Source: a virus
Reading direction: 5' to 3' (one strand)
IMG/VR virus record: IMGVR_UViG_3300045988_079665
DNA length: 64,000 nucleotides
Shown here: positions 1 to 64,000 of the stretch, piece by piece
Numbering within the stretch: position 1 is the first letter of the stretch
How the letters are laid out: each line of letters opens with the position of its first letter
The notes under the pieces: model-generated
What the model was told of the DNA's origin: nothing
Databases searched by the model: none
Seen by the model: the letters and a program-made list of their open reading frames with translations, nothing else
Translations under genes and position numbers: made by a program

Positions 1-27
1 TATAGCACCATAGCGGCGATTTGTCAA
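1..27 (-). promoter_or_regulatory. sigma-A-type promoter, -10 cut by window edge
   Basis: rc: AAAAATAATAC-TTGACA(22-27)-17 nt-TATA|edge; 21 nt identical to promoter at 2589-2617. Confidence 0.5.
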
Positions 28-428
28 GTATTATTTTTAACTTTCTTAATCATCTCATCATATTTCCCACCAGATAAAACTCGTTCACACTCTTCAATGT
101 TCTGTGTAAAATAGTAAATCGCTGGAATGTTATAGGCTTTACTTTCCCATTTGCGGAGCGATACGCCCTTTTCAACACAATACCAATCAATAGAAATAAT
201 GTTCTGAAATGGATAAGCAGTTTCGCCTACCATAATATATCCCTCATGTTTTATATCGATCATAATCCATTCAGGAATACTACATCTGATTGTATTTGGG
301 TCAATGTAAAATTTATGCCTAAATGAATGCTCATCACCATCTAAGGTCTTAAATGTCGCGCCCCATTTTTCAACAATTACAAAATCAGTTGGCTTGTATT
401 TCTTTTCTCGTTTCTTAAATAATATCAT
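24..428 (-). CDS. hypothetical early protein (134 aa)
   Basis: ORF track; GGTGGTGA RBS; TGA stop lies inside the TTGACA box. Confidence 0.7.
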   Translation of the reverse strand: MILFKKREKKYKPTDFVIVEKWGATFKTLDGDEHSFRHKFYIDPNTIRCSIPEWIMIDIKHEGYIMVGETAYPFQNIISIDWYCVEKGVSLRKWESKAYNIPAIYYFTQNIEECERVLSGGKYDEMIKKVKNNT

Positions 429-455
429 ATATTCACCACCATTCTTTTCCTTTAG

Positions 456-490
456 AAAAATCCCTATAATCTTTCGACCATAGGGATTTT
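456..490 (-). terminator. intrinsic terminator after HU gene
   Basis: AAAATCCCTAT / ATAGGGATTTT stem, 12-nt loop, T-run on minus strand. Confidence 0.7.
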
Positions 491-504
491 AACAGGCGGA
501 TTAT

Positions 505-780
505 TTACTCATTGATTTCCGCCTTCAATGTACTTGTTGGCTTAAATGCCAAAGCATACTTGGCAGGAACTTCAATGGTTTCACCAGTCTGTGGATTACG
601 AGCCGTTCTTGCATCTCTCAGCTTAGTTGTGAACTTGCCAAAGCCATGAATCACAACGTCCTCATGCTGGACTAGACTGCGCTTTACATAATCAATGAAC
701 GTGTCTACGATTTCAGTTGTGTCCTTGACAGTATTTTCTGTGCTATCTGCTACGAACTTAATTAGTTCCTTCTTTGTCAT
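505..780 (-). CDS. hup: HU-family histone-like DNA-binding protein (91 aa)
   Basis: GFGKF...RNPQTGE.IEVPA...AFKP hallmark; aligns along full length with HBsu from memory. Confidence 0.9.
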   Translation of the reverse strand: MTKKELIKFVADSTENTVKDTTEIVDTFIDYVKRSLVQHEDVVIHGFGKFTTKLRDARTARNPQTGETIEVPAKYALAFKPTSTLKAEINE

Positions 781-1319
781 AATTTCCTTTTAATTTCCTT
801 TCGATTTCTAATAAAATTTTATTAAAACAAGTCGCAATGTTCATGCGCATATTGACTTGATATATAGGGTTATTTTGTCGCACTATTAACTACTTACAGG
901 TACTCACTTCACCAAGCCCTATACTATTTGCGCGGAATAGGATTATCACCACACTATAAGCACATTTTCCAGTTTTGCTCTTCGGATGGTACTAGATGAG
1001 ATTCGACCAACAGCCAACCTTAGCAGTGACGCGCGTTATTTACTAAGGATTTTTAGAATTGCCACACTCTCTACAAATTCATGTTAAATTGAATTTACAG
1101 TTGCGCAACCATCTTAAAATCAAGAGTGTGGCGACGTTGCCTCATAGCATCAAGTGGTCAGCTATCAACTATTCAGCAACTAGCATTATAACCTATAAAC
1201 TAGACTATCCGCAGTGACCAAATCTTGAGGACTGTCTTACAAAGCTAGGATTTTCGGCTTTTCCACCAGACGGCTATCAAGTGTGCTTACAATGCTAGTA
1301 GAGGCATGATAGACGTTTT

Positions 1320-1392
1320 TGACCGTGGTAGGATTCGAACCTACATCTCATCCGCTATGAACGGAGAGTATTACCAATTAGGAGACGCGGTC
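1320..1392 (-). tRNA. tRNA-Met/Ile2-like (anticodon CAU), D-stem not base-paired
   Basis: Perfect T-arm GTAGG-TTCGAAT-CCTAC, loop TTCATAG, acceptor GACCGCG/CACGGTC (1 mismatch); A14,G18G19,A21 present but D-stem positions 10-12/23-25 (TCC/TAC) cannot pair (only 13-22 T-A does). Confidence 0.5.
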
Positions 1393-1399
1393 ATATGGA

Positions 1400-1517
1400 A
1401 ATGGGCTTTAAGCGTCAACCCATTAGAAGCATTGGATTCCTATTCAGTTTATTAAGTCGTATGTATCCAACAACCAGTGGACTTTGGTAATGGGCTTTAA
1501 AGATAAACCCATTAGAA
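1400..1517 (-). repeat. two copies of a 29-nt hairpin module (1400-1428, 1489-1517)
   Basis: AATGGGCTTTAAGCGTCAACCCATTAGAA vs AATGGGCTTTAAAGATAAACCCATTAGAA; AATGGG/CCCATT stem. Confidence 0.7.
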
Positions 1518-1831
1518 CTAATCAGCAAGTCTACACTCTAACCTAGTCCTAAGACTGCTAGAACCTCTCCACATTTTTGTATGCCTCGCCTCGACTTACT
1601 GATTGCAACTATAATTAGTATCCCTTAGTTGCCTAGGGGCCAATCCCTGCTTAATCCGTCTGGTTCTCGTTATCGACATGATTGACTGCATATGCCTTTA
1701 TGCTGTTAAGCAATTTAATTTCCTCTCACCAGCTCGATTTGCATTTGATAACGAAGTGCTTATGACCAATTCTCTTCTCCGTATTAGTAGTCTATAAACC
1801 AGCCACTATATATCGTTTCAAGTGGACTTAA

Positions 1832-1910
1832 TGGTGCGGGATAGGAAAGTCAAATCCCTACGCCTTACGGATTTTGAATCCGCTCCCTCTGCCGATTGGG
1901 GTACCGAGCC
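1832..1910 (-). tRNA. tRNA-Leu(CAA)-like element with non-complementary acceptor (pseudo-tRNA or tRNA-like module)
   Basis: 5' two-thirds canonical (GGCTCGG TA CCC-CAATCGGCAGA-GGG A GCGGA-TTCAAAA-TCCGT); T-loop TTTGACT; 3' strand ATCCCGC-ACCA does not pair with 5' strand. Confidence 0.35.
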
Positions 1911-2588
1911 ATATTTATCTTAAGCCGACTTTCTACCTCATAGCTATTTCTAGCATCGGCTCGTGAATGATGTTTACATATGATGTGCTATCACGCCAAA
2001 AAATCCATGTTGCTAAGGCATATCCCAACACACAACATAATGCTTAGCAAGACAAATTTGTGTGCCAGTAGTCGCTAACTACTCTTGGGAACAAGTGAAT
2101 ATCGAACTACCATTTCTGGACGGTGCGACCGATTTATTCTTGTGCAAAGCACTATGTTCATTCACTGTTAGTGACTCGCGATCAGGCTTCCTCTGATTTA
2201 ACTGTCACCATTGCCACGATTTACTCCTTAGACGATGGCTGCCTCTAAGCCAACATTTCATATGTATGTAATATCCTTATATCACCTTTGCCGTTATGTT
2301 TTTGCCCTCATGCTAACGGAACACGCTCAGGCGCGACCCCAATTCTCTATAAGCTATCTGCCGCTTCTCAAACTCTGCACAGACCTGCTTCACAGGCGTG
2401 ATATAGATTTGACGGTTATCTTCAAATCCGGTCGGATATTATAAACGATGGCTGTTCATCTCACTCCATTTACTACTGCTCCTGTGTTCCAAAGATTCTA
2501 TATTGCTATTCATTATCGGCTTTGCCGTCCTGTCTTACCGGGCGCTCATAATCTTTAGCTTCGTAGCACCATCATCTTTACATTCTCA

Positions 2589-2617
2589 ATTATAGCATAC
2601 TTGATTTCATTTGTCAA
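2589..2617 (-). promoter_or_regulatory. consensus sigma-A promoter
   Basis: rc TTGACA-aatgaaatcaagtatgc-TATAAT, 17-nt spacer, TGc extended -10. Confidence 0.75.
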
Positions 2618-2760
2618 GTATTATTTTTGAAATTATTATTTATTTTTTCTAAGATTTCTTCCATTTGCACATTGGCTTTAGTCCAATGATATACGACTAT
2701 CAGCATCCCAACTGCAACACCAACCGCAAATGAACCTAAACAAGCTAACAGAATAATCAT
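2614..2760 (-). CDS. small membrane protein (48 aa), tentative
   Basis: ATG..TGA ORF below track cutoff; hydrophobic N-terminus MIILLACLGSFAVGVAVGMLIVV; weak RBS. Confidence 0.35.
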   Translation of the reverse strand: MIILLACLGSFAVGVAVGMLIVVYHWTKANVQMEEILEKINNNFKNNT

Positions 2761-2822
2761 ACACTAATAATCAATAAATTTTCCCAAACTCTTTACCCTA
2801 CAAACTTACCTTACCTAATTAA

Positions 2823-3062
2823 CTAATCCTGTTTTTCTTCATTATTAGTCAATGATTTCTTTGCTAGACGAGCTGATTTGAGCCGTTCTGCCGCAGCTTG
2901 CTTCTGTTCATCGGTCATCTCTCTTTTTCTAAATGGATTGTTGCCTAGGCGAAACGGATATAAATTGCAATCGTGGATAGTACAATTCTTTACTTCATAA
3001 GCCGAGCCACAGCTACATTCTAAGCAGTGCTGACGGATGACTTTTAGTGGAGATTTTTCCAT
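2823..3062 (-). CDS. Cys-rich small protein (79 aa), putative zinc-binding
   Basis: ORF track; CLECSC...C....C motif; basic C-terminus. Confidence 0.7.
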   Translation of the reverse strand: MEKSPLKVIRQHCLECSCGSAYEVKNCTIHDCNLYPFRLGNNPFRKREMTDEQKQAAAERLKSARLAKKSLTNNEEKQD

Positions 3063-3280
3063 ATTATCACCTCATTGATAATTGGTTCCGTTTATTATTA
3101 TCTAATGCCTTATAAACGGTTTCCTTAAAATTTGGCCCCTACTTTATACACTCATAGGTGAATTGTGGTCAGTTAACGATTGATTTCTGAACGAATTGAT
3201 TTTTGGCTCATACAATCATAACCCGCAATTTCAACTGTTTGTTTAAGTGTTAACTGAAATTGCTTTAACTGCGATCACTT

Positions 3281-3373
3281 TGGTACTGGCGCTCGGACTC
3301 GAACCGAGATTTTGCGGCAATCGACCGCTAAACTGTGTATAGGACAGCTGGCTTACCATTAACCGACACCAGC
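3281..3373 (-). tRNA. 93-nt class-II (long variable arm) tRNA with anticodon loop CCUAUAC (UAU), CCA encoded
   Basis: Acceptor GCTGGTG/CGCCAGT, D-arm GGTT-AATGGTA-AGCC, T-arm CTCGG-TTCGAGT-CCGAG, 23-nt variable region with GCGG/CCGC stem. Confidence 0.6.
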
Positions 3374-3471
3374 ATATTTGAGCCTTTTATCGTCATGCTC
3401 AGGACTATATTTTAGGAGGTTCACAATGAAGAACTGTAATTGAGATTACCCAATCTCTCAACCACATCTGT

Positions 3472-3500
3472 ATTATATCATATGAGTTGCTGTTTGTCAA
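3472..3500 (-). promoter_or_regulatory. consensus sigma-A promoter upstream of tRNA 3281-3373
   Basis: rc TTGACA-aacagcaactcatatga-TATAAT. Confidence 0.75.
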
Positions 3501-3510
3501 GAATTATTTT

Positions 3511-3714
3511 TTATAGTTCTTGAAACATCTTTTCCCATTTTTCCATCCACAACATAACTGGAGTTGTATCGCCTGTTCTATAAGTTTCATATGCGATAGC
3601 ACCACGCACGAATGTCATAATACTAGACTTTGTAACAAGACCGGTTGGGTCTGGCAATTCTGTTTTACCAGTTTCATATTGCTTCATGATAAAATCTGTA
3701 AGTTTCTCATCCAT
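3511..3714 (-). CDS. hypothetical early protein (67 aa from ATG 3714)
   Basis: ORF track 3511..3747; first ATG at 3714. Confidence 0.6.
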   Translation of the reverse strand: MDEKLTDFIMKQYETGKTELPDPTGLVTKSSIMTFVRGAIAYETYRTGDTTPVMLWMEKWEKMFQEL

Positions 3715-3741
3715 TATATCACACCAACTTTCATTTGTCAA
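3713..3741 (-). promoter_or_regulatory. consensus promoter motif overlapping a gene junction
   Basis: rc TTGACA-aatgaaagttggtgtga-TATAAT; -35 holds upstream TGA stop, -10 overlaps ATG 3714. Confidence 0.5.
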
Positions 3742-3893
3742 GAACAAATTTTATTCATTTCAATAAATTTTTCACAAGCCCATCCATTTAGAACTGGTAC
3801 TTCATCACAGTTGTAACCCCACAATCCAGTTTCACGGTCATAGCAATCTACATGACAAAGATAATCACCGATTTTGAAATAGGTATTAAGCAT
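3738..3893 (-). CDS. small Cys-containing protein (51 aa), tentative
   Basis: ATG 3 nt after stop of 3897..4109; MLNTYFKIGDYLCHVDCYDRETGLWGYNCDE...; below track cutoff. Confidence 0.45.
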   Translation of the reverse strand: MLNTYFKIGDYLCHVDCYDRETGLWGYNCDEVPVLNGWACEKFIEMNKICS

Positions 3894-3896
3894 ACG

Positions 3897-4109
3897 TTAA
3901 TCCTCTACATAATATGTTTCACATACATCTTGTACATCATCTCTGTTCGATTTAATATCTAATGTTGCATATGTTGGATTTGCGCCTTCATATACAATTT
4001 TTAGTTTGCAGTCAATCCCAAGATTTTTCATCACAGACTGAATCTTCTGAAATGCCTTACCAAGCAATTCTTCCCTGAGCTGATATTCTTCCAATGTTTT
4101 CGCTACCAT
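3897..4109 (-). CDS. hypothetical early protein (70 aa)
   Basis: ORF track; co-directional tight packing. Confidence 0.7.
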   Translation of the reverse strand: MVAKTLEEYQLREELLGKAFQKIQSVMKNLGIDCKLKIVYEGANPTYATLDIKSNRDDVQDVCETYYVED

Positions 4110-4119
4110 AATTTACTCC

Positions 4120-4461
4120 TTACCAATCAGCATTGATTATAATTTTATTGCCATCAATACGAGCTGATTCTATCAGCCGATAGACGCAATCCATATGCCA
4201 CAAACCTTCAAAATCAGGTCGATTGACAAATTTGCTAAGCTCATCAACTTGTTTGTCGTTAAGTGACATATCTTTACCGTACATAGGTTGTGAATACGGT
4301 TGTCCTTTTACATATGGCTTATAATAACCAATAGATTCGAGAAATTCATACCACCAACTACCGCCACCATCAACTGTATCAACGGCTCGATATGTAACCA
4401 ATTCACCGCAATGTGGACAATAAATTGGCTCTGCACGACTGATTCTAATGTCTAGCCCCAT
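4120..4461 (-). CDS. hypothetical protein with CPHCG zinc-ribbon-like motif (113 aa)
   Basis: ORF track; GGAGATGA RBS; 25-nt leader from promoter 4493-4521. Confidence 0.75.
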   Translation of the reverse strand: MGLDIRISRAEPIYCPHCGELVTYRAVDTVDGGGSWWYEFLESIGYYKPYVKGQPYSQPMYGKDMSLNDKQVDELSKFVNRPDFEGLWHMDCVYRLIESARIDGNKIIINADW

Positions 4462-4492
4462 ATATTATCATCTCCATTCATTTGATAATTGG

Positions 4493-4521
4493 ATTATACC
4501 ATATAAAATTAGATTTGTCAA
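4493..4521 (-). promoter_or_regulatory. consensus sigma-A promoter
   Basis: rc TTGACA-aatctaattttatatgg-TATAAT; -35 contains TGA stop of 4518..4943. Confidence 0.75.
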
Positions 4522-4943
4522 GCATCTTTGATAAATTTATTTTCAATAGCAACCCACTTTTTAATCTGGTCATCTACTCGCACCCATTTGCCATAACAAT
4601 TCAGGTCTGGGTCAAAATACCAGAGTCCATAATAGTTTAGATGCGCCTCGTTGGTAATATTGCTGAATGGATTATCATAACCAATCCAACCAAACAAACC
4701 CGTAACAAACTTTACATCAGAATCATTACCTACTGTAAATACCGCCAAATCGCCTAGTTCATCATGAACAGCCTGCACATTAAATTTGATTTCTGTCCCA
4801 TCTTCTCTATAAAATCCAAGACAACTTCCTTCGCGCTTCTTTACATCTTCATACTGACACACATACTCATGGCAATGCGCCTCATACTCATCATCAAATT
4901 CTGCGCCGCAATATTCACATTTATAAATCGTTGTTTCAATCAT
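4518..4943 (-). CDS. hypothetical protein with C2H2-like motif (141 aa)
   Basis: ORF track; YKCEYCGAEFDDEYEAHCHEYVC. Confidence 0.75.
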   Translation of the reverse strand: MIETTIYKCEYCGAEFDDEYEAHCHEYVCQYEDVKKREGSCLGFYREDGTEIKFNVQAVHDELGDLAVFTVGNDSDVKFVTGLFGWIGYDNPFSNITNEAHLNYYGLWYFDPDLNCYGKWVRVDDQIKKWVAIENKFIKDA

Positions 4944-5515
4944 TTGAACAATTCCTCCATTTCTCTAGTATTGTATTTTCTATTCTTCACATATTCAACT
5001 CGACTTTTGAATTTGCCCCAATCTGCACTACGGATATTATCGTCAATCAATTCACGAATAAAAATCTCATCCTTATATTTGCGCCGTTCGAGCCGTAAAT
5101 CATGTAGCAACTTATATATCTTATATCCATCTCTTGCATTGTATGAATTGAACTCAATAGCATGAAGCACATCTTGAATTTTATTCTCTACTTCTTGCAG
5201 TTTATATTCGACCCATGTCGCCCTTGCTACAAGCTGGTCATGCAGGTCACAGAACGCGCCAATTTGCGCCAATGCTAAATCATAATTGACCAAATTTGAA
5301 TTGTTAAACTGGTCGAAATCGACGGGTTTAGATGGTGCATCAATCTGTTGCACAAAATATCCAAGATTGCGCATTTGCTTTGGTAAATTAACAAGCGCAT
5401 TATCGGCTTTGGTTTTATCATTGAATTGAAATGACTCGCTTAATTCAGTTGTTGGAATCCATTGCCCTATGGCATTATGCATGAGATAGTATTTATTGTT
5501 ATAGAGTACATACAT
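4940..5515 (-). CDS. hypothetical early protein (191 aa)
   Basis: ORF track; 4-nt overlap with downstream gene. Confidence 0.8.
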   Translation of the reverse strand: MYVLYNNKYYLMHNAIGQWIPTTELSESFQFNDKTKADNALVNLPKQMRNLGYFVQQIDAPSKPVDFDQFNNSNLVNYDLALAQIGAFCDLHDQLVARATWVEYKLQEVENKIQDVLHAIEFNSYNARDGYKIYKLLHDLRLERRKYKDEIFIRELIDDNIRSADWGKFKSRVEYVKNRKYNTREMEELFK

Positions 5516-5517
5516 GA

Positions 5518-5748
5518 TTATCGTTTCTTTCTTTTAGATTTACGACGTTCGGCTCGATTTGGAGGAAATGAGACACCATTTGGATATAGATAATCCTTCA
5601 ATGCTAAAGTAAAATCGTAGAAGGATATATCGTATGGTAAATTTAATTTGTCACACCATCTGTTCCACCATTCATCGAATCCTATAGTCCATGTGGCTGT
5701 TTCGTCATCGCCGAACGATTCCAAATATTCAAAAATCCTATCGTTCAT
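5518..5748 (-). CDS. hypothetical early protein (76 aa)
   Basis: ORF track. Confidence 0.7.
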   Translation of the reverse strand: MNDRIFEYLESFGDDETATWTIGFDEWWNRWCDKLNLPYDISFYDFTLALKDYLYPNGVSFPPNRAERRKSKRKKR

Positions 5749-5917
5749 TTAGCACCTCATCCAATCCAACAAAATACGGACACTTCTTCGTATCTTCGCA
5801 AATGTGCTTATCTTCACCAACTTGACATACCCAACTATGAAATTCCATATTCCCTTCTTGACGGCAGTTGCGGCATTCATATGGATAATTAGGCATTTCA
5901 TTTACTATAATTTTCAT
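5738..5917 (-). CDS. Cys-rich small protein (59 aa), tentative
   Basis: ATG..TAG ORF just below track cutoff, overlaps start of 5518..5748; CRNC...C...C...C pattern. Confidence 0.5.
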   Translation of the reverse strand: MKIIVNEMPNYPYECRNCRQEGNMEFHSWVCQVGEDKHICEDTKKCPYFVGLDEVLNER

Positions 5918-5969
5918 CTATATGTCTTTCCTTTAACTTTTATAAAATGTGAAAATCTGCGGTATTTGG

Positions 5970-6167
5970 TTAAGATACCCAATAAGCAATAGAGATTATA
6001 CCAGATATAATAATTGCAATAATTGGTAGCATAATCAATCCAAGCCAATTTCCATTTTCAAGTAACGTCACACCAAAAGCTAGTGTCGCAAACGCAAGAG
6101 TGACTAAAATCATTACAAGAAAAATCCATAATGTTCGCTTCAAAAATCTAATTATGTTATTCTTCAT
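5970..6167 (-). CDS. small membrane protein (65 aa, two hydrophobic helices)
   Basis: ORF track; LWIFLVMILVTLAFATLAFGV and LGLIMLPIIAIIISGIISIAYW. Confidence 0.65.
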   Translation of the reverse strand: MKNNIIRFLKRTLWIFLVMILVTLAFATLAFGVTLLENGNWLGLIMLPIIAIIISGIISIAYWVS

Positions 6168-6481
6168 CTATATTTCTTTCCTTCTTCAATCAGCTTAGAA
6201 ATTTCATCTGTGCATCTCAATACACGTTGTTTCCACATAAATTCACCCACATCTCGTTTTCTAAAAAAGTCGTACTTGCCAATAGAATCAAACAATAACA
6301 CGATGTCCTGTTCGTCAATATCCAGACATATTGATCTATTAAATTCATCAAATTCAATTCCAATTCGATACGTCTTATCAATCATTTCGTTGGTTGGGTA
6401 CATACAATATGTAATTCTTCCAGTTCGATTATGTAACTTGACATAATCTCCAGCATTAAATTGATACTTATTTGTATTCAT
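6164..6481 (-). CDS. hypothetical early protein (105 aa)
   Basis: ORF track; ATGA overlap with next gene. Confidence 0.75.
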   Translation of the reverse strand: MNTNKYQFNAGDYVKLHNRTGRITYCMYPTNEMIDKTYRIGIEFDEFNRSICLDIDEQDIVLLFDSIGKYDFFRKRDVGEFMWKQRVLRCTDEISKLIEEGKKYR

Positions 6482-6524
6482 ATCTTAATCCTTTCCAATA
6501 TACATAACATCATATTCAATATTG

Positions 6525-6914
6525 TCAATTGTGTGATTCAATTCTATATATTCCTTTCTCACATTTAGAATACCAGAATGTCAATTCACCAATTTTCGAG
6601 CCTTCTTTAAGAAATCCAAATCCACCAATCACCCAATTGACATTAACTGCACTAATTACATCCATTACAATTTTGATTTTGTTTGTAAAGCATTCTAGCA
6701 TATCTGGTTCTGGATTACAATCTTCAAGATAATCAGCATATGCCCATATATCAATATTACTATGAGTATGCAAAAAGAAATATTGAGGTGCATTCATTCT
6801 CAACGTAGAATCAACTAAGAATCTACCAATCTCAATGTCATATTCATCATATACATATCCTACGCCAGAAATAGAAATGGGAACACCAGATGAAGCAGAA
6901 ATTTCAACACTCAT
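6525..6914 (-). CDS. hypothetical early protein (129 aa)
   Basis: ORF track. Confidence 0.75.
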   Translation of the reverse strand: MSVEISASSGVPISISGVGYVYDEYDIEIGRFLVDSTLRMNAPQYFFLHTHSNIDIWAYADYLEDCNPEPDMLECFTNKIKIVMDVISAVNVNWVIGGFGFLKEGSKIGELTFWYSKCEKGIYRIESHN

Positions 6915-7156
6915 ATATCAATACCTTCTTTCAAATTTCCCAATAGAATACGCGATATTGTTTCTTTATCTCTATCTGAGCAATCGCCAAATTGCATTAC
7001 GGAACACCATAAAACAGGACGTTTAATTCTCCAGTTATTGCGTTTTGAATATATTACAACAAACTCAATCGGAATACGCTTATCCATTCTAACTTTGAAT
7101 CCATTCCGTTCCACTTCTTTATCATCATGTTTCATATTAAAAATAAATTTGCCCAT
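6911..7156 (-). CDS. hypothetical protein (81 aa); possibly C-terminal part of a TAA-interrupted 126-codon frame
   Basis: ORF track; in frame with 7211..7291 across one TAA. Confidence 0.6.
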   Translation of the reverse strand: MGKFIFNMKHDDKEVERNGFKVRMDKRIPIEFVVIYSKRNNWRIKRPVLWCSVMQFGDCSDRDKETISRILLGNLKEGIDI

Positions 7157-7210
7157 TGGCTCACCTACATATGCAACAGGCTTAATTCCATTACAATAGG
7201 CTTGAATATA

Positions 7211-7291
7211 TTATAATTTTTTATATACCCAATCTTTATGTATCATATAGCCGCCCCAAATATCATAGTCATCAGCAAGAAATTCAATCAT
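7211..7291 (-). CDS. 26-codon micro-ORF with strong RBS
   Basis: AAAGGAGGTG 7 nt before ATG 7291; own promoter 7324-7352. Confidence 0.3.
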   Translation of the reverse strand: MIEFLADDYDIWGGYMIHKDWVYKKL

Positions 7292-7313
7292 AATCCACAC
7301 CTCCTTTTCGATT

Positions 7314-8036
7314 TCACGGTTCAATTATACCATATTCATTTACTTTTGTCAAGAGAATATTTGCCCATTCTGCATTTTCATCTTCAGAGAGATAAAAGAA
7401 CTTATGGTTAGCAATGTTTCCCCAATATTCCTGAGCCTCATGCCATTCACTATAGCCATATGCAGGATTATAGAAATATAAAATCGGCTTGTCTGTTACA
7501 AATTTACCACCATAGAATATATCCATTACAGCATTCTTTATTTCATCATATGCTTTTTTATCCTGCTTATCCAAATTTTCATTCCAGCCATCGTATCTAT
7601 ATGCCGATTTTACTTCTGTAGCTGACAGACCATCTTTCAGCATTGCGCTAAAATAACACTGAGCAACAGCCAGCTTGCCTTCATACGGCTCACCAGCGGC
7701 CTCACCACCTACTACACATTCAACAAACCATGTTTCATATTCAGTTAGATGAAACGGTGGCTCATAGGCGATAGTAGATTCTGATTCCTGTTCTTCAATC
7801 TGTGGTTCAGTTACTACAGTATCCATAACAACCACATCATTATCTTGTTGATATTCAATTTTGGTTGTATCAATTGGTTCACATTTAATCCATTTAACAA
7901 CCGGTTCAGATTCGCGCCGTTCATCCATCATCGAATTGTATTCTTGAATCTGTGTATACACAAATCCGCCACAAGCTGTAAATCCAACTAATGCCAACCC
8001 AATTCCTGCAATCATATATCGAATTTCATTTTTCAT
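7314..8036 (-). CDS. membrane-anchored SleB-type (Hydrolase_2) cell-wall hydrolase
   Basis: N-terminal TM IRYMIAGIGLALVGF; GEAAGEPYEGKLAVAQ ... LYFYNP ... NHKFFY matches SleB C-domain pattern; start at ATG 8036 with AAAGGAGAA RBS. Confidence 0.7.
   Translation of the reverse strand: MKNEIRYMIAGIGLALVGFTACGGFVYTQIQEYNSMMDERRESEPVVKWIKCEPIDTTKIEYQQDNDVVVMDTVVTEPQIEEQESESTIAYEPPFHLTEYETWFVECVVGGEAAGEPYEGKLAVAQCYFSAMLKDGLSATEVKSAYRYDGWNENLDKQDKKAYDEIKNAVMDIFYGGKFVTDKPILYFYNPAYGYSEWHEAQEYWGNIANHKFFYLSEDENAEWANILLTKVNEYGIIEP
7324..7352 (-). promoter_or_regulatory. consensus sigma-A promoter
   Basis: rc TTGACA-aaagtaaatgaatatgg-TATAAT inside 3' end of hydrolase gene. Confidence 0.7.
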
Positions 8037-8074
8037 TGTCGATTCTCCTTTTTCAATCTCTGCCTCTGTATATG

Positions 8075-8103
8075 TATATATCACATTTAATTCTATTTGT
8101 CAA
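8075..8103 (-). promoter_or_regulatory. sigma-A promoter (-10 TATATA)
   Basis: rc TTGACA-aatagaattaaatgtga-TATATA. Confidence 0.6.
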
Positions 8104-8109
8104 GTACAA

Positions 8110-8193
8110 TTTTCAATTTTCATTTTCTGAATAGGAATATTGATTTTCAATTTCTAACTTGTTTTTCATTTTCGAAAATCATTTTTCATTTTC
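8110..8193. repeat. five phased copies of TTTTCA(A/T)TTT(C/T)
   Basis: Starts 8110, 8117, 8144, 8163, 8183; last three about 20 bp apart; directly upstream of promoter 8075-8103. Confidence 0.7.
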
Positions 8194-8426
8194 TAGCCCG
8201 TACATACATAGATATTTATATACATATCTATCTGCACATACATTTACATATTCATATGCAGATTCATCTGCATCATCATGCATATAAATGATGTAGATAG
8301 ATGTATTTATAGATAATACGTGGCTTTGTGTCTATAAATATAAACGCCACATTTACTTTCATGCACATATCGGCAAACATATTAGCACCAAAGTCAATGT
8401 CATTCACATTTTTCATATGAATATAT

Positions 8427-8438
8427 GTGAATATTCAC
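8427..8438. repeat. 12-bp perfect palindrome GTGAATATTCAC
   Basis: Read directly. Confidence 0.8.
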
Positions 8439-8719
8439 ACATTTTCCCAACAAGTTTATGTATTGATTTGCCGCTTTTTCTATTTAGACATATAGATATA
8501 TACTATTATCATCAGTCTATTACATGCACACATTATTTTGTATAGATATAATGCTTGATTGTCAACTATGGCAGAATCGCCGCAATTAGCTGTATTGCAC
8601 CATCTGCGTCTCACTATGCCAATTTCAACGCAATCTCATATACATACTAGACTCGGCGCAAAAGTCCGTTGTACGTCATCAGAGCCGCACCGCCACGATT
8701 ATATGTAGGCATATATTAC

Positions 8720-8906
8720 TGGGGAAAATCTGCATAGCTTAAGCCGCACACACACATGAGAAAAATCTAGTCGATTTTTTCGCGCCGAGCCAGTGTATGT
8801 ACTGTATATAGTTGGGGAAAATGTAAAAAATTGTAAGGTCACATATACGCGAGGATTTTTTGCATCGATTTATTGCTTCATTTGAATAAAGTGTATCTGG
8901 GAAAAT
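8720..8906 (+). repeat. three direct copies of T(G)GGGAAAAT (8720-8729, 8813-8822, 8898-8906)
   Basis: Read directly; inverted copies at 8441-8449 and 13106-13115. Confidence 0.6.
8837..8877 (+). repeat. left copy of imperfect ~45-bp direct repeat
   Basis: GGTCACATATACGCGAGGATTTTTTGCATCGATTT vs 12781-12827 GGTAACACGTACGCGAGTATCTAATTTTTTGCAATCGATTT. Confidence 0.5.
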
Positions 8907-9139
8907 ATGATAATTGGAAACCACTGGCAATTTAGTTAAATGTCTCTAACTCATGGCCGACTTTCCCCTCCTCATAGGTGCTTCCCTAGGTCACTTTAAT
9001 TATAGCAGATCGTGTGCCATATGTCAACAAAAAAATTTGTACAAAAATAAGCCACCCATTTTAGGCACATTGTACAATGCTCTTCTGGCGGCTTTGGCGG
9101 CTTTATACGGCGCGAACTATGCTAGAGCTATAGAAAACA

Positions 9140-9178
9140 TAGGGAAACAAAGAAAACCCGTTAACGTCTGTCAACGGG
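9140..9178 (-). terminator. intrinsic terminator ending the GC-richer cassette
   Basis: minus strand CCCGTT-gacagacgtt-AACGGG followed by TTTTCTTTGTTT. Confidence 0.6.
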
Positions 9179-9337
9179 CTTGTTGCAATATGTATCAATA
9201 GCGCACTGGCAATCTTTCTTTGTGCGATATTTTCCGAAACATAGCAACTTGGAAAATTTGCGTTCTTCTGTATTATAAACACACCACCATAATCTTCTAT
9301 CAATCGCAGTTCTTTTCATTGGTATAAATTTGTCCAT
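9161..9337 (-). CDS. small basic Cys-containing protein (58 aa), tentative
   Basis: GGAAGGAG RBS 8 nt before ATG 9337; below track cutoff; different frame from track ORF 9103..9303. Confidence 0.5.
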   Translation of the reverse strand: MDKFIPMKRTAIDRRLWWCVYNTEERKFSKLLCFGKYRTKKDCQCAIDTYCNKPVDRR

Positions 9338-9454
9338 TTTATTTTACTCCTTCCATTTCTCAACCGCTCAGCGCCTTGCTACGGACTTTCCAGCGCGTCC
9401 GGCTATGTTTACTTGTCTTTTCTGTTTGTGGCGTGGTGGGCTTGCTATGCCGTC

Positions 9455-9688
9455 TTAAGATAATTCAAACTTGACAAGCTCCACAGCGGCCGCGTGTAGC
9501 TGAGACGGCACGCTTGCGATATAGTCATATAGCTCCGCCGGGAGCAAATCACAACCTACCGCCATATATCCGGCGCGCTCCGTCCAACGTGTATAAATAT
9601 GGCACTTGTCACAATGGCGGCAGTCTCCACCACATTTTTCCAATTTTCTTCCAGCCGTTTCTAACTGTTTGATCTGTTTTTTCGTCAT
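9455..9688 (-). CDS. hypothetical Cys-rich protein (77 aa)
   Basis: ORF track; CGGDCRHCDKCH; GGGGGA RBS. Confidence 0.7.
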   Translation of the reverse strand: MTKKQIKQLETAGRKLEKCGGDCRHCDKCHIYTRWTERAGYMAVGCDLLPAELYDYIASVPSQLHAAAVELVKFELS

Positions 9689-9703
9689 GGTAAAATCCCC
9701 CTA

Positions 9704-9892
9704 TCATTTAACATATTCAAAAGTCAATTTATCATAGTCATAAATCGTAACATATTTAACAGGAATTGACGCGATTTCAATATGTTTTACGTTGTGTAAG
9801 TAATTTTTTAGCGCCTTTTGACTGGAAAATTTTGTGGTAGTGAAAAGATATTCCCCGTTAACATAGCAACGGATTTTCCTATTTCTTTCCAT
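9704..9892 (-). CDS. hypothetical protein (62 aa)
   Basis: ORF track; AGGAGGA RBS. Confidence 0.65.
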   Translation of the reverse strand: MERNRKIRCYVNGEYLFTTTKFSSQKALKNYLHNVKHIEIASIPVKYVTIYDYDKLTFEYVK

Positions 9893-9907
9893 GGTAAAAT
9901 CCTCCTC

Positions 9908-10132
9908 TTATTTATAATTTTTTACAATAAATTCCATTGCTTCTTCTTCCGTGTCAAATATTTTGACTCTGTTTTCCCAATTTTTACAAGTGTAAGGATT
10001 TCCCGCCCACGCTATAAAATAAGTTTGTTTAACGCTTCTACAATGATCTTGTAACATTCCGATATATCCATTTTTTGTATGGATGTAATACGTGTCAAAA
10101 TAAGCGTTCCCTTGTCTGTAAATCTTTTCCAT
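9908..10132 (-). CDS. hypothetical protein (74 aa)
   Basis: ORF track; AAGGAGAA RBS. Confidence 0.7.
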   Translation of the reverse strand: MEKIYRQGNAYFDTYYIHTKNGYIGMLQDHCRSVKQTYFIAWAGNPYTCKNWENRVKIFDTEEEAMEFIVKNYK

Positions 10133-10134
10133 GG

Positions 10135-10365
10135 TTATTCTCCTTTACAATTTCTAACACTCTGTACCCGCTCGACCACCTTGTAAAAAAGTGGCAGAAT
10201 TTCCGGGCGCGGATACTTCATTTTGCAAAATTCCTTATACGTCGCAGGCTGACAAGCACAAGCCGCGATATAATCTTGATCGTTGTCTATGTCATATCCC
10301 ACGGAGTCGGCCAGACGTTGTAGGGATAATAATTTCTTATCCCAAAATTTTACAGTATGTTTCAT
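10135..10365 (-). CDS. hypothetical protein (76 aa)
   Basis: ORF track; AGGAGGT RBS. Confidence 0.7.
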   Translation of the reverse strand: MKHTVKFWDKKLLSLQRLADSVGYDIDNDQDYIAACACQPATYKEFCKMKYPRPEILPLFYKVVERVQSVRNCKGE

Positions 10366-10369
10366 TATG

Positions 10370-10495
10370 TTAACCTCCTAAAATTTTACAAATAAGCGCA
10401 GGAATCCAAAACAAGCTGGAAATTGCTACCAGACCACCTAAAAACTGGAGCGTCCAGTAAATGGGATTTAAACGGCGTTTACGTCTTTTTTGCAT
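10370..10495 (-). CDS. small membrane protein (41 aa), tentative
   Basis: MQKRRKRRLNPIYWTLQFLGGLVAISSLFWIPALICKILGG; AAGGAGGCA RBS; below cutoff. Confidence 0.4.
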   Translation of the reverse strand: MQKRRKRRLNPIYWTLQFLGGLVAISSLFWIPALICKILGG

Positions 10496-10507
10496 GGTTT
10501 TGCCTCC

Positions 10508-10834
10508 TTACTCAATAATGACGCTTGTGCTATCGGTATACAAATAATCATAGCCCTGACGGCACCACGCCGCCCCGTATGGGTAAATATATTTATCAGC
10601 ATATCCAGCAAAAGACGGATTTAATTTTCTGCGTTCACGTTCGGCCCTTGCAAGCTGGAGCGCTTGTGCGCGTGTAATACGTTCTGCGTCTGGATAATCT
10701 TGTAAAAAATCTTCCGTTGTAAATTTCTTACAATAGCTAGGATTTTCTGGATAGTATCCAGCATCGGTTGTGTAAAAAAGCTTGTATTGATTGCCAAAAT
10801 CCCCGTGTACTACAAAATATTTTCTTTTTTCCAT
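10508..10834 (-). CDS. hypothetical protein (108 aa)
   Basis: ORF track; AAGGAGGAA RBS. Confidence 0.75.
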   Translation of the reverse strand: MEKRKYFVVHGDFGNQYKLFYTTDAGYYPENPSYCKKFTTEDFLQDYPDAERITRAQALQLARAERERRKLNPSFAGYADKYIYPYGAAWCRQGYDYLYTDSTSVIIE

Positions 10835-10917
10835 TGTAATTTCCTCCTTATTTTATCTTAAAAAAATGTTATGGGGTGCCGCTTTTTTATGGAAAACGGC
10901 CTAGAAAACCGCTTGTT

Positions 10918-11466
10918 TTATTCCGCAAAAAGATTTTTAATTTCTTCCAGGTCTTTTTCCGGTATGTTGGAAATGACCCACCCGTGACCGTATTTATAGG
11001 GCTTTCCGTCCGCTTTACGTGTTCCGATCAAATCAGCAGTTAACGGCACTTCATACAGTCCGCAATTTTTTAGCATTTCACAAACTTTTTTATAGTCATA
11101 TTCATTCCCTTTAACTTTCCACTCCGCAACAGCTTTTTCTTGTTCTGGCGTCCCAGCGTGCATGCCGTTCAAATGATATTTTTTCCAAAAAGTATAAATT
11201 TTTTGGAAAAGAGGCGTTTTAATATATTTTGCAATGTCATCAAGATTTTGACCGCCGGAACAAATATCAGAATGGCGAGAGTTCCAGATGCTCCCACTCG
11301 CAGAAAATTCAATATATTTATTATTATATTTTTCGGTAAAATTGCCAGCCTTATCAAATACTTTTTCTCCGCCTTTTTCTTCCAGACAAATAGTCACGTC
11401 AACGGCGCAATCTTTCCGGCCTCTGTTCATATAATCGATTTTACCAAAATTAAAAGTTTTTTCCAT
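10918..11466 (-). CDS. hypothetical protein (182 aa)
   Basis: ORF track; AGGAGGAA RBS. Confidence 0.8.
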   Translation of the reverse strand: MEKTFNFGKIDYMNRGRKDCAVDVTICLEEKGGEKVFDKAGNFTEKYNNKYIEFSASGSIWNSRHSDICSGGQNLDDIAKYIKTPLFQKIYTFWKKYHLNGMHAGTPEQEKAVAEWKVKGNEYDYKKVCEMLKNCGLYEVPLTADLIGTRKADGKPYKYGHGWVISNIPEKDLEEIKNLFAE

Positions 11467-11620
11467 TTTTTGTTCCTCCTGAATTTTTTGTTTGGTTGTT
11501 TATCGTGCCTTAAGTATAACCGATATTTTTTTATAATGTCAATCGGCATGTTGTACAAATTTTAATTGGTTTCTTTGTTTATTTTTTTATAGTTTGGCGG
11601 GATTGCTCCCGCCTTGCTAG

Positions 11621-11761
11621 TTACTGTCTATCAATCCATTCTCTAGCGGCTTTTTCGGTTTCTACCTTTGCTATAATTTTACCGCTTGTGTCTCGAATGT
11701 AATAGACGCTTTCGGATTCCTGAATTAAGAATCCTTTGTATTGTTCTTCCGTTGTTCTCAC
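11621..11761 (-). CDS. possible 46-aa ORF with GTG start
   Basis: Protein-like frame ...EEQYKGFLIQESESVYYIRDTSGKIIAKVETEKAAREWIDRQ but no well-spaced start codon. Confidence 0.3.
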   Translation of the reverse strand: MRTTEEQYKGFLIQESESVYYIRDTSGKIIAKVETEKAAREWIDRQ

Positions 11762-11778
11762 CTCCCTTGCATGGTTAT

Positions 11779-11807
11779 ATGATACAGCACGACACCGGAA
11801 AAGTCAA
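11779..11807 (-). promoter_or_regulatory. sigma-A-type promoter (TTGACT-17-TGtATCAT)
   Basis: Read on minus strand. Confidence 0.5.
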
Positions 11808-11877
11808 TATAGCAGCTATAAAAATATTGCACAAAAAAGCGCGGCTGATTTTATGCAAATTGACGAAGGATATGGAC

Positions 11878-11912
11878 ATAAAAATCCCGGCCAGCTATGA
11901 CGGCCAGCCGGG
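11878..11912 (-). terminator. GC-rich hairpin plus T-run
   Basis: minus strand CCCGGC...GCCGGG followed by ATTTTTAT. Confidence 0.5.
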
Positions 11913-11920
11913 AAAAACTA

Positions 11921-12079
11921 TTATTTTTGTTTGCGCCAGATATTATAATCGCTTGCACTCATAATCTTGTAACCTCCGTCCACTTTAACAATCACTTGAT
12001 CTCTTGTTGCTGCCTTGCTTGCATAATAACGGGATGCATACAAACCGGACTTCTGATCGTAACCCTTGCAATATGTCAT
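11921..12079 (-). CDS. small protein (52 aa), tentative
   Basis: CTGGAGGT RBS 7 nt before ATG 12079; below cutoff. Confidence 0.5.
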   Translation of the reverse strand: MTYCKGYDQKSGLYASRYYASKAATRDQVIVKVDGGYKIMSASDYNIWRKQK

Positions 12080-12125
12080 TGTAATAACCTCCAGATAATG
12101 TATTATTGCCTTGTGGCTTGTTTAT

Positions 12126-12154
12126 AATATAGCAGACTATGCGCCATTTGTCTA
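12126..12154 (-). promoter_or_regulatory. candidate promoter of the cassette (TAGACA-17-TATATT)
   Basis: Read on minus strand. Confidence 0.4.
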
Positions 12155-12576
12155 TCTTTTTATAATGTTTTTTTGTATATTTTAATATATGGTTATTATA
12201 TATATTATATGTATATGCGATCAATTTACTACAATGTTATTGTAAGGCCACTGGAGCCGTTTTAAGTAGTTTTCAGGTCGAGCCGTGTTTTTATATGCCT
12301 GATCTTTTTATTCCGTTATACAGTTTTTATACAGTTTGATTATTCATTGTTTTGATAGTAAATAGCTATGATATACACTTAGAAAGTTAGAATATACTAG
12401 AATTACATAGATTATTGTATAGATATGATATGCATATACTACATATTTATTCATTTATTGCTTATTGGTACAGTGTCTTAATAGTTATATAGATATAATT
12501 ATATCGATATTGATTATTGTATATTTTTATCGATATATTATATCGGTATAATTATCTATATAATGTACTGATTATA

Positions 12577-12598
12577 ATAGTTACAATATTGTAACTAT
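12577..12598. repeat. 22-bp perfect palindrome ATAGTTACAATATTGTAACTAT
   Basis: Read directly. Confidence 0.9.
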
Positions 12599-12780
12599 GT
12601 ATTACAAAGTAGTAACAGTATTTAAATATCGATATAATAGTATTGAATATGGTATCTTGTGTGGTATATTAGATGTTATTGTATGTTATAGTAGTTGGTA
12701 TGATATAGATAATGGGGTAAATGATAGTAAATAGGGTTTATTGCATGGAGTAAATATGGTTTACCAAAAAGCGTGTATCA

Positions 12781-12827
12781 GGTAACACGTACGCGAGTAT
12801 CTAATTTTTTGCAATCGATTTTGACAA
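12781..12827 (+). repeat. right copy of imperfect ~45-bp direct repeat
   Basis: See 8837-8877. Confidence 0.5.
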
Positions 12828-12872
12828 CAGAAATTTTAGACTATTCTAAAAATCCGGAAAAATCAGTCTATA

Positions 12873-12895
12873 ATAATAGGAATCATTCCTATTAT
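12873..12895. repeat. 11-bp inverted repeat ATAATAGGAAT-c-ATTCCTATTAT
   Basis: Read directly. Confidence 0.85.
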
Positions 12896-13158
12896 AGCCC
12901 GATACGCCGGCAAAGTGCTATTTTCAGGCGTTTTTTAAGATGGTAGCATTTTCCAGTACGGGGGCTAGGATATGGATGGGAATGGTAGAAATGGAAGAAA
13001 TTGGCATTTAGCACAACAAGCTACATACCATGTAATCACATCATAAATTCATATAACCCACGCATCACTATTTAGCAACAATTCACACAACCCGTAACAG
13101 ATATTATTTTCCCCATCATAATAATTTACAATTTGTTAACAAATAGATGATTAGAATA

Positions 13159-13167
13159 TGGTATAAT
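13159..13167 (+). promoter_or_regulatory. extended -10 promoter TGgTATAAT
   Basis: No well-spaced -35 (TTAACA lies 20 nt upstream). Confidence 0.45.
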
Positions 13168-13200
13168 TAGATGATGATAAAAAAGTTGTACAATCGCTGA

Positions 13201-13232
13201 TACTAATATAATACGTTAGTATTATTATAGTG
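13201..13232 (+). promoter_or_regulatory. leader inverted repeat sharing the core AATACGTTAGTATT with 19424-19451
   Basis: 7 bp + 2 mismatches + 5 bp stem (last pair G-U), loop GTTA. Confidence 0.5.
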
Positions 13233-13289
13233 TCACGCAATGTACAAAAATTTTACATCAATGTACAAAAAAATAGAAAGGAAGAAAAT

Positions 13290-14330
13290 ATGCCAAGCAA
13301 ACCAAAATACCTGCCATCCAACGAAGATAATAAATTAATTGACGCTCTTATCAAAATAGAAGGGCGCGAATTAAAATATCCAGAGTTATGCAAGGCGCTT
13401 GATATTCCAACCAAATCTGGCAACACTAAGATATCTCAACTAGATAAAGTTCGGAATTATTGCCAACTAGATACTCTAGAACATCCCACCCGTTATATTG
13501 TCCAAGAGGTCTATCCTGAAGCAGATGCCCTTATCAATGAGCTAGATAAAGATTCCTATCAAGCCGCATTTGAAGCCGCTCTTTATCAAATATTTCTAAA
13601 GACAAACTGCGCCACTATATATGCGTCAACCAGCAATTTGCTCAGGATGTTCCAAGAGGTTAATGATAATTTCAGCTATACATATAGCCAAGCCGTAGAA
13701 AATTCAGAGCATTATGGATATATGAGCTTAGTCAATGGCGTTGTTTATAATATCCTAGCTCAATGGACTAGGCGCAAATTGCTAACCATGAAAAATCGTT
13801 ATGTCATTGATCTAAATAGGGGCTATCGTCTCTATAAACAACGGCGCAACCCAGAAGGAAAAGAAACGTGGCTCGAAACATATGATGTGCCAGAAGATAG
13901 CATAGATCATCAGACCTGCTTATCCATCTATTCTAAAGCCGTCAATGAGATTATGCCGCCAAATTGGGGCAAGGTCATAGATAATAGGGTCTACAAGCCA
14001 TATGTGTCAACAGAACAATATAAGGCGTTTGAAGCACGACTTGCACAATTAACCCAAGAGGCATTTGATGGTGAATATGTCAAAGTCAAAGAGGTTTATA
14101 TCATCAAGCCAGCAACAAAGGAATGGATTGTCAATCGGCTATTAGATGTCTATGAGCATTATCCTAGCTTTGAGAAAATCAATAAAGAAGCGTGTGCGAA
14201 GATTATTCAGACCAGCCAGCTTAGTTGTATTACAGGCAAACAGCGGCGCGAATTTGTTGACATCAATATGGACAATAAGCAAAGCGATAAACTCAAGGAT
14301 TTAGTTGCTAGTGAAAAGTGTAATCAATAA
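13290..14330 (+). CDS. hypothetical protein (346 aa); lone rightward gene, possible regulator
   Basis: ORF track 13230..14330; ATG 13290 after AGAAAGGAAGAAAAT. Confidence 0.8.
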   Translation: MPSKPKYLPSNEDNKLIDALIKIEGRELKYPELCKALDIPTKSGNTKISQLDKVRNYCQLDTLEHPTRYIVQEVYPEADALINELDKDSYQAAFEAALYQIFLKTNCATIYASTSNLLRMFQEVNDNFSYTYSQAVENSEHYGYMSLVNGVVYNILAQWTRRKLLTMKNRYVIDLNRGYRLYKQRRNPEGKETWLETYDVPEDSIDHQTCLSIYSKAVNEIMPPNWGKVIDNRVYKPYVSTEQYKAFEARLAQLTQEAFDGEYVKVKEVYIIKPATKEWIVNRLLDVYEHYPSFEKINKEACAKIIQTSQLSCITGKQRREFVDINMDNKQSDKLKDLVASEKCNQ

Positions 14331-14333
14331 AAA

Positions 14334-14380
14334 ATCTGCCCCAATTTATTCCCTATATGTATAGGGTCTTTGGGGCAGAT
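14334..14380. terminator. bidirectional compound hairpin between convergent genes
   Basis: ATCTGCCCCA/TGGGGCAGAT outer stem, CCCTATA/TATAGGG inner stem, A-run and T-run flanks. Confidence 0.75.
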
Positions 14381-14386
14381 TTCATT

Positions 14387-14581
14387 TTATTCTACTGTAT
14401 TACAAGTTGAACCTTCATCATAAATGAACGGTGGGTTGCCTGTGTTCACATATGTTAATCCATTGTACTCGTATTTTTGACCAGTACAAATTTTGGCGCT
14501 TCTCCAATTTGTCACAAATTGCTTATATTTACATCCTAGCGTCGTTTCTACACATTCAGGCCAATTTGCATTTTCTCTCAA
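14387..14581 (-). CDS. hypothetical protein (64 aa)
   Basis: ORF track. Confidence 0.6.
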   Translation of the reverse strand: MRENANWPECVETTLGCKYKQFVTNWRSAKICTGQKYEYNGLTYVNTGNPPFIYDEGSTCNTVE

Positions 14582-14639
14582 TTGCTTATATTCTGACCTA
14601 TTCTAAGTCTCAATAGTTGACGTATATCCACTTGCCATA

Positions 14640-14921
14640 TTACCAAAATGCACCTTCATCATAATCTTCAAATCTCCTATTCCATGCTTCAGCGGCTTGT
14701 TCTTCCGTGTCGTAAATATATACACCACCCAAAATCCCGCCATCGCACTCATAGCTTGCAATCGGACATTCCGGGTTTTCCTCGTGAGCATGGTGAAGCA
14801 TAAATCCAAGCCCACTATAGGGATGTTCTCTATATGTCTCATCATGCAGATTCCCTTCGTCATCGCACAAAACAATGCTAACTTTACCTCCGCAGAATGG
14901 GCATAGCTTCAACTTAGTCAT
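14640..14921 (-). CDS. Lar-family restriction-alleviation-like protein (93 aa)
   Basis: LKLCPFCGG... second Cys cluster ... EEQAAEAWNRR, the Lar family pattern as I recall it. Confidence 0.65.
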   Translation of the reverse strand: MTKLKLCPFCGGKVSIVLCDDEGNLHDETYREHPYSGLGFMLHHAHEENPECPIASYECDGGILGGVYIYDTEEQAAEAWNRRFEDYDEGAFW

Positions 14922-15120
14922 CCTTCTTGTCCTCCTCTACACGCGACTTAAGCCATTCTTTGATTTGCATTGCGCAGGAGCAGCAAAGCTCGATATCGGG
15001 TGATTCCTCATGAAACGCGCTTCGTACATTTACATACGTCGCAGAGCTTGTGGGGTTTATTTCCGCCCCACAACGGTCACATACTCGTTTTGTTGCCATC
15101 TTTCTCATCCTCCATTTCAA
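14914..15120 (-). CDS. zinc-ribbon protein (68 aa)
   Basis: ORF track; CDRCG ... CCSC. Confidence 0.65.
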   Translation of the reverse strand: MKWRMRKMATKRVCDRCGAEINPTSSATYVNVRSAFHEESPDIELCCSCAMQIKEWLKSRVEEDKKDD

Positions 15121-15299
15121 TCCTTCTTATCAAGTTTATTCATGTAATTTTCAATAATTTTATTAGCTTGGTTTGTTATATTAACCAATCCACCAAGCCC
15201 AACAACGATATTCCACTCATTTATGCCAATTTGATAATAGTCATGTCCGGCACATTCGATTGGCTTGATTTCTACATAATCTTGATTGATATATTTCAT
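15117..15299 (-). CDS. hypothetical protein (60 aa)
   Basis: ORF track; ATGA overlap. Confidence 0.6.
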   Translation of the reverse strand: MKYINQDYVEIKPIECAGHDYYQIGINEWNIVVGLGGLVNITNQANKIIENYMNKLDKKD

Positions 15300-15312
15300 T
15301 CAATCAATCCTT

Positions 15313-15990
15313 TCAACAATCAAACTCAAATACGATGCGCACATCATCCTCTGTGCCACCATCTGGAATAAGTCGCCTCAACCCTTCCATCGTTTCATTA
15401 TAGAACCAATCCGCGCATTCTCTATAGGTGATTGGCGCAAAATAGCAAGCAGTATAATATTGTTTTGATTCGTCTCTTAGATATTCACCATTGATTAAAT
15501 CAACCATTTCTGGCTCGGTCAATTTAACAATGTTGCATCCCCATATATCACCACTGTAAGAATTTGGTTGTTTACCCTTCATGATATAATCACGATATGT
15601 AGCTTCATCAACATAGCCGTATTTTCTATGCAGCTGTTCCCAATCATATTCGTGCAACTCTCTCAATGTAAGCCAAGAACCATAGCCATATTCATCACCA
15701 AACAACACATCATTTTTAGACATATCGTCAGGATAACCCTTTAGATTGGCAATAGGATTGAATCTTTCCCCGGTTCTACATCCAGCAAATCCTTCACCAT
15801 TTCTAACTCCTGCAAGAATGGCAAACAAGTTATAATTGCGACTATCGTCAGGTTCGCTCATATATTCTTCCATAGCCCATTTCTTGTTTGAAGCTGGGTC
15901 ATAATATGGATTCTTGAATACTTTAGCAGTTGACATTTCCCACACACCATTACGCCGCACTTCGGCAATCATGTTAATATCAGTTCCCAT
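15313..15990 (-). CDS. hypothetical protein (225 aa)
   Basis: ORF track. Confidence 0.8.
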   Translation of the reverse strand: MGTDINMIAEVRRNGVWEMSTAKVFKNPYYDPASNKKWAMEEYMSEPDDSRNYNLFAILAGVRNGEGFAGCRTGERFNPIANLKGYPDDMSKNDVLFGDEYGYGSWLTLRELHEYDWEQLHRKYGYVDEATYRDYIMKGKQPNSYSGDIWGCNIVKLTEPEMVDLINGEYLRDESKQYYTACYFAPITYRECADWFYNETMEGLRRLIPDGGTEDDVRIVFEFDC

Positions 15991-16440
15991 CTAATCAATC
16001 CTTTCTTCAGCAATTCCATCAGCCGTACTATAGCAAATATGCTTAATTCCCAATTCTTTTATATATTTCATACAAGCAGGACATGGACGCGCCATTGCTT
16101 TATTACCATTTGCATACTCACGATATACATACAGTGTTGATTTGCTAAAATCAATATCCAGATATTTTACTTTGCTCAATGCCCTGATTTCGGCATGGAG
16201 CGAATTTACCACGCCGCTTTGATTTGGGTCAAATTCACGCTCTGCATTAAGCCGCTTTTGCAACGGGCTTGTTTTGGTACTATTGCATCCAGTAGCCAGC
16301 AATACGCCCTTATAGTACAGAGCTGCGCCAAGGTGGTATCTTGGAAATTCAGATTCTTTGCTTGCCCTACAAGCCGATTCAATGCCGCGCTTAGTTCTCT
16401 GGTTCATCTGGTTCTTTGTGTTCCTCATCAAGCCAATCAA
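15991..16440 (-). CDS. dCMP (deoxycytidylate) deaminase
   Basis: HAEIRAL ... PCPACMKYI zinc-binding CDA motifs; start may be an internal Met. Confidence 0.85.
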   Translation of the reverse strand: MIGLMRNTKNQMNQRTKRGIESACRASKESEFPRYHLGAALYYKGVLLATGCNSTKTSPLQKRLNAEREFDPNQSGVVNSLHAEIRALSKVKYLDIDFSKSTLYVYREYANGNKAMARPCPACMKYIKELGIKHICYSTADGIAEERID

Positions 16441-16558
16441 TCCAGCATTCCGTACATGATTTGATAATGTCAGGACAATGATAATGAGGACATGGCTTTG
16501 ACATATTTGTAATAGTTTGTTCTTTAGATTGGTTCATCAGCCATTCACGATTAGTCAT
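16391..16558 (-). CDS. small Cys-rich protein (55 aa), tentative
   Basis: ATGA overlap with 16555..16743; CPHYHCPDIIKSCTEC; below cutoff. Confidence 0.45.
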   Translation of the reverse strand: MTNREWLMNQSKEQTITNMSKPCPHYHCPDIIKSCTECWIDWLDEEHKEPDEPEN

Positions 16559-16743
16559 TCGTTCACCTCACTTTTAATTAAATATTTGTGGCATTTGCAG
16601 ATAATATCAATAGCTCTTTGAGCTGGAAAGAAATTAGCAGAATTATCGTCAAAAATACCATACTTCACAAAATTCGCTTCATCATCTGCTTCAGCTTTTT
16701 TAAATGCCTCAACCGCATCATCAAGTTTGATATAAATAGCCAT
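16555..16743 (-). CDS. hypothetical protein (62 aa)
   Basis: ORF track. Confidence 0.6.
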   Translation of the reverse strand: MAIYIKLDDAVEAFKKAEADDEANFVKYGIFDDNSANFFPAQRAIDIICKCHKYLIKSEVNE

Positions 16744-17279
16744 TATTCATTCACCTCATATCCCAATTCAATCAACGTCATAATAGCATAATTAGCCATA
16801 TCAAGCAACGTGTCCTCAATTTTTTCATCTTTTACCTGAGCATCATGTGATACAGCAAGTGACATAAGTCGATTCATCTTATCACTAAGCCGAGTCACAG
16901 CACTGATGATGCCGAGTTTTTTGTATGTGTCACCAAATGAATCACCATAGTCATGATTTTTGGCTTTATATACCTGATTTAGCTTCTGACAGATTTCATA
17001 GTGCCGCGCCACTTTTGACTCAATATGTAACTTTAGGTCATTGGGCTCTTTGTTGCAACATTTAGCCTCAATATTTTCACAAGCTGCTGGGTCTAGCTTT
17101 TTATACCAGTTATAGCATTTGTTGAGCATATCTTCGTCCATTTCATCAAACACACAACCATTGCTATCTGTAAAAACATCTACTTGTTCATCGTATAACT
17201 TTCTTAGTTCACAAGTGTCGCATTTATGGCATTCCTGACAATATTCTTCAAGAGCGTCAATCATCATTTCAGTGGTCAT
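16743..17279 (-). CDS. DUF1599-like (MazG-like all-alpha, nucleotide-modification-associated) domain protein with Cys-rich N-terminus
   Basis: KAKNHDYGDSFGDTYKKLG...RLSDKMNRL...EDTLLDMANYAIM matches remembered DUF1599 pattern. Confidence 0.65.
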   Translation of the reverse strand: MTTEMMIDALEEYCQECHKCDTCELRKLYDEQVDVFTDSNGCVFDEMDEDMLNKCYNWYKKLDPAACENIEAKCCNKEPNDLKLHIESKVARHYEICQKLNQVYKAKNHDYGDSFGDTYKKLGIISAVTRLSDKMNRLMSLAVSHDAQVKDEKIEDTLLDMANYAIMTLIELGYEVNE

Positions 17280-17303
17280 ATTTATTCATCCTTCATCAAT
17301 TAT

Positions 17304-17519
17304 TTAGTCATTCAGCATAACGTTCTCAATGTTTTCATACATTGTCCAATCTTCATCGAGCTTGGCTTTGATTGGTTTGAATGGGCGATATTCAATTCCG
17401 TCTTTTTCTTCATACCGCCAGTCACAATCTAGGCAAGCCCATACATCAATAGGCGGCAATGTACAGATACAAGTATGGTAAATATCGCCACCACACTTTG
17501 GGCAAGTATAGATAATCAT
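17304..17519 (-). CDS. zinc-ribbon protein (71 aa)
   Basis: CPKCGG ... CLDCDW. Confidence 0.65.
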   Translation of the reverse strand: MIIYTCPKCGGDIYHTCICTLPPIDVWACLDCDWRYEEKDGIEYRPFKPIKAKLDEDWTMYENIENVMLND

Positions 17520-17822
17520 TTATTTATCCTCCTCATCTAGCGTTCTATTAGCTAACACAATTTCTTTTGCTTCTTCATATGTCAACACATCATCAAACGT
17601 ATGACCAACATCTTCAATTATTGAGTCAAGAGCATATCCACCCCATCCATCACCAACATCAATACCGTCTGCATTGAATTTAAGAAATTTTCTAAATGTA
17701 TCATACCATCCTAAACACCAGTCTCTATCACCGCATTGTTCGCAGTATAAGTCGTGTGGTGAGATATAAGCATCACTTGTATAATAACCGCCTAGATGGC
17801 TTTCATAAACATAAGCTCCCAT
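17520..17822 (-). CDS. hypothetical protein (100 aa)
   Basis: ORF track. Confidence 0.7.
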   Translation of the reverse strand: MGAYVYESHLGGYYTSDAYISPHDLYCEQCGDRDWCLGWYDTFRKFLKFNADGIDVGDGWGGYALDSIIEDVGHTFDDVLTYEEAKEIVLANRTLDEEDK

Positions 17823-17825
17823 AAT

Positions 17826-18986
17826 TTATTCATCCTCCTCATTTTCATCACAATTTTCATCTACAAAATGGACATCTACATTGAAAATTTCTTTCAGAAC
17901 ATCAATAGCTTCTTTTGGCTCGATGCGGAAAAATTCTCTATCTGGGTTGACCCGCTCTTTGTCGAAATATTTATGGATATTATTTTCCAGCTCAAAGCAA
18001 TCATCACTGAATACAAAACAATGAGCATGATATGGTTCTGGCAAGCTGCTTGAGCTAAGTTCACGCACTCTTAATGCAGGATTCAATCTTCTAGTGCAAC
18101 CGAGCTTTACCAATCCGGGCAAGCTTGGTGAACTAATTACATATAGCCAACCAGCTTTGCTATGTGATTCACGATAAGCAATAGAATCGAGCCGCTTGTC
18201 AATACTAGCTAATTGAGATTTAATTCTATTACGCTCATCGTCTGTTAGCGCTTTATCAAACGCAATATTCATTGCTTTCTTTTCTTCAAGCAATTTAGCG
18301 CGTTCTCTAGCAATATCAGCAAGCAACTGTTCCTGTTCTTTTAATCTGCGCTTTTCTTCACGGATTCGCGCCTTTTCTTCTTTCTGTTTAACCTTAATTG
18401 CTAAGTTGATATATAGCATATCAAGCCGCGCCTTTACATATTCAGCATTGAGCGCCAATCCGACTTTATTTGCCTTAGACTGATAAGAATTAAATTTATT
18501 CTTAATCAATTCTTTGCTCTTAGCAATATTGCTTGTTGTTATGGATTTTTCTTTGTTGTCAATATATTCTGACATAGCATAGCACAATCCGCGCCCATAT
18601 ACATCCTGCATTTCTTTACCGCGCCTAGCAGAATCATTGAGGGTATATCCTTGCTCAATGCGATATAGACCAGTATTTACGGCAGATTCAATTTTGCTTT
18701 GTAGCTCATAGCGTTTATGCTCAAGTTCATCTAGTGAATCTTGATAATATGGGATATTATAATCCTGCATTTCTTCAATGGTATGGATTTTGCCATTTAG
18801 AGCATTAAGGACGGATTGAGCTTCTTTTGCGGCGATTTCGGCACTTTCTGCTGATTTACGGCTTTTTTCTTCTTTTGTTTCAAGAGAATCAATTTCCTTA
18901 TACAACTCTTGAATCTTAAAGTCTAGTAAATCGATATAATGCTCAAGTTCTTTCTTCTTCTTGTTCATCTTGAAAATCTCGAACAC
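17826..18986 (-). CDS. DUF4041-like coiled-coil + T5orf172/MUG113 (GIY-YIG superfamily) domain protein
   Basis: C-terminus GWLYVISSPSLPGLVKLGCTRRLNPALRVRELSSSSLPEPY...EFFRI; long Lys/Glu coiled-coil N-part. Confidence 0.75.
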   Translation of the reverse strand: MFEIFKMNKKKKELEHYIDLLDFKIQELYKEIDSLETKEEKSRKSAESAEIAAKEAQSVLNALNGKIHTIEEMQDYNIPYYQDSLDELEHKRYELQSKIESAVNTGLYRIEQGYTLNDSARRGKEMQDVYGRGLCYAMSEYIDNKEKSITTSNIAKSKELIKNKFNSYQSKANKVGLALNAEYVKARLDMLYINLAIKVKQKEEKARIREEKRRLKEQEQLLADIARERAKLLEEKKAMNIAFDKALTDDERNRIKSQLASIDKRLDSIAYRESHSKAGWLYVISSPSLPGLVKLGCTRRLNPALRVRELSSSSLPEPYHAHCFVFSDDCFELENNIHKYFDKERVNPDREFFRIEPKEAIDVLKEIFNVDVHFVDENCDENEEDE

Positions 18987-19173
18987 GCCTAGCCGCCTCC
19001 TTGCTAAAAATTTTATCTATATGCTTATCAAAATCCAATGGATTATTGCTCTTTGCTAAAATTTGCTTGGTGCTGGTATTATATAGCTCGAATTGCCCAT
19101 TGCCGCAATCGTTGATAATCCAGCCTGTATCGCCATATTGGACTACGGCGTTAATTTTCTTTGTTCTTGGCAT
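18943..19173 (-). CDS. hypothetical protein (76 aa), first gene of leftward operon
   Basis: ORF track. Confidence 0.65.
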   Translation of the reverse strand: MPRTKKINAVVQYGDTGWIINDCGNGQFELYNTSTKQILAKSNNPLDFDKHIDKIFSKEAARRVRDFQDEQEEERT

Positions 19174-19193
19174 TTATTTCACCTCATATTGCA

Positions 19194-19222
19194 ATTATAT
19201 CACAGCCATTTGCATTTGTCAA
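19194..19222 (-). promoter_or_regulatory. consensus sigma-A promoter of the 14.4-19.2 kb leftward operon
   Basis: rc TTGACA-aatgcaaatggctgtga-TATAAT. Confidence 0.75.
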
Positions 19223-19254
19223 GCATAATTTTTGGCAAATTGATTTTTCCCATC

Positions 19255-19302
19255 AATTTAACTATTATCTACGAATGTATATGAGTAGATAATAGTTAAA
19301 TT
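19255..19302. repeat. perfect 18-bp inverted repeat with 12-nt spacer between divergent promoters
   Basis: AATTTAACTATTATCTAC-gaatgtatatga-GTAGATAATAGTTAAATT. Confidence 0.9.
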
Positions 19303-19387
19303 GTAATTATATATTATTATATATACTAATAGATATTATAACATAGAAAGTATGTAATGTCAATAGAAAAATTTTTTATTTTACCAC

Positions 19388-19416
19388 TTGACAAAGTGAT
19401 GAATATATGGTATAAT
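19388..19416 (+). promoter_or_regulatory. consensus sigma-A promoter
   Basis: TTGACA-aagtgatgaatatatgg-TATAAT. Confidence 0.8.
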
Positions 19417-19423
19417 ATAGTAA

Positions 19424-19451
19424 ATAAGTAAATACGTTAGTATTTACTTAT
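19424..19451 (+). promoter_or_regulatory. perfect 12-bp stem, GTTA loop, at the predicted 5' end of the transcript
   Basis: ATAAGTAAATAC-GTTA-GTATTTACTTAT; core shared with 13201-13232. Confidence 0.6.
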
Positions 19452-19509
19452 ACATTGTTTCTTTCTTTTGGTTCTTTTCTTTCTTAGAATTTATAGATAG
19501 GAGATAAAT

Positions 19510-20088
19510 ATGGAAAATAATAACGTTGTATATAAGCACACTAACTTAGAAAATGGATTGGTCTATTATGGGATTGCTGAAAATTATGTAACAAGATGGA
19601 ATGACGGCTTTGGATACCAAACAAATCAGAGATTTTGGAAAGATATAGTAAAATATGGATGGAAAAATTTTAAGCATGAGATACTTGTGGAAAATCTAAC
19701 TCGCGATGAGGCAAAATTTTATGAAGGTATGCTAATTCAAGAAACAGGCTCGTATCTTCCTGAGAACGGATATAATCAAAGTCTTGGCGAACATATGAAT
19801 TATCAAGAAGTAACACCTGATGATATTAGAGATGACATTATTAGAACACAAAGACCAAGAACTGGGCGTGCAGGTACACCAGTTGTTTGCAATGGAAAGA
19901 CGTATTTGACGATTGCTGAATTGTCCGAAGAAATCAATGAAGATGCTGGTGTGCTTGCTCAGATGCTAAGTCCTGCTTGCACAAGAAAAATGTCTAAAAT
20001 TTATGAAGATATGGGGCTTAGATATGCTACAGAAGATGAAATTCTTGCCTGTGTGAATGAGCGAATGGAAAGAGATATCTTGGGTTGA
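19510..20088 (+). CDS. free-standing GIY-YIG homing-endonuclease-like protein (192 aa)
   Basis: VVYKHTN..GLVYYGIA...R...KYGWKNFKHEIL...EAKFYEGMLI...ENGYN. Confidence 0.7.
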   Translation: MENNNVVYKHTNLENGLVYYGIAENYVTRWNDGFGYQTNQRFWKDIVKYGWKNFKHEILVENLTRDEAKFYEGMLIQETGSYLPENGYNQSLGEHMNYQEVTPDDIRDDIIRTQRPRTGRAGTPVVCNGKTYLTIAELSEEINEDAGVLAQMLSPACTRKMSKIYEDMGLRYATEDEILACVNERMERDILG

Positions 20089-20113
20089 CAAATAATCAAA
20101 TATATGATATAAT
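20085..20113 (+). promoter_or_regulatory. consensus sigma-A promoter
   Basis: TTGACA-aataatcaaatatatga-TATAAT; -35 contains TGA stop of the GIY-YIG gene. Confidence 0.75.
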
Positions 20114-20142
20114 AGCATTAAGCTCAAGGAGGTGGTAAGAAA

Positions 20143-20286
20143 TTGTGGAGCGAGATGAGCTATAACTGGTATGTATCGGAAGATACAGAGCCAGAAGTAT
20201 GGGATGATGAATATGAACCAACTGAGCGCGATTGGGTGCTTTGGATATATGGTAGTTCAGAGAATGAATTAGAGGTGATTTATTAA
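20143..20286 (+). CDS. acidic small protein (47 aa, TTG start), tentative
   Basis: AAGGAGGTGG RBS; below cutoff; stop abuts the RNAP start. Confidence 0.4.
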   Translation: MWSEMSYNWYVSEDTEPEVWDDEYEPTERDWVLWIYGSSENELEVIY

Positions 20287-22875
20287 GTGCCATTAACAGA
20301 GTTCTGTTATATACCTTCTGTGGCAACGGATGCTTTTTATACGCCAGAGGAACAAGTAATACATAATCGACTTGTCAAGCTATATGCCTTGAGAATGCGC
20401 GAGAAGAATGGTCAGAATCGAAAATGGCGTGTTTCATCAATTAACCGTGTTATCAAGAAGCATAAAGATGAACTTGTTGAGTTGCTGAGAAAATCGCTTG
20501 AAGACAACATTACAAGAGAACTTAATCCAGATGCGGTAACAGATAAGACAATTATTAACCTGTTTTGTTCTGAGTTGACTCGTAGCCTTGGCATTAAGAC
20601 ATTTGAGCGAAGTGACAAAATTATTATTGTCAATGTTTTCTTTTTCGAGGTATTAAACAGCATCATTCATAATGGATTCAATTACAATGGGGAGCATTAT
20701 ATTTTCTATTCATGTGGCGCTGGCATGATACGTACAAAGCGATTTATGGCTGTTCGTGAAAAAGATTATTTGGCGGTTGAACAAACCCTCATGTGTGGAC
20801 TGACCATTGAATCAATCAATGCGCTGGGTGGCATGAATGAAAATAAACTATTGAGCTATAAGAGCCTTATGGCATCTGCAACAGATAGAATTACAGACTT
20901 TGACATAGACCGTTGCATTATAGTTGATGATTTCGAAATGCCAGTTATGGCTGAATCAGATTTCATTGATTATACGGATTATAGCATTACGCGTAAAACA
21001 TCAGAGACAATTATAGCTGAAACTGACGGTTGGGGAATGTGTTGCAAGCCCGGATTTAAGACACAGATTGTTCGTGCGCCTTGGATAAAAGGACTAGTGT
21101 CATACTTTGATTTTAGGGCATGGTTAAAGGAATATTGTCCTGCCGACGATTGGACTGTAACTGATATATACGGAAGAGAATGGAATATTATTGTGGATGA
21201 CATTCAGTATATATTAACTAAATCAATGTTTAAGTTGTATAAATTTTATCCATCTTGGCTTTGCTACAAGACTAATTTTAAGAGTTATGGTTGTTATTTT
21301 GGATGCTGTAAAGTTGAGGAAGATTATATACCAAAGGCGCGAATCAATTATCAGATGCTTCAATCTCTAAGTGATATGACGGATAATGAGATTGAGCGGC
21401 TTATTGCCAAGACAGCAGATGAAATTAATAGTGTCGGGAGAGATTATCAAACTACCATGAGACTATTAGGCGCGACTGAATACAATCAAACAAAATCAGC
21501 CATGCAAGAAGCGTTGACAATATATCCAGAATTATTTAAAGATGCGTATAACCGGGAGTTGTTGAAACAGACAAAGAAAAGTTTGGTAAAACAAGCAAAA
21601 GGTGGCAGATTGAGAATTAACGGCAAATACCTGTTTATTTCGCCTGACCCTGTGGCATTTTGTGAGTGGTTGTTCAAAGGTGAGCAATTCCCAACTGGTA
21701 TACTTGAGAATGGAGAGGTTTATACTAATCAATTCAAAGATGGTGACGAGCTTGATTGTTTGAGAAGCCCACACTTGTATCAGGAACACGCGGTTAGAAT
21801 CAACAAGCGAAATGGGCTGACCGATAAATGGCTTGGCGGAACAAAATGCATATATTTCAGTGCACACGATATGATTAGTCGTATATTACAACAGGACTTT
21901 GATGGGGATATTTCCTTGGTTGTGAAGGATAAGACGTTGACAACTGTGGCAAAGCGCAATATGCAAGGAATTGTACCGTTATCGTATGACCTCAAAAAAG
22001 CACGTGGCGGTATTATTGATGCGGATAGACTGTATGAAGGTGTAAGTACTGCATATACAGGTGGGTCGATTGGCCCGATTAGTAATGCAATCAGTAAGGT
22101 AAAAAATGCTAATGGTGGTAAAATGACTGAGGAGCAAATTAGAGTAATTGCTTGGCTTACAATGAAGAACAATCAAATTATTGATTTTGCGAAAACGTTA
22201 TGGAAAAGTGAGCCACCAAAAGAAATTGCAGATATTATAAAAAAATATACAAAGTCAAAATTGCCTCATTTTTTTATCTATGCCAAAGACAAAGACCCAG
22301 ATACTCAAGTTGAGTTGCCAAATAATTCCACGATGAATCGTATATCAGCCAAAATCCCTACTTCTCGAATTCGATATAATAACAAGATTGGGAAATTCGA
22401 TTGGACGATGTTGATAAATAAATCAGTCGATTATACTACTAGAGAAAATTCACCAATCATTGAGCGGTATAATTGGTGGATGTGGAATCAGCGCCGATTT
22501 GATTATGGCGATGACCCGCATATCAATGAGGACGATTTATATAAATATCGTCGCATAGCACAAGATATTGTGGAATATAGCAACGAGCCACTAGATGTTG
22601 TGGCAAATAGCCTAGTTGCTTATCTATATACAGTTAAAAAATCAAGCAATAAGAAAATGCTGTGGGCTTGTTTCGGTTGGACGATTGTAGAGAATTTGAG
22701 AACCAATACGGCGCAACTTAATCCAATCTGTCCCATTTGCGGCAAGCGCTTCAAGCCGCGAGATGTATGTCAGCATTATTGCTCAGAGGAATGTTATAAG
22801 AAAGCAGATAATCAGAGGCGTACTGAATCGCGCGAAGCCCCACCTGTCCGCACGGGGGACATGTTAAAACAGTAG
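20287..22875 (+). CDS. YonO-like single-subunit two-barrel RNA polymerase (RdRP-like), 862 aa
   Basis: RSPHL (R493) then QQDFDGD (D537-D541, nt 21895-21909), the DxDGD Mg-binding signature; C-terminal CPICG...C..C zinc ribbon; HU-like genes adjacent. Confidence 0.6.
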   Translation: MPLTEFCYIPSVATDAFYTPEEQVIHNRLVKLYALRMREKNGQNRKWRVSSINRVIKKHKDELVELLRKSLEDNITRELNPDAVTDKTIINLFCSELTRSLGIKTFERSDKIIIVNVFFFEVLNSIIHNGFNYNGEHYIFYSCGAGMIRTKRFMAVREKDYLAVEQTLMCGLTIESINALGGMNENKLLSYKSLMASATDRITDFDIDRCIIVDDFEMPVMAESDFIDYTDYSITRKTSETIIAETDGWGMCCKPGFKTQIVRAPWIKGLVSYFDFRAWLKEYCPADDWTVTDIYGREWNIIVDDIQYILTKSMFKLYKFYPSWLCYKTNFKSYGCYFGCCKVEEDYIPKARINYQMLQSLSDMTDNEIERLIAKTADEINSVGRDYQTTMRLLGATEYNQTKSAMQEALTIYPELFKDAYNRELLKQTKKSLVKQAKGGRLRINGKYLFISPDPVAFCEWLFKGEQFPTGILENGEVYTNQFKDGDELDCLRSPHLYQEHAVRINKRNGLTDKWLGGTKCIYFSAHDMISRILQQDFDGDISLVVKDKTLTTVAKRNMQGIVPLSYDLKKARGGIIDADRLYEGVSTAYTGGSIGPISNAISKVKNANGGKMTEEQIRVIAWLTMKNNQIIDFAKTLWKSEPPKEIADIIKKYTKSKLPHFFIYAKDKDPDTQVELPNNSTMNRISAKIPTSRIRYNNKIGKFDWTMLINKSVDYTTRENSPIIERYNWWMWNQRRFDYGDDPHINEDDLYKYRRIAQDIVEYSNEPLDVVANSLVAYLYTVKKSSNKKMLWACFGWTIVENLRTNTAQLNPICPICGKRFKPRDVCQHYCSEECYKKADNQRRTESREAPPVRTGDMLKQ

Positions 22876-22963
22876 GAAATATATGGATAAAATTAACTCA
22901 CCACAATATGTTGTGGTAGACTAATAGGGAGACATATCTTTGAAATGAAGGGTGGTGAATGTG

Positions 22964-24055
22964 ATGGCATACATGGCTTATAAATTTAGGATGTATCCCA
23001 ATACTGAACAGGAAAATCTTATAATAAAGACATTTGGTTGTGTTCGGTTTATTTATAATAAGATGCTTGAAGATAAAATAAAGTTTTATGAATGTACAAA
23101 GAAAAGATTAAATAATACTCCCGCACAATATAAAAAAGAATATCTTTGGTTAAGAGAAGTTGACGCTTTTGCTTTGTGCAACGCACAAATTCATTTGCAA
23201 GCAGCATATAATAATTTTTTTAAGAATCCAAAGAGCGGGTTTCCTAAATTTAAGAGTAAGAAAACGGGCAAGAATAGTTATACAACAAATAACCATTCGG
23301 AAAATATAAGGATTGTAGATAAAACTATTAAACTTCCGAAACTTGGAATGGTTAAAATAAAGCAACACAGAGAAATCAAGCAAAATCAAAAAATTAAGTC
23401 TGTTACCATCACAAGAAAACCATCTGGGAAATACTTTGTATCAATTTTAGTTGAATATAATATTGTTGAAAAGTCGGTAAAATTAAATAAGGAAAAATCG
23501 ATTGGACTTGATTATTCAAGTCATAGCTTTTACGTCGATAGCCAATGTGTAGAAGCAGATTATCCACGATTTTATCGAGCGTCTCAAGATCATTTGTCCA
23601 AAGAGCAAAGGAAGTTGGCTACAATGAAGAAAGGTAGCAACAATTATTATAAGCAAAAAGTAAAAATTGCTACTATTCAAGAAAAAATAGCAAACCAAAG
23701 AAAAGATTGGATGCACAAATTAAGTACAGAATTATCAAATAAGTACGATTATATTTGCGTTGAAGATATAAATTTACAACAAATGTCACAGCATTTAAAT
23801 CTTGGGAAATCTACATATGACAATGGATTTGGTATGTTTAGAGATATGCTTTTTTATAAATTAAAGCAAAGAGGGAAAAAGTTCATCAAGATTGATAAAT
23901 GGTATCCATCTAGTAAAATGTGTAGATATTGTGGCACGATAAATTCTAATTTAACTCTAAGCCAAAGAGTATGGACATGTGAATGTGGAAAAGTGCTTAA
24001 TAGGGATGAAAATGCAGCGATTAACATATTGAACGCTGGATTAAGTATGATATAA
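22964..24055 (+). CDS. tnpB: TnpB (OrfB) RNA-guided nuclease family protein
   Basis: AYKFRMYPN N-terminus; RuvC D (IGLDYS), E (CVEDINLQ), D (NRDENAAINI); zinc finger CRYCG...CECG. Confidence 0.85.
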   Translation: MAYMAYKFRMYPNTEQENLIIKTFGCVRFIYNKMLEDKIKFYECTKKRLNNTPAQYKKEYLWLREVDAFALCNAQIHLQAAYNNFFKNPKSGFPKFKSKKTGKNSYTTNNHSENIRIVDKTIKLPKLGMVKIKQHREIKQNQKIKSVTITRKPSGKYFVSILVEYNIVEKSVKLNKEKSIGLDYSSHSFYVDSQCVEADYPRFYRASQDHLSKEQRKLATMKKGSNNYYKQKVKIATIQEKIANQRKDWMHKLSTELSNKYDYICVEDINLQQMSQHLNLGKSTYDNGFGMFRDMLFYKLKQRGKKFIKIDKWYPSSKMCRYCGTINSNLTLSQRVWTCECGKVLNRDENAAINILNAGLSMI

Positions 24056-24150
24056 ATAAAAAATAACCGTAGGGGCTACGGAGTTAGCTTGTTGATACTT
24101 ATGCTTTAAGCATATTGAGCAAGAAATTTGTTGAAACACAAATAGCCCAC
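23930..24150 (+). ncRNA. presumed omega RNA (reRNA) of TnpB; boundaries not determined
   Basis: By analogy: overlaps the tnpB 3' end and the hairpin-rich right end. Confidence 0.35.
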
Positions 24151-24169
24151 TAGGGAAAGGACGATATAA

Positions 24170-24589
24170 TTGCATAAAAATAAATATCCTCGGCTAGGCA
24201 AAGCCGATATGAGCAAAGAGCTACGACGGCGCACAGGCGTTGATTCTAAAATCATTGAGCTAGTGTTAAGAAACTATCATGACATTATTCGTGAGACACT
24301 ACAACATGGCGTGGAATATTCTTTGCCAGATATTGGTGTTATTACATTCCGCGACCACCCACCAAAGCCAGCTGGCGAATATTGGAACGGATTCCAAAAG
24401 CGGCGTATGTACTATCCTGACAGAATGGGATATTATCGACTAGAGTTTAAGGCTGAGAAACATATGGCTAGTTATGTAAAAGCTGGTACATTGTATGGTA
24501 AAGGCCCGACAAAAGAAGAATGGGATGCTTGGGTATTAGAGAATTATCCTAATAATCCTAAGTTTGCTAAGGAAGAAGAAGATGGCTGA
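24170..24589 (+). CDS. divergent HU/IHF-fold DNA-binding protein (139 aa)
   Basis: MSKELRRRTGVDSKIIELVL...LPDIGVITFRDHPPKPAG...RLEFKA follows HU topology. Confidence 0.55.
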   Translation: MHKNKYPRLGKADMSKELRRRTGVDSKIIELVLRNYHDIIRETLQHGVEYSLPDIGVITFRDHPPKPAGEYWNGFQKRRMYYPDRMGYYRLEFKAEKHMASYVKAGTLYGKGPTKEEWDAWVLENYPNNPKFAKEEEDG

Positions 24590-25145
24590 ATATAATAAGC
24601 TGAATCAAGAATTTTATGCTTATGCTGGTGGATTGCTCAATGTATCGCCACAGACTGCCAAGAAATATTGGATGGGGTTTGTTGATACTATCATCCATAT
24701 TCTTCATTTTGATGGCAAATGCCAAATGCCAAGTGTAGGCACATTTACACTAGAAGAATTGCCTGAGCGTAGAGTAATGGCTAAGAATGAGCAGGGTGAA
24801 CTTGTTGAGCAAATTAACCCTGCTTGGTTTAAGATATTATACAAATATAATGAGGATTTTCTTAATAACGTAAATGGACGCGGCGTTACAAAGAAATATC
24901 GTAGGCGTGTTCGTGAACGTAAGTTGACACCAAATGATCTCAAGCTGATAACTCAAGCTGAAATGGAACGAACGGCAAAGCGAACATTAGAGCAAATGCA
25001 AAATGAGCGCATTGAGAAAGCAAAGCAACAGAGCTATGATGATTTTATCAATGTCATCAATCAGAAAAAAGAAGATTATGAACGGAAAAAGAAGGAAAAG
25101 GAACAGAAATTGAATGAATCTAATGAAGATACGACAAGCGACTGA
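24582..25145 (+). CDS. divergent HU/IHF-fold DNA-binding protein with Lys/Glu-rich tail
   Basis: ...MPSVGTFTLEELPERRVMAKNEQGELVEQINPAWFKILYKYN...; ATG 24582 overlaps the upstream stop. Confidence 0.55.
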   Translation: MAEYNKLNQEFYAYAGGLLNVSPQTAKKYWMGFVDTIIHILHFDGKCQMPSVGTFTLEELPERRVMAKNEQGELVEQINPAWFKILYKYNEDFLNNVNGRGVTKKYRRRVRERKLTPNDLKLITQAEMERTAKRTLEQMQNERIEKAKQQSYDDFINVINQKKEDYERKKKEKEQKLNESNEDTTSD

Positions 25146-26298
25146 GCTGCTAGATAGCAAATTGATTGACTTGCAAGAATGGACGGCTCGTTGTCTTGGT
25201 GAGGATTATAGGGGCGTCTGGTCAGAGGAATATTTACGTCGATGTGCTGTGTTTGTTCGCAATATGCTAAATGGCGCAGACGATTGTGAGTCAGACGAAA
25301 AAGACGCTGAGATTTTAGCCCAGCTTAAAGAAGCAAAAATTGAGTTAGAGAAAGAACGCAAGAAATTACAGAGCGAGAATATTCAGTATGTTCAAAATCA
25401 GAGACTTGACGCAAGAGCAGACTTGATTCAAGAAAAGATTGCTGAGTCGATTAAGAACCTTGAGCCGTTTACTATTCGTGAGTTTAACATTCTGCCGCAA
25501 ATGAATGTAAGTGGACTTCTTTGTATTTCTGACCTTCATGCTGGCTCGACCTATGAAATCAAGGGTGCATATAATGAAATTGTAAACAAGTACAATTTTG
25601 ATATTATGAGGGCGCGGCTTGATGGGTTGCTTAACAAGATGTGTAATGATGACAACTGCATCTGGATTGATGATATTACGGTTGCTGTGCTCGGTGACTG
25701 CGTAGAGAATATTTTACGTACATCTAGTTTAACTAAGCTAAGAGAGCCAGTTATTGATACGGTTATCAAGTTGTCTGAATATCTGGCTGATTGGTTTGTT
25801 GAGTTACATGACCGGCTTGAAATTCCTGTTAATGTGGTGATGGTTGGTGGTAACCATGATGTATGCCGCCCGTTGACATCTAAGCCACAGTTTGAGGAAG
25901 AAAATCTAGGTAAAATCATTGTATGGTATCTACAAGAGCGGTTAAAGTCAGTAGATGGAATTACAGTTGATGATTACACAGATTGTGCTATTAAATACAT
26001 TAAGAACAATGCAATCATGCTTCATCATGGGGATGGCGGCGATGTAACTGAGACAATGCGATATTTTGAAAATTTATATAATATTGACATTGATGAATGC
26101 TACGTTGGGCATCTACACCGACAAGAAATGAAGAATGCTGGTATTACTGAGTTAGGTGATAAACTGTGTTGGCGCGTTGGCTCGGTATGCGGTGTTGATG
26201 GATTTGCCAAGTCTATTCGTAAAGCATCAAGACCATCTTGTATGTTTACTACATATTCAGAAGATGGTGCAGAATGGCGTAAAACATTTTATCTTTAA
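25114..26298 (+). CDS. calcineurin-like metallophosphoesterase (SbcD/Mre11-like) with coiled-coil N-terminus
   Basis: ISDLHAGS, GDCVEN, GGNHD, HHGDGG, GHLH motifs in order. Confidence 0.75.
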   Translation: MNLMKIRQATELLDSKLIDLQEWTARCLGEDYRGVWSEEYLRRCAVFVRNMLNGADDCESDEKDAEILAQLKEAKIELEKERKKLQSENIQYVQNQRLDARADLIQEKIAESIKNLEPFTIREFNILPQMNVSGLLCISDLHAGSTYEIKGAYNEIVNKYNFDIMRARLDGLLNKMCNDDNCIWIDDITVAVLGDCVENILRTSSLTKLREPVIDTVIKLSEYLADWFVELHDRLEIPVNVVMVGGNHDVCRPLTSKPQFEEENLGKIIVWYLQERLKSVDGITVDDYTDCAIKYIKNNAIMLHHGDGGDVTETMRYFENLYNIDIDECYVGHLHRQEMKNAGITELGDKLCWRVGSVCGVDGFAKSIRKASRPSCMFTTYSEDGAEWRKTFYL

Positions 26299-26300
26299 TA

Positions 26301-26329
26301 TTGACAATCAATAGATTATGTGATATAAT
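26301..26329 (+). promoter_or_regulatory. consensus sigma-A promoter
   Basis: TTGACA-atcaatagattatgtga-TATAAT. Confidence 0.8.
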
Positions 26330-26335
26330 ACAACT

Positions 26336-27266
26336 ATGGAATTGCGGCTAATATCTGCGGAGTTAGCCTTGGCTTGGGGATGCGTCCTACAAGTCTCATA
26401 ATAGAGGAAAAGTCTGAACTCTTTTCGCCGTCACAAGACGGAATTTAGAACAATCGGTAGCGTCAGTTGCAAATGGCGCTACCAACTTAAATTGATTCAT
26501 TCTCTGCTAGGTGATAGCTATTTTAGCTGTGTTAATCATGCTTGTGGGGCGATTGACCCACCTAGTAGAGTTGGATATCTTCGCCGTGAATCTGCAATTC
26601 AGCAGAGCCTGATACGAGCGTGTCATATACTGTGGCGAGATATGACAATTTATCTCGTGTACCATGCGTACATGGAGTTTTCAGGGTCGTTTATGGCGGC
26701 TCTTGCAAAATCCTATCCTTGACGATAGGCGTATAGCAACAGGTGTGTTATACGAGCGTATGAAGCATAGAACCGGGTTGTCTTTCGGCAATATGTGGAC
26801 GTTAATCGAAGGTTTGCGGTATACCATATGGCAACAATGAAAACCGCATCGCCATTAGAACGATGCAAAGGCGAGATGTGATGGCATCTAATACCCATTG
26901 CACCATAATACCGAGCGACACGGTAAATATGTCGCACTTGTAAAATGATAAAACATAACAATGAGTGGCGCTCGATACCGGCATGCGCTTGATAAATACC
27001 GGACATTGATGAGTCCCTAGGCAAGGACAATAAACTACCTGTCGCTACTACTCATTGGCGGCTATGAATATCCGAAAGGAGGTCACTATTCTCTTGAATT
27101 ATCCACTGGTTTATCCGAAGCATAATTAAAGAAAGGATGGTGGTCAGAGCCAATCGGCTCATATCTACAATAAGCCCAACTCAATGGGAACTGTTGTTTA
27201 ACTGAATATTGAACCTTGACAAATACAAAGCAGCTGAGAGCAATCTTGGCTGCTTTGTCATATTTA
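26336..27266 (+). ncRNA. ~0.93 kb promoter-driven ORF-free structured RNA (candidate large ncRNA or late-operon leader)
   Basis: No credible ORF or RBS; >=10 local helices plus long-range AATGAGT/ACTCATT; higher GC; terminal hairpin. Confidence 0.5.
27226..27266 (+). terminator. hairpin CAAAGCAGC/GCTGCTTTG with T-rich tail
   Basis: 9-bp stem, 14-nt loop, then TCATATTTAT. Confidence 0.5.
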
Positions 27267-27300
27267 TAGGAAAGTAAACGGAACAGAAAGGAATGAGAAT

Positions 27301-28125
27301 ATGTTTTGCCCATATTGCGGCAAGGAAAAGCAAGACAGCCAATTCTATAAAAGCCCAATCAAAACGGGCGAATATATTAAGCCATGCAAATCATGCGTAA
27401 CTGAGATATATAAACAAGCTCTTGAATCTACTAAAGACCAAGGCGCGGCATTATGGTCAACTTGTATGCAGACTGGCATTCCCATGAGACGTGCTGAATA
27501 TACGGCTTGTCTTGATACGCTAGAAAAGGCGGCTAAAGGTAAAAAGCCTAGTCTATTTATGTTGTATCATACATACTTATCAACATCTCCTGATAAATTA
27601 ACAGGCGTATGGGATAGCGATATGGAGTTGTCTAATTTCAAGGATTTGGGCGATGTAGCTAAGGGTGAAACAGATGAAGTTGCGCTTAAAGCAAGATGGC
27701 GCAAACAATGGGGCGGTGACTATGAAGATGAGGACTGTCAATGGCTAGATGATATGTTCGATAGCTATACGGCAGATATATTTGAAATGGATACCGCTAT
27801 GGAAATGCGTTATCGTGATCTGTGTAAGCTAGAACTTGAACAGTATAAAAATGGTGTTAATAAAGACACTCAAGCACAGATCAAAACGTTAATGTCACTA
27901 CTTAAACTTGATGATTTTAAGAGTAATCAGAAGTCGGACGCGGAACGAGCATTTGAGAAACGTATAGCTTGGGTGGAATATACTAAACCATCTGAATGTG
28001 AAGATTTGACAAGATTCGTAGATATGGTTGGATATGAAAAGGACAAGGGTGAAAAGATGCGTAGCTTGCGCAACGCTGTTGCTGGCACTAGAGATTATCC
28101 AGCAATCCCGAAGGAGGAAGCATAA
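27301..28125 (+). CDS. putative terminase small subunit (position-based), N-terminal zinc ribbon
   Basis: Immediately upstream of and overlapping terL; CPYCG...C..C. Confidence 0.35.
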   Translation: MFCPYCGKEKQDSQFYKSPIKTGEYIKPCKSCVTEIYKQALESTKDQGAALWSTCMQTGIPMRRAEYTACLDTLEKAAKGKKPSLFMLYHTYLSTSPDKLTGVWDSDMELSNFKDLGDVAKGETDEVALKARWRKQWGGDYEDEDCQWLDDMFDSYTADIFEMDTAMEMRYRDLCKLELEQYKNGVNKDTQAQIKTLMSLLKLDDFKSNQKSDAERAFEKRIAWVEYTKPSECEDLTRFVDMVGYEKDKGEKMRSLRNAVAGTRDYPAIPKEEA

Positions 28126-29969
28126 TGCGCTCTAGGATGGGCGGTCTTAGAGAATCATTTAAGGCTGATAAACTTCGCGCCGTATCTGGCATATCTAAAA
28201 AAATAGATAGTGCCTTAGAAGATAACATCATAGAGTGGACAACTCTATTCAGACGAAATTGGGATATATTTGCTGAATTTTATCTAGGGATTCCATTAAA
28301 ACCATATCAGCGTCAGGCATTACATGAAATTGGTGTATCAGATGTGTACTTTTGGAGAGCAGGACGTGGCGGCGCAAAATCGTTTATTACTATGCTTGCG
28401 GCGGTCTGCAAGCTACTATTGTATCCAAACTGTCAGATAGTTATTACATCCTCTACTGTTGACCAAGCTAATAAGATGGTCAAAGAAAAGCTAGAGAAAG
28501 AATTGATAAAAAAGTTATCTCAACTACTTTTGCTTTATTATGAAAAAGACTGGATAAAAATAACAAAGCCGAACGATGGATATTATGTAGAGTGTACACT
28601 TAACAATTCGTCCATTACTGTTCTTGCCCCTGTTGAATCAGCTAGAGGTTCGCGTTCTAACTTTACCATATATGATGAGGTTGCCATTATGAAGAAAACG
28701 GCAATAGACCAAATCTTTGATGGGATGTTGTTTCCAAGGCAACCAAATTATTTAAGCAATCCTGCATATTCTGGAAACAAGAGATGGATAGAAGAATCTA
28801 AGAGTATATATCTAACATCATCTAAGTTCAAGTTCCAGTGGTGGTATAGATTGTGGTGCGATTGTGTAACAGGATATTATGTTGATAAGCGTACTAAATA
28901 TGGCATATTCGCAACTGACTTTTTTGATAATATAGAAAATGGCTTAAAAACATGGGGTGATTATCGTAGAGCTAAAAGGCAGAACGACGATATATCATTT
29001 AGGACAGAATACTTAAATGAAGCGATTGGCGAGTCAGAGGATTCTTTCTTTAGTCTTGAATCATTTAAGGAAAATCAAGTTATTACAGATGCGTTTTGCC
29101 CACCAAAACCGATGGATTTATTGGTTGCTAGTGAATTAGAAGATGACGAGAAAAAAGACGATGAAGTGCGCCTCATTGTATCTGACTTTGCTTGGACAAC
29201 AACTGGCAAAAAAGCAAACGAATCGGATAATAGCATTGCTATATGTATAAGAGCAAAGTGGAAAAAAGACCATTTTGATAAATATGTAGAATATATTGAA
29301 CTGCTACCAACGGCAGATGACGCAGATGGTTGTGCTGATAGGTTAAAAGAATTGTTTTGGTTGTATCAAGCAGACTATTTAGTGCCTGATGCTAGATCGG
29401 GTGGCGAAGCGGTTATGATAGCTTTATCTAAACCATATACCAATGAACGTTATTCGGCGTTCATCAATAATCATGGCCTAACTATGGCTGATAAAAAAGA
29501 ATATCATGTGGCTCGACCCGATAAGCTAGATTACTATAGAGCCAATGCAGTAGACCCAAATGCTTATCCTTGTATCATACCTATTGTTGGTAGTGAAACG
29601 CTCAATACGTCTTATTGGAAAGCAACTAAAATGTCACTTGAGAATAATCGTATAAAATTCTTGATAGGGATGAGCGATAAGCAAGATGTTATTGTTGAAA
29701 CTGGCGAATATTACAAATACACCGGCGAACAGATAGCAGATATACTTGCGCCTCATGGCAATACTGATTTGCTTATATCGGAGGCAGTTAATTTAACCAC
29801 CATATTCAAAGGCGAAAACATTAAACTGGAAGCGCCGAGAACAGGGCATCGTGACCGTATTGTTACATTAGCTATGGGTATTTTAATATGTGATTATATT
29901 GAAAATGAATGGAATAGACAGAATCATGCTGAAGAATATGATTTAGATGACATTCAATTAGTATATTGA
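28125..29969 (+). CDS. terL: terminase large subunit
   Basis: Walker A-like GRGGAKS, Walker B IYDEVA, C-terminal nuclease-like acidic motifs. Confidence 0.85.
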   Translation: MRSRMGGLRESFKADKLRAVSGISKKIDSALEDNIIEWTTLFRRNWDIFAEFYLGIPLKPYQRQALHEIGVSDVYFWRAGRGGAKSFITMLAAVCKLLLYPNCQIVITSSTVDQANKMVKEKLEKELIKKLSQLLLLYYEKDWIKITKPNDGYYVECTLNNSSITVLAPVESARGSRSNFTIYDEVAIMKKTAIDQIFDGMLFPRQPNYLSNPAYSGNKRWIEESKSIYLTSSKFKFQWWYRLWCDCVTGYYVDKRTKYGIFATDFFDNIENGLKTWGDYRRAKRQNDDISFRTEYLNEAIGESEDSFFSLESFKENQVITDAFCPPKPMDLLVASELEDDEKKDDEVRLIVSDFAWTTTGKKANESDNSIAICIRAKWKKDHFDKYVEYIELLPTADDADGCADRLKELFWLYQADYLVPDARSGGEAVMIALSKPYTNERYSAFINNHGLTMADKKEYHVARPDKLDYYRANAVDPNAYPCIIPIVGSETLNTSYWKATKMSLENNRIKFLIGMSDKQDVIVETGEYYKYTGEQIADILAPHGNTDLLISEAVNLTTIFKGENIKLEAPRTGHRDRIVTLAMGILICDYIENEWNRQNHAEEYDLDDIQLVY

Positions 29970-30213
29970 TATTTGCCTATGAAGCGGCTACTATGTTGGT
30001 GTGTGGCTGTGGAGGTGCTATTAGGGTTGTGTGGTGAATATACTCCAAGTTCCAACTTAGGCTTAATTGAAAGCTGAAAATAAAAACACTCAAAAATATC
30101 AAACGAGCGGATAGGGAGGACAAGTAGCTCAATGAACTTTGGCATACGTTAATGAAGTCCATAATCTAACCGCTCTAATATATAAACAATAAAACAAAGA
30201 AAGGAGGTTGAAG

Positions 30214-31788
30214 ATGCCAAAAAATAATGAAGATGTAAAGCTATCTAAAAATGACCTTCAAGACATTATTGATTTTAGTGCTGGCTTGATGGCGGTTGAT
30301 AATTTTTATTCACCATTTTTGAGCAATCAGCTATTGACCAATCTAAACAATAATCCACGCTTACCTAATGCAGAGGCGGTAAAAAAGGCGCTCAATGACT
30401 ACAAGAATAGTGGCGCTGATTTACAGGGGTTTGTAGAATTTGCATCAGCGTTTGATATGATTTTCAAGCGTACTTTATATTCTTATGCAAATGTGCTATC
30501 TTTCGACCTTCAGATAACCTGCAAAAACGCATATACAAAAGGCGACTATGAATCAGAGGAATATAAGAAAGACCGGCAAACAGTAGATAATTTCTTGACT
30601 AATTTTGACTACAAGAAAGAATTTTATAATGTTCTGCTAAACGTCCTAAAGCGTGACTCATATTTTACTTGGTTCAGAAAGACTAAGAGCGGCAATCGCG
30701 GCAAGATGAAGTATGCTCTACAAATTATGCCACAAGATTATTGTATGCTTACTGGATACTTTGAAAAAGGGTTGCTGTGGTCTTTTAATGTACTGTATTT
30801 TATGCAACCGGGCGTAGATATTGAGGGGTTTGACCCAAGTCTTAAAAAGACATATCTTGATGCGATTGAAAATGCGGAGCTAAATTATAAGCCGTCTGCA
30901 CCACTCGATAAACGTAATGGTAGTTATGCACTATGGGCAGATGTATCACCGCTTAATGGTGCTTATGCTTGGAAATTTTCCACAGACAACTTTGCTAACA
31001 ATCCATTCTTAGCACCATATGTAGCCAATGTTCTACGCAGTGATGAGGTTGGTGAGTTGCAATATAACAAAGACCTTATCTCTGCGGCTGGTATTTTAGC
31101 TGGTGAAATTAGACTATTTGATTCAGCCAAGTCAGGCACGAAGGCGAATCAATTTGCTATTGACCCGAAAACGCTTGGAGCATTTATGCAAAAGGCGGCT
31201 AATGGACTCAAGAATATTGCTAAACTGGCCGCTATGCCACTTGAGAATATCAAGTTTTTCCAATTTGAGGACAAGAACCCAAATAGCTATACAAATGAAC
31301 TAACTACAACAGCTGGTATTGGTACTGGTATTAGCCGTGTTATCTATTCATCTGATAAGATGAGCAATGCTGAGCTAGAGGCGGCGCTTAATGAGGTATA
31401 TCAGACTATGAAGCCAATGTATGCTCAGTTCAATAATTTCCTTGATTTCTATGTCAATCAAATGACTAGCAAATATAAGTTTAAGTTTGAGTTTGTTGGC
31501 TCTAACTATCAATTTGAGCGTGATGCCAGATTTGATAAGATGATGAAAATGGCTGATAAGGGACTTGTGCTCAATTCGTCCGCATGGGCTAGTGCTATTG
31601 GCATGAATCCTATTACATTCGATAGGATGCTTGCTGAGAGCAAATATACTGGATGGATTGACAAGTATTCAACGCTTATGTTAAATGCAAATACCACAGC
31701 GCAATCAAATGAAGGTGGCCGCCCCCGTCAGTCAGGAACATCACTTACTGAAAGCGGAGAGGCAAGCCGAGAAACATTAGAGGAATGA
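30214..31788 (+). CDS. portal protein (position- and size-based)
   Basis: 524 aa directly after terL; AAAGGAGGT RBS. Confidence 0.6.
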   Translation: MPKNNEDVKLSKNDLQDIIDFSAGLMAVDNFYSPFLSNQLLTNLNNNPRLPNAEAVKKALNDYKNSGADLQGFVEFASAFDMIFKRTLYSYANVLSFDLQITCKNAYTKGDYESEEYKKDRQTVDNFLTNFDYKKEFYNVLLNVLKRDSYFTWFRKTKSGNRGKMKYALQIMPQDYCMLTGYFEKGLLWSFNVLYFMQPGVDIEGFDPSLKKTYLDAIENAELNYKPSAPLDKRNGSYALWADVSPLNGAYAWKFSTDNFANNPFLAPYVANVLRSDEVGELQYNKDLISAAGILAGEIRLFDSAKSGTKANQFAIDPKTLGAFMQKAANGLKNIAKLAAMPLENIKFFQFEDKNPNSYTNELTTTAGIGTGISRVIYSSDKMSNAELEAALNEVYQTMKPMYAQFNNFLDFYVNQMTSKYKFKFEFVGSNYQFERDARFDKMMKMADKGLVLNSSAWASAIGMNPITFDRMLAESKYTGWIDKYSTLMLNANTTAQSNEGGRPRQSGTSLTESGEASRETLEE

Positions 31789-31792
31789 TATT

Positions 31793-32305
31793 ATGATGTT
31801 ATCAGAAAGAACAAGTGAAGCCCTAGATATTCTAGTTGGGCAGTATTTCCAGTTGAACCGCACATTCGACCGTTGCGTTTCGTGGATGGAAGTGAAATTT
31901 GCTATGCCAAATGCTGCAAATATTATCCATCACAAATTAGCGCATCTCTGGCCGCTTATGGCTGACACTGTAAGCGACTTTAAGCATCAGTGGAATATTG
32001 TAACATACTATCCTGAGACGCGCGGCGATAAACGCACATATGAGAATCTTGAGGATATGATGGGTACTATGCTTAGAGAAACATTAGATGTTTATGATGT
32101 TATTAAGCAGACATATTATATTGCTAAAGAAGAAAAAGATTTTAATGCCAATGTTATGCTACAAGAGCTTATGCAGGATATGAATAAAGTTGTAGCGCAG
32201 ATTATTCTATTGGATGATAAAGCCAAACAAATGTCAACAGAATATGATGAATACGACCGCCATATTGACAGTTGGGGCATTGTTGGCTTGGAGGATTATC
32301 AATGA
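31793..32305 (+). CDS. hypothetical helical protein (170 aa)
   Basis: ORF track. Confidence 0.75.
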   Translation: MMLSERTSEALDILVGQYFQLNRTFDRCVSWMEVKFAMPNAANIIHHKLAHLWPLMADTVSDFKHQWNIVTYYPETRGDKRTYENLEDMMGTMLRETLDVYDVIKQTYYIAKEEKDFNANVMLQELMQDMNKVVAQIILLDDKAKQMSTEYDEYDRHIDSWGIVGLEDYQ

Positions 32306-32481
32306 TTATCATTGGAATCCCCAAGAATCCAGAAGATTATTTCATTGCTGATGATGCGCTTGCATGGGAATTAGACAAGGCTGGCTTTTCAGCTAAATAT
32401 TTAGATGATGACGCGCATTATTATAAGCGTAATGCAAAATTGCTAAAATGGCTTGAAAAGAATGGAATAAAAGAAGGATAA
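32302..32481 (+). CDS. hypothetical protein (59 aa)
   Basis: ATGA overlap; internal Met of track ORF 32272..32481. Confidence 0.6.
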   Translation: MIIIGIPKNPEDYFIADDALAWELDKAGFSAKYLDDDAHYYKRNAKLLKWLEKNGIKEG

Positions 32482-32505
32482 TACGCTAGAAAGGAGGAGC
32501 TATGA

Positions 32506-32925
32506 TTGGAAACAGTCAAGAACATTGCTGCAATTTTAGGAGCAATTCTTTCTTTAGCAGCGGTTATTACCCTATGTTGCAAACCTATTAAAGCATATAT
32601 TGCAAATGCTCTAAAGAAATATCAGAGCGAACAAGATGATAAATTACAGCAAAATACCATCAAAGCGACGCTCAAGAGAATTGAGAGTAAGCTAGACGCA
32701 ACTGTAGCATATACAACAGAGGCGTGTCGTGGTGAAATCAAAAATATGTTCTATAAGTACATAGACAACAAGACATTGCCGTATTACGAAAAAATGCACA
32801 TGTTGCAAATTGAGGATATTTATGTCAATAAGCTACAAAAGAATCACTATACTAAGGGGCTTATTGAAGAAATGAAAACGTGGTCTGTTGACTATACTGG
32901 GGTTGATTCACAGGATGTCAATTAA
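32506..32925 (+). CDS. membrane-anchored hypothetical protein (139 aa)
   Basis: N-terminal TM IAAILGAILSLAAVITLC. Confidence 0.65.
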   Translation: METVKNIAAILGAILSLAAVITLCCKPIKAYIANALKKYQSEQDDKLQQNTIKATLKRIESKLDATVAYTTEACRGEIKNMFYKYIDNKTLPYYEKMHMLQIEDIYVNKLQKNHYTKGLIEEMKTWSVDYTGVDSQDVN

Positions 32926-33016
32926 CCATAAATTGGCGGCTTGGGCATAGTGCTCTTTGGGCCACCGTAAACGGGATGAATATCTCGTTATATCCTTGCA
33001 GAAAGGAGGAAGATGA

Positions 33017-34726
33017 TTGCAAAAAACAATTAAATTTGAAGCATCAAGTATCAAGCATATTGATATGAGCGAATATGACAACGATGATTACATGGTAGGT
33101 CGGACGGCATTTTTATCAACACGTCCAAACTCACATGATATTGTCATTCCAGAAAATGTACTCAGAGAATATGCGCCGTCCGTGCTTGGTAAATGGGTCA
33201 CTGCTGAGGTTAAATTTAATGACTGTACTACACATACCAACGGGCAGTCAATCGTAGGGATTGTGCCGAAAGAACAGGATGTTGAGTTTATCGAAGCTGA
33301 TGACGGCTATCTTGATGCTTATGTTGATTGTATTATCAGTAAACGATATGCTAAAGAATATTGTAATGTTTTCTCAGAGGATGATGCAACGCGCTCTGTA
33401 AGTATTGAGGCTACATTCTCAATGATTGATGAACATGAATGTGATGGATTTAACATTAAAACAATCACAACTCTTGGGCGAACTGTGCGCCCATCTGTGC
33501 CTGACGCAAATATTACAATCGTTAGATTCTCAGAGGAAGATGCGGAGAGCTATTACAGTAATCTACATAAATCTGATTCTCTATCTAATCTAAAGCAATT
33601 TGTCGAAGAAAGGAAACAATCAATGGTTGAAAAATATGTAAACCATCCTATCAATACATCTAAGGATGCTGTATATACAGGCGAATGGGATGGTGATGAC
33701 GCAAAGAAAAATTTAGTCAAAGAGAAAAATTATAAGACTCTAGCACCCAAGGTGTGCCTCAGACTTGAGGAAGGTTGGGAAGATAGAGAGGTAACCAAGT
33801 TGGGTTACCCCGTCATGGGACTATATGACGGTGAATGGCGTTATTCAACCAAAGCCCTATCATCTGCACTAGCGTATGCAAAACAGAATGATGAGACTGA
33901 GGTTGTAAATAAAATTGAGGCTATCTATAAAAAGTTAGACCTTGATGACGATTCTGAAAGAAAGGAGGACAAGAAAATGGCTGAAATTGAATTTAGCGCA
34001 GTTGATATTGGCGATATGTGGGGTAGACTATATGGCGCTATGCGCGAAGCTCGTAATTGGGAATATGGTATTCAGGGTATTTATGAGGAGGACAATAAGA
34101 AATTTGCTATCCTCATTGATGATGCCAAGAAGCTATATCGGCTCGATTTTAGTCTGACTGAGGACGGTCTTACTCTTGCAGATGAGGTTGTTGAGGTCAA
34201 GCAGGAATTTACTGAGACAGACAACATGAAGAAATTTGCTGAACCAGAAAATGTTGCCGAATATCGTCTAGCTGAATGTGATGAATGTGAACATGATGAC
34301 GATGAGCACGAAGAGGAAATGTCCGCTGACGAAATGAAGGCAAAGATGGCTGATCTTGAAAAGGATATTGAATCCCGTGATAATATCATTATGGAAAAGG
34401 ACGTAGAGCTAGAAGAACTGCGCAAGTTTAAGGCAGAAGTTGAGGAACAGCGTAAAGCCGCAACCGTTGAATCTATTATGGCTGAATGTAAGGAATATAT
34501 GTCTGATGAGCAGTATAAGGAAATGCGCGATGAGGGCATGGCTTGCAAGATGTCTGAGATTGATGGTTGGACAAATAAGGTCAAGGCCGTATCTTTCTCT
34601 GCCGTAAAGAAGAATGTAAAGAAAACAAATGATGGGTTGTTCCGCTTTGCGGCTCCTATCGCCAAGACAAATCGTGAAGATGAGGACGTTTGGACTCGTT
34701 TAAAGAGAAAATCTGAAAATATTTAA
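33017..34726 (+). CDS. candidate prohead protease/scaffold fusion (569 aa)
   Basis: Position before the capsid gene; acidic coiled-coil C-half; N-half loosely protease-like. Confidence 0.4.
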   Translation: MQKTIKFEASSIKHIDMSEYDNDDYMVGRTAFLSTRPNSHDIVIPENVLREYAPSVLGKWVTAEVKFNDCTTHTNGQSIVGIVPKEQDVEFIEADDGYLDAYVDCIISKRYAKEYCNVFSEDDATRSVSIEATFSMIDEHECDGFNIKTITTLGRTVRPSVPDANITIVRFSEEDAESYYSNLHKSDSLSNLKQFVEERKQSMVEKYVNHPINTSKDAVYTGEWDGDDAKKNLVKEKNYKTLAPKVCLRLEEGWEDREVTKLGYPVMGLYDGEWRYSTKALSSALAYAKQNDETEVVNKIEAIYKKLDLDDDSERKEDKKMAEIEFSAVDIGDMWGRLYGAMREARNWEYGIQGIYEEDNKKFAILIDDAKKLYRLDFSLTEDGLTLADEVVEVKQEFTETDNMKKFAEPENVAEYRLAECDECEHDDDEHEEEMSADEMKAKMADLEKDIESRDNIIMEKDVELEELRKFKAEVEEQRKAATVESIMAECKEYMSDEQYKEMRDEGMACKMSEIDGWTNKVKAVSFSAVKKNVKKTNDGLFRFAAPIAKTNREDEDVWTRLKRKSENI

Positions 34727-34746
34727 TAAAAAGGAGATTATATATT

Positions 34747-35280
34747 ATGGCTTTTCATGGTCTAGTTAATACTATGGGTATGTCCTGCACCAATGTTGAT
34801 GCAATGAATAAGGTTGGTGTGGCAACTTCTGACATTGATAATGGCACTCTTGTCACTATCGGTAAGATGGAACAGGCTGCTGACGGTACTGTTACCAGCT
34901 ATCATTATGAGCTAACCCCTGCTACTGCAAATGCAGAGCACGTTCTACTTGTTGCTTCTCCAGAGGTTGGTAGAACTTTTGAGATGCAGATTCACAATGA
35001 CCGTCGCTATTTCTACAATGAAAAGGGTTATCCTGTTGATGTAAAGGATATTCTTGCGCAGGTTGATACTTTTGAGGTTGATGCTGTTGCGTTTGGTGGC
35101 ACTTTCCCTGTTGCTGCCGATGTCGGTAAGTTTGTATCTCCTGATGCAAACGGCAAGTATAAGGTCGGCACAACTGCTGCTCCCGCTACTGGTGCATACT
35201 TTAAGGTTGAGGGCTTTGGCTCTATTACTTGCGGTCAGGATGAGGTTAAGACTGTTATCCTCCGCTGCATCAAGAACTAA
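34747..35280 (+). CDS. head-module protein (177 aa), possibly decoration
   Basis: Position; codon use of highly expressed genes. Confidence 0.6.
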   Translation: MAFHGLVNTMGMSCTNVDAMNKVGVATSDIDNGTLVTIGKMEQAADGTVTSYHYELTPATANAEHVLLVASPEVGRTFEMQIHNDRRYFYNEKGYPVDVKDILAQVDTFEVDAVAFGGTFPVAADVGKFVSPDANGKYKVGTTAAPATGAYFKVEGFGSITCGQDEVKTVILRCIKN

Positions 35281-35316
35281 GCGGGAAACTAATTATTGTA
35301 AAGGAGAAAGAATAAT

Positions 35317-36357
35317 ATGCTAATGAATAAAGAACTCGTTCAGTTTGCCGCTGGTAATACTGAATTTTATGAAGGCGCTATGTCCTACTTCTGCGACAAG
35401 AAGCAGAGTGTCGAAAATAAGGGTCTACTTCAAGAGGCTTTTCTAGCAGAAGTTGAGCGCAAGTCTGGCGTTTCTCGCTCTGGCAATGAAATTTCTGCTT
35501 GGCTCAATAACCCCAACGTTCAGTGGGCGGCTTTTGCTATTGTTGATAGAACTATCAATGCAATTCTTCCTATCAGCATTCTCCCTCAGTTCAGTCTATT
35601 TGCTGATTTCCGTCTACAGAATTTTGGCGACATTACCAAGTTTAAGATTCTACCAGGTAGCTTCTATACTGTTTCTCTTGATGGCCGTGGTCAGCGTACT
35701 ACTCTCCGTCAGAAGAAGGGTGCATCCGACATTACTGTCGCTCCCAAGGGACATATTGTCACCATCTTCAGTGACCTATTCCGTGTTCTAGCTGATATGG
35801 ATAACATTGCTGATTTCATGGGTTGGCTACTCATCTCTGTTGAGTCTGAAATGTACAAGGATGCTGTTGGCGCTCTTAATGCTGGTCTTACTGCAATTCC
35901 TGCTGGCGACCTTAATGTTACTGGCGCAATCGACCTTGGCAAGCTAGTTACTATGTGTGAGCTAGTTGAGGCTCGTAACGGTGGAGCTCCTGCTACTATT
36001 GTTGGCTCTGCAACTGCTCTTATGAAGGTTCTACCTGATTCTACTCTTGGCTATCGTGTGAATGTTGGTAGTGAGGGTGGTCGTATTGAACTACTTAAGG
36101 ATATTGTTGGTTATGACGTTATGCGTCTCCGCAATGCCGTTGATGGTACTGGCAAGCTAGTCCTTGATGCCAACAAGATTTATGTTGTTTCTGCATCTGC
36201 TGATAAGCTAATTAAGGGCGTTATGTCCAACGCTATGACTAACACCAATCAGCATTTCGACAACGCTGATATTACTTCCAACTTTACTTATCGTAAGGAA
36301 TGGGACTTCGTTTATGCCTCTGCTGCAAAGGCTGGCGTTTATAACATTACTGACTAA
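35317..36357 (+). CDS. major capsid protein (position-based)
   Basis: 346 aa, strong codon bias, followed by a strong terminator. Confidence 0.6.
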   Translation: MLMNKELVQFAAGNTEFYEGAMSYFCDKKQSVENKGLLQEAFLAEVERKSGVSRSGNEISAWLNNPNVQWAAFAIVDRTINAILPISILPQFSLFADFRLQNFGDITKFKILPGSFYTVSLDGRGQRTTLRQKKGASDITVAPKGHIVTIFSDLFRVLADMDNIADFMGWLLISVESEMYKDAVGALNAGLTAIPAGDLNVTGAIDLGKLVTMCELVEARNGGAPATIVGSATALMKVLPDSTLGYRVNVGSEGGRIELLKDIVGYDVMRLRNAVDGTGKLVLDANKIYVVSASADKLIKGVMSNAMTNTNQHFDNADITSNFTYRKEWDFVYASAAKAGVYNITD

Positions 36358-36366
36358 TTATATTTT

Positions 36367-36398
36367 GAGAGGGGTTAGAAATAGCCCCTCTCTATTTA
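36367..36398 (+). terminator. intrinsic terminator after capsid gene
   Basis: GAGAGGGG-ttagaaatag-CCCCTCTC + TATTTATA. Confidence 0.8.
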
Positions 36399-36428
36399 TA
36401 ACGGAAATAAGAAAGGAAAATAAAAGGA

Positions 36429-37082
36429 ATGGCAAACACTACTAATACCAAATCCACAACTACACCAAAGACAACCACCAAGAAAGAAACCACGCCAACT
36501 ACGCCTGTTGTTGATACAGAGAAGGAACAGCTAAAGGCGCAGCTTGCCGAACAACAGAAGCGTATGGAAGAAATGATGGCGCAGATGCAGGTTCTTATGC
36601 AAGCACAGAGCAACGCTGTAACGCCCACAAAGCCAGTCAATAATCGCAAGATTAAATTTGTTAATATGTGTACTGGTAAGCTAATTCTAAAGGGCACATC
36701 TCTATGGGAAATTGATGGACAGTTTAATGATCGCGATTTCTCAGAGACAGAGGCTAATATCATTGTCAACAATATGGCAAATGCAATTCGTTCAGGATGT
36801 GTATATATTGCTGACGCGCAGTATGTAGAGGAACATCAGCTACAGCCAATTTATGATAATCTACTTTCTGATAAGCAGATGTTAGACCTCCTTAATCACG
36901 ACTATAAATATGTTCTTGATATGTATAAGACGGCTAGTGACGCACAGAAAAAGATTATTGTTGATACTATTGTATCAAAGCGTAGCAATGGCGAATACGT
37001 CGACGCAAATATTATGATTAAGCTCGGTGAGCTTTGTGGGAGAGATTTGGTTGGTATCACCTCACTAGATAATGAGGAGTGA
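36429..37082 (+). CDS. hypothetical protein with Thr/Pro/Lys-rich N-terminus (217 aa)
   Basis: ORF track. Confidence 0.75.
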   Translation: MANTTNTKSTTTPKTTTKKETTPTTPVVDTEKEQLKAQLAEQQKRMEEMMAQMQVLMQAQSNAVTPTKPVNNRKIKFVNMCTGKLILKGTSLWEIDGQFNDRDFSETEANIIVNNMANAIRSGCVYIADAQYVEEHQLQPIYDNLLSDKQMLDLLNHDYKYVLDMYKTASDAQKKIIVDTIVSKRSNGEYVDANIMIKLGELCGRDLVGITSLDNEE

Positions 37083-37088
37083 TAAATT

Positions 37089-37529
37089 ATGGCAACATCA
37101 TTTGATGTTATTGGGCAAAGAGCATTAAGTGTAATTGATGACTATAAACTGCGCAAACTATACGACGCAAATATTGAGCTGTTTCACGACAAGATTGATG
37201 GATGGGTCATTAGTTCAGCTGCAAAGTTTATAGAATGTGAACAACCGCTAACATATGATTTAGAGCTTAGACAATTTGACGCAGATTTAACAGATTTAGA
37301 GATTCAGATTCTTGCCGAATATTGGGTTATATACTGGTGGCGCGGTGAGACGGACGTAGCAACACAGATTGCACAAAAACTTAAAGTTCCATCCTCTTTC
37401 CAGATGGATGGCGTATCCTCGCAGAATTTCAAAGAAAAGCAGAACGTTATTGATAAGCTAGAAGAAGATGTAGATAGGTTAATTCACGACAAATACCAGC
37501 TCTTATATCTATCCTCCTATAATTATTAA
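37089..37529 (+). CDS. head-tail connector-like protein (position-based)
   Basis: ORF track. Confidence 0.5.
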   Translation: MATSFDVIGQRALSVIDDYKLRKLYDANIELFHDKIDGWVISSAAKFIECEQPLTYDLELRQFDADLTDLEIQILAEYWVIYWWRGETDVATQIAQKLKVPSSFQMDGVSSQNFKEKQNVIDKLEEDVDRLIHDKYQLLYLSSYNY

Positions 37530-37543
37530 AGAGGGGTGGATAT

Positions 37544-37810
37544 ATGAGTAGAACAGATAAGCAAGAAAAAATTCATGCTTTATATAAAGTCCTGTTGCTG
37601 TTTGAAGATTTGACCAGTCTTGAGCCGACAATTGAAGAAGCCGACTATACAGCATATTGTGAGCGGCTATCTGTACGATTTAGGGCGGTTGATGGTGAAA
37701 TTGCTGATACATTGGCAGGATTAAGCAAAATGGGGCTTGAGCTTACTCATCCTATTATCCGTTCATGTGTATTGCGCATGACAAACAGAATTGAAAGGAT
37801 GGGTGATTGA
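37544..37810 (+). CDS. hypothetical protein (88 aa)
   Basis: ORF track. Confidence 0.7.
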   Translation: MSRTDKQEKIHALYKVLLLFEDLTSLEPTIEEADYTAYCERLSVRFRAVDGEIADTLAGLSKMGLELTHPIIRSCVLRMTNRIERMGD

Positions 37811-37811
37811 T

Positions 37812-38522
37812 ATGGCGTATGATGAATTTATTCAGGACATATTAAATACTCGTGGTAGATTTGCTTGTGGCGATGAATATCATGAAAGACACCATATCAT
37901 TCCTAAATGTCTTGGTGGCACTAACGACGAGGATAATCTTATAGATTTGTACGCGAGAGAACATTATGAGGCACATAAACTCCTTTCTGATGAAAATCCT
38001 GGGAATACACCTTTGCAACATGCTTTTTTTATGATGTCGACGTGTATTTCTCAGAATAAAGGTAGATATAAATGCACCGCAGAAGAATATGAGATTGCTA
38101 AAAAGAGAGTTTCAGAATGTAAGTTTTCTGAGGAAACATTAAAAAAAATGTCTATTACCAGAAAGGGAAGAACTCTTTCTGAAGAACATAGAAAACATAT
38201 GTCTGAGGCTCAAATTGGAAGAAAAGTTTCATTAGAAACTAGATTAAAGTTGAGTTTGGCACAAAAAGGAAAATCTCGTCCACATAAAGGACACATACCG
38301 TCTGATGAAACAAGGGCGATATGGTCTAAGCAGAGAAAGGGACGAGACGCAGGTGGTAAAAATCCAAATGCGAAAAAAGTTTTGTGCGATGGCGTACTAT
38401 ATGATTGGGCTGGAGAATGTGCTGATAAATTAGGGATTGCAAGAACAACTCTTAGAAGTTGGTTGAATGGACAACGTAAGATGCCAAAGCAGTGGGTAGA
38501 TAGGGGGCTTTCATATGTATGA
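37812..38522 (+). CDS. HNH homing endonuclease with NUMOD3 repeats and C-terminal HTH
   Basis: HERHHIIPKCLGGTNDEDNLIDLYAREHYEAH; repeats SEETLKKMS/SEEHRKHMS/SLETRLKLS/SDETRAIWS; GIARTTLRSWL. Confidence 0.85.
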   Translation: MAYDEFIQDILNTRGRFACGDEYHERHHIIPKCLGGTNDEDNLIDLYAREHYEAHKLLSDENPGNTPLQHAFFMMSTCISQNKGRYKCTAEEYEIAKKRVSECKFSEETLKKMSITRKGRTLSEEHRKHMSEAQIGRKVSLETRLKLSLAQKGKSRPHKGHIPSDETRAIWSKQRKGRDAGGKNPNAKKVLCDGVLYDWAGECADKLGIARTTLRSWLNGQRKMPKQWVDRGLSYV

Positions 38523-39264
38523 TATGTTTCAATATCAAACCCGCCCGAATGATTACTATAGAGATTTAATGTCTGAATATATTTGTGCGCAATGGGATAA
38601 CACGTCTGCTAAAACACCTGAGAATGGTGGCGCATTACTAGAACAAAATGGAATAGGGTCTAATGAATATAGTTGTGTTCAAGCATGGGTTGCTCCTACT
38701 GTGGCAACAACATCAACCGGACAAAAGGATACTATAGATTTTTTGCAGTTTATATTCAAGAACATTGACCATTTTGTTGTGCGCGGGCTTTACTACAAGT
38801 TTGATAGCAATGTGTGGATTGTCCACGATTCTGGCAAATTTGATGGCTTGCCCCGTGGTGTTGGTGTGCGTCGTTGCAACAATGTTATGCGGATTAAAGA
38901 TGAGGTCAATGACGTAATCTTTAGCACTCCATGTGTTGTTGACTATGATATGCAATCACCATCAGCACAGGTTAGTACGCCTATCATCACACCAAACAAC
39001 CATGCCGTTGTTATGGTTCAGGGCAATGAGGATGTATATAGGCTATTCAAGCTGAATACCAGATATATCCTAGGTGGCAGACCATTTAAACTGTTATCGT
39101 ATCAAAATGCTATTAATGCTTATGGTATTAGCAAACCAACATTGCTCACGCTTGAGCTATATCTTGATGAGGCTCATGCTGGTGATGACATTGAGAATCA
39201 GCTTGCGGATAATAGCTCTGTTGATTATCCAATGGACGAAAACGCGCCATTTCCAATGGGCTAA
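38515..39264 (+). CDS. head-tail module protein (249 aa)
   Basis: ORF track. Confidence 0.7.
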   Translation: MYDMFQYQTRPNDYYRDLMSEYICAQWDNTSAKTPENGGALLEQNGIGSNEYSCVQAWVAPTVATTSTGQKDTIDFLQFIFKNIDHFVVRGLYYKFDSNVWIVHDSGKFDGLPRGVGVRRCNNVMRIKDEVNDVIFSTPCVVDYDMQSPSAQVSTPIITPNNHAVVMVQGNEDVYRLFKLNTRYILGGRPFKLLSYQNAINAYGISKPTLLTLELYLDEAHAGDDIENQLADNSSVDYPMDENAPFPMG

Positions 39265-39281
39265 AGGAGGTCGGTTAGATT

Positions 39282-39860
39282 ATGTATAATTCATTAAGTC
39301 GCTTGCCGACAATACCATATAATATTATGGTATATTTAGCAAAATCGACTGACCCTATTGCTGATGTCTTTTGGAAGATGCTGGCATATAAGGACTATAA
39401 GGCGTTAAGCCATGAACCACTTACATTTCAACAGAAAATGAAATTAGTGTGGTCATATGGCAAGCAGGATACATATAGCGTATTCTTAACTAATCTAATT
39501 GAGGACGCTATGGCTGAATCTAAGCAGATTGTTAAGATATATCAATATTATATCCATGCGTCTGAGCTATATACTAGCACAGTAGTCTATGCGTTTGATT
39601 GTTTATATGGCGGTCAAATGAGCTTAGTTGAATATAATGGTATTCCTGTCAATCGTGGCGATTTGTTCATTCATTGTGTGTTATATTTGCTCAATGGCGC
39701 AGAGGTGGGCGGTGTAGGTAAGCTCATGTTCTTAGATGATATGAGCCGATACAGCGCGGCACGTTCAACTATTGGCAATAATAAGACATTCACCGGTGTT
39801 CAGTTATATATGGCGGTCAATGTTGGTGATTCTGGCAAGGTGGTAGATTGTGGCGATTGA
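39282..39860 (+). CDS. head-tail module protein (192 aa)
   Basis: ORF track. Confidence 0.7.
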   Translation: MYNSLSRLPTIPYNIMVYLAKSTDPIADVFWKMLAYKDYKALSHEPLTFQQKMKLVWSYGKQDTYSVFLTNLIEDAMAESKQIVKIYQYYIHASELYTSTVVYAFDCLYGGQMSLVEYNGIPVNRGDLFIHCVLYLLNGAEVGGVGKLMFLDDMSRYSAARSTIGNNKTFTGVQLYMAVNVGDSGKVVDCGD

Positions 39861-40698
39861 TATTGCCGTCCTTGAAAAAGGATATTTTTATTTCGACAAG
39901 CCCGTACCATATAAATTATCAGATACGACCCATATTGATATAACGCCTATATCAGTATATGACAGCGAGGTCTTTTTGTCAAGTTGTGATATTCTTCAAA
40001 TAGATAAAAATGCGCTTAATTCTGTTGAGATAATACAGATGAGTTATCTTGATTTTTTATTGAAAATTATGTTGCCAACAGACCAATCAGGATTATTACT
40101 AGATAAATTCTGTAATATACTTAAATTATGCCTTGGCATGCCAGATTGGAAAATCAAGATGGATGGAAAAAAAAGAATCAGCATACTTGCACCTGATGAA
40201 TCGTTTGAAATTACAGGCAAGCAATTTGATGATATTAAGCGTATTATATTGTATCAGAATGTGCCGCATTATGACGATACCTATATTGACCCAGAGGCAA
40301 AGGCAGCAATGCAGGAATTAGATAAACTGAAAAGCGCTAATATCAATATGCCGACACTAGAGCGGCGCATGGCTATTATTACAGCTCATTGCGGCATTGA
40401 TAAACAAGCATTGATGCAGTATACAATGCGGTCATTACAGTTACTATTTGAAGAATGCGCTGGAGAAGTTGAGTTTACAACTTTGCGTCCTATTATGCTA
40501 TATGCTGGGAAAGCTAAAGAGCTTGAACATTGGATATATAAGAAAAAGAAAGATAAGTTTGATGGCTATTTCACTAGTGTTGGCTCATATCAAGAAAAAT
40601 TTGGTGGAGAATCTGGTGTAAAAATATCTAACGTATCTCAAGAAAATTCTGTTGGTGCTAGTTTTGACCAACAATTTAATTCATTTAGAAAAAATTAA
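39850..40698 (+). CDS. head-tail module protein (282 aa)
   Basis: ORF track; GTG start. Confidence 0.7.
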   Translation: MAIDIAVLEKGYFYFDKPVPYKLSDTTHIDITPISVYDSEVFLSSCDILQIDKNALNSVEIIQMSYLDFLLKIMLPTDQSGLLLDKFCNILKLCLGMPDWKIKMDGKKRISILAPDESFEITGKQFDDIKRIILYQNVPHYDDTYIDPEAKAAMQELDKLKSANINMPTLERRMAIITAHCGIDKQALMQYTMRSLQLLFEECAGEVEFTTLRPIMLYAGKAKELEHWIYKKKKDKFDGYFTSVGSYQEKFGGESGVKISNVSQENSVGASFDQQFNSFRKN

Positions 40699-40710
40699 GG
40701 AGGAAAATAT

Positions 40711-41781
40711 ATGAACTATGTAGCTGGCGGTGCTGGCAGAGCGCTACTGTTCCTTGGCGAACAGCTTTATTCTGTCGGTAATACGCTTGACAACAATGCG
40801 ATTCATTTCTCTATTACAGCTGAAGACATTCGTGGCGGCAAGAAACATTTCCTGCTTGCTCAGTATTTTCATGACCCCAACATGACCGTTGATCTACAGA
40901 ACGTTTTCTTTAACTTCAACGAGCTTGGTCTAGTCACTGGCAATACTATCGAACAGGGTGGTCTTTCCCTAAAGGAAGAACAGGTTGTTGCGGCTGCCGG
41001 TGGCGTTGTAACTCCAACTCAGACACCTGTTGCTCCTGTTGGAATGGGAGGCAAGATTCTTGTTTGGTACAAGAAGCCTACTGAGGACAATTGGAAGGAT
41101 GTTACTTATACCAATGGCGTGACCATTCCGGGCGCTGTTCTTGGCGAAGTATATTGCATCAAGTATTTCTGGAACAATCCTAACGCAGAGTCTATGACTC
41201 TCAATGCAAACAGTGAACCTGCTGAACTTCAGCTTGTTCTTATTCAAGACCTGTATTCTGCTAGCGTTCAGAAGGGTGTTACTACTCCCGGTGCAAAAGC
41301 TGGTCAGGTAATTACTATTTGTCCAAGATATAAGTTGAATGGTACAACCGACCTTGACTTTGCGGCTGCATCTACTGTTGGTACGTCTCTGAGTGGTACT
41401 GTTCTAGCCGTGGAAGATGATTCTAGCTGTGAAGGCGATTACATCTTTGGTTATATGACTCAGGAAATCTTTGGCGCAAAGTGGCAGAATGAAGTTAGAG
41501 CGATTGCATTTGAAGATGCTGACATGTCTCTAGCTGCTCAGGGCACTCAGACTGCTGTTTGTTATGTCTTGTTTAACGGTAATAAAGCACCAAAGATTGT
41601 TGATAATGCCAACTTTACGTTTGCTGTTGAAGATGGCGATACGTTTGCATCTGTTGATGCTAAGGGTGTTGTTACCGCTAAGGCAGCTGGTAAGGCTCAC
41701 ATTTCCGCGACTCTAAAGGGTGCAGACCCCGGTAACGGCCCTGCTGTCGTTGGCTATTTTGAGGTCACTGTAACTGGCTAA
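40711..41781 (+). CDS. major tail protein with C-terminal Ig-like (Big_2-type) domain
   Basis: Position, terminator after it; FTFAVEDGDTFASVDAKGVVTAKAAGKAHISATLKG. Confidence 0.6.
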   Translation: MNYVAGGAGRALLFLGEQLYSVGNTLDNNAIHFSITAEDIRGGKKHFLLAQYFHDPNMTVDLQNVFFNFNELGLVTGNTIEQGGLSLKEEQVVAAAGGVVTPTQTPVAPVGMGGKILVWYKKPTEDNWKDVTYTNGVTIPGAVLGEVYCIKYFWNNPNAESMTLNANSEPAELQLVLIQDLYSASVQKGVTTPGAKAGQVITICPRYKLNGTTDLDFAAASTVGTSLSGTVLAVEDDSSCEGDYIFGYMTQEIFGAKWQNEVRAIAFEDADMSLAAQGTQTAVCYVLFNGNKAPKIVDNANFTFAVEDGDTFASVDAKGVVTAKAAGKAHISATLKGADPGNGPAVVGYFEVTVTG

Positions 41782-41794
41782 TTCGTTTGATTTC

Positions 41795-41830
41795 AATGGG
41801 GAGAGATAGCAATATCTTTCCCCATTTTAT
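41795..41830 (+). terminator. intrinsic terminator
   Basis: AATGGGGA-16 nt-TCCCCATT + TTAT. Confidence 0.8.
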
Positions 41831-41858
41831 TACGTTCAAATAAAGTAGGTGAGAAATA

Positions 41859-42173
41859 ATGGATTGTCCATATTGTAATGTAGTAAATTATGATACCATC
41901 CCAACTTGCAACAAGCAAGAGGGGCATCATATTTGCCCTCATGTCAGGCGGTGCATTGAGCATCATACATGGAAGCCACTAAATTTTATGGCTAATTGCC
42001 CAATCAAATCCGCGCCAACCGGGAACGTGCAGTTTGAACGGCATGGTTATCTATATGTTAAAGTAGGCAATGAGGTTATTAAGGTACAAAACCCATATAA
42101 TTATATCCCAGATAATGTAGAATTAAGGAAATATAAAGGAAAATATAAGGTAGTAAAGGAGAATAAGGAATAA
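41859..42173 (+). CDS. Cys/His-rich small protein (104 aa)
   Basis: ORF track; CPYC...C...HHICPH..C. Confidence 0.7.
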   Translation: MDCPYCNVVNYDTIPTCNKQEGHHICPHVRRCIEHHTWKPLNFMANCPIKSAPTGNVQFERHGYLYVKVGNEVIKVQNPYNYIPDNVELRKYKGKYKVVKENKE

Positions 42174-42568
42174 TGAAGGAAAATATTAAGGCATTTGAAT
42201 CTGTAGAATTGGCTGATTATGGTATTCGTGTTAATCGTTATCTGACATATAGTCAGATTCAGTCTATTGTTGATGGGCTAAAAAAGCTAGATTCATGGGC
42301 AGAGCGTCAGCAGAGTATTGATATGTGTATACTCTATTTTGCAACTGACCTAAAGAAGGAAGAAATTGAGAATCACGATCATGATTATTGGCTCAAGACT
42401 GGCATTATTGAAGCTGTGAATGATAAGATTGTGAATATCTATCAGCTCAATGAGGCGATTGATTATGAGGAATCACTAAAGAAGGCGATTGTTCAGATTT
42501 CGCGTGAACTGCCCAGATTCAGCAATAAGGTGGATGAGGTGATGAAAAATGCCTCAAGCAAGAAGTAA
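42173..42568 (+). CDS. possible tail assembly chaperone (position only)
   Basis: 131 aa acidic protein between tail tube and tape-measure genes. Confidence 0.35.
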   Translation: MKENIKAFESVELADYGIRVNRYLTYSQIQSIVDGLKKLDSWAERQQSIDMCILYFATDLKKEEIENHDHDYWLKTGIIEAVNDKIVNIYQLNEAIDYEESLKKAIVQISRELPRFSNKVDEVMKNASSKK

Positions 42569-42584
42569 TAAAGAGGTCTTAGCT

Positions 42585-43100
42585 ATGTTGCATAGCCCTA
42601 TAGCTAATGCTATCAACTATGTCATAGATAAGATATATGATGAGAATATAGGCGCGATACATGATATAGTATATATGGCATATAGCCCAGAGGAGTATGA
42701 GCGAACTGGGGATTTTTATAGAGCATGGGGCATGGGCGAACCAACTAAAGCACTAAATGAAAGAACTACCAGAGGCGAGTTCACATATAAGCCCAATAAG
42801 ATGAGTATTGGTAGCACTGATCCAAACAGCTCTAGCTATGGACAACATATTGGTCTAGCCGGTGATTTCTATGGGCAGGATGCGCGACCATACTTAGCCG
42901 AATTAATATATAATGGCGCAACTGGCGGCTATTTTGGCGATGGTGCGTTTAGAAAAAAGCGCGACGCATGGGAAGAATTGAATAAGCGTATAGGTAGACG
43001 TAAGATGAAACAATGGATGAAAGAGGGGTTGGAGGCGGCTGGGCTTAAAGTGCAGATGCACAATAAAGCCATAGAGGTCACGACAACTAAGGTGGACTAG
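42585..43100 (+). CDS. hypothetical protein (171 aa)
   Basis: ATG 42585 with AAAGAGG RBS inside track ORF 42549..43100. Confidence 0.65.
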   Translation: MLHSPIANAINYVIDKIYDENIGAIHDIVYMAYSPEEYERTGDFYRAWGMGEPTKALNERTTRGEFTYKPNKMSIGSTDPNSSSYGQHIGLAGDFYGQDARPYLAELIYNGATGGYFGDGAFRKKRDAWEELNKRIGRRKMKQWMKEGLEAAGLKVQMHNKAIEVTTTKVD

Positions 43101-43102
43101 AT

Positions 43103-43621
43103 ATGATTATAGCAGGATTAGATGCTAGTACGTCTTCTACTGGATGGTCTATATTTGATAATGGGAGGCTCATTGCATATGGCACAATTAAGCCAAAGGG
43201 CGATGATTGGCATGATAGAGTAATGGGACTTACTATGGAATTATCAAGCATATTGAGACAGTATAAGCCAACAATTCTCTATGCTGAGGAAGTGCCATTA
43301 AAAAAAGGCGCGTCAACCATAGAGAAATTGGGTGCAGTACAAGGCGTAATATTAGCATTATGTGCTGGCTTCAAGATAAAGCCATGCTTCTTGATGCCAA
43401 GTAAATGGCGTGGCGACCTTAATCTCTTTGATGGCACAAGAGCTGGTCTACAAAGGGATGTTCTGAAAAAAAAAGCCATAGAGATGGCGAATGAAGAATT
43501 TAGCCTCGATTTGGCATGGGTTGCCCCAAGTAGCAAAAAAAATGAGGATGATTGCGCAGAAGGAATCCTCATAGCCTACTCACAAATAAAAAAAGGGAGT
43601 GTGATGAATGGCTGGAAGTAA
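43103..43621 (+). CDS. RuvC-like Holliday junction resolvase
   Basis: MIIAGLDASTSSTGWSIF..., YAEEVP, KWRGDL, EDDCAEGILIAY fit the RuvC catalytic layout. Confidence 0.7.
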   Translation: MIIAGLDASTSSTGWSIFDNGRLIAYGTIKPKGDDWHDRVMGLTMELSSILRQYKPTILYAEEVPLKKGASTIEKLGAVQGVILALCAGFKIKPCFLMPSKWRGDLNLFDGTRAGLQRDVLKKKAIEMANEEFSLDLAWVAPSSKKNEDDCAEGILIAYSQIKKGSVMNGWK

Positions 43622-44006
43622 CTCTCAGTACTCGATTCTGGTTGATGTTCAGCTACAAGAAGAGAGTATAAAGAAGCAACTTAAAGATATACAAAATAGC
43701 AAAGACACCAAGTTAAAGATTGGCGTTACAGCAGATGGAGCAGAACGAACCAAGACAGAGTTAGATGGTGTAACTCAATCTACTAAAAATCTTGATAATT
43801 CTACTAAAGATTTGATGTTTACATATCAACAATATCGTCAAGTCTTAGATAGTGTAATTAATATCACTGAAAAAATGTATCAGTCAGTGAAATCACTGGA
43901 TGATGCGCAGACAGAACTAAAGAAGGTGTCTGATCTACAAGGCGCGGCACTTGATAATTATACTAAGAAATTATCTGAATCTGGAAAGACAGTAGCAAGA
44001 ACCGGT
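43608..44006 (+). CDS. tape measure protein, exon 1 of 3
   Basis: Ends ...SGKTVARTG at GGT before the group I 5' splice site. Confidence 0.65.
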
Positions 44007-44352
44007 AAACCAAATCGGTCTGAGCCGGTATGTACAGATGGTAAATGTGCATAAAGAACAGCTCCTAAACCCTTGAAAGCCTAAAGAGCCTTATCACTAC
44101 AACATGAGGATTAGATATACCTGAGTGTGAATTATTCATTGTTAACAATGAATTAGTGCGAAAGCAGAAAGACGATAAGGATGATTCCATGGTTGAAAGA
44201 CCTAAAGAATCTGTTGCAAATAATGTATAATATTTGGGACAAAAGGGCAGATTGGGCGCGAAGTCCTGATGAGGGATGTGTCAACAGAATATACAGAGCG
44301 ACCCTCCAATAATATAGGGTGAAGAATTATTCGGGAAGGGATTGAAAACCCC

Positions 44353-44381
44353 TTGACAAATTATTTAAGATGTGATAGTAT
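44353..44381 (+). promoter_or_regulatory. sigma-A promoter inside intron 1
   Basis: TTGACA-aattatttaagatgtga-TAGTAT. Confidence 0.65.
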
Positions 44382-44421
44382 GTAGATACTTAAATAATAT
44401 CTACGAAAGGAAGTATTTATT

Positions 44422-44643
44422 ATGTATCTATCTATTGCGACATTTGTTCTTATAGGCCCATTGATTGTCATTTGTGGTTGGGTAATTATCGTTAAGGATA
44501 TTATTCATTGGATGGAAAAAGACAATGAAGAGGTAGACAAACAGCTGAAAGAAAAATATAATGTGCGCAATGAAACGCCAGAAGAGGAAGAGGCGCGTGT
44601 TGAAGAATACGGGCTTGATGACCAATGGAGTATTCTTAAATAA
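44422..44643 (+). CDS. intron-borne small membrane protein with acidic tail (73 aa)
   Basis: ORF track; GAAAGGAAG RBS; TM LSIATFVLIGPLIVICGWVIIV. Confidence 0.6.
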   Translation: MYLSIATFVLIGPLIVICGWVIIVKDIIHWMEKDNEEVDKQLKEKYNVRNETPEEEEARVEEYGLDDQWSILK

Positions 44644-44657
44644 TTTGTAAATAACTG

Positions 44658-45209
44658 TCAGAAATGGTTTCTGCGGCTACTATGTTTAGGAAGTCCGGCT
44701 TTAATGATTCTGATGCCGTGATACTAGCAAAGGTAGCCGCACAATATCAAAACGTAGCGGATACTGCGGTGTCAGCAGAAGATGCCGTCGCATCTATTGT
44801 TTCTCAGATTCGCGCATTTGGCAAGGATGCAAGCTTTGCCACTACGGTAATCGACGCATATAACGAAGTAGCAAATCGTTTTAGTGTAGGTACTAATGAC
44901 CTATCTAATGCCATGGAAATTGCATCTAGCGGTATGGCTACTTATGGCAATGAATTCTCTGAAATCATTGGGTTAGTTACCGCAGGTACAGAAATCATGT
45001 CAGGACGCAGCTCACAGGTTGCTAGAGGCTTATCCACAATTGCATCTCGTATTGTAAAAAATCAAGATGCTCTTGCAGAATATGGTATCACAGTAAAAAA
45101 TGTAGATGGTAGTTTAAAAAGCACATATGACGTGCTTGCTGAATTGAAGCCAAAATGGGATTCAATGACAGATGCTCAAAGAACTGCTTTAGGCGATACT
45201 ATAGCTGGT
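44658..45209 (+). CDS. tape measure protein, exon 2 of 3
   Basis: SEMVSAATMFRKSGF...AQRTALGDTIAG, TP901-type TMP core pattern. Confidence 0.65.
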
Positions 45210-46777
45210 TAAATTGATTTAGCCAGAGACAGACTTAATTGACGGGAAAGAACAGGGTCGGACTTGTTATCTGTGCATTCGCATGGATGCCTAAGAGCCT
45301 TATACACCAACTTATTATGGCGACATAATAGGGGTCTAAACTAATCATTTAGAGTATGGTAAAAGAGATGAGGATATATGGTCAATCCGCAACGAAGCAT
45401 CTATTGGAATATAGATGAACGCTCAACGAACATCGAAAGCAACCAATAAGTATTGGTAAATGTAACTAACGATAGTTAGAATAAGCCGTTTAACGGACGA
45501 AGCGAGTAGAGTAAGCGATAGTGCTAGTCGCTGAAAGAGTCTGCGTATTACAGTATTGTAATATAAAATATGTTCTATTCCTATGCGAAAGGCATAGGCA
45601 ATGATATTATCAAAATGTGATTGATGGAGGAAGGTGAAAACATATCAAGACTAACAAAGGAAAAAGTTGATGATATATTGATGTCAAGAGGGCTAAAGCT
45701 AAAAGACGATGTATATATTTCAAGTAAATCTAAAATTCACTGTGTAGACGAATATGGATATGAGTACAGTTTAACATTAGATAATATACAAGATAAGAGA
45801 ACGGTTAGTTTTGCTAGATATTCTGTACGAAATCCATATACATTGCACAATTTGAATCTATTTATAAAAGAAAATGAGCTTGAATGCGAATTGCTTTCTA
45901 CAGAGAATCCTAAAAGTGAAAAAGACAAGTTAGAGTTTAGATGCAAATGTGGCAAACATTATTTTCTATGTTATAATCATCTATTGATGAATCAAAAAGA
46001 TACTTGCAATGAATGTGGAAGAGCAAGGGAAAGTAGATATACTCCGGAATATATAAATAGCATTATATCTGTTTTAGGCTACTCTTTGATACCAAATACT
46101 CCTGCGTCATACCGTTCTGTTTGTGTGCAAGATAATGATGGATACAAATATAAGGCAACGTTACCAAATTTGATGAATGGTGCAACGCCTATCAAATTTC
46201 ATAAACTCAATCCATATACAATAGAGAACATGAAGTTGTTTCTAGCTTCTAATAAGTATCCAGTTAAACTTTTAGAGCCAGATGATAAAGTGATAGAAGT
46301 ACGAACAGATTATCTTAAATTTTCTTGTTGCGTATGTGGTTCTGAGTATATGGCGACTTGGGGACAAGTGGTAGAAACAGATAGATTTAGATGCGAAAAA
46401 TGTGTTAAGAAACAATCAAATCTATCATATTATGTTGAACAATATTTAATAGAAAAAGATGTTGAATATATTAGAGAATTTAGATTTGATGATTGCCGTT
46501 ACAAAAGAGCATTACCGTTTGATTTTTATTTGCCATTACATAATTATGTTATTGAGGTAAATGGCGATCAGCACTATTATGAGAATCCAATGTTCCAACA
46601 ATCTCTTGACGAAAGACAGAAAATAGATAAAATTAAAGAAAATTATTGTAAAGAAAATAACATAGGATTTTTAGCAATGCCACGATGGTGGATTCAAAAC
46701 AAATATGAAGTAAAAAGATATAAACAAGAAATAGATAATATCGTTGGGCGAGATTAGCACCCTCGTTTAATAAAAAG
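45210..46777 (+). mobile_element. group I intron 2 in tape measure gene (1568 nt)
   Basis: P1 CUGGU(45205-09)/GCCAG(45222-26) with U.G; TAA at first intron codon; ends in G 46777; in-frame join. Confidence 0.65.
45624..46757 (+). CDS. intron-encoded DUF559/Vsr-like PD-(D/E)XK nuclease with duplicated zinc-ribbon modules
   Basis: FDFYLPLHNYVIEVNGDQHY...DERQKID; two CxxC...CxxC modules each followed by a related ~40-aa repeat. Confidence 0.6.
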   Translation: MEEGENISRLTKEKVDDILMSRGLKLKDDVYISSKSKIHCVDEYGYEYSLTLDNIQDKRTVSFARYSVRNPYTLHNLNLFIKENELECELLSTENPKSEKDKLEFRCKCGKHYFLCYNHLLMNQKDTCNECGRARESRYTPEYINSIISVLGYSLIPNTPASYRSVCVQDNDGYKYKATLPNLMNGATPIKFHKLNPYTIENMKLFLASNKYPVKLLEPDDKVIEVRTDYLKFSCCVCGSEYMATWGQVVETDRFRCEKCVKKQSNLSYYVEQYLIEKDVEYIREFRFDDCRYKRALPFDFYLPLHNYVIEVNGDQHYYENPMFQQSLDERQKIDKIKENYCKENNIGFLAMPRWWIQNKYEVKRYKQEIDNIVGRD

Positions 46778-49700
46778 ACAAATCAATATAAAGTCCTTGC
46801 TGCTGTTATGCAGAACTTTGAACATGCTACAGATGCAACAAAAGTAGCGCTCAACTCTGCGGGCTCTGCTGCACATGAAAATGAACGTTATATGGAGAGC
46901 CTCGAAGCAAAAGTTCAAGCTGTAAAGGCTGAATTTGAAGATTTCTCTAATCGTGTATTGTCAAAAGAATTAGTATCTGGATTCCTTGATGCCGGACAGG
47001 CAGTTCTACAATTTGTGAATACAGATTTTGGCGCATCATTGACAAGAATAGCCGGTGTTGGTACTGCCGTTGCTAGCACACTTGGCTTGATTGGCACAAT
47101 GGGCGCTAAGTTGGTACTTGTAGCAAAACAGCTGCAAAATGTAGGCGGAGCAACTGGGTTATTAGGATTGCTAACAACACCAAAAACAGTGCTTGCCATT
47201 GGTGGCGTTGTGGCTGCACTTACAGCCATGTTCGAGATAATGAAAGCCATTGATGGGATTGATGACAAGAAGCTCACATCTCTCAGTGATACATTGCAAA
47301 CAACAAATGATAAAATAGCTGAAATGTCAGCTGATGGCTCTGAATATGATACACTAATTAAAAAGGCGGGCAATCTTACAGAACAAGAAGAGGCGCGACT
47401 TGGTATTTTACAAGCACAGTTAGATACTCTAAAGAAGCAATCAGTTGAAGAAAATAAGGCATATTATACCGAGTGGCAAAAACAACAGCAAAAAGGTGAC
47501 AGCAGATGGGAATATGGTGAAGGTGATGGTACAGGTACTACATTAACATTTGAGGGACAGACATATACTTTCTATACAACGACTAAAGCCGAAGAAGCGA
47601 CACGGAATTTAAGCGCAGCGATTGTTGATTTACAACAAAAATATGACAATGGAATGTCACAGCAAGAATATATTGCTGGGTTACAAAATATAATTGATGG
47701 TGCTCAAGAAACATATGACAATATTCTTGCGTTAAAAGACCTGTATGCAGAGACCGGGGATGAACAATATAAGCTCACACAACAGCAAGAGATATTTGTT
47801 GACATCATTGAGCATCAAAAAGAAGTTGTAGCTGGTCTTGGCGCAGAATATGCACAAAATTCTGAGGATATTGGACAATTTGGCGATGCAGTAGAAGAAT
47901 CAGCCTCTAAGCTAGATACATATGTTTCCGCTCTTGATGAATATCGTGGTGCAAATGAAGATGCGGCCAGTTCGTCTGAGATTCTTGTCAATTCCCTATT
48001 TGACGCAAATGGACAATTGACAGAAGCCGCCAAACAAGCGTTAACCACAGATGGTGCTATGGCAAGCATGGCGCAATCATTTATTCAGGCACAGCAAGCA
48101 CAAGCACAGGCAGATTTTAGCGCATTGATATTGGCTATTAGTAAAGTTGGAGAAGCGGCTATGGTTACAACCAGCCAATTAGCAACTATGATGGCTATGG
48201 CTGGCGTTGATATTTCTGGCGGAGAAACAAGTGCAGTAGCAAGCCTGAGGCATCAATATTATCTTGAAACCGGTAAAGGTAGTACATCTGGGTCTAAAAT
48301 GGTGGGCGGCAAAGTTGAAATGCAGAACACCAAAGAATTTACAGATTGGGCAGCTTCATATATCCAAAAACAAGCACAAGAAAAATTTGAGAAGCAACAA
48401 AAAGAGTATGCTGATAAGCTCAAGCAGATAGGTACATTTGTCCCATCTGGTGGAGGAGGTGGCGGTGGTTCATCCAGAACCAAGCAAGACCAAGAAGAAG
48501 TTAAAGCTCAAACCATCAATACCATTGAAGAACTGCGTGAATATTTAACTGATGAATCAACTCGCCTCAAGTTAATTGACCCAGATATTAGTAAATCTGA
48601 TTTACAGTCAACTCTATCAGAAGTAGCTACTATATATCAATCCTATCAGGATTATCTATCTCAGCTCAAGCAACAGGGATTTGATGAAACAAGTGAACAG
48701 TATCAACAAGCCGAGGCTGAATTTGCTCAATTTGTTGAAGTATTAAAAACGCTGTTCACACAACTTGTATCTGGTGGCAAATACAGCGTAGATGAGCTTG
48801 TTGGGTATATTGAACAAAATTGTGGCAATCTATCAACCACCATTAGCGGGATGCTAAGTGGATTGAAAACAGAGGTTCAATCGACAATAGCATCTATATC
48901 TGCTTCTACGCATCAAGCATTTGCTTCTGGCGACGCTAACAGTATTATTGGCTCGATTGAAAATGCTTGGGATATGATTAGCTCTATGGGAAGCTCTATA
49001 GATGAGTCTTATAGCTCTGCCGTAGATGAGATTATAGCAAAAGCTGAGCAAGAATCAGAGGTTGCCCAAGAAGTAGCGGATAAATACGAATGGCAAAACA
49101 AGCTACTTGAGGATAAGATAGCTCTTGAAGAAAAGTTAGAGGCACTTGAAAAAGCAAAACAGCGGCGCATGCTTGTATATAGCGAAGGTCGCTTCCAATA
49201 TATGCAAGATGTTGATAAAATATCTTCTGCACAAGCTGAATATCAAGAAACATATAGAGGTGTTGAGCAAAGCCAGATTCAAGGACTTTTGGATAAGATA
49301 GGCGAAGAATCATCCGAGTTCTTTGCTGACTATTTTACAAAAGCTAAAGAGAAAGGATACGGCGACCTTCCAAGTAGTAGCATACAGGCATATCCATCGG
49401 TGTTGAAAAAGCACCTAATGGATTATCTTGAAAAGCAAACAAAAGGAACAGTTCTTGAAGGCGCGGACGAAAGCCAACTAGAAAAGATTTTTGGTTCAGC
49501 TATGAAACCGGGCGAAGCATATGCACAACTTGCAGCCGCTGAAGCCGCAAGACAAGCTGCCGCAGATGAAAGAGCTGAACGAAAAGCAGAGTTAAAAAAG
49601 CAAATTCAGGAAGAAAACGTAAAATATTACGGAGTTCAAACTGACTTTGGTGAGAAGATATTAAACGCACAAACCCAAGCAGAGGTTGAATATTGGACTA

Positions 49701-50431
49701 AGCTTAGAGATACCAAGCAACAGATGATTAAGGAATATAGAGAGGCATATGGTGATGAAGCCGCCTCAAAATATTTCGGAACAGATGTTAGTAAGCAAGA
49801 AGAATGGAAATCTAATAAAGACTTATATAAAGAGGCTTACGAGTCTGGTAGTGAAGCTTGGAGAACTAAAAAAGCCGAGTTCGAAAGGCAACATTATTTT
49901 GACGAAAAAGATAAATATACTGAAAAGAATCCAGACCTCACAGTAGCACAGTATAATGCTGCGACCGCTGTTGATATGGAAGGATTAGGCGAGCAGAGAT
50001 TATATGACAGAATATTTAGAGGCTCTATCACTAAGTCTGAGATTCAAGACCTATATAACAAGTCAAAATCTGACATTTCTAAGGGCTACTTGCTTAATCT
50101 AGCATCTGAGATGCATAAAGCTGGTTATCAGGGATATGCTAGAGGAACTACAAAAGCTGGCGGTGGCTTATCTCTAGTTGGTGAAAACGGCCCAGAACTA
50201 AGAGTGCTGAATCAGGGCGATGGTATATTACCTAACAGCATCACAGATAATCTATGGCGATGGGGCTCTATGACTCCTAGTGATATGCTGGCTTCTTTGG
50301 CTCAAAAAGCACAGAATTGGGCGCAAACGCTTAATATTAGTAATGTCACATTGCCAAATGTACGTGACGCTCAATCGTTCGTAACAGGACTTAGAGAATT
50401 GGCGCAACAATATGTGACAAGACGTAGTTAA
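46778..50431 (+). CDS. tape measure protein, exon 3 of 3
   Basis: TNQYKVLAAVMQNFEHA...; 1217 aa coiled-coil-rich; spliced total about 1534 aa. Confidence 0.7.
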   Translation, partial: TNQYKVLAAVMQNFEHATDATKVALNSAGSAAHENERYMESLEAKVQAVKAEFEDFSNRVLSKELVSGFLDAGQAVLQFVNTDFGASLTRIAGVGTAVASTLGLIGTMGAKLVLVAKQLQNVGGATGLLGLLTTPKTVLAIGGVVAALTAMFEIMKAIDGIDDKKLTSLSDTLQTTNDKIAEMSADGSEYDTLIKKAGNLTEQEEARLGILQAQLDTLKKQSVEENKAYYTEWQKQQQKGDSRWEYGEGDGTGTTLTFEGQTYTFYTTTKAEEATRNLSAAIVDLQQKYDNGMSQQEYIAGLQNIIDGAQETYDNILALKDLYAETGDEQYKLTQQQEIFVDIIEHQKEVVAGLGAEYAQNSEDIGQFGDAVEESASKLDTYVSALDEYRGANEDAASSSEILVNSLFDANGQLTEAAKQALTTDGAMASMAQSFIQAQQAQAQADFSALILAISKVGEAAMVTTSQLATMMAMAGVDISGGETSAVASLRHQYYLETGKGSTSGSKMVGGKVEMQNTKEFTDWAASYIQKQAQEKFEKQQKEYADKLKQIGTFVPSGGGGGGGSSRTKQDQEEVKAQTINTIEELREYLTDESTRLKLIDPDISKSDLQSTLSEVATIYQSYQDYLSQLKQQGFDETSEQYQQAEAEFAQFVEVLKTLFTQLVSGGKYSVDELVGYIEQNCGNLSTTISGMLSGLKTEVQSTIASISASTHQAFASGDANSIIGSIENAWDMISSMGSSIDESYSSAVDEIIAKAEQESEVAQEVADKYEWQNKLLEDKIALEEKLEALEKAKQRRMLVYSEGRFQYMQDVDKISSAQAEYQETYRGVEQSQIQGLLDKIGEESSEFFADYFTKAKEKGYGDLPSSSIQAYPSVLKKHLMDYLEKQTKGTVLEGADESQLEKIFGSAMKPGEAYAQLAAAEAARQAAADERAERKAELKKQIQEENVKYYGVQTDFGEKILNAQTQAEVEYWTKLRDTKQQMIKEYREAYGDEAASKYFGTDVSKQEEWKSNKDLYKEAYESGSEAWRTKKAEFERQHYFDEKDKYTEKNPDLTVAQYNAATAVDMEGLGEQRLYDRIFRGSITKSEIQDLYNKSKSDISKGYLLNLASEMHKAGYQGYARGTTKAGGGLSLVGENGPELRVLNQGDGILPNSITDNLWRWGSMTPSDMLASLAQKAQNWAQTLNISNVTLPNVRDAQSFVTGLRELAQQYVTRRS

Positions 50432-50437
50432 CATAAC

Positions 50438-50475
50438 ATCCTAGTAGGTTGAAATATACCTACTAGGATTATTTA
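50438..50475 (+). terminator. intrinsic terminator after tape measure gene
   Basis: ATCCTAGTAGG-10 nt-CCTACTAGGAT + TATTT. Confidence 0.8.
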
Positions 50476-50489
50476 AAAGAGGTGATTTA

Positions 50490-50819
50490 GTGTTACCTAG
50501 TGAAGAATTATTACAATCCATAGACATCTTGGCACAAAATGCGGTCAAAGATGTGGTTAAGATATATACAGCTATAGTAACAGCTATAGCCAATAATGGC
50601 ACATGCTCAGTTAGAATAAATGGCAAGACGCATAGTAATATAGCATATTATGGGGATGCGCCTAGTGTAAATAAAAGCTATAGGGTATTCTGTCCAAATG
50701 GCTCATTAAATCAAGCATTTATTATTACAGAATTTAATTTACCGCCATATACAAAAGAGGATGCTGGAAAGGTCTTGTCAATAGATTCAGAAGGAAAGCT
50801 AATTTGGAAAACATTATAG
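50490..50819 (+). CDS. tail module protein (109 aa)
   Basis: ORF track; GTG start with AGAGGTGA RBS. Confidence 0.65.
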   Translation: MLPSEELLQSIDILAQNAVKDVVKIYTAIVTAIANNGTCSVRINGKTHSNIAYYGDAPSVNKSYRVFCPNGSLNQAFIITEFNLPPYTKEDAGKVLSIDSEGKLIWKTL

Positions 50820-50834
50820 GAAGGAGGATGAGAT

Positions 50835-51917
50835 ATGGCTTTAACAAAACCTAGTTTATATCCAGTAGCCGCATTCGATGCAAGCAAAGAGCAGAAGTTT
50901 AAGTTCTACTCACAAGGCGGCTCTCAGGTCACAGGTAACATATTAACAATAAAAAATAATGCAACGTTGGCTCAGGTATATAAACAGACGGTTACATCAT
51001 TTGCTTATATTCATACATTACCAGCCAACACATTAACCAATGGTGTGCGATATCAGGCAACAATCCAGACCATTGACGCACAGGGCAATATATCAGTTGA
51101 ATCTGATCCAATTTTATTCTATTGCTATACTCAGCCTACTTTAGCGTTTACTAATATACCAGCAAGCAATAATATTCCGAACGCATCATTTGAATTTGAG
51201 GCACAATATAATCAGGCTGAATCTGAGCCATTGGCGCAATATCAGTTTAATCTATATGACGCTCAGGGTGATTTGGTAGCAACTAGTGGCGTTAAGTATC
51301 TACAGAATCAAGCTGTGCCAACAACCATATCATATATGTTCTCAGGATTTGAGGATAAGTTGACATATCAAATTGAGGTTGTTGGGCAGACTGTAGAAGG
51401 AACGGTTGTAGAATCAGGCAAGACTAGTATATATATTGTTTACTATGTGCCGCGTGTATACACAACCATGTACCTAACCAATAATTGTCGTGATGGTTAC
51501 GTAACCATTGAGAATAATATGGTTGGTATTCCGGGTGATTCTAATCCGTATCCTCCTATCTATATTGATGGCAAAGAGGTTGACCTTAGAGCTGATGGCT
51601 CATGGGTAGAATGGAAGGACAACTATGAGATAGCTGGCGATTATACCATGGGTATATGGGGACGCGACTTCAATCCTAATTCAACCATCCTAACATTTAC
51701 TAATGATGATGGAGCAACTGTCACAATATCATATTATGAAACAAATACACAAGCATGGGTTGAACTTGTGGCTATTCATCCAAAATGGCGGCATTATTAC
51801 AACATCGTATCTAACAAAATAGCCAAGCCAGCTGATACAGAATATCTATTTATCTGGAATCGGCGCATCAACAATGTATATGACTTAAAAATTGAGAATA
51901 GAGGTGAGACGGTATGA
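50835..51917 (+). CDS. tail/baseplate structural protein (360 aa)
   Basis: Position after TMP. Confidence 0.6.
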   Translation: MALTKPSLYPVAAFDASKEQKFKFYSQGGSQVTGNILTIKNNATLAQVYKQTVTSFAYIHTLPANTLTNGVRYQATIQTIDAQGNISVESDPILFYCYTQPTLAFTNIPASNNIPNASFEFEAQYNQAESEPLAQYQFNLYDAQGDLVATSGVKYLQNQAVPTTISYMFSGFEDKLTYQIEVVGQTVEGTVVESGKTSIYIVYYVPRVYTTMYLTNNCRDGYVTIENNMVGIPGDSNPYPPIYIDGKEVDLRADGSWVEWKDNYEIAGDYTMGIWGRDFNPNSTILTFTNDDGATVTISYYETNTQAWVELVAIHPKWRHYYNIVSNKIAKPADTEYLFIWNRRINNVYDLKIENRGETV

Positions 51918-52822
51918 TTGCTGTATTAGGATATAATTTTTGTGCAGATAGAAACGCTATTGACCCTATGCCAACTAACGTCTCACATATTACTAAGACA
52001 CGCATTGAAAATGGTATATATGACCATTTTAATGTAAGTCAAAATGTAACTAAGCCATATAATCCGGTTATCCCTACTGATTGGGATTGGGAGACATTGA
52101 TGGATTGCAACTTTGAGAATAATATCTCAGCTGGTAATGTTGACCAAATTGCAAAGGATATTACAGGTTACAGACTAAAGCGGCGCAAAGTGGGCGAATT
52201 TGAATGGACAACGATTAAAGAGGAAGAAATCGCCGACTTGTCAGAATTGGCGTTTACGTTCACTGATAATTTAGCGCTTAACTTCACCGAATATCAATAT
52301 GCATATGTGCCTATGATGAGCGGCGTTGAGGGTGATTATATTATAGAACAGATTGCCACTAACTTCAAAGGTGTATTCATTTGCGACCTAGATACAGTAT
52401 ATAAGCTATATAGTGGTGTATCTTATGGTAACAATGACCAAGTACGGCAAGTTGGTGTATTTACACCATATGGGCGCGAATATCCTATTGTTATTAGCAA
52501 TGGCTTACAGAATTATCAGATTGGCTCAATTCAGGGCAAGGTGCTACCTGTTGATTTTGAGAAAAATGGAAATCTTGATAGACAGGAAATCACAGCTAGA
52601 AAGAATACCTTGCTAAAGTTCTTAACGAATGGGAAACCCAAGATAATAAAGGACTGGAATGGTGAGGCTTGGCTCTGCCTTATCACGGGTAATCCCTCAG
52701 TATCTTATGATAGTAATTATGGTATGGGCATGTGCGATATTAGTGCAAGTTGGACAGAAACAGGTAAACCGGATAATAAGTTTGATTTGTTTATGAATGG
52801 GCTTATCCCAACGGAGGCATAA
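51914..52822 (+). CDS. tail/baseplate structural protein (302 aa), Dit-like by position
   Basis: Position; overlapping start. Confidence 0.5.
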   Translation: MIAVLGYNFCADRNAIDPMPTNVSHITKTRIENGIYDHFNVSQNVTKPYNPVIPTDWDWETLMDCNFENNISAGNVDQIAKDITGYRLKRRKVGEFEWTTIKEEEIADLSELAFTFTDNLALNFTEYQYAYVPMMSGVEGDYIIEQIATNFKGVFICDLDTVYKLYSGVSYGNNDQVRQVGVFTPYGREYPIVISNGLQNYQIGSIQGKVLPVDFEKNGNLDRQEITARKNTLLKFLTNGKPKIIKDWNGEAWLCLITGNPSVSYDSNYGMGMCDISASWTETGKPDNKFDLFMNGLIPTEA

Positions 52823-52825
52823 CAT

Positions 52826-54907
52826 ATGGCATTGAATATCACACAGGATGATTATAATATTCTTAGACAATCATATATCAAGCAATATATTAAACTAGAC
52901 CTATTGGATTTCAACATGAACGTCGTAGATGAACTAAGCGGAAATCTGATTGGATTATCAGTTACAGTTGATGCTAATGCTGATTTGCGGCGTTCATGTG
53001 AATGTAGCTTAGTTGTTACGGACAACTCCTTTGAGATTAAGGCTGGCGGTAAGATTTTTCTTGACAAATATATTCGTCCGTGGATAGGTTATTTGAATAT
53101 CCGTACAGGTAATATCCAGTGGTATAATCAGGGTATATATCTAATCAATGCACCTAGTTATCAATATGATGCGGCGACATATACATTATCTTTCTCAGGG
53201 CTTGACTTGATGTCCAAATTGACAGGGTTGAGAAATGGTGAACTGCCGGGTGTGCCAACTAAAATACCTATTGGCTCAGATGTGCGTGGTGCTATTATCG
53301 CCGCATTGGAATTAGGCGGGTTTAATAAGTATATAGTAAGTGAATGCAAAAATGTGGATGATACCATACAAGAAGTACCATATGATATTGAGATAGCACA
53401 AGGCGGCACAGTATATGACATTCTCAAAGAGCTATGTGCTATATTGCCACAATATCAGATGTATTTTGATACAGATGGCGTATTTCACTATGAGCTAATT
53501 CCAACTGGCGCGAACGACCCTGTGCTAATTGATGACGATATGTGGCAGAATATCCTTATCTCAGAATCAGTAAGTACAGATTTTGAGAATGTCAAGAATT
53601 ATATAGAGGTATATGGACGAAGCCATGATATTGACCATTTCAGCGATAAGACAACTGTATCAGGCTCAACTGTGACATTGCATATCCCGTCATTAACACC
53701 AACTGAAACAGGTGGCTCACCATTACAAGAATGGACAGAAATTGGCTTTGTTCCGCCTAGTGATGTAACAGGTGATATCCAGCTTACAATTACAGCTGGT
53801 GCTAGTGAAGCAGAGCCTACCACATTAGGCACATATAAATTTGTCAATAAAGATGGCTCATATGTAAACAAGCTTGAAAAAGACAAATATTATGTTGGAC
53901 AATTCCAAGCGGACGACACATTTTTAGACCTAGGACAAGACCAAGCATATGGAATAGCATATGATAATAACCCAGACAGCCCATTTTATGTGGGTGACCC
54001 TGTTGGTTCTAGCTCCGTTGGTATTATTAGACATGTGTGCTATAGTGGAGAATATGATAATATCACATCTAATGATTTAGCCAAGCAGAGAGCTGACCTT
54101 GAATTATATTGGAGCTGTCGGCTTAATGATAGCATATCATTAGCTACTATACCAATTCCATGGTTAGATGTCAACATTATTATGAGCCATGCCATGAAAT
54201 TGCAAGGCGACCCAAAGAAATATATGATACAGTCATATAATGCAACATACGGTGAATCAAATAGTATGACCATATCAGCGTCAAGTTGGTATCCATATTA
54301 TCTTGTAGATGGAACACAAGAGCCGGTTGAGCTAGAATATATTATGTCAACTGGAACACAATTCATCAGCACGGGTTTTATCCCTAATAATAATACGCGT
54401 GTCCAGATGACATTAGCAATACTTAATGATGTTAGCGGATATTTATTTGGCTCACATTATACTAACGAGAAAGAAAAGCAGGAAGACCCAGATACATACA
54501 CTTATTATTCATTACAATATGATAAGGGTGTGTTTACAATGGGATACGACCAAGAAAATACCAAGACGTTGACTATAGAGCCAACTTTTAATCGTATTAC
54601 GGTTGACATGAATAAAAACCAGCTTACTGTCAATGGACAATCTATTCAGTATGATGCAAAAGAATTCAAGATGAAAAATAATATGGCGCTATTGACTTAT
54701 ACTAAAGACGGATTCTTCCAGACTCCCTGTTTGTCATCATTTTTATATTCATGTAAGATATGGGACGATGGTGTATTGATTAGGGATTATATTCCATATC
54801 AAAATAAATTGGGCGATGTCGGATTATGGGATAAAGTGCATAGCGTATTTTATGGCAATTTTGGCACGGGTAAATTTATTGCTGGGCCAATTGTTAAAAA
54901 AGAATGA
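52826..54907 (+). CDS. tail-associated (Tal-like) baseplate protein (693 aa)
   Basis: Position and size. Confidence 0.5.
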   Translation: MALNITQDDYNILRQSYIKQYIKLDLLDFNMNVVDELSGNLIGLSVTVDANADLRRSCECSLVVTDNSFEIKAGGKIFLDKYIRPWIGYLNIRTGNIQWYNQGIYLINAPSYQYDAATYTLSFSGLDLMSKLTGLRNGELPGVPTKIPIGSDVRGAIIAALELGGFNKYIVSECKNVDDTIQEVPYDIEIAQGGTVYDILKELCAILPQYQMYFDTDGVFHYELIPTGANDPVLIDDDMWQNILISESVSTDFENVKNYIEVYGRSHDIDHFSDKTTVSGSTVTLHIPSLTPTETGGSPLQEWTEIGFVPPSDVTGDIQLTITAGASEAEPTTLGTYKFVNKDGSYVNKLEKDKYYVGQFQADDTFLDLGQDQAYGIAYDNNPDSPFYVGDPVGSSSVGIIRHVCYSGEYDNITSNDLAKQRADLELYWSCRLNDSISLATIPIPWLDVNIIMSHAMKLQGDPKKYMIQSYNATYGESNSMTISASSWYPYYLVDGTQEPVELEYIMSTGTQFISTGFIPNNNTRVQMTLAILNDVSGYLFGSHYTNEKEKQEDPDTYTYYSLQYDKGVFTMGYDQENTKTLTIEPTFNRITVDMNKNQLTVNGQSIQYDAKEFKMKNNMALLTYTKDGFFQTPCLSSFLYSCKIWDDGVLIRDYIPYQNKLGDVGLWDKVHSVFYGNFGTGKFIAGPIVKKE

Positions 54908-54916
54908 GGTGATTAA

Positions 54917-55243
54917 ATGGCGACTAAATTTCCCGGTCAAGTTGATATATTTCCAACTATGCTAGATATTACAGCTGATGATGCTGAGTTGGTTAAGCAA
55001 TATCAAGATGCTATGGAGGCTGGTAGTTATGATGTGGCGCAACAGGTATTATCTCAAATACCAAATGGACAACAGAAGATTATTTCAGCTGGTCTTATGA
55101 ATGATGTGCTAGACGGGCTTACAGCAACAGAGCAATATTTTGGCGATAGATATAGCCCCGGTTATGTTGTATCTGAGACGCAACCGACATTTCAGCAAGC
55201 TACGGATTTTTGGTTTCATGTGACAGGAGCGGCTAGTATATGA
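54917..55243 (+). CDS. tail module protein (108 aa)
   Basis: ORF track. Confidence 0.65.
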   Translation: MATKFPGQVDIFPTMLDITADDAELVKQYQDAMEAGSYDVAQQVLSQIPNGQQKIISAGLMNDVLDGLTATEQYFGDRYSPGYVVSETQPTFQQATDFWFHVTGAASI

Positions 55244-55527
55244 TGACAATGAAATATCAAGATTTACACCTGACTGATGTTGAATTAAATACACGGTTCA
55301 AGCAGTATATGGTGACTGGGCAGTATGAGGAGGCTCTTGCCATTCTAAAAAATGACCAGTTAACAGATAAGACAGTAGTAGCCGCATTATTCAATTATGT
55401 GACTGGGCGCATTGTTGCAGTTCAATCAACATCAGACCCTACATTTAAGCAGGATAAAATCAAGGTTGCCGCTGAGCCTCCGGCGGGCATAACAAGCGGA
55501 CAAGTATACTTCAAATTGAAGGAGTGA
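55240..55527 (+). CDS. tail module protein (95 aa)
   Basis: ORF track. Confidence 0.65.
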   Translation: MMTMKYQDLHLTDVELNTRFKQYMVTGQYEEALAILKNDQLTDKTVVAALFNYVTGRIVAVQSTSDPTFKQDKIKVAAEPPAGITSGQVYFKLKE

Positions 55528-56867
55528 ACAAATTGGCTGAAAAGAAAAATTTTATCATAGAGAATTATAATGGCACAGATTATGACACACTATATCCAGA
55601 AACAAATAGTGGACAGGTACTATTAGATAGTGTTGCTCAAGCCAGTACTAACCTTTCATCTGGTTCAACGCTAGATGATGCGCTAAATGGTATTACTAAA
55701 GACGGTGGTGGATTCCAAGTTGGTGATACATTGACAACGGCTAGAAAAAATTTAGGTAATAAATGGCTATTGTGCAATGGTGCACATGTTTTAACAGAAA
55801 ATTATCCAGAGCTTGGAGAATTGTTTGATTCGAAGGAATTTGATTGGACAGTAATAGGTGACTCCGGTAAGACAATATTAAACTTTGCAACGAATGCAGA
55901 CCAAACAAATGAGAAATTTCTAATTTCAACAAATGATGGGGTATATTTTGGTAGCACTTTGGTTAATAGCGCTTCTTGGACTAAATTATTCACCTATACA
56001 AATGCTGACGTATATTATCTAAATAACACATGGATAGTAATTAGTGATACTAATTGGAAATATTATTCTGGTAATGAAGTCACGGCAGATAATTTTGCTA
56101 ACATTTCAGTTCCTAGTTCACCAAGGTACACTTTCGATGACATTGCTTATAGTGGAGACAAATATTATATTTTGTCTAAGTATACAAAAAGCGATAATAC
56201 CGAAAAAGATGTTTTAATTTATACAGATTTAGCGGTCGTTCCATCCACTGTAGATACTAATTATAACAGCTCCTATCGTGCATGGTCGGCACTGTATCCT
56301 GTACCAAATGGTGTAGCGACAACAGGACATATTTATTCATCGACATCACAACAAAACATCCCCATTCTTTTGATAACGTCTAACGGAACAACAGAGTTGT
56401 TTACATCTGATGCCCCGTATTATGACCAGATACCAAAACTATCTATGTTTAGACATGCACTTTGTTATTTTAACAACAAATATTACATTTATAAATGCAC
56501 CGATATTTCAACTAGTGACACAACCACCACATATCACAAATCCTTATATAGCAGCGATACTATTAACGGTACGTACACTATTGTCCAAAATACCAATTCT
56601 ACTAGTTATATGAATCATCCATTTGTATTTTCTGATAACTTCTTAATTTCGTATTATGGATGTTATATTGACAAAGAGAATGTTGCACATCCATGGGATT
56701 CAGACCTGTCGACTCCAACAGATATCGAAGTTGGCGCAGATAAATATTATGCTACAATTGGTAGTATTGTGTATAGTTGCCCTAAATCACAACATTTTGT
56801 ATTGCCCACAGTATCTGTTGCAGATGGGTTGTATACCTACATTAAGGCAAAATCAAAAAGTAATTAA
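55524..56867 (+). CDS. tail fibre/receptor-binding candidate (447 aa)
   Basis: Position; N-terminus NYNGTDYDTLYPETNSGQV is fibre-like. Confidence 0.5.
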   Translation: MNKLAEKKNFIIENYNGTDYDTLYPETNSGQVLLDSVAQASTNLSSGSTLDDALNGITKDGGGFQVGDTLTTARKNLGNKWLLCNGAHVLTENYPELGELFDSKEFDWTVIGDSGKTILNFATNADQTNEKFLISTNDGVYFGSTLVNSASWTKLFTYTNADVYYLNNTWIVISDTNWKYYSGNEVTADNFANISVPSSPRYTFDDIAYSGDKYYILSKYTKSDNTEKDVLIYTDLAVVPSTVDTNYNSSYRAWSALYPVPNGVATTGHIYSSTSQQNIPILLITSNGTTELFTSDAPYYDQIPKLSMFRHALCYFNNKYYIYKCTDISTSDTTTTYHKSLYSSDTINGTYTIVQNTNSTSYMNHPFVFSDNFLISYYGCYIDKENVAHPWDSDLSTPTDIEVGADKYYATIGSIVYSCPKSQHFVLPTVSVADGLYTYIKAKSKSN

Positions 56868-56882
56868 AATGGAGGGAAGTAT

Positions 56883-57092
56883 ATGATTATAACTCCACAA
56901 TTACCGGCAAGAGCTGGGTATGTAGAAATCGTTGACGAGTATGACAATCATGTATATGCACCTACTCAAGATACGATTGATAAACAAGCACAACAGGCTC
57001 TAATTGATGAGCTACAAACAAAACTGAATGAAGCCAATAAGGTTATCGATACTATGATTGGCTTGTCTACAAAAGAGGAGGTGGCTGAATAA
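56883..57092 (+). CDS. hypothetical protein (69 aa)
   Basis: ORF track. Confidence 0.6.
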   Translation: MIITPQLPARAGYVEIVDEYDNHVYAPTQDTIDKQAQQALIDELQTKLNEANKVIDTMIGLSTKEEVAE

Positions 57093-57739
57093 TGGAAAGA
57101 ATTGCATATGCAGAACAATTTAGAAAAGCAGTGCAGTATTTCGCTACAACTCTACCAGAAGAAAAAGCGCTAGTTGTATCTAGTATCTTTGATGAATGGG
57201 CTGTTAATGTAAAATATGTAACTGGTGAATGGGTGGCGTATGGTGTTAATACTGTAGGCGACCCACAGCTATATCAGGTGCTACAAGATCATACATCTGC
57301 GGCTGAATGGACACCAGATACGGCCACTAGCCTGTATAAGGCGGTTGGCATTGACTCAACTGGTATCCCTCTATGGGTTCAGCCACTAGGCGCGACCGAC
57401 GCATATAAGCTCGGTGATATCGTTATGCACAATGGGAAGAAATGGAAAAGTTCTATTGACAACAATGTATGGGAACCGGGCGTATATGGCTGGGAAGAAG
57501 TGACTGAATCCACAGGAGATGGTGGTGATTCAGGTGGAACTGGTGGAGGCAGTACAACTGAGCCGGAAACCCCACCTGCTGAAACAATCCCCGATTTTGT
57601 CCAACCAACAGGCGCACATGACGCATATAAGAAGGGCGATAAAGTGAGATTCAATGGCAAGATTTATGAGAGCCTAATTGATGCTAATGCATATAGCCCG
57701 TCTGACTATCCTGCTGGTTGGAAGGAAATTACTGAATAA
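57092..57739 (+). CDS. protein with two CBM5/12-like carbohydrate-binding repeats
   Basis: VQPLGATDAYKLGDIVMHNGKKWKS...W and VQPTGAHDAYKKGDKVRFNGKIYES...W separated by a Gly/Ser/Thr linker. Confidence 0.55.
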   Translation: MERIAYAEQFRKAVQYFATTLPEEKALVVSSIFDEWAVNVKYVTGEWVAYGVNTVGDPQLYQVLQDHTSAAEWTPDTATSLYKAVGIDSTGIPLWVQPLGATDAYKLGDIVMHNGKKWKSSIDNNVWEPGVYGWEEVTESTGDGGDSGGTGGGSTTEPETPPAETIPDFVQPTGAHDAYKKGDKVRFNGKIYESLIDANAYSPSDYPAGWKEITE

Positions 57740-57762
57740 TAGGAATATAGGAGGAATATAAA

Positions 57763-58080
57763 ATGGATTATACTCAGATTATTGTTAGTGTTATTAGTCT
57801 TATCGTTGCTGTTCTTACTGGTGTTCTTGTACCATATCTCAAGCAGAAATATGGTGAAACTAAGATTGCCCAGACACAGCAATATGTAGATATTGCAGTC
57901 AGAGCCGCAGAACAACTGTTCAAGACCGAACAAGCACAAGAGAAAAAGGCATATGTTGTCAATTACCTGTCTGAGCGTGGCATTAAGTTCGATACGGCTA
58001 CTATTGAGAATATGATTGAATCCAGCGTCCTACTGCTCCACAATGAGCTATATGGCACTAAGCAAGAGGAGAATAAATAA
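57763..58080 (+). CDS. holin (LL-H-type layout)
   Basis: Single N-terminal TM IIVSVISLIVAVLTGVLVPYL, helical tail, immediately upstream of the endolysin. Confidence 0.65.
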   Translation: MDYTQIIVSVISLIVAVLTGVLVPYLKQKYGETKIAQTQQYVDIAVRAAEQLFKTEQAQEKKAYVVNYLSERGIKFDTATIENMIESSVLLLHNELYGTKQEENK

Positions 58081-58748
58081 TGGCTGTTTATATTGGTCAA
58101 GCTAGCATTGATGAAAATGGCGGCATTAAGAATGGCCAAGCTGGTAATCAATCAGGTCGTGAGCTGAATCGGTCTAATTGGTATAATGGCGGTTGGACAT
58201 TACTGATTCGAGCTAAAGACCCAAAGACGGCTGAAAAGATGGCTAAGGCGTGTGAAGCCGGTGTAGCTAATAAAAATATTGGCTATGATCAATGGCAGAG
58301 AAATACGCTTAGAGTTGAAGCAAAGAAAGCTAGTTGGAATCTAGGCGCAATCAAGACGCCATGTGAAACAGACTGTAGTGCATTTATGGCGGTTTGCGCT
58401 GAAGCTGCTGATGTCAATATGGATGTGGCATATACACAGGGTAATGCTCCTGCTACATTCCAGATGAAACAGCAATGGGCTAAGACGGGTAAATTTGAGA
58501 TGATTACAGATAAGAAATATCTAACATCTAGTGATTATCTCAAGCGTGGCGATGTGCTAGTTAATGAGTCTAGACATACCGTAATGGTGCTTAACGATGG
58601 GTCTAAAGCCGAACAGATTGATGAGAAGCATGAGGCAAACAAAGCCAAGGTAAAGAGCCGTTTTGGATTTACCGATGCTACAGTAAATTGGCTAGATACA
58701 TATAAATATAATAAAGACCTGATGGATAAATTAGCTAATAAGGGATGA
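58080..58748 (+). CDS. endolysin, Cys-His peptidoglycan amidohydrolase type (Amidase_5-like)
   Basis: GYDQWQR...CETDCSAFM...GDVLVNESRHTVMV; ATGA-type coupling to the holin. Confidence 0.6.
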   Translation: MAVYIGQASIDENGGIKNGQAGNQSGRELNRSNWYNGGWTLLIRAKDPKTAEKMAKACEAGVANKNIGYDQWQRNTLRVEAKKASWNLGAIKTPCETDCSAFMAVCAEAADVNMDVAYTQGNAPATFQMKQQWAKTGKFEMITDKKYLTSSDYLKRGDVLVNESRHTVMVLNDGSKAEQIDEKHEANKAKVKSRFGFTDATVNWLDTYKYNKDLMDKLANKG

Positions 58749-58754
58749 TAACCC

Positions 58755-59015
58755 ATGTTTAAACTTAGAAATAAGCGAAGATGGGCTAAAGGGGAAATGA
58801 GCCGGACGATAGTAATATACTGTCTCCGGCTCTTAACTTTAGTAATGATATGGGCAGCTTGCCTAAAGACATATGCTATTATACGCTGGGGTGAGACAAT
58901 TGGGTGTGACCTTAGTGATGTGCTGATATATGCAGCTGGTGCATTTGGCTTTGAGCTGATTTCTTTGGCATTCAAGCGCATCTTTGCTAAGAAGAATGAA
59001 GAGGTAGAAATATGA
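58755..59015 (+). CDS. two-TM membrane protein (86 aa), lysis accessory candidate
   Basis: ORF track. Confidence 0.6.
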   Translation: MFKLRNKRRWAKGEMSRTIVIYCLRLLTLVMIWAACLKTYAIIRWGETIGCDLSDVLIYAAGAFGFELISLAFKRIFAKKNEEVEI

Positions 59016-59501
59016 AAATTTTAGCCAAAGATGGTAAAGCAATTAAGCTTAATGGGGGAGTGATATTGCCTCCTTCTGCCGCTGGCTCTGATGTTAATAT
59101 CCAATATAATGTAATCGACGCATCTTTTTTTTGAAAGAAATAAAAGTGACGGTAGCGTAACAATCAATCTACCAACAACCGCTAACAATTGGGCGTTTTT
59201 AGTGCAAGGTACTGGAGTTATGACAGATTATAATACAGGTTTAGTCCCGGCGAGTGGAGACGAATCACCAAGCAGCTTTATGATGTTTGCTAGTTTTGAT
59301 AGTAATGACGCAGAGAATAATACCCTATATTCTGCTTGCGGTTATTTATATAATGTTGAATCTGACACAGGTTTAATGTTTGTGCCAATTAAATATGAAA
59401 ATAATAAATATCAACTACCGTTTATTGTTGAATTTGCTAAAGAAAGTTATTTTATTTGGACAGTCACATCAGTTTGTTATTCTGTTTTAATAACGTGGTA
59501 A
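59012..59501 (+). pseudogene. fibre-module gene split by a frameshift at T8 (59125-59132)
   Basis: ATG 59012 frame stops at TGA 59132-34; frame of 59202..59501 is open from 59115; removing one T gives about 162 codons. Confidence 0.6.
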
Positions 59502-59526
59502 TAATAAATAAAAACAAGGAAAGGAG

Positions 59527-60240
59527 TTGGTAGAGGTGAATATAACATTAACAGGTAAGAAAATATCACAAGATGAGCGGATTTTAGCGTTCAAGAAAGA
59601 TAATTTGACTGCTCAGATGACATTCACTGTGGACACTGACGATTCTTGGGTATACAAGCTAGATGTGCGATTACCTGAAAAATGCTGCACTGGCGAAGAA
59701 TTGTTCAATATTATTGATCTGCCAATGGACGCAAACCGCACTTGCACGATTGATGTCACGGCGGCTATGGTGCCCCTTACTGGCAAATATACCATGCAGT
59801 TGCGCGGCATTAGTGGCGAACAGGTGTATCATAGTGATACATTTGAAGTATGGGTTAAGTACAGTATAGACCCCGGCATGGCATATGACCCAGTTCCTAG
59901 CGAATTTTATCAAATTGAGCAAAATATAACAGAAATTAACAATCATCCTCCTTATCCTGATATTAGTGGATTCTGGATGATATGGAATCCGCAAACACAT
60001 AAATATGAATTGAGTGATATTCCTGTGCCTACTGAGGGTGGCGGCGATAAGACATATGTATTCACTCAAGCCACAGCATCAGACACATGGGAAATTAAGC
60101 ACAACCTATATAAATACCCATCTGTATCTATTGTAGATACTGGGGATAATATAGTATATGGTGACGTTGAATATATAGATATTAACAATTGTGTATGTCA
60201 TTTTTCCGCGCCATTTAGCGGAAAGGCGTATTTGAATTAA
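59527..60240 (+). CDS. tail fibre-associated protein (237 aa)
   Basis: ORF track. Confidence 0.65.
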   Translation: MVEVNITLTGKKISQDERILAFKKDNLTAQMTFTVDTDDSWVYKLDVRLPEKCCTGEELFNIIDLPMDANRTCTIDVTAAMVPLTGKYTMQLRGISGEQVYHSDTFEVWVKYSIDPGMAYDPVPSEFYQIEQNITEINNHPPYPDISGFWMIWNPQTHKYELSDIPVPTEGGGDKTYVFTQATASDTWEIKHNLYKYPSVSIVDTGDNIVYGDVEYIDINNCVCHFSAPFSGKAYLN

Positions 60241-60255
60241 GGAGGATAATATAAT

Positions 60256-62073
60256 ATGAAATATGTAAATTCATTAAATCTATTACAGAACGAACTACAA
60301 AATGCCGTAATTCAGGTGCTAGCTACTGACCCAGCCAATGGCAAGATGGGGCAGATTTATTATAATAGCACAATTAAGGCGCTCATGCAGTATGATGGCA
60401 CACAGTGGAATAGAGTTGGCGTTGTATATCAGCAAGATTCAACAACTGGCGCGGTCATTACTGGACTTGATGCTAGCGGCAATGTAACCACTACTAATGT
60501 CACGGGTCTTACTCTGACTGATTATACCCCTGTTGAGGACGGCTATGTGTCTGCCAATATGAGCTTGGAGGATGCACTTAAGGCTCTTGATACAGCTGTT
60601 AAGAATGCTGTAGCTGGTGGTGGTGAAGTCAACCAGAACGCATGGTCTAATATTAGCGTTAAGAAGCAAAGCACAGCTACTACAGCGGTTACGGGAGCTG
60701 CGGCCGATACGACCATTGCCGCTACTGCCAAGACGGATACATTCTCTGTAGCATCTGGTAACAAATGGGTTGATGTTGGTTCAACTGGTAAGCAAATCAA
60801 TATTGGGCATAGTCTGAGCGGTGTTACAGCTGGTACTACAGGTGCGGCTAATTCCGTTCCTGCTATCACGGTTGATGCGGCTGGTCATATTACCAAGGTT
60901 GAGGCTAAGACAATCACCGCTGCTGCTATTGGTGCTGACCCTGCCGGTTCTGCTGCGGCTGTTCTAGGCGTTGATGGCGACACTAGCGATAAGAATACGG
61001 TATTTGGCGTTAAGGCGCTAGCTACTCAGGCATCTGCTGATGCGGCTGCTGCTGAAGCGTTAGCCAATGAGAAGGTGGCATCTGTTGGTGCTACTGCTAA
61101 TGGCGGCATTGAAATTGGTGGCACGGCAACTGAGCCTACTGTTGGCATTAAGCTAGACCCAGCAAGTGGCAATGCGGCTACTTTAGGTGCGGCTGGTCTT
61201 ATGGTTACCATTCCAGAAGTGACAGTTCCAGAATATACAATCAAAAAGCTAGCCACAGCTACCACAGGCTATTTAGCATCTTATCAGCTTGAGAAAGATG
61301 GAGCCAAAGCTGGTGAGGTCATTAACATTCCCAAGGACTATCTAGTAAAGAGCGCTGAAATCAAGACCTCTACTGGCACGGCTGACCCATCCAAGTTACC
61401 TGAAGGCTCTAAGTATATTGACTTCGTTATCAATACTTATGATACTGCATCTGGTACTGGTACAGAGAGCCATATCTATCTAGATGTTCAGAGCCTAGTT
61501 GATGTTTATACAGCTGGTAATGGTATTGAGATTAGTGAGGCAAATGCTATCTCAGCAAAGGTCGTTGCGGCTAATGGTTTATCTGTTGGCGCAACTGGTA
61601 TTGCTATGGCTCTTGTATCTGCTGATACAAATGGCGCAATGTCTAGTACACAGTTTACCAAACTAGCAGGTATTGATGAAGGCGCAACTAAGAATACCAT
61701 TACTCTCAATGGCACAGTAACAAAGACTCCCAGCTTCTATGCACCTACTACGGCTGGTACATCTGGTCAGCATCTAGTATCTAATGGTACAGGTGCGCCA
61801 ACATGGCAGAATATGCCAACTATTCTCAAGAAATATACGGCTACTAATGGCGCTATCACGGCGGTTGGCGGTGCGTTCTCTTGGACTATTGCGGCTGCTA
61901 CCCATGGTGTTTCTAGCCCTATTGCTGTACAGGTATATGAAGTTTCAACTGGCGGCATGGTGTTAACAGATGTTAGTGTTGCGACTAATGGTAATGTAAC
62001 GATTGGAATTAACGATACTGAAAATGCTGGCACTCTAACAGCTGGCACATATCGGGTTGTTATTATCGGATAA
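60256..62073 (+). CDS. tail fibre protein, Ala/Gly/Thr-rich (605 aa)
   Basis: ORF track; composition and position. Confidence 0.6.
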   Translation: MKYVNSLNLLQNELQNAVIQVLATDPANGKMGQIYYNSTIKALMQYDGTQWNRVGVVYQQDSTTGAVITGLDASGNVTTTNVTGLTLTDYTPVEDGYVSANMSLEDALKALDTAVKNAVAGGGEVNQNAWSNISVKKQSTATTAVTGAAADTTIAATAKTDTFSVASGNKWVDVGSTGKQINIGHSLSGVTAGTTGAANSVPAITVDAAGHITKVEAKTITAAAIGADPAGSAAAVLGVDGDTSDKNTVFGVKALATQASADAAAAEALANEKVASVGATANGGIEIGGTATEPTVGIKLDPASGNAATLGAAGLMVTIPEVTVPEYTIKKLATATTGYLASYQLEKDGAKAGEVINIPKDYLVKSAEIKTSTGTADPSKLPEGSKYIDFVINTYDTASGTGTESHIYLDVQSLVDVYTAGNGIEISEANAISAKVVAANGLSVGATGIAMALVSADTNGAMSSTQFTKLAGIDEGATKNTITLNGTVTKTPSFYAPTTAGTSGQHLVSNGTGAPTWQNMPTILKKYTATNGAITAVGGAFSWTIAAATHGVSSPIAVQVYEVSTGGMVLTDVSVATNGNVTIGINDTENAGTLTAGTYRVVIIG

Positions 62074-62091
62074 TATAAGGAATCTAATTAA

Positions 62092-62131
62092 ATATCCCCA
62101 TGATTTTGATATGTCGTGGGGATATATTTTT
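62092..62131 (+). terminator. intrinsic terminator
   Basis: ATATCCCCA-16 nt-TGGGGATAT + ATTTTT. Confidence 0.8.
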
Positions 62132-62147
62132 AGAAAGGAGGAATTTT

Positions 62148-62525
62148 ATGAAGAATCTATCATCGTATAATCAAGATTTATCCGTTCCACGCAAGAAAGA
62201 TATTGACGCAAAGCAGAATAAAATCACCGTCAATGGTATTGTTCAAGGTGATGGAGCTGGTAATCTATCTGCCGTTGAGACGGTAAATGCTGATTTACTT
62301 GATTTGAATCCAGCCGCTGTTGGATTGGGTAATGTTGATAATGTCAAGCAATACAGTGCATCTAATCCACCTCCTTATCCTGTCACAAGTGTAAATGGCA
62401 AAACAGGAAACGTGACGATTGATATACCGGTTGCTGGCACTAGCATCTCAACGAGTGGTACTCAACCAGTAGGTCAATCGGTTGGCGATTATTGGTATCG
62501 AATTACAGGAAAAGCAAATATGTGA
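62148..62525 (+). CDS. fibre-like protein (125 aa)
   Basis: ATG 62148 after AGGAGGAA; LGNVDNVKQYSASNPPPYPVTSVNGKTGNV. Confidence 0.6.
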   Translation: MKNLSSYNQDLSVPRKKDIDAKQNKITVNGIVQGDGAGNLSAVETVNADLLDLNPAAVGLGNVDNVKQYSASNPPPYPVTSVNGKTGNVTIDIPVAGTSISTSGTQPVGQSVGDYWYRITGKANM

Positions 62526-62545
62526 GGAGGGTGGTAGATTAGGTC

Positions 62546-63802
62546 ATGAAAGTATTAGCAAAAGACAATAAGATTATTACATTAAACAATCAACCAATCT
62601 TGCCTCAATATATAGAAAAAGAGCCGCCCAAGGAGTCGGACATCAATTTCTGGGACTACGACGGGACACTTTTGTATGCGTGGACACTCGCCGAGCTGGC
62701 CACAAAGACCGAGCTTCCGCCGCTTCCTTCACACGACGGGCTGATCTGTCAGGGTTGGAACTGGACGCTTGCCGACATCAAGGACGCAGACCGCGAGCTC
62801 GATATCGGCGCGCTGTATATCACAGATGACGGCAAGACAAGGATCTATGTCGACGTGGACACCGAGACGTGGGACGACTTTGTTTTAAACTATTGGCAGG
62901 GCACAAAAAGCGGCACAACGGTAGACTGGGGCGACGGAACGACCCCGGAAGCAATAAACGACTGGTCTTATATAGAGCATCGGCATGTGTACGCATCCAG
63001 CGGCTCATACGTGATCACTATGAGCGTCAAAGAGGGTGCGAAGATGTGGCTTGGAAGAGACGGTCGAATGCTGATTGCAAACGGTGGGACTGATAGTGGC
63101 CGCTGCGCGATGCTGCGGAAAGTCGAGGTCGGTGCAAGGGTAACGGCAACAGATCCGGATTGCTTTGAAAATTGTTGTAGGCTTGAGAGCGTCTCACTCC
63201 CGCAAACCTCGAAAGTAAATGCCTATCATGCATTTGTACAATGTCCACAACTGCGTGTGTTTGTTGCGGCGGATATGGATGAGATTCAGCGGACGTTTTA
63301 TAAGTGCTGCAATCTCCGCGCAATCGCAACACCGAAAGGGACGACGCAAAGTAATGATGAGTATGCCATCACAAGTACAGCAGTCCGGCAGGTAAATTTT
63401 GATATGACTGCTGCCACCACGGCCGAAGCCCTCGAGCGCGTCCATATCAAGGCTGTCAACGGGCAAGTTGGAGATTTCAATTCCTGCCGCGCTCTGTTGG
63501 AAGTCACCATCCCGGCGGACGCTACAACCTTCGTCGCTGCCGCATTTTCGGGCGACAACGCGCTGCGCAGGGTGACATGCCTCGGGGACATCGCAAGCAT
63601 CCCGGCGCAGGTGTTCCAGCGATGCTATCCGCTACGGTTTGTGGACTTCACGCGCTGTACGGCTGTTCCAACGCTGGCCAACGTCAACGCGTTCGATCAG
63701 ACGCACGCACAGCTGGAAATCAGGGTTCCCGCATCGCTTGCGGATGCGTGGAAAGCGGCGACAAACTGGAGTTCACTGGCAGACCATATTGTGGGGGTAT
63801 GA
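62546..63802 (+). CDS. chimeric fibre protein: phage-type N-terminal 25 aa + GC-rich BspA-like leucine-rich-repeat domain
   Basis: CFENCCRLESVSLPQ...AFVQCPQLRVF...FYKCCNLRAI LRR_5-like repeats; composition switch at about 62620. Confidence 0.6.
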   Translation: MKVLAKDNKIITLNNQPILPQYIEKEPPKESDINFWDYDGTLLYAWTLAELATKTELPPLPSHDGLICQGWNWTLADIKDADRELDIGALYITDDGKTRIYVDVDTETWDDFVLNYWQGTKSGTTVDWGDGTTPEAINDWSYIEHRHVYASSGSYVITMSVKEGAKMWLGRDGRMLIANGGTDSGRCAMLRKVEVGARVTATDPDCFENCCRLESVSLPQTSKVNAYHAFVQCPQLRVFVAADMDEIQRTFYKCCNLRAIATPKGTTQSNDEYAITSTAVRQVNFDMTAATTAEALERVHIKAVNGQVGDFNSCRALLEVTIPADATTFVAAAFSGDNALRRVTCLGDIASIPAQVFQRCYPLRFVDFTRCTAVPTLANVNAFDQTHAQLEIRVPASLADAWKAATNWSSLADHIVGV

Positions 63803-64000
63803 GCATGATCGTAAGAGAGCACTACAAAACGCGCACGGACGGCGTGGAGCTGTACCGGACGTACTCGGATGCGGGCTATCTCATCCGGCAGGTGGAGACG
63901 GGTGCAGAGTACGATGAGGCAATTGACATTGACGGTACGTCGTACACCTACACGGAAACTGGCAAGCTTGTCACAGACAATTTTGACATCGAGACGGCAA
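63799..64000 (+). CDS. GC-rich hypothetical protein, 5' partial at window end
   Basis: ATGA overlap with previous stop; frame open to the window edge. Confidence 0.5.
   Translation, partial: MSMIVREHYKTRTDGVELYRTYSDAGYLIRQVETGAEYDEAIDIDGTSYTYTETGKLVTDNFDIETA

What the first reader, a model, noticed from the sequence alone, without database searches (positions are those of the whole stretch)
781..2588. 1.8 kb promoter-driven, ORF-free locus: large structured RNA(s) punctuated by tRNA-like elements
A perfect TTGACA-17-TATAAT promoter (2589-2617, minus strand) fires into 1.8 kb (2582 down to 781). This stretch has no ORF of 60 aa or more on the transcribed strand. By eye it is more G+C-rich than the flanking coding DNA. 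It is packed with helices, for example GCCACACTCT 1061-1070 / AGAGTGTGGC 1123-1132 and TTGCTAAGGCAT 2010-2021 / ATGCTTAGCAA 2040-2050. Two tRNA-like elements (1320-1392 and 1832-1910) cut it into blocks of roughly 670, 440 and 540 nt. The giant ornate RNAs GOLLD and ROOL are known from phage or prophage DNA next to tRNA genes. This locus may therefore be a member of one of those classes or an undescribed relative. The tRNA-like modules could serve as RNase P/Z punctuation that releases the blocks.
Basis: partly seen in the sequence, partly recalled or inferred. Interest (0 to 1): 0.75.

Follow-up and report, generated by a model that had tools for sequence, protein, structure and literature searches.

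The report
Phage tRNA and small-RNA island
This 1.8-kb protein-free stretch of an uncultured phage is an early-transcribed island holding a tRNA, a dead hybrid tRNA, two tRNA-end-like hairpins and several conserved folded RNAs of unknown role; it is a patchwork of separate cassettes, not one giant RNA of the GOLLD/ROOL type.

Summary
A perfect, conserved TTGACA-17-TATAAT promoter (2617-2589, minus strand) faces 1.8 kb with no ORF on either strand, even if any one stop codon is reassigned. G+C is raised and no terminator precedes the HU gene (505-780). The GOLLD/ROOL interpretation fails: Rfam at E<=10 returns only two weak tRNA matches. About 30 related uncultured phage contigs show a mosaic of independent cassettes, present or absent from 0 to 2.2 kb. 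The core cassettes are B (2269-2443), D (1911-1980) and F1b (1134-1263). C, E, the tRNAs, F2 and F3 are optional. B+D, F1b and C show compensatory base-pair changes above controls, and all modules are far more conserved than silent sites of the adjacent HU gene. Element 1320-1393 is a borderline tRNA-Met(CAU). Element 1832-1910 is a unique recombinant of two different tRNA(CAA) genes with a broken acceptor stem. Two hairpins ending in NCCA sit where relatives have tRNA 3' ends. Two relatives carry the curated RAGATH-33 motif in the island. Best reading: a phage tRNA and stable-RNA operon, comparable to the T4 tRNA region with RNAC and RNAD, made of previously undescribed RNA motifs. Function is unknown. 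Interest is moderate.

The parts
2589..2617 (-). Island promoter: TTGACA-17-TATAAT with a TG-extended -10
   Evidence: Scores 12/12. The same promoter, TTGACAAATaAAATCAAGTATGGTATAAT, heads the island in relatives.
2558..2588 (-). A0: conserved start of the transcript (5' leader)
   Evidence: 95-100% identical in most relatives.
2439..2513 (-). Remnant (24 codons plus stop) of a 71-aa ORF seen in L048/L053, fused by a deletion to the start of module B
   Evidence: tblastn gives 75% identity over 24 aa, E 4e-9. The ORFs are listed.
2269..2443 (-). Module B: a 175-nt multi-branched structured RNA closed by the helix AUAAUAUCC/GGAUAUUAU. Its loops are invariant and its stems covary.
   Evidence: Alignments A1 and A5. 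Fifteen of 61 pairs (B+D) carry double changes, against 3.6+-1.7 in shuffles and 1-4 in slid controls. It is present in most relatives. A covariance model finds no other copy.
1981..2268 (-).
   Evidence: Found only in L048, L053, L054 and L148. There are 10 and 13 compensatory pairs against 3.8+-2.1 and 4.8+-2.3 expected (8/1000 and 3/1000 permutations).
1911..1980 (-). Module D: a conserved bulged hairpin with an inner GCUA-GAAA-UAGC hairpin. In most relatives it lies directly 5' of the first tRNA slot; in L055 and L068 a hairpin element follows it instead.
   Evidence: Helices 9 and 10 of alignment A1, with covariation in L060. Present in nearly all relatives.
1832..1910 (-). Chimeric pseudo-tRNA(CAA). 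The 5' part comes from a short-arm tRNA(CAA) type and the 3' part from a long-arm tRNA-Leu(CAA) type. It ends in an encoded ACCA.
   Evidence: The 5' part matches type 2 at 45/46 and the 3' part matches type 3 at 35/37. There are two acceptor-stem mismatches. It scores 20.4 bits against 56.6 and about 50 bits for the parental types. ARAGORN does not call it. No relative has both halves.
1518..1831 (-). Module E: a 314-nt optional cassette. It includes a 12-bp helix (about 1599-1588 with 1536-1525) carrying two compensatory changes.
   Evidence: Found only in L053, L064 and L066, at 91-92% identity. The covariation test is borderline: 5 pairs against 1.1-3.0 expected.
1485..1517 (-). H1: a hairpin plus ACCA (minihelix-like), sitting where relatives have the 3' end of a tRNA
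   Evidence: Direct repeat D3, the alignment, and the junction ACCA|AAGTCCAC shared with real tRNAs.
1429..1484 (-). S: a conserved spacer between the tRNA slot and H2
   Evidence: 89-100% identical in 7 relatives.
1394..1428 (-). H2: a hairpin plus UCCA, 3 nt upstream of the tRNA-Met
   Evidence: 97-100% identical in relatives. A second variant (GGUAGG/CCUACU in place of AAUGGG/CCCAUU) keeps the stem through double changes and keeps the loop UUGAnnCnUAAAG and the NCCA tail.
1320..1393 (-). tRNA-Met(CAU)-like gene. The T arm is canonical, the D stem is unpaired, there is one acceptor mismatch, and no CCA is encoded.
   Evidence: ARAGORN calls it. Rfam gives 28.7 bits against a threshold of 29. 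The same allele occurs in 8 relatives at 94-100% identity.
1134..1319 (-). Modules F1a (1264-1319, optional) and F1b (1134-1263, core): structured RNA
   Evidence: Alignment A3 of 20 sequences. 40 double-change cells against 19.7+-2.8 in shuffles and 0-9 in slid controls; 96.6% of cells paired.
1055..1133 (-).
   Evidence: Alignments.
863..1054 (-). Module F3: optional cassettes with little comparative data
   Evidence: 91-97% identical in L060 and L149, partial elsewhere.
781..862 (-). L: the conserved 5' untranslated region of the HU gene. It is also present in relatives that lack the island.
505..780 (-). HU-type DNA-binding protein gene. It is the first coding gene downstream, with no terminator in between.
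   Evidence: Pfam Bac_DNA_binding, E 3.5e-30. No terminator-like site in 1-4000.

Best explanation
The region is an accessory, early-expressed tRNA and stable-RNA island of an uncultured Clostridia-type tailed phage. One strong sigma-70-type promoter (2617-2589) is inferred to drive a single precursor on the minus strand, and that precursor runs on into the HU gene.

The precursor strings together self-contained cassettes:
- structured RNAs B, C, D, E, F1 and F2;
- one tRNA-Met-like gene;
- one dead recombinant tRNA(CAA);
- two hairpins that end in NCCA.

The tRNA-type elements and the NCCA hairpins are inferred to be cut by host RNase P at their 5' sides, with 3' trimming back to the CCA. This would release the intervening RNAs as discrete species.

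The cassettes are shuffled between related phages by recombination at shared junctions and inside the tRNA genes. What the non-tRNA RNAs do biochemically is not known. The most likely class is trans-acting accessory RNAs that act on host factors early in infection.

Shown: the anatomy, the non-coding nature, the modularity, RNA-level selection, and the chimeric tRNA. Inferred: co-transcription, processing, and any function.
For: Promoter and read-through
- The promoter is perfect and conserved.
- No terminator-like site occurs in 1-4000, and internal promoter-like sites are no more frequent than chance.

Non-coding nature
- There is no ORF, no recoded ORF and no conserved small ORF.
- Variable columns show no 3-nt periodicity.
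- Indels of 1, 4 and 6 nt occur inside module B.

Modularity
- About 30 relatives carry from 0 to 2.2 kb between the same flanks.
- Cassettes are independently present or absent, with sharp common breakpoints.

Selection on RNA structure
- B+D: 15 pairs with double changes against 3.6+-1.7 in shuffles.
- F1b: 40 double-change cells against 19.7+-2.8.
- C: 10-13 compensatory pairs against 3.8-4.8 expected.
- The HU coding control is not significant.
- Invariant G-U pairs fit only the minus-strand RNA.
- Modules are 85-98% identical where 4-fold sites of HU are 45-86% identical.

tRNA context
- Relatives hold bona fide tRNAs (Leu-CAA, Met, Ile/Val/Thr) in the same slots.
- All are preceded by ATAT, and the tRNA(CAA) genes are followed by (TT)AAGTCCAC in most relatives.
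- The NCCA hairpins occupy tRNA 3'-end positions and covary.

Other support
- A curated structured RNA, RAGATH-33 (139.9 bits), sits in the island in two relatives.
- The precedent is the T4 tRNA region, which also encodes two small RNAs of unknown role, RNAC and RNAD (PMC3014915).
Against: - There are no expression data, so the transcript, its ends and its processing are all inferred.
- Folding energies of the blocks are not better than shuffled sequence.
- Covariation in B and F1b rests largely on one divergent sub-clade, and in C on two lineages.
- E, F3 and the leader have little or no support and could be debris.
- High identity could partly reflect recent lateral exchange rather than constraint.
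- Both tRNA-type elements in this window score below the Rfam threshold, so they may be poor RNase P substrates.
- Some relatives lack the island entirely (L051, L052, L061), so it is dispensable.
Confidence: 0.62

Rival explanations
1. The locus encodes one giant ornate RNA of about 1.8 kb, a GOLLD/ROOL member or an undescribed relative. The tRNA-like elements would lie in internal linkers, and the domains would fold cooperatively.
For: - It lies in a phage tRNA island, is driven by a promoter, and is large.
- GOLLD sometimes carries tRNAs in its linker (PMC12286853, read).
Against: - No GOLLD, ROOL, HEARO, OLE or raiA match appears even at E<=10 with permissive filters.
- Relatives keep some modules and lack others in many combinations: B without C, F1b without B or D, or a tRNA alone.
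- Module B closes on itself, and C is inserted exactly after B's closing helix.
- No helix linking different modules was detected.
Confidence: 0.04
2. Apart from the tRNA genes, the region is mostly non-functional debris. It would consist of decayed genes, tRNA fragments and recombination scars accumulated in a hot spot driven by homing endonucleases.
For: - The window holds a truncated ORF remnant and a dead chimeric tRNA.
- HNH endonuclease genes occur in or next to the island in relatives.
- Many cassettes are optional.
- Folding z-scores are unremarkable.
- The covariation test for E is borderline.
Against: - B, D, F1b, F2, C and the NCCA hairpins keep their base pairs through compensatory changes above controls.
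- Loops of B are invariant across variants that are only 70% identical overall.
- Modules are much more conserved than silent sites of the neighbouring gene.
- No similarity to the HNH or other ORFs of relatives was found.
Confidence: 0.15
3. The region is a long structured 5' leader that controls the stability or translation of the downstream HU mRNA, acting in cis.
For: - No terminator lies between the promoter and HU.
- The order of the core cassettes relative to HU is fixed.
Against: - Relatives express the same HU gene, with the same 82-nt leader, and no island at all (L051, L052, L061) or only a tRNA (L050, L062).
- The island brings its own promoter.
- tRNA genes inside a leader imply cleavage away from the mRNA.
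Confidence: 0.08
4. The region is a cis-acting DNA element, such as a replication origin or packaging site, rather than a set of RNA genes.
For: - The stretch is ORF-free and differs in composition from its flanks.
Against: - There are no iterons or repeat arrays; only one 33-nt hairpin repeat was found.
- The region is absent from some relatives.
- Strand-specific G-U pairs and compensatory changes indicate selection on an RNA.
Confidence: 0.02

Closest known systems
Phage T4 tRNA region with the small RNAs RNAC and RNAD
   Same: - It is a phage tRNA gene cluster that also encodes small non-tRNA RNAs whose roles are unknown (PMC3014915).
- It is a variable region that also harbours homing endonuclease genes in T4-type phages (my own knowledge).
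- Relatives of this window carry HNH genes in or next to the island.
   Different: - No sequence relationship was tested or is expected.
- Non-tRNA RNA dominates here: about 1.5 kb against at most one working tRNA.
- There are at least five separate structured modules.
- Hairpin-NCCA elements are present.
- The host is probably a Firmicute rather than an enterobacterium.
- Processing and stability are not shown here.
GOLLD and ROOL large ornate RNAs
   Same: - They are encoded in phages and prophages, often next to tRNA islands.
- GOLLD can carry tRNAs in its linker.
- Their function is unknown (PMC12286853; PMC5737381).
   Different: - No match to either Rfam model was found at E<=10.
- GOLLD and ROOL are single RNAs of about 580 to more than 800 nt with a fixed conserved architecture.
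- This locus is instead a set of independently present or absent cassettes of 33-314 nt.
RAGATH-33 and other orphan structured RNA motifs from comparative genomics (Weinberg et al. 2017)
   Same: - They are conserved, covarying phage-associated RNA motifs without known function.
- RAGATH-33 itself sits in the island in relatives L064 and L066.
   Different: - The window has no RAGATH-33 copy.
- Modules B, C, D and F match no Rfam family.
- With the tools used here, they were found only in this phage clade.
tRNA punctuation of polycistronic transcripts, with minihelix substrates of RNase P
   Same: - tRNA-shaped elements separate other RNAs in a single transcription unit.
- A hairpin with a 3' NCCA resembles the acceptor/T-arm minihelices that bacterial RNase P cleaves in vitro (my own knowledge; not tested here).
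   Different: - The hairpin stems are about 8 bp rather than 12 bp, and the loop is not a T-loop.
- No cleavage data exist.
- The chimeric tRNA has a mismatched acceptor stem.
Phage tRNA genes that offset codon bias or tRNA-cleaving host defences
   Same: - The tRNAs in the island slots read UUG, AUG/AUA, GUA and ACA codons, which the phage uses often.
- Several non-homologous alleles with the same anticodon swap at one slot. This pattern is compatible with an arms race (PMC10264068, PMC11555353).
   Different: - In this window the CAA tRNA is broken and the Met tRNA is borderline.
- tRNA supply therefore cannot explain the 1.5 kb of non-tRNA RNA.
- No defence system or host is known.

Membership tests
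GOLLD RNA | Match to the Rfam covariance model, in particular the universally conserved 3' region | tested here: not met
   cmscan of 500-3600 on both strands at E<=10 with permissive filters gave no GOLLD match. The gathering-threshold scan of the whole window gave none either.
GOLLD RNA | A single RNA of more than 800 nt whose architecture is conserved among members | tested here: not met
   Relatives show independent presence or absence of modules.
ROOL RNA | Match to the Rfam covariance model (a multi-pseudoknot fold of about 580 nt) | tested here: not met
   No match at E<=10.
HEARO, OLE, raiA, group I and group II introns | Match to the respective Rfam models | tested here: not met
   No match at E<=10.
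tRNA (element 1320-1393) | Cloverleaf recognised by tRNA finders and scoring at or above the Rfam gathering threshold | tested here: inconclusive
   ARAGORN calls it tRNA-Met(CAT). Rfam gives 28.7 bits against a threshold of 29, with an unpaired D stem and one acceptor mismatch. The allele is conserved in 8 relatives.
tRNA (element 1832-1910) | Paired acceptor stem, canonical T loop and a score above threshold | tested here: not met
   It scores 20.4 bits and ARAGORN does not call it. There are two acceptor mismatches because the 5' and 3' halves come from different tRNA types. There are also C-to-U changes in the T arm.
Phage tRNA-cluster small stable RNAs (T4 RNAC/RNAD kind) | Non-tRNA RNA genes located inside a phage tRNA gene cluster | tested here: met
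   Structured, covarying modules lie between tRNA slots.
Phage tRNA-cluster small stable RNAs (T4 RNAC/RNAD kind) | Co-transcription with the tRNAs and processing to discrete stable species | not testable with these tools
   Only a single promoter and the absence of terminators can be shown.
RAGATH-33 RNA | Match to the Rfam model at or above 120.4 bits | tested here: not met
   The window has no match. Relatives L064 and L066 match at 139.9 bits within the island.
Recoded or hidden protein-coding gene | A long open frame under a single stop reassignment, or protein-like 3-nt periodic conservation | tested here: not met
   The longest open stretch is 116 codons or fewer under any single reassignment. 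Variable columns are evenly spread over the three phases. The candidate small ORF is broken in relatives.

The most novel reading that the evidence does not exclude
The island may be a cassette array of several previously undescribed classes of phage accessory RNA. Module B has invariant loops and junctions around covarying stems, as riboswitch aptamers and ribozymes do. It could therefore be a new RNA with a sophisticated biochemical function, such as binding or mimicking a host factor. The hairpin-NCCA elements could be dedicated tRNA-end mimics that recruit RNase P and the CCA-adding enzyme to cut out and cap the cassettes. Cassette turnover, together with the swapping of unrelated tRNA alleles that share an anticodon, would then reflect an arms race with host defences that target tRNAs or other RNAs.
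Probability: 0.2. Interest if true: 0.7.

Novelty: new member of a known kind. Interest (0 to 1): 0.4.

Why it matters
Phage tRNA islands are known to carry unexplained RNAs: T4 RNAC and RNAD, GOLLD and ROOL. This locus adds several new covariation-supported RNA motifs (B, C, D, F1b, F2 and a hairpin-NCCA element). They are expressed from a very strong early promoter in an uncultured phage clade distantly related, by its terminase, to phages of gut Clostridia.

The natural presence/absence series among about 30 relatives is a ready-made deletion set for asking what such RNAs do. The chimeric tRNA shows directly that tRNA genes act as recombination points that reshuffle these islands.

None of this overturns current ideas. 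Its value is as a well-delimited set of candidate RNAs and as a cautionary example: a long ORF-free stretch next to tRNAs need not be one giant RNA.

Tried and rejected
- **Known RNA families.** I ran Rfam at gathering thresholds on the whole window and at E<=10 on 500-3600. Only tRNA-type matches appeared in the region.
- **GenBank phages.** DNA searches with megablast and blastn found no match. The phage is only distantly related, at 39% TerL identity, to Enterocloster phages. The 79-aa neighbouring protein gave no useful synteny.
- **Recoded ORF.** Rejected.
- **Conserved micro-ORFs.** Rejected.
- **Remnants of HNH or other ORFs of relatives.** Only the 24-codon remnant at 2513-2439 was found.
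- **Thermodynamic stability as evidence of structure.** Not significant.
- **Wider distribution of the modules.**
  - A 17-mer from B in viral contigs gave the same clade plus five chance matches with no further similarity.
  - Motifs from B and F1b gave 0 hits in 185,579 bacterial and archaeal genomes.
  - The F1b motif in viral contigs gave the same clade only.
  - A metagenome scan with HU added only six close relatives.
  - A covariance model of B found nothing credible in 881 kb of other loci.
- **Second copies inside the window.** None.
- **First alignment of the F region.** I guessed the coordinates of two sequences wrongly, which blurred the result. F1b was realigned properly.
- **T4 genome review.** The paper is not held in the library. 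The statement about T4 comes from PMC3014915 instead.
- **RAGATH-33.** No text about it could be found.
Full report
**1. What is in the sequence**

The window is a tailed-phage genome fragment. It holds a large terminase at 28125-29969 and an HU-type protein at 505-780. Its terminase is 39% identical to those of Enterocloster bolteae phages of about 100 kb.

On the minus strand there are three perfect TTGACA-17-TATAAT promoters with a TG-extended -10, at 3741, 3500 and 2617. No terminator-like site occurs anywhere in 1-4000.

Downstream of the promoter at 2617-2589 lie 1.8 kb with no ORF of 60 aa or more on the transcribed strand. The longest ORF on the other strand is 69 aa. All three stop codons are frequent in all six frames, and reassigning any one stop opens at most 116 codons. 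The small minus-strand ORFs lack ribosome-binding sites. The best one, 31 aa at 1691-1596, carries an in-frame stop in relatives.

G+C is 0.40-0.46 inside the region and 0.30-0.38 outside.

**2. Known RNA families**

Rfam at gathering thresholds finds nothing in the region. At E<=10 with permissive filters it finds only two sub-threshold tRNA matches: 1320-1392 at 28.7 bits and 1835-1909 at 20.4 bits, against a threshold of 29. ARAGORN calls 1319-1393 tRNA-Met(CAT) and does not call the second element.

There is no match to GOLLD, ROOL, HEARO, OLE, raiA or the group I/II introns. Membership in those classes was tested and is not met.

**3. Relatives**

GenBank phages hold nothing similar at the DNA level. 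The flanking 79-aa gene and the HU gene retrieved 25 related IMG/VR contigs of 47-101 kb. A metagenome scan added six more relatives.

Between the same flanks these relatives carry from nothing to about 2.2 kb. The window aligns to them in blocks with sharp, recurring breakpoints.

A presence/absence table shows a core and a set of optional cassettes.
- Core: the promoter, a 31-nt transcript start (A0), module B (2269-2443), module D (1911-1980), module F1b (1134-1263) and the 82-nt HU leader.
- Optional: C (1981-2268; 4 of the 27 tabulated relatives, so 5 genomes counting the window), E (1518-1831; 3 relatives), the tRNAs, the S/H2 unit, F1a, F2 and F3.

Some relatives have only a tRNA between promoter and HU (L050, L062). 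Some have F1b without B or D (L069). Some have no island at all (L051, L052, L061).

This rules out a single cooperative 1.8-kb fold. Module B closes on itself through the helix AUAAUAUCC/GGAUAUUAU, and cassette C is inserted exactly behind that helix.

**4. The tRNA-type elements**

In relatives, the slot of the window's element 1832-1910 holds real tRNAs with anticodon CAA, or UAA in one case. They come in three unrelated forms:
- type 1, an 85-nt form with a long variable arm;
- type 2, a 77-nt form with a short arm, scoring 56.6 bits;
- type 3, an 84-nt form with a long arm, scoring about 50 bits.

The window's element is a hybrid. Its first 46 nt match type 2 at 45/46. Its last 37 nt match type 3 at 35/37. 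The crossover lies in the shared CCGTAAR.

Because the two ends come from different tRNAs, the acceptor stem has two mismatches. The T arm has also acquired two C-to-U changes, one of them in the T loop. No relative has this combination. I regard it as a recent recombinant pseudo-tRNA.

It is direct evidence that recombination within tRNA genes reshuffles the island. HNH-type homing endonuclease genes lie in or beside the island in L047 and L051/52, which may promote such exchange. That last link is an inference.

The tRNA-Met-like gene (1320-1393) has a canonical T arm and a CAU anticodon. Its D stem is unpaired and it has a C-A mismatch in the acceptor stem. The same allele is kept at 94-100% identity in eight relatives.

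**5. Hairpins ending in NCCA**

A 33-nt repeat occupies 1485-1517 and 1396-1428. Each copy is a hairpin of about 8 bp followed by ACCA or UCCA.

In relatives, the position of H1 is taken by the T arm, acceptor strand and ACCA of a real tRNA, followed by the same downstream junction AAGTCCAC. H2 is 97-100% conserved and usually lies 3 nt before the next tRNA.

A second variant replaces the stem AAUGGG/CCCAUU with GGUAGG/CCUACU. That is two double changes. The variant keeps the loop UUGAnnCnUAAAG and the NCCA tail.

These elements look like acceptor-end mimics. It is established that bacterial RNase P can cleave minihelices with a 3' CCA (my own knowledge). Whether it cleaves these hairpins is not tested.

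**6. Are the non-tRNA modules RNAs under selection?**

- **B+D.** Alignment A1 holds 13 distinct sequences. RNAalifold predicts 61 pairs, of which 15 carry changes on both sides. Shuffles give 3.6+-1.7 and slid-partner controls give 1-4. 98% of cells are paired.
- **Strand.** Several pairs are invariant G-U. This fits only the minus-strand RNA and agrees with the promoter.
- **B in detail.** With 18 sequences (A5), the loops and junctions of B are invariant between variants that are only 70% identical overall and that differ by indels of 1, 4 and 6 nt.
- **F1b.** Alignment A3 holds 20 sequences. There are 40 double-change cells against 19.7+-2.8 in shuffles and 0-9 in slid controls.
- **F2.** Its nested hairpin is replaced in four of the twelve aligned sequences by a different sequence that still pairs.
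- **C.** Only two lineages exist, so I wrote a pairwise test. It gives 10 and 13 compensatory pairs in shared helices of 5 bp or more, against 3.8+-2.1 and 4.8+-2.3 after relocating the substitutions (8/1000 and 3/1000 permutations).
- **E.** The result is borderline: 5 pairs against 1.1-3.0 expected, depending on the minimum stem length.
- **Control.** The HU coding sequence is not significant in the same test.
- **Neutral yardstick.** Four-fold degenerate sites of HU are 45-86% identical between the window and its relatives. The modules are 85-98% identical to the same relatives.
- **Caveat.** Minimum free energies of the blocks are not better than shuffled sequence, with z-scores of -0.5 to -1.65.

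In short, the evidence for structure is comparative, not thermodynamic. It is good for B, D, F1b and F2, fair for C, and weak for E, F3 and the leader.

**7. Other contents**

The leader contains a 24-codon remnant (2513-2439) of a 71-aa ORF present in L048 and L053. A deletion has fused it to the first bases of B.

In L064 and L066 the stretch between the promoter and B holds RAGATH-33, a curated Rfam motif, at 139.9 bits against a threshold of 120.4. The island therefore accepts structured-RNA cassettes of independent origin.

**8. Distribution**

B and F1b motifs occur only in this clade among 2.9 million viral contigs. They do not occur at all in one genome from each of 185,579 bacterial and archaeal species. 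A covariance model of B finds only the window's copy in 881 kb of other loci. There is no second copy in the window.

**9. Interpretation**

The best-supported reading is a phage tRNA and stable-RNA operon. A strong early promoter drives a precursor in which tRNA-type elements and NCCA hairpins separate self-contained structured RNAs, and transcription then continues into HU.

This is the same kind of locus as the T4 tRNA region. [quoted passage not shown] It shares its genomic setting with GOLLD and ROOL (PMC12286853; PMC5737381) without being a member of either.

The tRNAs of the clade read UUG, AUA, GUA and ACA, all of which the phage uses often. Unrelated alleles with the same anticodon alternate at fixed slots. 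This is compatible with codon supply or with evasion of tRNA-cleaving defences (PMC10264068, PMC11555353). In this window, however, the tRNA content is nearly spent, and most of the island is non-tRNA RNA of unknown function.

Co-transcription, processing and any trans-acting role are inferences.

**10. Verdict**

I rate the novelty as a new member of a known kind, namely a phage tRNA island with orphan structured RNAs. It contains several motifs that match no Rfam family and that the literature searches made here did not turn up. Interest is moderate at 0.4.

Noticed in passing
window 29974-30094 (+): A drum RNA (Rfam RF02958, 45 bits against a threshold of 43) lies 5 nt after the stop codon of the large terminase gene and before the next large ORF (30208-31788).
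   Followed up: no
window 3281-3373 (-), and the same slot in L045-L069: A 93-nt tRNA with anticodon UAU has an extra arm of about 20 nt in the variable region and an unusual CCUAUAC anticodon loop. It is driven by its own perfect promoter at 3500. Relatives hold many unrelated tRNA(UAU) alleles of 76-95 nt at the same slot, several with a long variable arm, which is not expected for an isoleucine tRNA.
   Followed up: partly
L064 4123-4235 and L066 4120-4232: The curated motif RAGATH-33 (139.9 bits) sits between the island promoter and module B in two relatives. The window has no copy.
   Followed up: partly
L047 (about 4660-5217) and L051/L052 (about 4835-5383): HNH-type homing endonuclease ORFs of 185 and 182 aa are inserted in or next to the island in relatives. 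The window has no remnant of them.
   Followed up: partly
Slot of window 1832-1910 in L046-L066: Three unrelated tRNA genes with anticodon CAA alternate at one slot: an 85-nt form, a 77-nt form with a short variable arm, and an 84-nt form. One relative (L054) has UAA instead. All encode the CCA end.
   Followed up: partly
window 3741-3713, 3500-3472, 2617-2589 and about 40-22 (-): A family of near-identical perfect promoters with a shared upstream A/T tract (AAAAATAATACTTGACAAA) is repeated along the early region. The copy at the window start is cut off by the window edge.
   Followed up: partly
window 8085-8952 and 12225-13229: Two further stretches have no ORF of 70 aa or more. The second lies at the point where gene orientation switches from the minus to the plus strand. 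Rfam found nothing in either.
   Followed up: no
window 3063-3280 (-): About 220 nt of non-coding sequence lie between the tRNA(UAU) and the 79-aa zinc-ribbon-like gene. This stretch is 92-93% conserved in L055 and L063.
   Followed up: no

Follow-up and report, generated by a model that had tools for sequence, protein, structure and literature searches.

Which enzyme is encoded by a long rightward ORF in the DNA of an uncultured human-gut phage of ~90-100 kb, and which genes does it transcribe? To answer this we analysed a window of 64 kb, the whole stretch of DNA at hand. The reading we favour, with a probability of roughly 85%, is that ORF 20287-22875 is the orthologue of SPβ YonO: a ~100 kDa single-chain RNA polymerase (RNAP) with two double-psi barrels, made under the control of a host-type promoter and responsible for transcribing the late block. 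SPβ itself differs from this phage in being a 134-kb prophage of Bacillus subtilis.

The RNA polymerase gene and its catalytic residues

The RNAP gene (20287..22875, + strand) is an uninterrupted ORF of 862 amino acids with a GTG start, and independent gene callers chose the same start on metagenomic contigs with an identical protein. An initial annotation, made from the letters alone, had proposed a YonO-like two-barrel RNAP. The strings it quoted, ELDCLRSPHLYQEH and ILQQDFDGDISLV, are found in the ORF, and its placement of the 862-aa frame and of DFDGD at nt 21895-21909 (D537-D541) is exact to the base.

BLASTP against SPβ YonO gave 40% identity over 843 aa aligned end to end (E reported as 0), tblastn gave E 5e-169, and phrog_8308 matched the protein over its full length (E 1e-225). 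Identity of ~40% over 96-99% of the query was found in 25 SPβ-like phages and in Clostridium phage D-1873, and the two proteins are collinear throughout, at 862 aa here and 839 aa in YonO. The RNAP sequence by itself had no match in Pfam, NCBIfam or the PDB sequences, and a YonO-family profile had none in the PDB sequences; the homology is visible only via PHROGs, phage genomes, protein databases and predicted structure. When 12 kb were compared with annotated phages by megablast, no near-identical phage was detected.

In barrel A, the beta-prime-like one, the motif R493-x-P495-H-L (nt 21763-21777, +) aligns with RSPHLF of YonO, and the predicted Mg-binding motif D537-F-D539-G-D541 (nt 21895-21909, +) aligns with its DNDGD, from which it differs by reading DFDGD. 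The RxPxL-to-DxDGD spacing had been likened to that of RdRPs and YonO, and the count agrees: R493 and D537 are 44 residues apart, as compared with 45 in QDE-1 (R962 to D1007; PMC2919709) and ~43 in YonO. Candidate residues of barrel B, the beta-like one, are D247, R263 and K268 (21025-21027, 21073-21075 and 21088-21090, +). The R263-x4-K268 spacing equals that of R738 and K743 in QDE-1, whose barrel-B residues are D709, R738 and K743 (PMC2919709); from this spacing and from invariance we infer that the three residues belong to the barrel-B active site. D247, R263, K268, R493, P495, D537, D539 and D541 are all invariant in 40 relatives of 39-96% identity. Two-barrel polymerases have eight universal residues (PMC2919709), and the eight invariant residues appear, as judged by sequence, to fit that set. 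By this assignment D537, D539 and D541 of barrel A would bind the catalytic Mg, R493 and P495 would position the substrate, as the family literature suggests, and D247, R263 and K268 of barrel B would complete the active site.

The initial annotation had also placed a zinc ribbon at the end of the protein. The C-terminus carries a putative zinc-binding Cys4 motif (C815, C818, C832 and C836; 22729..22794, +), and C815-x2-C818 and C832-x3-C836 are unchanged across the 40 relatives, a motif shared with YonO. The invariant cysteines support a zinc-binding motif; sequence matches to Zn-ribbon-containing proteins are weak, and the ribbon is a candidate fold.

Transcription units around the polymerase gene

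We use host-type for a perfect sigma70/sigmaA-type consensus. The window holds 11 such promoters against 0.05 expected, eight on the leftward arm and three directed rightward, at 19388, 20085 and 26301. Two of the rightward ones precede the RNAP gene: one at 19388-19416 and an extended -10 promoter (TTGACA-17-TGaTATAAT) at 20085..20113 (+), 174 nt upstream of the RNAP start. A promoter-to-RNAP spacing of 157-191 nt recurs in relatives of the same clade, and in SPβ, where a host-type promoter also lies upstream, the only near-consensus site stands just upstream of yonP-yonO. From the 20085-20113 promoter, host sigmaA RNAP would transcribe a small operon that encodes, besides the phage RNAP, a 47-aa acidic protein and two HU-like proteins.

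The acidic protein is encoded at 20143..20286 (+) from a TTG start behind a AAGGAGGTG ribosome-binding site; gene callers take an ATG-started version of 43 aa. The TAA stop of this ORF abuts the GTG of the RNAP gene, and the two are therefore probably translationally coupled. As in SPβ, a small ORF thus stands directly upstream of the polymerase, here in the place of yonP. The protein is 64% identical to its counterpart in relative L007, but it is unrelated to YonP, with no similarity in pairwise comparison and no Pfam match.

Another difference from SPβ is a mobile-element insertion, a TnpB/IS605-OrfB gene (22952..24055, +; Pfam OrfB_IS605 and Cas12f1-like_TNB), which separates the RNAP gene from the HU-like genes and lies outside the transcription module; relatives at 95-97% lack it, and there the first HU-like gene begins 73 nt past the RNAP stop.

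The initial annotation placed an HU-like gene, yonN, beside yonO in SPβ, which is correct (yonN, a DNA-binding HU gene, follows), and it pointed to two HU-like genes behind the RNAP gene here. The first (24170..24589, +; 139 aa) passes PF00216 marginally, at 24.2 bits against a cutoff of 22.4 and with its N-terminal half only (profile positions 3-59 of 90). Its best PDB sequence matches are to IHF-alpha (E ~0.5), and it showed no pairwise similarity to YonN. The second (24564..25145, +; a 193-aa ORF, which gene callers start at 24582 for 187 aa) has a basic/acidic C-terminal extension; it gave no match to PF00216 even at E <= 10 and no pairwise similarity to the first. Against PF00216 (cutoff 22.4), two of its orthologues (E 7e-23 and 2e-21) score 27.3 and 21.2 bits, the latter just too low, in matches that cover nearly the whole profile, and the second gene is thus HU-like by transitive homology only. 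The proposed pair therefore stands marginally for the first gene and through orthologues, not directly, for the second. SPβ has one canonical HU in place of these two divergent genes. Among 75 related viral loci, 57 have HU-like genes downstream of the RNAP.

The leader and the late block

A YonJ-like metallophosphoesterase/exonuclease gene follows at 25114..26298 (+; BLASTP against SPβ YonJ E 2e-25; phrog_284), and Pfam YonJ_CC was found on an identical gene. The last perfect host-type promoter of the window (26301..26329, +) then opens an ORF-free leader of ~1 kb (26330..27300, +) ahead of the packaging genes. The presumed late operon starts with a YonG-like gene (27301-28125, +) and continues with the large terminase (28125-29969, +), a drum RNA (29974-30094, +) and the portal (30208-31788, +); orthologues of late-block genes match Pfam YonG_N and YonD_N. 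The order RNAP, HU-like gene(s), YonJ, YonG, terminase, portal is that of SPβ, which likewise has a long ORF-free leader before its late genes, with the same 59-nt two-hairpin element (26650-26708 here). The leader comes after the YonJ gene here and before yonK-yonJ in SPβ, a position analogous to the yonN-yonK gap in which the YonO start has been mapped.

SPβ YonO has been characterised as a DNA-dependent RNAP that is processive and that is inactivated by the 3D>3N change; 37 SPβ late genes require it and form one operon, whose start site lies in the gap equivalent to the leader (PMC5467207). On the strength of 40% full-length identity and of synteny conserved with SPβ, the RNAP described here probably prefers a DNA template and serves late genes. 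It would transcribe the block of rightward packaging and structural genes past ~26.3 kb, which may be read as one long processive unit. The context is consistent with such a role: the synteny is SPβ-like, and perfect sigma70-type promoters are absent from 26.4-64 kb, that is, beyond 26329 in the window.

The perfect host-type promoter at the entry of the late block means that host RNAP could contribute to late transcription or drive it. The protein would then still be a YonO-family polymerase, with a narrower job: it might, for instance, synthesise one particular leader or non-coding RNA, act in priming or carry transcription past terminators. We consider this unlikely. The promoter lies directly before the leader and the packaging genes, and its position is kept in relatives down to ~49% RNAP identity (~2,204 nt past the RNAP stop where the TnpB insertion is lacking). 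The leader also bears structured-RNA signatures, namely a drum-like match (26755-26851), the two-hairpin element and a strong 15-bp hairpin (27225-27258, +). That same hairpin, however, could halt host RNAP short of the first late gene. Beyond 26301 there follow 38 kb of late genes without a consensus promoter, whereas the early arm has one per 1-2 kb, and the SPβ orthologue is needed for 37 late genes of one operon (PMC5467207). Transcription of the late block by the YonO orthologue thus remains our preferred reading. As perfect host-type promoters are absent from the late block alone, start sites of the RNAP should be straightforward to map, either from metatranscriptome data or by use of a heterologous system.

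A published primer pair places the SPβ YonO start site at L001 ~11305-11500 (the SPβ sequence). Neither the window nor relatives gave a significant match to this P_YonO interval, and hence no promoter of the phage RNAP can be assigned here. A resemblance to P_YonO seen by eye at 26340-26370 was rejected, the SPβ interval having no significant match.

Leader identity of 80-95% is found among phages whose RNAPs share 56-67%. As a signal of selection this was rejected, since flanking genes, taken as a control, are equally conserved; leader identity therefore reflects mosaic backbones. Within the leader, the 59-nt element alone remains as a signal of deep conservation.

The late region had further been described as studded with terminators. 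Terminator-like sites are in excess at 26.3-46 kb (27 against 11.1 ± 3.2 expected), mostly weak and on both strands, and there is no excess at 46-64 kb (10 against 11.0 expected). Strong + strand hairpins number three only, at 27225, 36367 and 62092. The description is thus only weakly and partly supported.

We also considered whether the downstream HU-like proteins are architectural or promoter-specificity cofactors of the sigma-less YonO-type RNAPs, with the two-hairpin leader element as part of the same control. We regard this as doubtful; if it is true, a two-barrel RNAP would here have a minimal initiation system that works without sigma. The HU-like pair of this phage is divergent and may form a heterodimer. 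Processing, antitermination or a signal for the hand-over from host to phage RNAP are examples of what the two-hairpin element might do.

Predicted fold, template and relatives

An AF2 model of the RNAP (pLDDT 89.4, pTM 0.85) was compared with the PDB by Foldseek. The best 21 matches were all to RDR2 or QDE-1 (probability 1.00, E 1e-20 to 1e-13, TM ~0.5), in alignments that span ~800-950 columns. Weaker matches, to Rpb1, were local (~78 aa, rmsd ~3 Å), global ones being insignificant (E ~0.1). At the level of fold matching, the model thus has two double-psi beta-barrels in one polypeptide, the single-chain architecture of QDE-1 (PDB 2J7N/7Y7x) and plant RDR2 (7W82/7RQS), at a sequence identity of only 11-13%. 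Full-length homology to YonO, aligned catalytic motifs and a model that matches two-barrel RNA polymerases only bear out the proposed YonO-like enzyme.

These same matches raise the question whether the enzyme copies RNA, as QDE-1 and RDR2 do in silencing pathways. Pfam 'RdRP' (PF05183) is reached by 22 of 40 YonO-family members, and many database records name relatives RdRP, among them the GenBank annotations of the Perkons, PMBT24 and TR-TP1 phages. We judge an RNA-dependent RNA polymerase very improbable. The names come from that of the Pfam family, with no experiments behind them, and the setting is a dsDNA tailed phage without dsRNA or RNA-silencing context. YonO, which is 40% identical and the only characterised member of the family, transcribes dsDNA; it is strictly DNA-dependent and strongly prefers DNA (PMC5467207).

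That the protein has lost its activity and survives as a relic, or has kept the fold for a purely structural role, is scarcely credible: no specific point favours it, its catalytic residues are all invariant in 40 sequences, its gene is intact in this phage, the most conserved codons are exactly those that homing elements target in relatives, and the family is large and conserved.

With the multisubunit beta-prime/beta enzymes (Rpb1/Rpb2), the YonO orthologue shares the universal (D/N)xDGD Mg loop and the RxP motif, but it is one ~100 kDa chain as opposed to a five-subunit core of ~400 kDa. Other minimal two-barrel RNAPs of phages are crAss-like gp66 and the tape-measure-fused RNAP of P23-45, described in part in 10.1101/2022.12.01.518664. 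Neither was among the significant PDB structural matches of the RNAP, and these are early enzymes delivered with the virion, whereas the RNAP gene studied here has a host-type promoter in front of it and is linked with late genes. In YonO, no trigger loop and few other conserved RNAP domains are detectable (PMC5467207).

The YonO family was already described in 2003-2017, and the RNAP reported here adds a member, not a new type of enzyme. Among minimal single-chain relatives of the cellular RNA polymerases, YonO alone has been characterised; this locus adds little on enzyme identity and points to conserved partners that can be tested, namely the HU-like gene(s), the coupled small acidic protein and the leader RNA element.

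An exact-peptide scan of genomes for a host of the phage found nothing, and in a profile scan the closest relatives turned up on short MAG contigs only, whose taxonomy is inconsistent. Relatives carry endonuclease-bearing inserts, one of which lies inside the DFDGD codons. An Rfam intron search of yonO in phage Goe14, where the gene is split, gave no match; a sub-threshold group I intron match was obtained in relative L060. The family comprises > 1,200 clusters at 50% identity. Within a large clade of uncultured phages from the human gut the YonO-type enzyme is common, and some RNAP clusters at 90% identity hold several hundred member sequences.

The RNA polymerase gene and its family

The RNA polymerase gene lies on the plus strand at 20287..22875, precisely where the initial annotation had placed an ORF of 862 aa, and according to the ORF listing starts with GTG. 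The sequence GAGGTGA lies ahead of the start codon, which directly adjoins the stop codon of a small preceding ORF, and gene callers made the identical choice on twelve metagenomic contigs carrying the identical protein. The strings CLRSPHLYQEH and ILQQDFDGDISLV are both found in the protein, the DFDGD motif (D537-D541) is encoded at nt 21895-21909 as had been read from the sequence, and the C-terminus carries the cysteine pattern C815-x2-C818...C832-x3-C836.

Searched alone, the protein has no match in Pfam, NCBIfam or PDB sequences. PHROG 8308, labelled 'unknown function', matches it over its full length (E 1e-225), and the motif region weakly matches a PHROG labelled RNA-dependent RNA polymerase. 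A tblastn search of annotated phages returned 40 records, including 25 SPβ-like Bacillus phages, Clostridium phage D-1873 and Psychrobacillus phage Perkons, these 27 showing ~39-40% identity with 96-99% of the query covered; yonO of SPβ itself is among the matches (E 5e-169). BLASTP against SPβ YonO aligned 843 residues at 40% identity and 60% positives. The alignment runs collinearly from residue 3 through to the Cys motif and pairs RSPHLY with RSPHLF and DFDGD with DNDGD. The family is large as judged by sequence matches, with 2,095 at E <= 1e-5 (90%-identity clusters) and 1,218 clusters at 50% identity (E <= 1e-3). We assign the gene to the known YonO family as a further member; the SPβ-like gut phage that carries it is uncultured. 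YonO is a processive, strictly DNA-dependent RNA polymerase that requires its Asp triad, since a 3D>3N mutant is inactive, and 37 late genes in one operon need it (PMC5467207). From orthology and synteny we infer the activity, template preference and late-gene role of the protein studied here.

We aligned 40 family members with 39-96% identity to the protein, bona fide YonO included. D247, R263, P265, K268, R493, P495, H496, L497, D537, D539, G540 and D541 are invariant, as are the four C-terminal cysteines. Eight residues common to all two-barrel polymerases were defined by Ruprich-Robert and Thuriaux, in QDE-1 D709, R738, K743, R962, P964, D1007, D1009 and D1011 (PMC2919709). The five of barrel A map unambiguously onto our protein, and D247, R263 and K268 fit as candidates for the barrel-B three by their invariance and the identical R-x4-K spacing. 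Pfam PF05183 (RdRP) is reached individually by 22 of the 40 members, but not by the protein from the window.

An AlphaFold2 model built from this alignment is confident (mean pLDDT 89.4, pTM 0.85). The top 21 Foldseek matches in the PDB are all two-barrel RDR2 and QDE-1 structures (E 1.8e-20 to 1.7e-13, probability 1.00, TM ~0.45-0.56); the next are sub-significant, local matches of ~78 aa (rmsd ~3 Å) to Rpb1/beta-prime. Among predicted viral structures the best matches to the model are phage proteins named RdRP, and PDB sequence searches found no structure of YonO. Since the model matches two-barrel enzymes, the structural check that the initial annotation had proposed did not yield a fold lacking double-psi barrels. 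Together with the 40% identity to YonO, this supports the earlier reading of a YonO-like two-barrel polymerase.

Gene neighbourhood and insertions

The window comes from a tailed phage. Its early arm faces leftward and extends to ~19.3 kb; at 19.4 kb the GC skew flips and the rightward arm begins. The early arm carries a tRNA Met-CAT (1319-1393, minus strand), a tRNA Ile-TAT called at 93 nt (3281-3373, minus strand) and a T5orf172/SNIPE-domain gene (17826-18986, minus strand) whose position is conserved in relatives. Rightward, a GIY-YIG endonuclease gene, a small ORF, the polymerase gene, TnpB, two HU-like genes and a YonJ-like exonuclease gene (E 2e-25 to SPβ YonJ) are followed by an ORF-free kilobase, a YonG-like gene, and then terminase, portal, tape measure and tail genes. 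The SPβ order is yonP-yonO-yonN(HU)-[gap]-yonK-yonJ-...-yonG-yonF-yonE, which confirms the adjacency of yonO and the HU gene yonN given in the initial annotation, and in Clostridium phage D-1873 the polymerase gene is followed by hup. Human-gut metagenomic relatives on contigs of ~88-100 kb have the gene order of the window, and their genes match Pfam YonJ_CC, YonG_N and YonD_N. Exact-peptide and profile scans of genomes did not find the phage host.

The claim of two HU-like genes downstream held for the first (24170-24589), which marginally passes the Pfam HU cutoff (24.2 bits, cutoff 22.4) in its N-terminal half only. The second (24564-25145) has no direct match to the Pfam HU family and is HU-like through its orthologues (E 7e-23 and 2e-21), one of which exceeds the cutoff with 27.3 bits while the other, with 21.2 bits, narrowly misses it. 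In the clade of the window the HU-like genes form a divergent pair, where the SPβ-like branch carries a single canonical HU; a canonical-HU profile still recognises both members of the pair in four intermediate loci. An HU-like ORF lies immediately 3' of the polymerase gene in 57 of the 75 viral loci with enough downstream sequence, so the linkage is a conserved feature of the family, and its conservation suggests functional coupling. Upstream, the small ORF (20143-20286, plus strand) encodes a strongly acidic protein of 47 aa and is probably translationally coupled to the polymerase gene, to judge from their TAAGTG junction. The ORF is shared across the clade (64% identity to its counterpart in the relative L007), is unrelated to YonP, which holds the equivalent position in SPβ, and is a candidate accessory factor.

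The TnpB/IS605-OrfB gene (22952-24055, plus strand), without TnpA, separates the polymerase gene from the first HU-like gene. The listed metagenomic contigs with an identical polymerase have it too, but it is missing in 95-97% identical relatives, in which the first HU-like gene begins 73 nt past the polymerase stop codon, indicating a recent insertion. In relatives, out-of-frame inserts of ~1 kb interrupt the polymerase gene itself and recur at two sites, one within the DFDGD codons, between residues 537 and 539 (L055, L058, L060, L068), the other after residue 633 (L021, L039, L041, L060 and phage Goe14, L011); the window copy is uninterrupted. Three inserts were scanned. Those of L060 and Goe14 after residue 633 contain GIY-YIG endonuclease ORFs, and the ORF of the L060 insert at 537/539 is HNH-like, though it narrowly misses the Pfam threshold; a group I intron match in L060 is likewise sub-threshold. 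At the insert sites, identity to the window polymerase shifts sharply, for example in L039 from 59% before residue 633 to 89% after it, which suggests homing-associated exon exchange. The window has a free-standing GIY-YIG homing-endonuclease gene (19510-20088, plus strand) directly upstream of the polymerase operon; its similarity to the intron-borne GIY-YIG of L060 is generic only.

Promoters and transcription of the late genes

Perfect TTGACA-N17-TATAAT sites number 11 in the window, against 0.05 expected, and every one has an extended -10 TG; as an early promoter set this is unusually 'ideal'. Eight of them point leftward and lie between 2.6 and 19.4 kb, seven of these within a common ~43-nt repeat family (D1) that reaches beyond the hexamers. 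The other three, at 19388, 20085 and 26301, point rightward; the one at 20085 lies 174 nt ahead of the polymerase gene. The whole set lies within 2589-26329 and stops abruptly at 26329, with no perfect promoter across the 38 kb of structural genes that follow. The positions of the 20085-type and 26301-type promoters are conserved in relatives down to ~49% polymerase identity; in SPβ the only near-consensus site likewise lies just upstream of yonP-yonO.

In the simplest reading, the host RNA polymerase would make the phage polymerase, the small acidic protein and the HU-like proteins, and the phage polymerase would then transcribe the late block. The promoter at 26301 complicates this order, and the main rival explanation is that it could let the host polymerase into the late genes. 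The same promoter could instead give a leader RNA ending at the 15-bp hairpin at 27225-27258. Published primers put the YonO start site of SPβ within ~11305-11500 of the SPβ locus (L001), an interval with no significant counterpart in the window. The late region had been described as terminator-studded, to which counts of terminator-like sites against expectation lend weak support.

Structured RNA elements

In the ORF-free leader that precedes the packaging genes lies a two-hairpin element of 59 nt (26650-26708, plus strand), laid out as CTC-A-TGTAC-loop-GTACA-AG-GAG followed by a 7-bp hairpin with compensatory changes. The element, absent from Rfam, is common to the gut phage clade, SPβ and loci with unrelated flanks, with copies at 12257-12319 in SPβ (L001), 16087-16145 in L090, 5062-5119 in L024 and 11879-11936 in L025; a search of 86 sources found it in only 20. 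A covariance model with SPβ left out recovers the SPβ copy (45.7 bits, E 1.7e-13), and three pairs of helix 2 are changed on both sides in a sample of only nine sequences. We rejected the overall conservation of the leader in relatives as a special signal, because their backbones are mosaic and closely related; the 59-nt element is set apart from it.

Between the terminase and portal genes, at 29974-30094 on the plus strand, Rfam searches also found a drum RNA (RF02958) whose 45 bits exceed the threshold, and a drum-like match of 37.6 bits, below threshold, in the leader at 26755-26851 on the same strand. At the equivalent leader place SPβ has a DUF3800-VIII RNA (L001 12381-12446); both drum and DUF3800-VIII are orphan structured-RNA motifs (PMC5737381).

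Follow-up and report, generated by a model that had tools for sequence, protein, structure and literature searches.

The window (the whole stretch of phage DNA analysed, 64,000 nt) carries on its + strand, at 20287..22875, a gene for a YonO-type single-subunit RNA polymerase that shares 40% identity with SPbeta YonO over 96-99% of its length (E = 5e-169). The gene order is that of SPbeta, namely yonO, HU/yonN, a yonJ-like exonuclease gene, yonG, terL and the portal gene. A TnpB gene (22952-24055) lies nearby. The packaging genes of this gut phage are preceded by a gap at 26299-27300 (~0.93 kb), and homologues of the genes on either side of it carry the Pfam domains YonJ_CC and YonG_N. Downstream of the gap lies a YonG-family gene, a putative small terminase gene (27301..28125, + strand) whose homologues carry YonG_N and which matches PHROG 3314; it overlaps the start of terL (28125-29969), in which TerL_ATPase was found.

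The gap is non-coding and is constrained at the level of RNA structure. None of its three ORFs, at 26492-26722 (+), 26713-27030 (-) and 27086-27358 (-), matched a PHROG family, and none is conserved among relatives: the first two (ORF76 and ORF105) are intact in 0 relatives with full coverage, being broken by stops, frame-breaking indels or large deletions, and the third (ORF90) is open in six relatives that are near-identical there and disrupted in the remaining 17. An earlier note, made from the window alone, had likewise seen no credible ORF here and had described the gap as highly structured and more G+C-rich than its neighbours. The high degree of structure was confirmed, as the 927-nt RNA folds at -305 kcal/mol relative to -256 +/- 6 kcal/mol for 20 dinucleotide shuffles (z = -8.2) and contains confirmed helices, several of them with compensatory changes. 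The difference in composition holds against the immediate flanks (G+C of 0.44-0.46 in the gap, 0.36-0.39 in the flanks), but two coding windows upstream of the gap also reach 0.42-0.43. All 11 helices proposed in that note are present in the window; however, CGAGATA/TATCTCG (26636/26651) is unconserved and crosses a module junction, and the middle pair of CCATG/CATGG is lost in 14 of 16 relatives, which have TGTAC/GTACA there instead. Rfam scans of the gap at gathering and permissive thresholds found no large-RNA family, riboswitch or ribozyme. There was no match to the gap in a blastn search of 50,697 phage records, or to the YonG-family protein in a scan of reference genomes; a DNA-pattern scan of the reference genomes returned one MAG contig, probably of the same phage.

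A sigma-70/sigma-A-type promoter lies at 26301..26329 on the + strand, beginning 3 nt past the stop codon of the upstream gene. It consists of the -35 hexamer TTGACA (26301-06), a 17-nt spacer and an extended -10 element (TGATATAAT) whose TG-n-TATAAT ends at 26329, with a score of 12/12, and is the only perfect promoter match within 24000-30500. Transcription is predicted to start at ~26336. Both hexamers are invariant in all 13 relatives that have the adjoining module A (13/13), and in L013 (related loci are given as L numbers) a second copy of the promoter drives an inserted HNH gene. The promoter proposed to precede the non-coding RNA is therefore perfect in the window, but the promoter module has no counterpart in around half of the relatives (L001, L005, L006, L008, L010-L012, L014, L020-L022 and a distant clade), so that a discrete transcript made by the host polymerase cannot be the universal function of the gap. 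At the other end, a sequence scan identified an intrinsic-terminator-like hairpin with a U-rich tail at 27225..27266 (+ strand). The hairpin (27225-27258) has 15 pairs including G-U pairs (6 G-C), a loop of 4 nt and, as its tail, CATATTTATA, with a weak U-tract in the window (CAUAUUUAU), and shows compensatory changes from A-U to G-C at 27227/27256, 27232/27251 and 27233/27250. It had been noted as a terminal hairpin 35 nt before the first packaging gene; the hairpin is indeed there, but its distance to the ATG at 27301 is 42 nt, and no promoter was found within these 42 nt. A predicted terminator is present in each relative with an RNA-filled gap, though the sequences differ, and the hairpins with U-tails that occupy this position in L005, L024 and the distant clade are unrelated to that of the window.

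The equivalent gap ranges from 258 to 1506 nt across ~25-34 related phage loci. Its modules are gained and lost singly, with clean boundaries, and are also duplicated and reordered one by one, such that relatives with near-identical flanks have as little as 258 nt of gap left; gaps of 258-331 nt consist of a 134-nt core and the terminator alone. The modules are invariably on the late-gene strand, and no conserved helix between modules was seen. HNH or GIY-YIG genes lie within the gap of L013, L095 and L096. The best reading of the gap is a head-to-tail chain of small, self-folding, exchangeable RNA domains and not one giant RNA, which means that a long structured intergenic region in a phage can be an array of small-RNA cassettes.

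All modules are on the + strand. Module A (26336..26495) is a series of local hairpins including 26346-26368, 26428-26441 and 26456-26483, in which CCGTC/GACGG has undergone a compensatory change from C-G to U-A and GGTAGCG/CGCTACC does not vary. Over modules A and B, RNAalifold gave 78 pairs with few breaks and little variation. Module B (26496..26578), which is found in both clades and lies directly 3' of the upstream stop codon in relatives without module A, comprises a long closing stem, inner hairpins and then GTTGGATAT; the closing stem is formed by CTCTGCTAGG/CCTAGTAGAG in the window by TTTGCCCTTG/CAAGGGCAAG in the distant clade, and by CCGC/GCGG in the minimal version. Module C (26579..26646), absent from most relatives, has two hairpins (CTGC/GCAG and TGTCATAT/ATATGACA) with the compensatory variants CCAC/GTGG and TGACGT/ACGTCA. 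Module D1 (26647..26720) consists of the hairpin TGTAC/GTACA, a purine stretch and a terminator-like hairpin, and module D2 (26721..26851) of small hairpins (26712-26729 and 26730-26754) followed by a drum-like RNA (26755-26851); the 3' stem of D2 covaries (GCGGT/ACCGC, CAGCGC/GCGCTG, CAGCAT/ATGCTG). Module E1 (26847..26948) has variable hairpins and the conserved 3' end CTAA(T/G)ACCCATTGCACCAT; it is swapped for other cassettes in relatives, and a version of its own, with crossing helices, occurs in the distant clade. Module E2 (26949..27066), optional among relatives and duplicated in L021, is a three-way junction closed by a long-range helix (26960-26970 / 27043-27056) that is 95.7% paired, versus 29-69% with the partners slid, and has 4 pairs changed on both sides. 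Four segments of E2 permit an alternative, mutually exclusive fold whose local hairpins also covary, and the module is possibly bistable.

The 134-nt core (F-core, 27066..27199, + strand) is a structured RNA that matches no Rfam family and is present in each relative with an RNA-filled gap. When a covariance model was built from the distant clade only, it detected the core at full length (28.7 bits, E = 5.7e-4) as its single match in the 64-kb window. Across clades 92.1% of the cells are paired, versus 41-54% when slid, 19 pairs have two-sided changes, and pairing reaches 100% in helices P5a and P5b; the covariation of the core is clear. In an alignment by MAFFT alone the middle of the F-core was misaligned between the two clades, which leaves the statistics for P2 and P4 within the window clade soft; the reading given here is based on P1, P5a, P5b and the model-based alignment. 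In L094 and L097, too, the F-core precedes the YonG-family gene; it was not found in SPbeta or the SPbeta clade. Two candidate translation signals within it were rejected. A small ORF of 11-12 codons, accompanied by an SD-like sequence, is open in every clade, but its variable codons change like a hairpin, and a second SD-like stretch has a frame that is inconsistent among clades; both purine runs are therefore read as helix strands. A riboswitch-type pairing between core and terminator is unlikely, since the terminators differ, swap or partly invert (L001) while the core stays constant, and extra modules can separate the two.

The drum-like part of D2 scored 37.6 bits with the drum model (RF02958), for which the gathering score is 43; E was 3.4e-5 when searched locally and 0.0018 when the entire window was scanned. 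The orthologous modules of L005, L013 and L024 scored 43.3, 44.8 and 44.9 bits, respectively. The alignment of the window copy spans the entire model (positions 1-112), and the UGAAG hairpin and the GGA and GGUU features are kept, but the 3' domain has no inner hairpin. Drum is described as being followed immediately by a Rho-independent terminator (PMC5737381), whereas the scan found no + strand terminator-like site directly 3' of the drum-like module; module E1 lies there, and the sole + strand terminator reported inside the gap is that at 27225. The window copy is embedded in a longer predicted transcript and is not a free-standing small RNA that ends in a terminator of its own. DUF3800-VIII (RF03075) has no match in the window; it is above threshold in the gap of five relatives (L013, L014, L016, L019 and L021). 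The core of this motif was located at 25 sites in IMG/VR, 22 of them in YonO clusters, and two of the three other sites (L115 and L120) directly adjoin a DUF3800 gene (Pfam E = 2e-10 and 8e-12; PADLOC candidate system PDC-M04A, E ~1e-22). The RNA bodies adjoining these genes are identical to the phage-leader copies at 56/57 and 56/58 positions, with unrelated flanks. In contrast to the DUF3800-associated motifs, the phage-leader copies of DUF3800-VIII have no DUF3800 gene nearby: tblastn with one DUF3800 subfamily as query found no homologue in the window (a partial genome), in the other loci fetched, or in the Spbetavirus, Enterocloster and Thomasclavelia phage genomes of the collection. A scan for a DUF3800-linked copy of the drum-like module matched the same phage clade only.

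The closest counterpart of the gap is the late-operon leader of SPbeta, the "unannotated non-coding RNA" of Forrest et al. 2017, in which phage YonO is the late-gene polymerase (PMC5467207). The primer-extension primers of that study (PMC5467207) map the start to 10550-10360 of the SPbeta locus (L099), 1.2-1.4 kb upstream of yonK. In our searches the 1.7-kb SPbeta leader contained DUF3800-VIII (47.5 bits), a skipping-rope-like RNA (29.6 bits) and a copy of D1; DUF3800-VIII occupies the same leader position in phi3T and BUCT082, and drum (47.7 bits) lies in a CDS-free gap downstream of the YonO gene in Clostridium botulinum phage D-1873. Drum, DUF3800-VIII and skipping-rope are thereby placed in a new context, on the strand of the late genes and 3' of a YonO-type polymerase gene, and motif RNAs linked to YonO are found in three lineages (gut Eubacteriales phages, Spbetaviruses and a Clostridium botulinum phage). 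Over 61 nt, D1 of the relatives shares 80-85% identity with the SPbeta leader (L099 9600-9540), window positions 26651-26713 are 84% identical to the relatives' D1, and all full copies of D1 in IMG/VR sit in YonO gene clusters. A role for D1 as the YonO promoter was considered and rejected, as D1 lies 0.8-1.0 kb downstream of the start site in SPbeta. An alignment of SPbeta-like leaders, in which a YonO promoter was sought, contained conserved structured blocks but zero motifs shared with the window, and a search for newer literature on YonO returned only unrelated authors named Yono.

Both the SPbeta leader and the window gap are CDS-free and ~1-1.7 kb long, lie between yonO and the terminase genes on the strand of the late genes, and are chains of conserved structured blocks, with D1 common to the two; DUF3800-VIII is common to SPbeta and the window's relatives only. 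They differ in position (yonN-yonK in SPbeta, yonJ-yonG in the window), and the SPbeta leader is without the F-core, while the window gap has its own sigma-A-type promoter. On this evidence it is about an even call that the window gap is a version of the non-coding late-operon leader of SPbeta-type YonO phages.

Several other explanations would account for parts of these observations. The earlier note had proposed a giant RNA of the GOLLD/ROOL class or of a new class. On such a reading the modules would be peripheral domains of a single large ornate molecule, and the ~0.93 kb of strongly structured, phage-borne RNA with a variable 5' part and a conserved 3' core invites this comparison, since GOLLD has a similar layout and both GOLLD and ROOL are also phage-borne, several hundred nt long and richly structured. 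They have a single conserved fold, however, whereas the window gap is modular and dispensable and has no covariance-model match, GOLLD and ROOL being absent from cmscan results for 26200-27400 (E <= 10) and for the whole window (E <= 1). Relatives that manage with the 134-nt core and terminator, modules that are inserted, deleted, duplicated and reordered individually without a conserved helix between them, and two module types that are free-standing Rfam families occurring alone elsewhere make one large RNA very unlikely. The exchangeable modules could instead be functionless leftovers of mobile elements (homing-endonuclease cassettes or DUF3800 elements) in an intergenic hot spot that tolerates them, in line with the HNH and GIY-YIG genes in the gap of three relatives, with the module body as the unit of transfer between unrelated flanks, and with the TnpB gene close by. 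Leftovers of this kind would not be expected to keep their pairing through compensatory changes inside the phage clade, to lie without exception on the late-gene strand, or to retain 80-85% identity in D1 where the polymerases are only 40% identical, and we judge this explanation distinctly unlikely. A DNA-level element, either a pac/cos packaging site, as had also been proposed, or a set of binding sites for a late-gene activator, would fit the position directly upstream of the terminase genes and the recurrence of short motifs such as TGAATAT. The compensatory base changes, which preserve pairing and are strand-specific via G-U pairs, argue for an RNA rather than a DNA element, and by analogy the packaging site would probably lie elsewhere: in SPbeta the opening point falls between yonR and yonP, ahead of yonP/yonO (preprint 10.1101/2021.11.22.469490), the terminal repeat of Perkons is ~1.6 kb upstream of the polymerase gene, and records of Enterocloster and Thomasclavelia phages also start upstream of that gene. 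Zero related contigs end within the gap. We regard a DNA-level element as highly improbable.

Closest to the evidence among the earlier proposals is a terminated leader before the late operon, for which the predicted layout of promoter and terminator stands. The lambda 6S RNA, of 194 nt, is a promoter-proximal, terminated non-coding transcript with the late genes right behind it, and the same arrangement is predicted here from the sequence, but the predicted transcript is ~930 nt long, its promoter is dispensable in relatives, and no Q or qut element was identified, there being no Q-type antiterminator gene among the Pfam matches of the window ORFs. Because the phage encodes a YonO-type RNA polymerase, which offers a different way through the terminator, a factor like lambda Q is not needed. 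In a variant of this arrangement, resembling lambda 6S or put, the host RNA polymerase would make the late genes from the 26301 promoter and the F-core would be the antitermination element, acting either as RNA only, as in HK022 put, or as a protein-binding site. This would suit the consensus promoter, the conserved structured element and terminator just before the late genes in each relative with an RNA-filled gap, and the want of any promoter in the 42 nt that separate the hairpin from the ATG; a variable terminator beside a constant F-core also fits a processive mechanism and not one of alternative pairing. We nevertheless consider this reading unlikely, given a promoter that is missing in about half of the relatives, a phage polymerase of the type that serves the late genes in SPbeta, an SPbeta clade without the F-core, and no identified gene like that for Q or N.

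The explanation that we favour overall, although with no better than even confidence, is a modular leader at whose terminator the host polymerase would stop and the phage polymerase would read through, with cassettes that would act in trans; the promoter, terminator and readthrough are predictions from the DNA sequence. Host RNA polymerase would initiate at ~26336 from the consensus promoter and halt at the 27225-27266 hairpin, giving a discrete ~0.93-kb RNA and keeping host transcription from the packaging and late genes. The YonO-type polymerase would read through the hairpin, whereupon terS, terL and the genes beyond would be expressed. Readthrough of terminators by such an enzyme is plausible because it is minimal and processive and is without most accessory domains of multi-subunit polymerases, in which the flap domain handles hairpin-dependent termination. 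The layout poses the question of what happens when a minimal two-barrel RNA polymerase meets terminators and structured leaders. The constant parts (module B, the F-core and the terminator) would act in cis on the late transcript, whereas the exchangeable cassettes, drum-like here and DUF3800-VIII in relatives and SPbeta, would act in trans on DUF3800 nucleases. Counting against this explanation are the lack of DUF3800-VIII in the window and a drum-like module that scores below the Rfam threshold.

With regard to the cassettes, they may be orphan copies of RNAs that lie beside DUF3800 nuclease genes and may serve as anti-defence decoys. More specifically, and as a tentative proposal that we hold to be less probable than not, the leader cassettes of YonO phages (drum, DUF3800-VIII, the skipping-rope-like RNA and perhaps others) would be captured RNA partners of DUF3800 (RNase H-fold) nuclease systems from hosts or competing prophages, and the array would titrate or misdirect these nucleases. 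A precedent is phage pseudo-ToxI, an RNA antitoxin mimic that defeats ToxIN and is, by analogy, likewise a phage-borne orphan RNA component of a two-part protein-RNA system of hosts, although DUF3800 systems are listed by PADLOC only as a candidate. Were the decoy proposal true, the orphan RNA classes associated with DUF3800 and reported in 2017 would acquire a function, loci combining DUF3800 and RNA would form a protein-RNA immunity family, and the shuffling of modules from strain to strain would be explained as an arms race. The near-identity of phage and DUF3800-adjoining copies of DUF3800-VIII makes a role of the RNA testable in Bacillus subtilis with SPbeta or phi3T.

Two elements described here are without an Rfam family, namely the 134-nt core before the packaging genes and the D1 block of gut phages and SPbeta. 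A second structured RNA lies outside the gap, between terL and the portal gene (29974..30094, + strand), and matches drum at 45.0 bits relative to the gathering score of 43; eight relatives have drum at the same terL/portal position, with scores of 48-58 bits.

A metallophosphoesterase/exonuclease gene (25114-26298) precedes the gap (26299-27300), and a gene at 27301-28125, which overlaps the beginning of the large terminase gene (terL, 28125-29969), follows it. The gap does not code for protein, is mosaic and under constraint at the RNA level, lies on the late-gene strand of a YonO-type phage and has modules in common with the SPbeta leader. YonO is a processive single-subunit polymerase (Forrest et al. 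2017, PMC5467207), and an 862-aa ORF at 20287-22875 (+) shares 40% identity with SPbeta YonO along its whole length (E = 5e-169); the gene encodes a YonO-type single-subunit RNA polymerase, with relatives in phages of Enterocloster, Thomasclavelia, Clostridium botulinum and Bacillus. The genes flanking the gap are YonJ_CC and YonG_N, as indicated by precomputed Pfam labels on homologues, and gene order in the window follows the SPbeta late cluster (yonO, HU/yonN, yonJ, yonG, terL/yonF, portal/yonE), apart from a TnpB insertion 3' of the polymerase gene. This TnpB/IS605 OrfB gene (22952-24055, +; HTH_OrfB_IS605, OrfB_IS605 and Cas12f1-like TNB domains) looks like a recent insertion, because the polymerase and HU-like genes that it separates are only about 70 nt apart in the related locus L112. 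Late operons that depend on YonO are known to have a structured non-coding leader, so far uncharacterised, of which the gap is a new version; this setting makes it of more interest than a giant RNA standing alone would be.

The perfect promoter claimed in the earlier note is present at 26301-26329 (12/12 match, extended -10) and is the sole perfect match within the 6.5 kb scanned, and all eleven helices listed there were found at their claimed coordinates. The terminator hairpin placed before the first packaging gene exists at 27225-27258 (15 pairs counting G-U, followed by a U-rich tail), although its distance to the ATG is 42 nt and not 35 nt. The higher G+C content relative to the neighbours was also recovered (0.44-0.46 vs 0.36-0.39 in adjoining sequence), and the strong RNA structure was borne out, as the predicted transcript has a fold 50 kcal/mol more stable than its dinucleotide shuffles (z = -8.2). 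In agreement with the claimed absence of credible ORFs, no gap ORF matched any phage protein family, and reading frames are mostly disrupted in relatives, ORF90 being kept open in just six, all nearly identical in that stretch. The promoter, helix, terminator, composition, folding and ORF results therefore confirm the first observation with small corrections. In the related contig L001 (5925-5958), the inner 14-16 nt of the hairpin at window 27225-27258, loop included, are reverse-complemented while the outer stem is unchanged, which looks like a hairpin-mediated template-switch inversion.

Relatives were represented by 25 IMG/VR loci retrieved with the protein encoded at 27301 (44-99% identity), nine further, more distant loci from a profile search, and one extra locus, a 98-kb contig of a Hadza gut sample, assigned by binning to an uncultured Eubacteriales genome. 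Gap size across these loci ranges from 258 to 1506 nt, with entire blocks present or missing, compared with the window, between well-conserved flanks. The blocks in the window are modules A (26299-26495), B (26496-26578), C (26579-26646), D1 (26647-26720), D2 (26721-26851), E1 (26847-26948), E2 (26949-27066) and F plus terminator (27067-27300). Module A, which carries the promoter, is lacking in about half of the loci, F alone is retained in three (L001, L008 and L011), L021 has E2 in two diverged copies, and some relatives hold modules not found in the window. This gain and loss of blocks does not fit the giant single ornate RNA that had been proposed, and Rfam scans matched no large RNA family in the gap, the suggested GOLLD/ROOL class included. 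An HNH homing-endonuclease gene is inserted in the gap of L013 (4495-5290), and the consensus promoter and the final ~47 nt of the gene upstream are duplicated with it; in loci L095 and L096 the same gap is filled by GIY-YIG or HNH genes. The motif (T/C)TG(A/G)ATAT is found in the window (26571, 27064 and 27204) and in relatives at three boundaries between modules (3' of B, then 5' and 3' of F-core), the first and third copies being kept in both clades, and could be a processing or junction signal.

By sequence comparison, the gap appears to hold one recognisable Rfam-family module and two conserved elements that match no Rfam family, F-core and D1. The former is a full-length, sub-threshold drum match at 26755-26851 (37.6 bits vs a threshold of 43, E = 3.4e-5 in a local search), and the orthologous module is above threshold in three relatives (L005, L013 and L024). 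DUF3800-VIII RNA is present in the same gap of five relatives (47.8-54.3 bits). A clear, above-threshold drum RNA is located at 29974-30094 (+), between terL and the portal gene, as it is in eight relatives. Next to it, on the 3' side, is another structured element (30105-30175, +; GAGCGG ... GGGAGGACAAGTAGCTC ... CCGCTC), without an Rfam match, that was seen again upstream of the inserted HNH gene of L013 and at the gap start in L078. Among the helices, compensatory or G-U-compatible changes are found in CCGTC/GACGG, CGTATA/TATACG, AATGAGT/ACTCATT and the terminator, and GGTAGCG/CGCTACC and CCTATC/GATAGG are invariant; CGAGATA/TATCTCG is present in the window but unconserved, and bridges a module junction. 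Module E2 is a three-way junction with a closing 11-bp long-range helix that is 95.7% paired (vs 29-69% with partners slid) and has both sides changed in four pairs. RNAalifold favours a mutually exclusive local hairpin pair formed from the same four segments, which likewise covaries between clades, so E2 may be bistable.

The F-core element (27066-27199, ~134 nt), just 5' of the terminator, is kept wherever the gap of a relative is filled with RNA, at protein identities as low as 44%, and has no match in Rfam 15. A six-helix model built from the distant clade only (12 sequences) is 95.3% paired, with changes on both sides of 12 pairs vs 3.4 +/- 1.3 in shuffles, the helix-1 signal coming partly from one shifted row. 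The covariance model from this clade alone matches window 27066-27199 at full length (28.7 bits, E = 5.7e-4) and gives one match per genome, always at the F-core place. In the combined alignment, which was fitted to the model and in which P2 is inconsistently aligned in the window clade, 92.1% of cells are paired, compared with 41-54% after sliding. Pairing reaches 100% in the two 3' helices of this model-fitted alignment, and both sides have changed in eight of their ten pairs. F-core also lies upstream of the homologous gene in two more assemblies, L094 (69.6 bits) and L097 (29.2 bits). Two Shine-Dalgarno-like purine runs within it were considered as ribosome sites and rejected, being taken as helix strands.

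The SPbeta leader lies in a 1.68-kb CDS-free stretch from yonN to yonK, and mapping the primer-extension primers of Forrest et al. (PMC5467207) on the sequence put the start site within an interval 1.2-1.4 kb 5' of yonK. It contains DUF3800-VIII above threshold (47.5 bits), a skipping-rope-like element (29.6 bits vs a 36.7 threshold) and a 61-nt stretch with 80-85% identity to D1 of the window's relatives; the window's own D1 (26651-26713) is 84% identical to theirs, and every full D1 copy in IMG/VR falls within a YonO cluster. The SPbeta leader thus shares modules with the window's stretch but lacks F-core, which was also not found in Enterocloster phage PMBT24 or in loci with a homing endonuclease filling the gap. 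The same pattern as in SPbeta is seen in phi3T and BUCT082, and in Clostridium botulinum phage D-1873 the CDS-free gap 3' of the YonO gene, 1.2 kb long, holds a drum RNA (47.7 bits); Spbeta-like leaders, like the window's gap, are chains of conserved structured blocks. On the late strand of SPbeta (L099), the skipping-rope-like element (10720-10829) directly follows the yonN stop codon, and a ~110-nt three-way-junction block (10480-10370; GGATAATAGTCATTTAT ... ATAAATGGCTATTATC), highly conserved among Spbeta-like leaders, lies near the mapped YonO start site.

Host polymerase would start at the consensus promoter and stop at the terminator, giving an RNA of ~0.93 kb, and the terminator would keep the host enzyme out of the packaging genes, whether it came from this promoter or out of the genes upstream. 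In multi-subunit polymerases, hairpin-dependent termination falls to the flap domain, and YonO is without most of their accessory domains (PMC5467207); for this reason a YonO-type enzyme would be expected to pass the terminator by read-through. Such read-through would explain why a terminator, varying in sequence, is kept right before essential late genes in every relative. The terminated leader requiring antitermination that had been proposed agrees with the predicted promoter and terminator, but with such read-through a Q-like factor would be unnecessary. A rival to YonO-type read-through is a put-like role of F-core, exerted on the host polymerase. The suggestion that the gap is a packaging site is disfavoured by analogy: the SPbeta opening point lies between yonR and yonP, upstream of yonO (10.1101/2021.11.22.469490), the Perkons terminal repeat is about 1.6 kb upstream of the polymerase gene, Enterocloster and Thomasclavelia phage records likewise begin upstream of that gene, and no related contig ends inside the gap. 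These observations are indirect but agree with one another.

The leader also offers a testable link to DUF3800 nuclease systems. A strict DUF3800-VIII core pattern matched 25 IMG/VR sites, 22 of them in YonO clusters (yonN-yonK or yonJ-yonG), a count that is biased because the pattern was built from those same two groups. Two of the three other sites, L115 (a further viral contig of the same series of gut samples) and L120, have an RNA equipped with signals of its own that resemble a promoter and a terminator, and a DUF3800 gene (E = 2e-10 and 8e-12 in Pfam) lies within 20-90 nt, convergent with the RNA in L115 (3882-4763) and in tandem with it in L120 (1385-2373). Both genes match the PADLOC candidate defence component PDC-M04A (E about 1e-22). 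The RNA body of L115 is identical at 56/57 positions to a gut-phage leader copy, and that of L120 at 56/58 to an Spbeta-like leader copy, with unrelated flanks in each case. No homologue of the two DUF3800 proteins was found in the window or the other fetched loci (130 loci and 1.29 Mb covered in total), nor in the Spbetavirus, Enterocloster and Thomasclavelia phage genomes of the collection, and the phage copies are therefore putative orphan partner RNAs, for which a decoy or antidote role is an attractive candidate. The window's own cassette is drum-like only. Elsewhere, a group I intron (95.9 bits) adjoining an intron-type endonuclease gene was found in the terminase-gene region of Enterocloster phage CB457P2 (L105, 8417-8747), and the window has a tRNA-Met at 1319-1393 and a predicted, unusually long tRNA-Ile (93 nt, anticodon TAT) at 3281-3373 (-).
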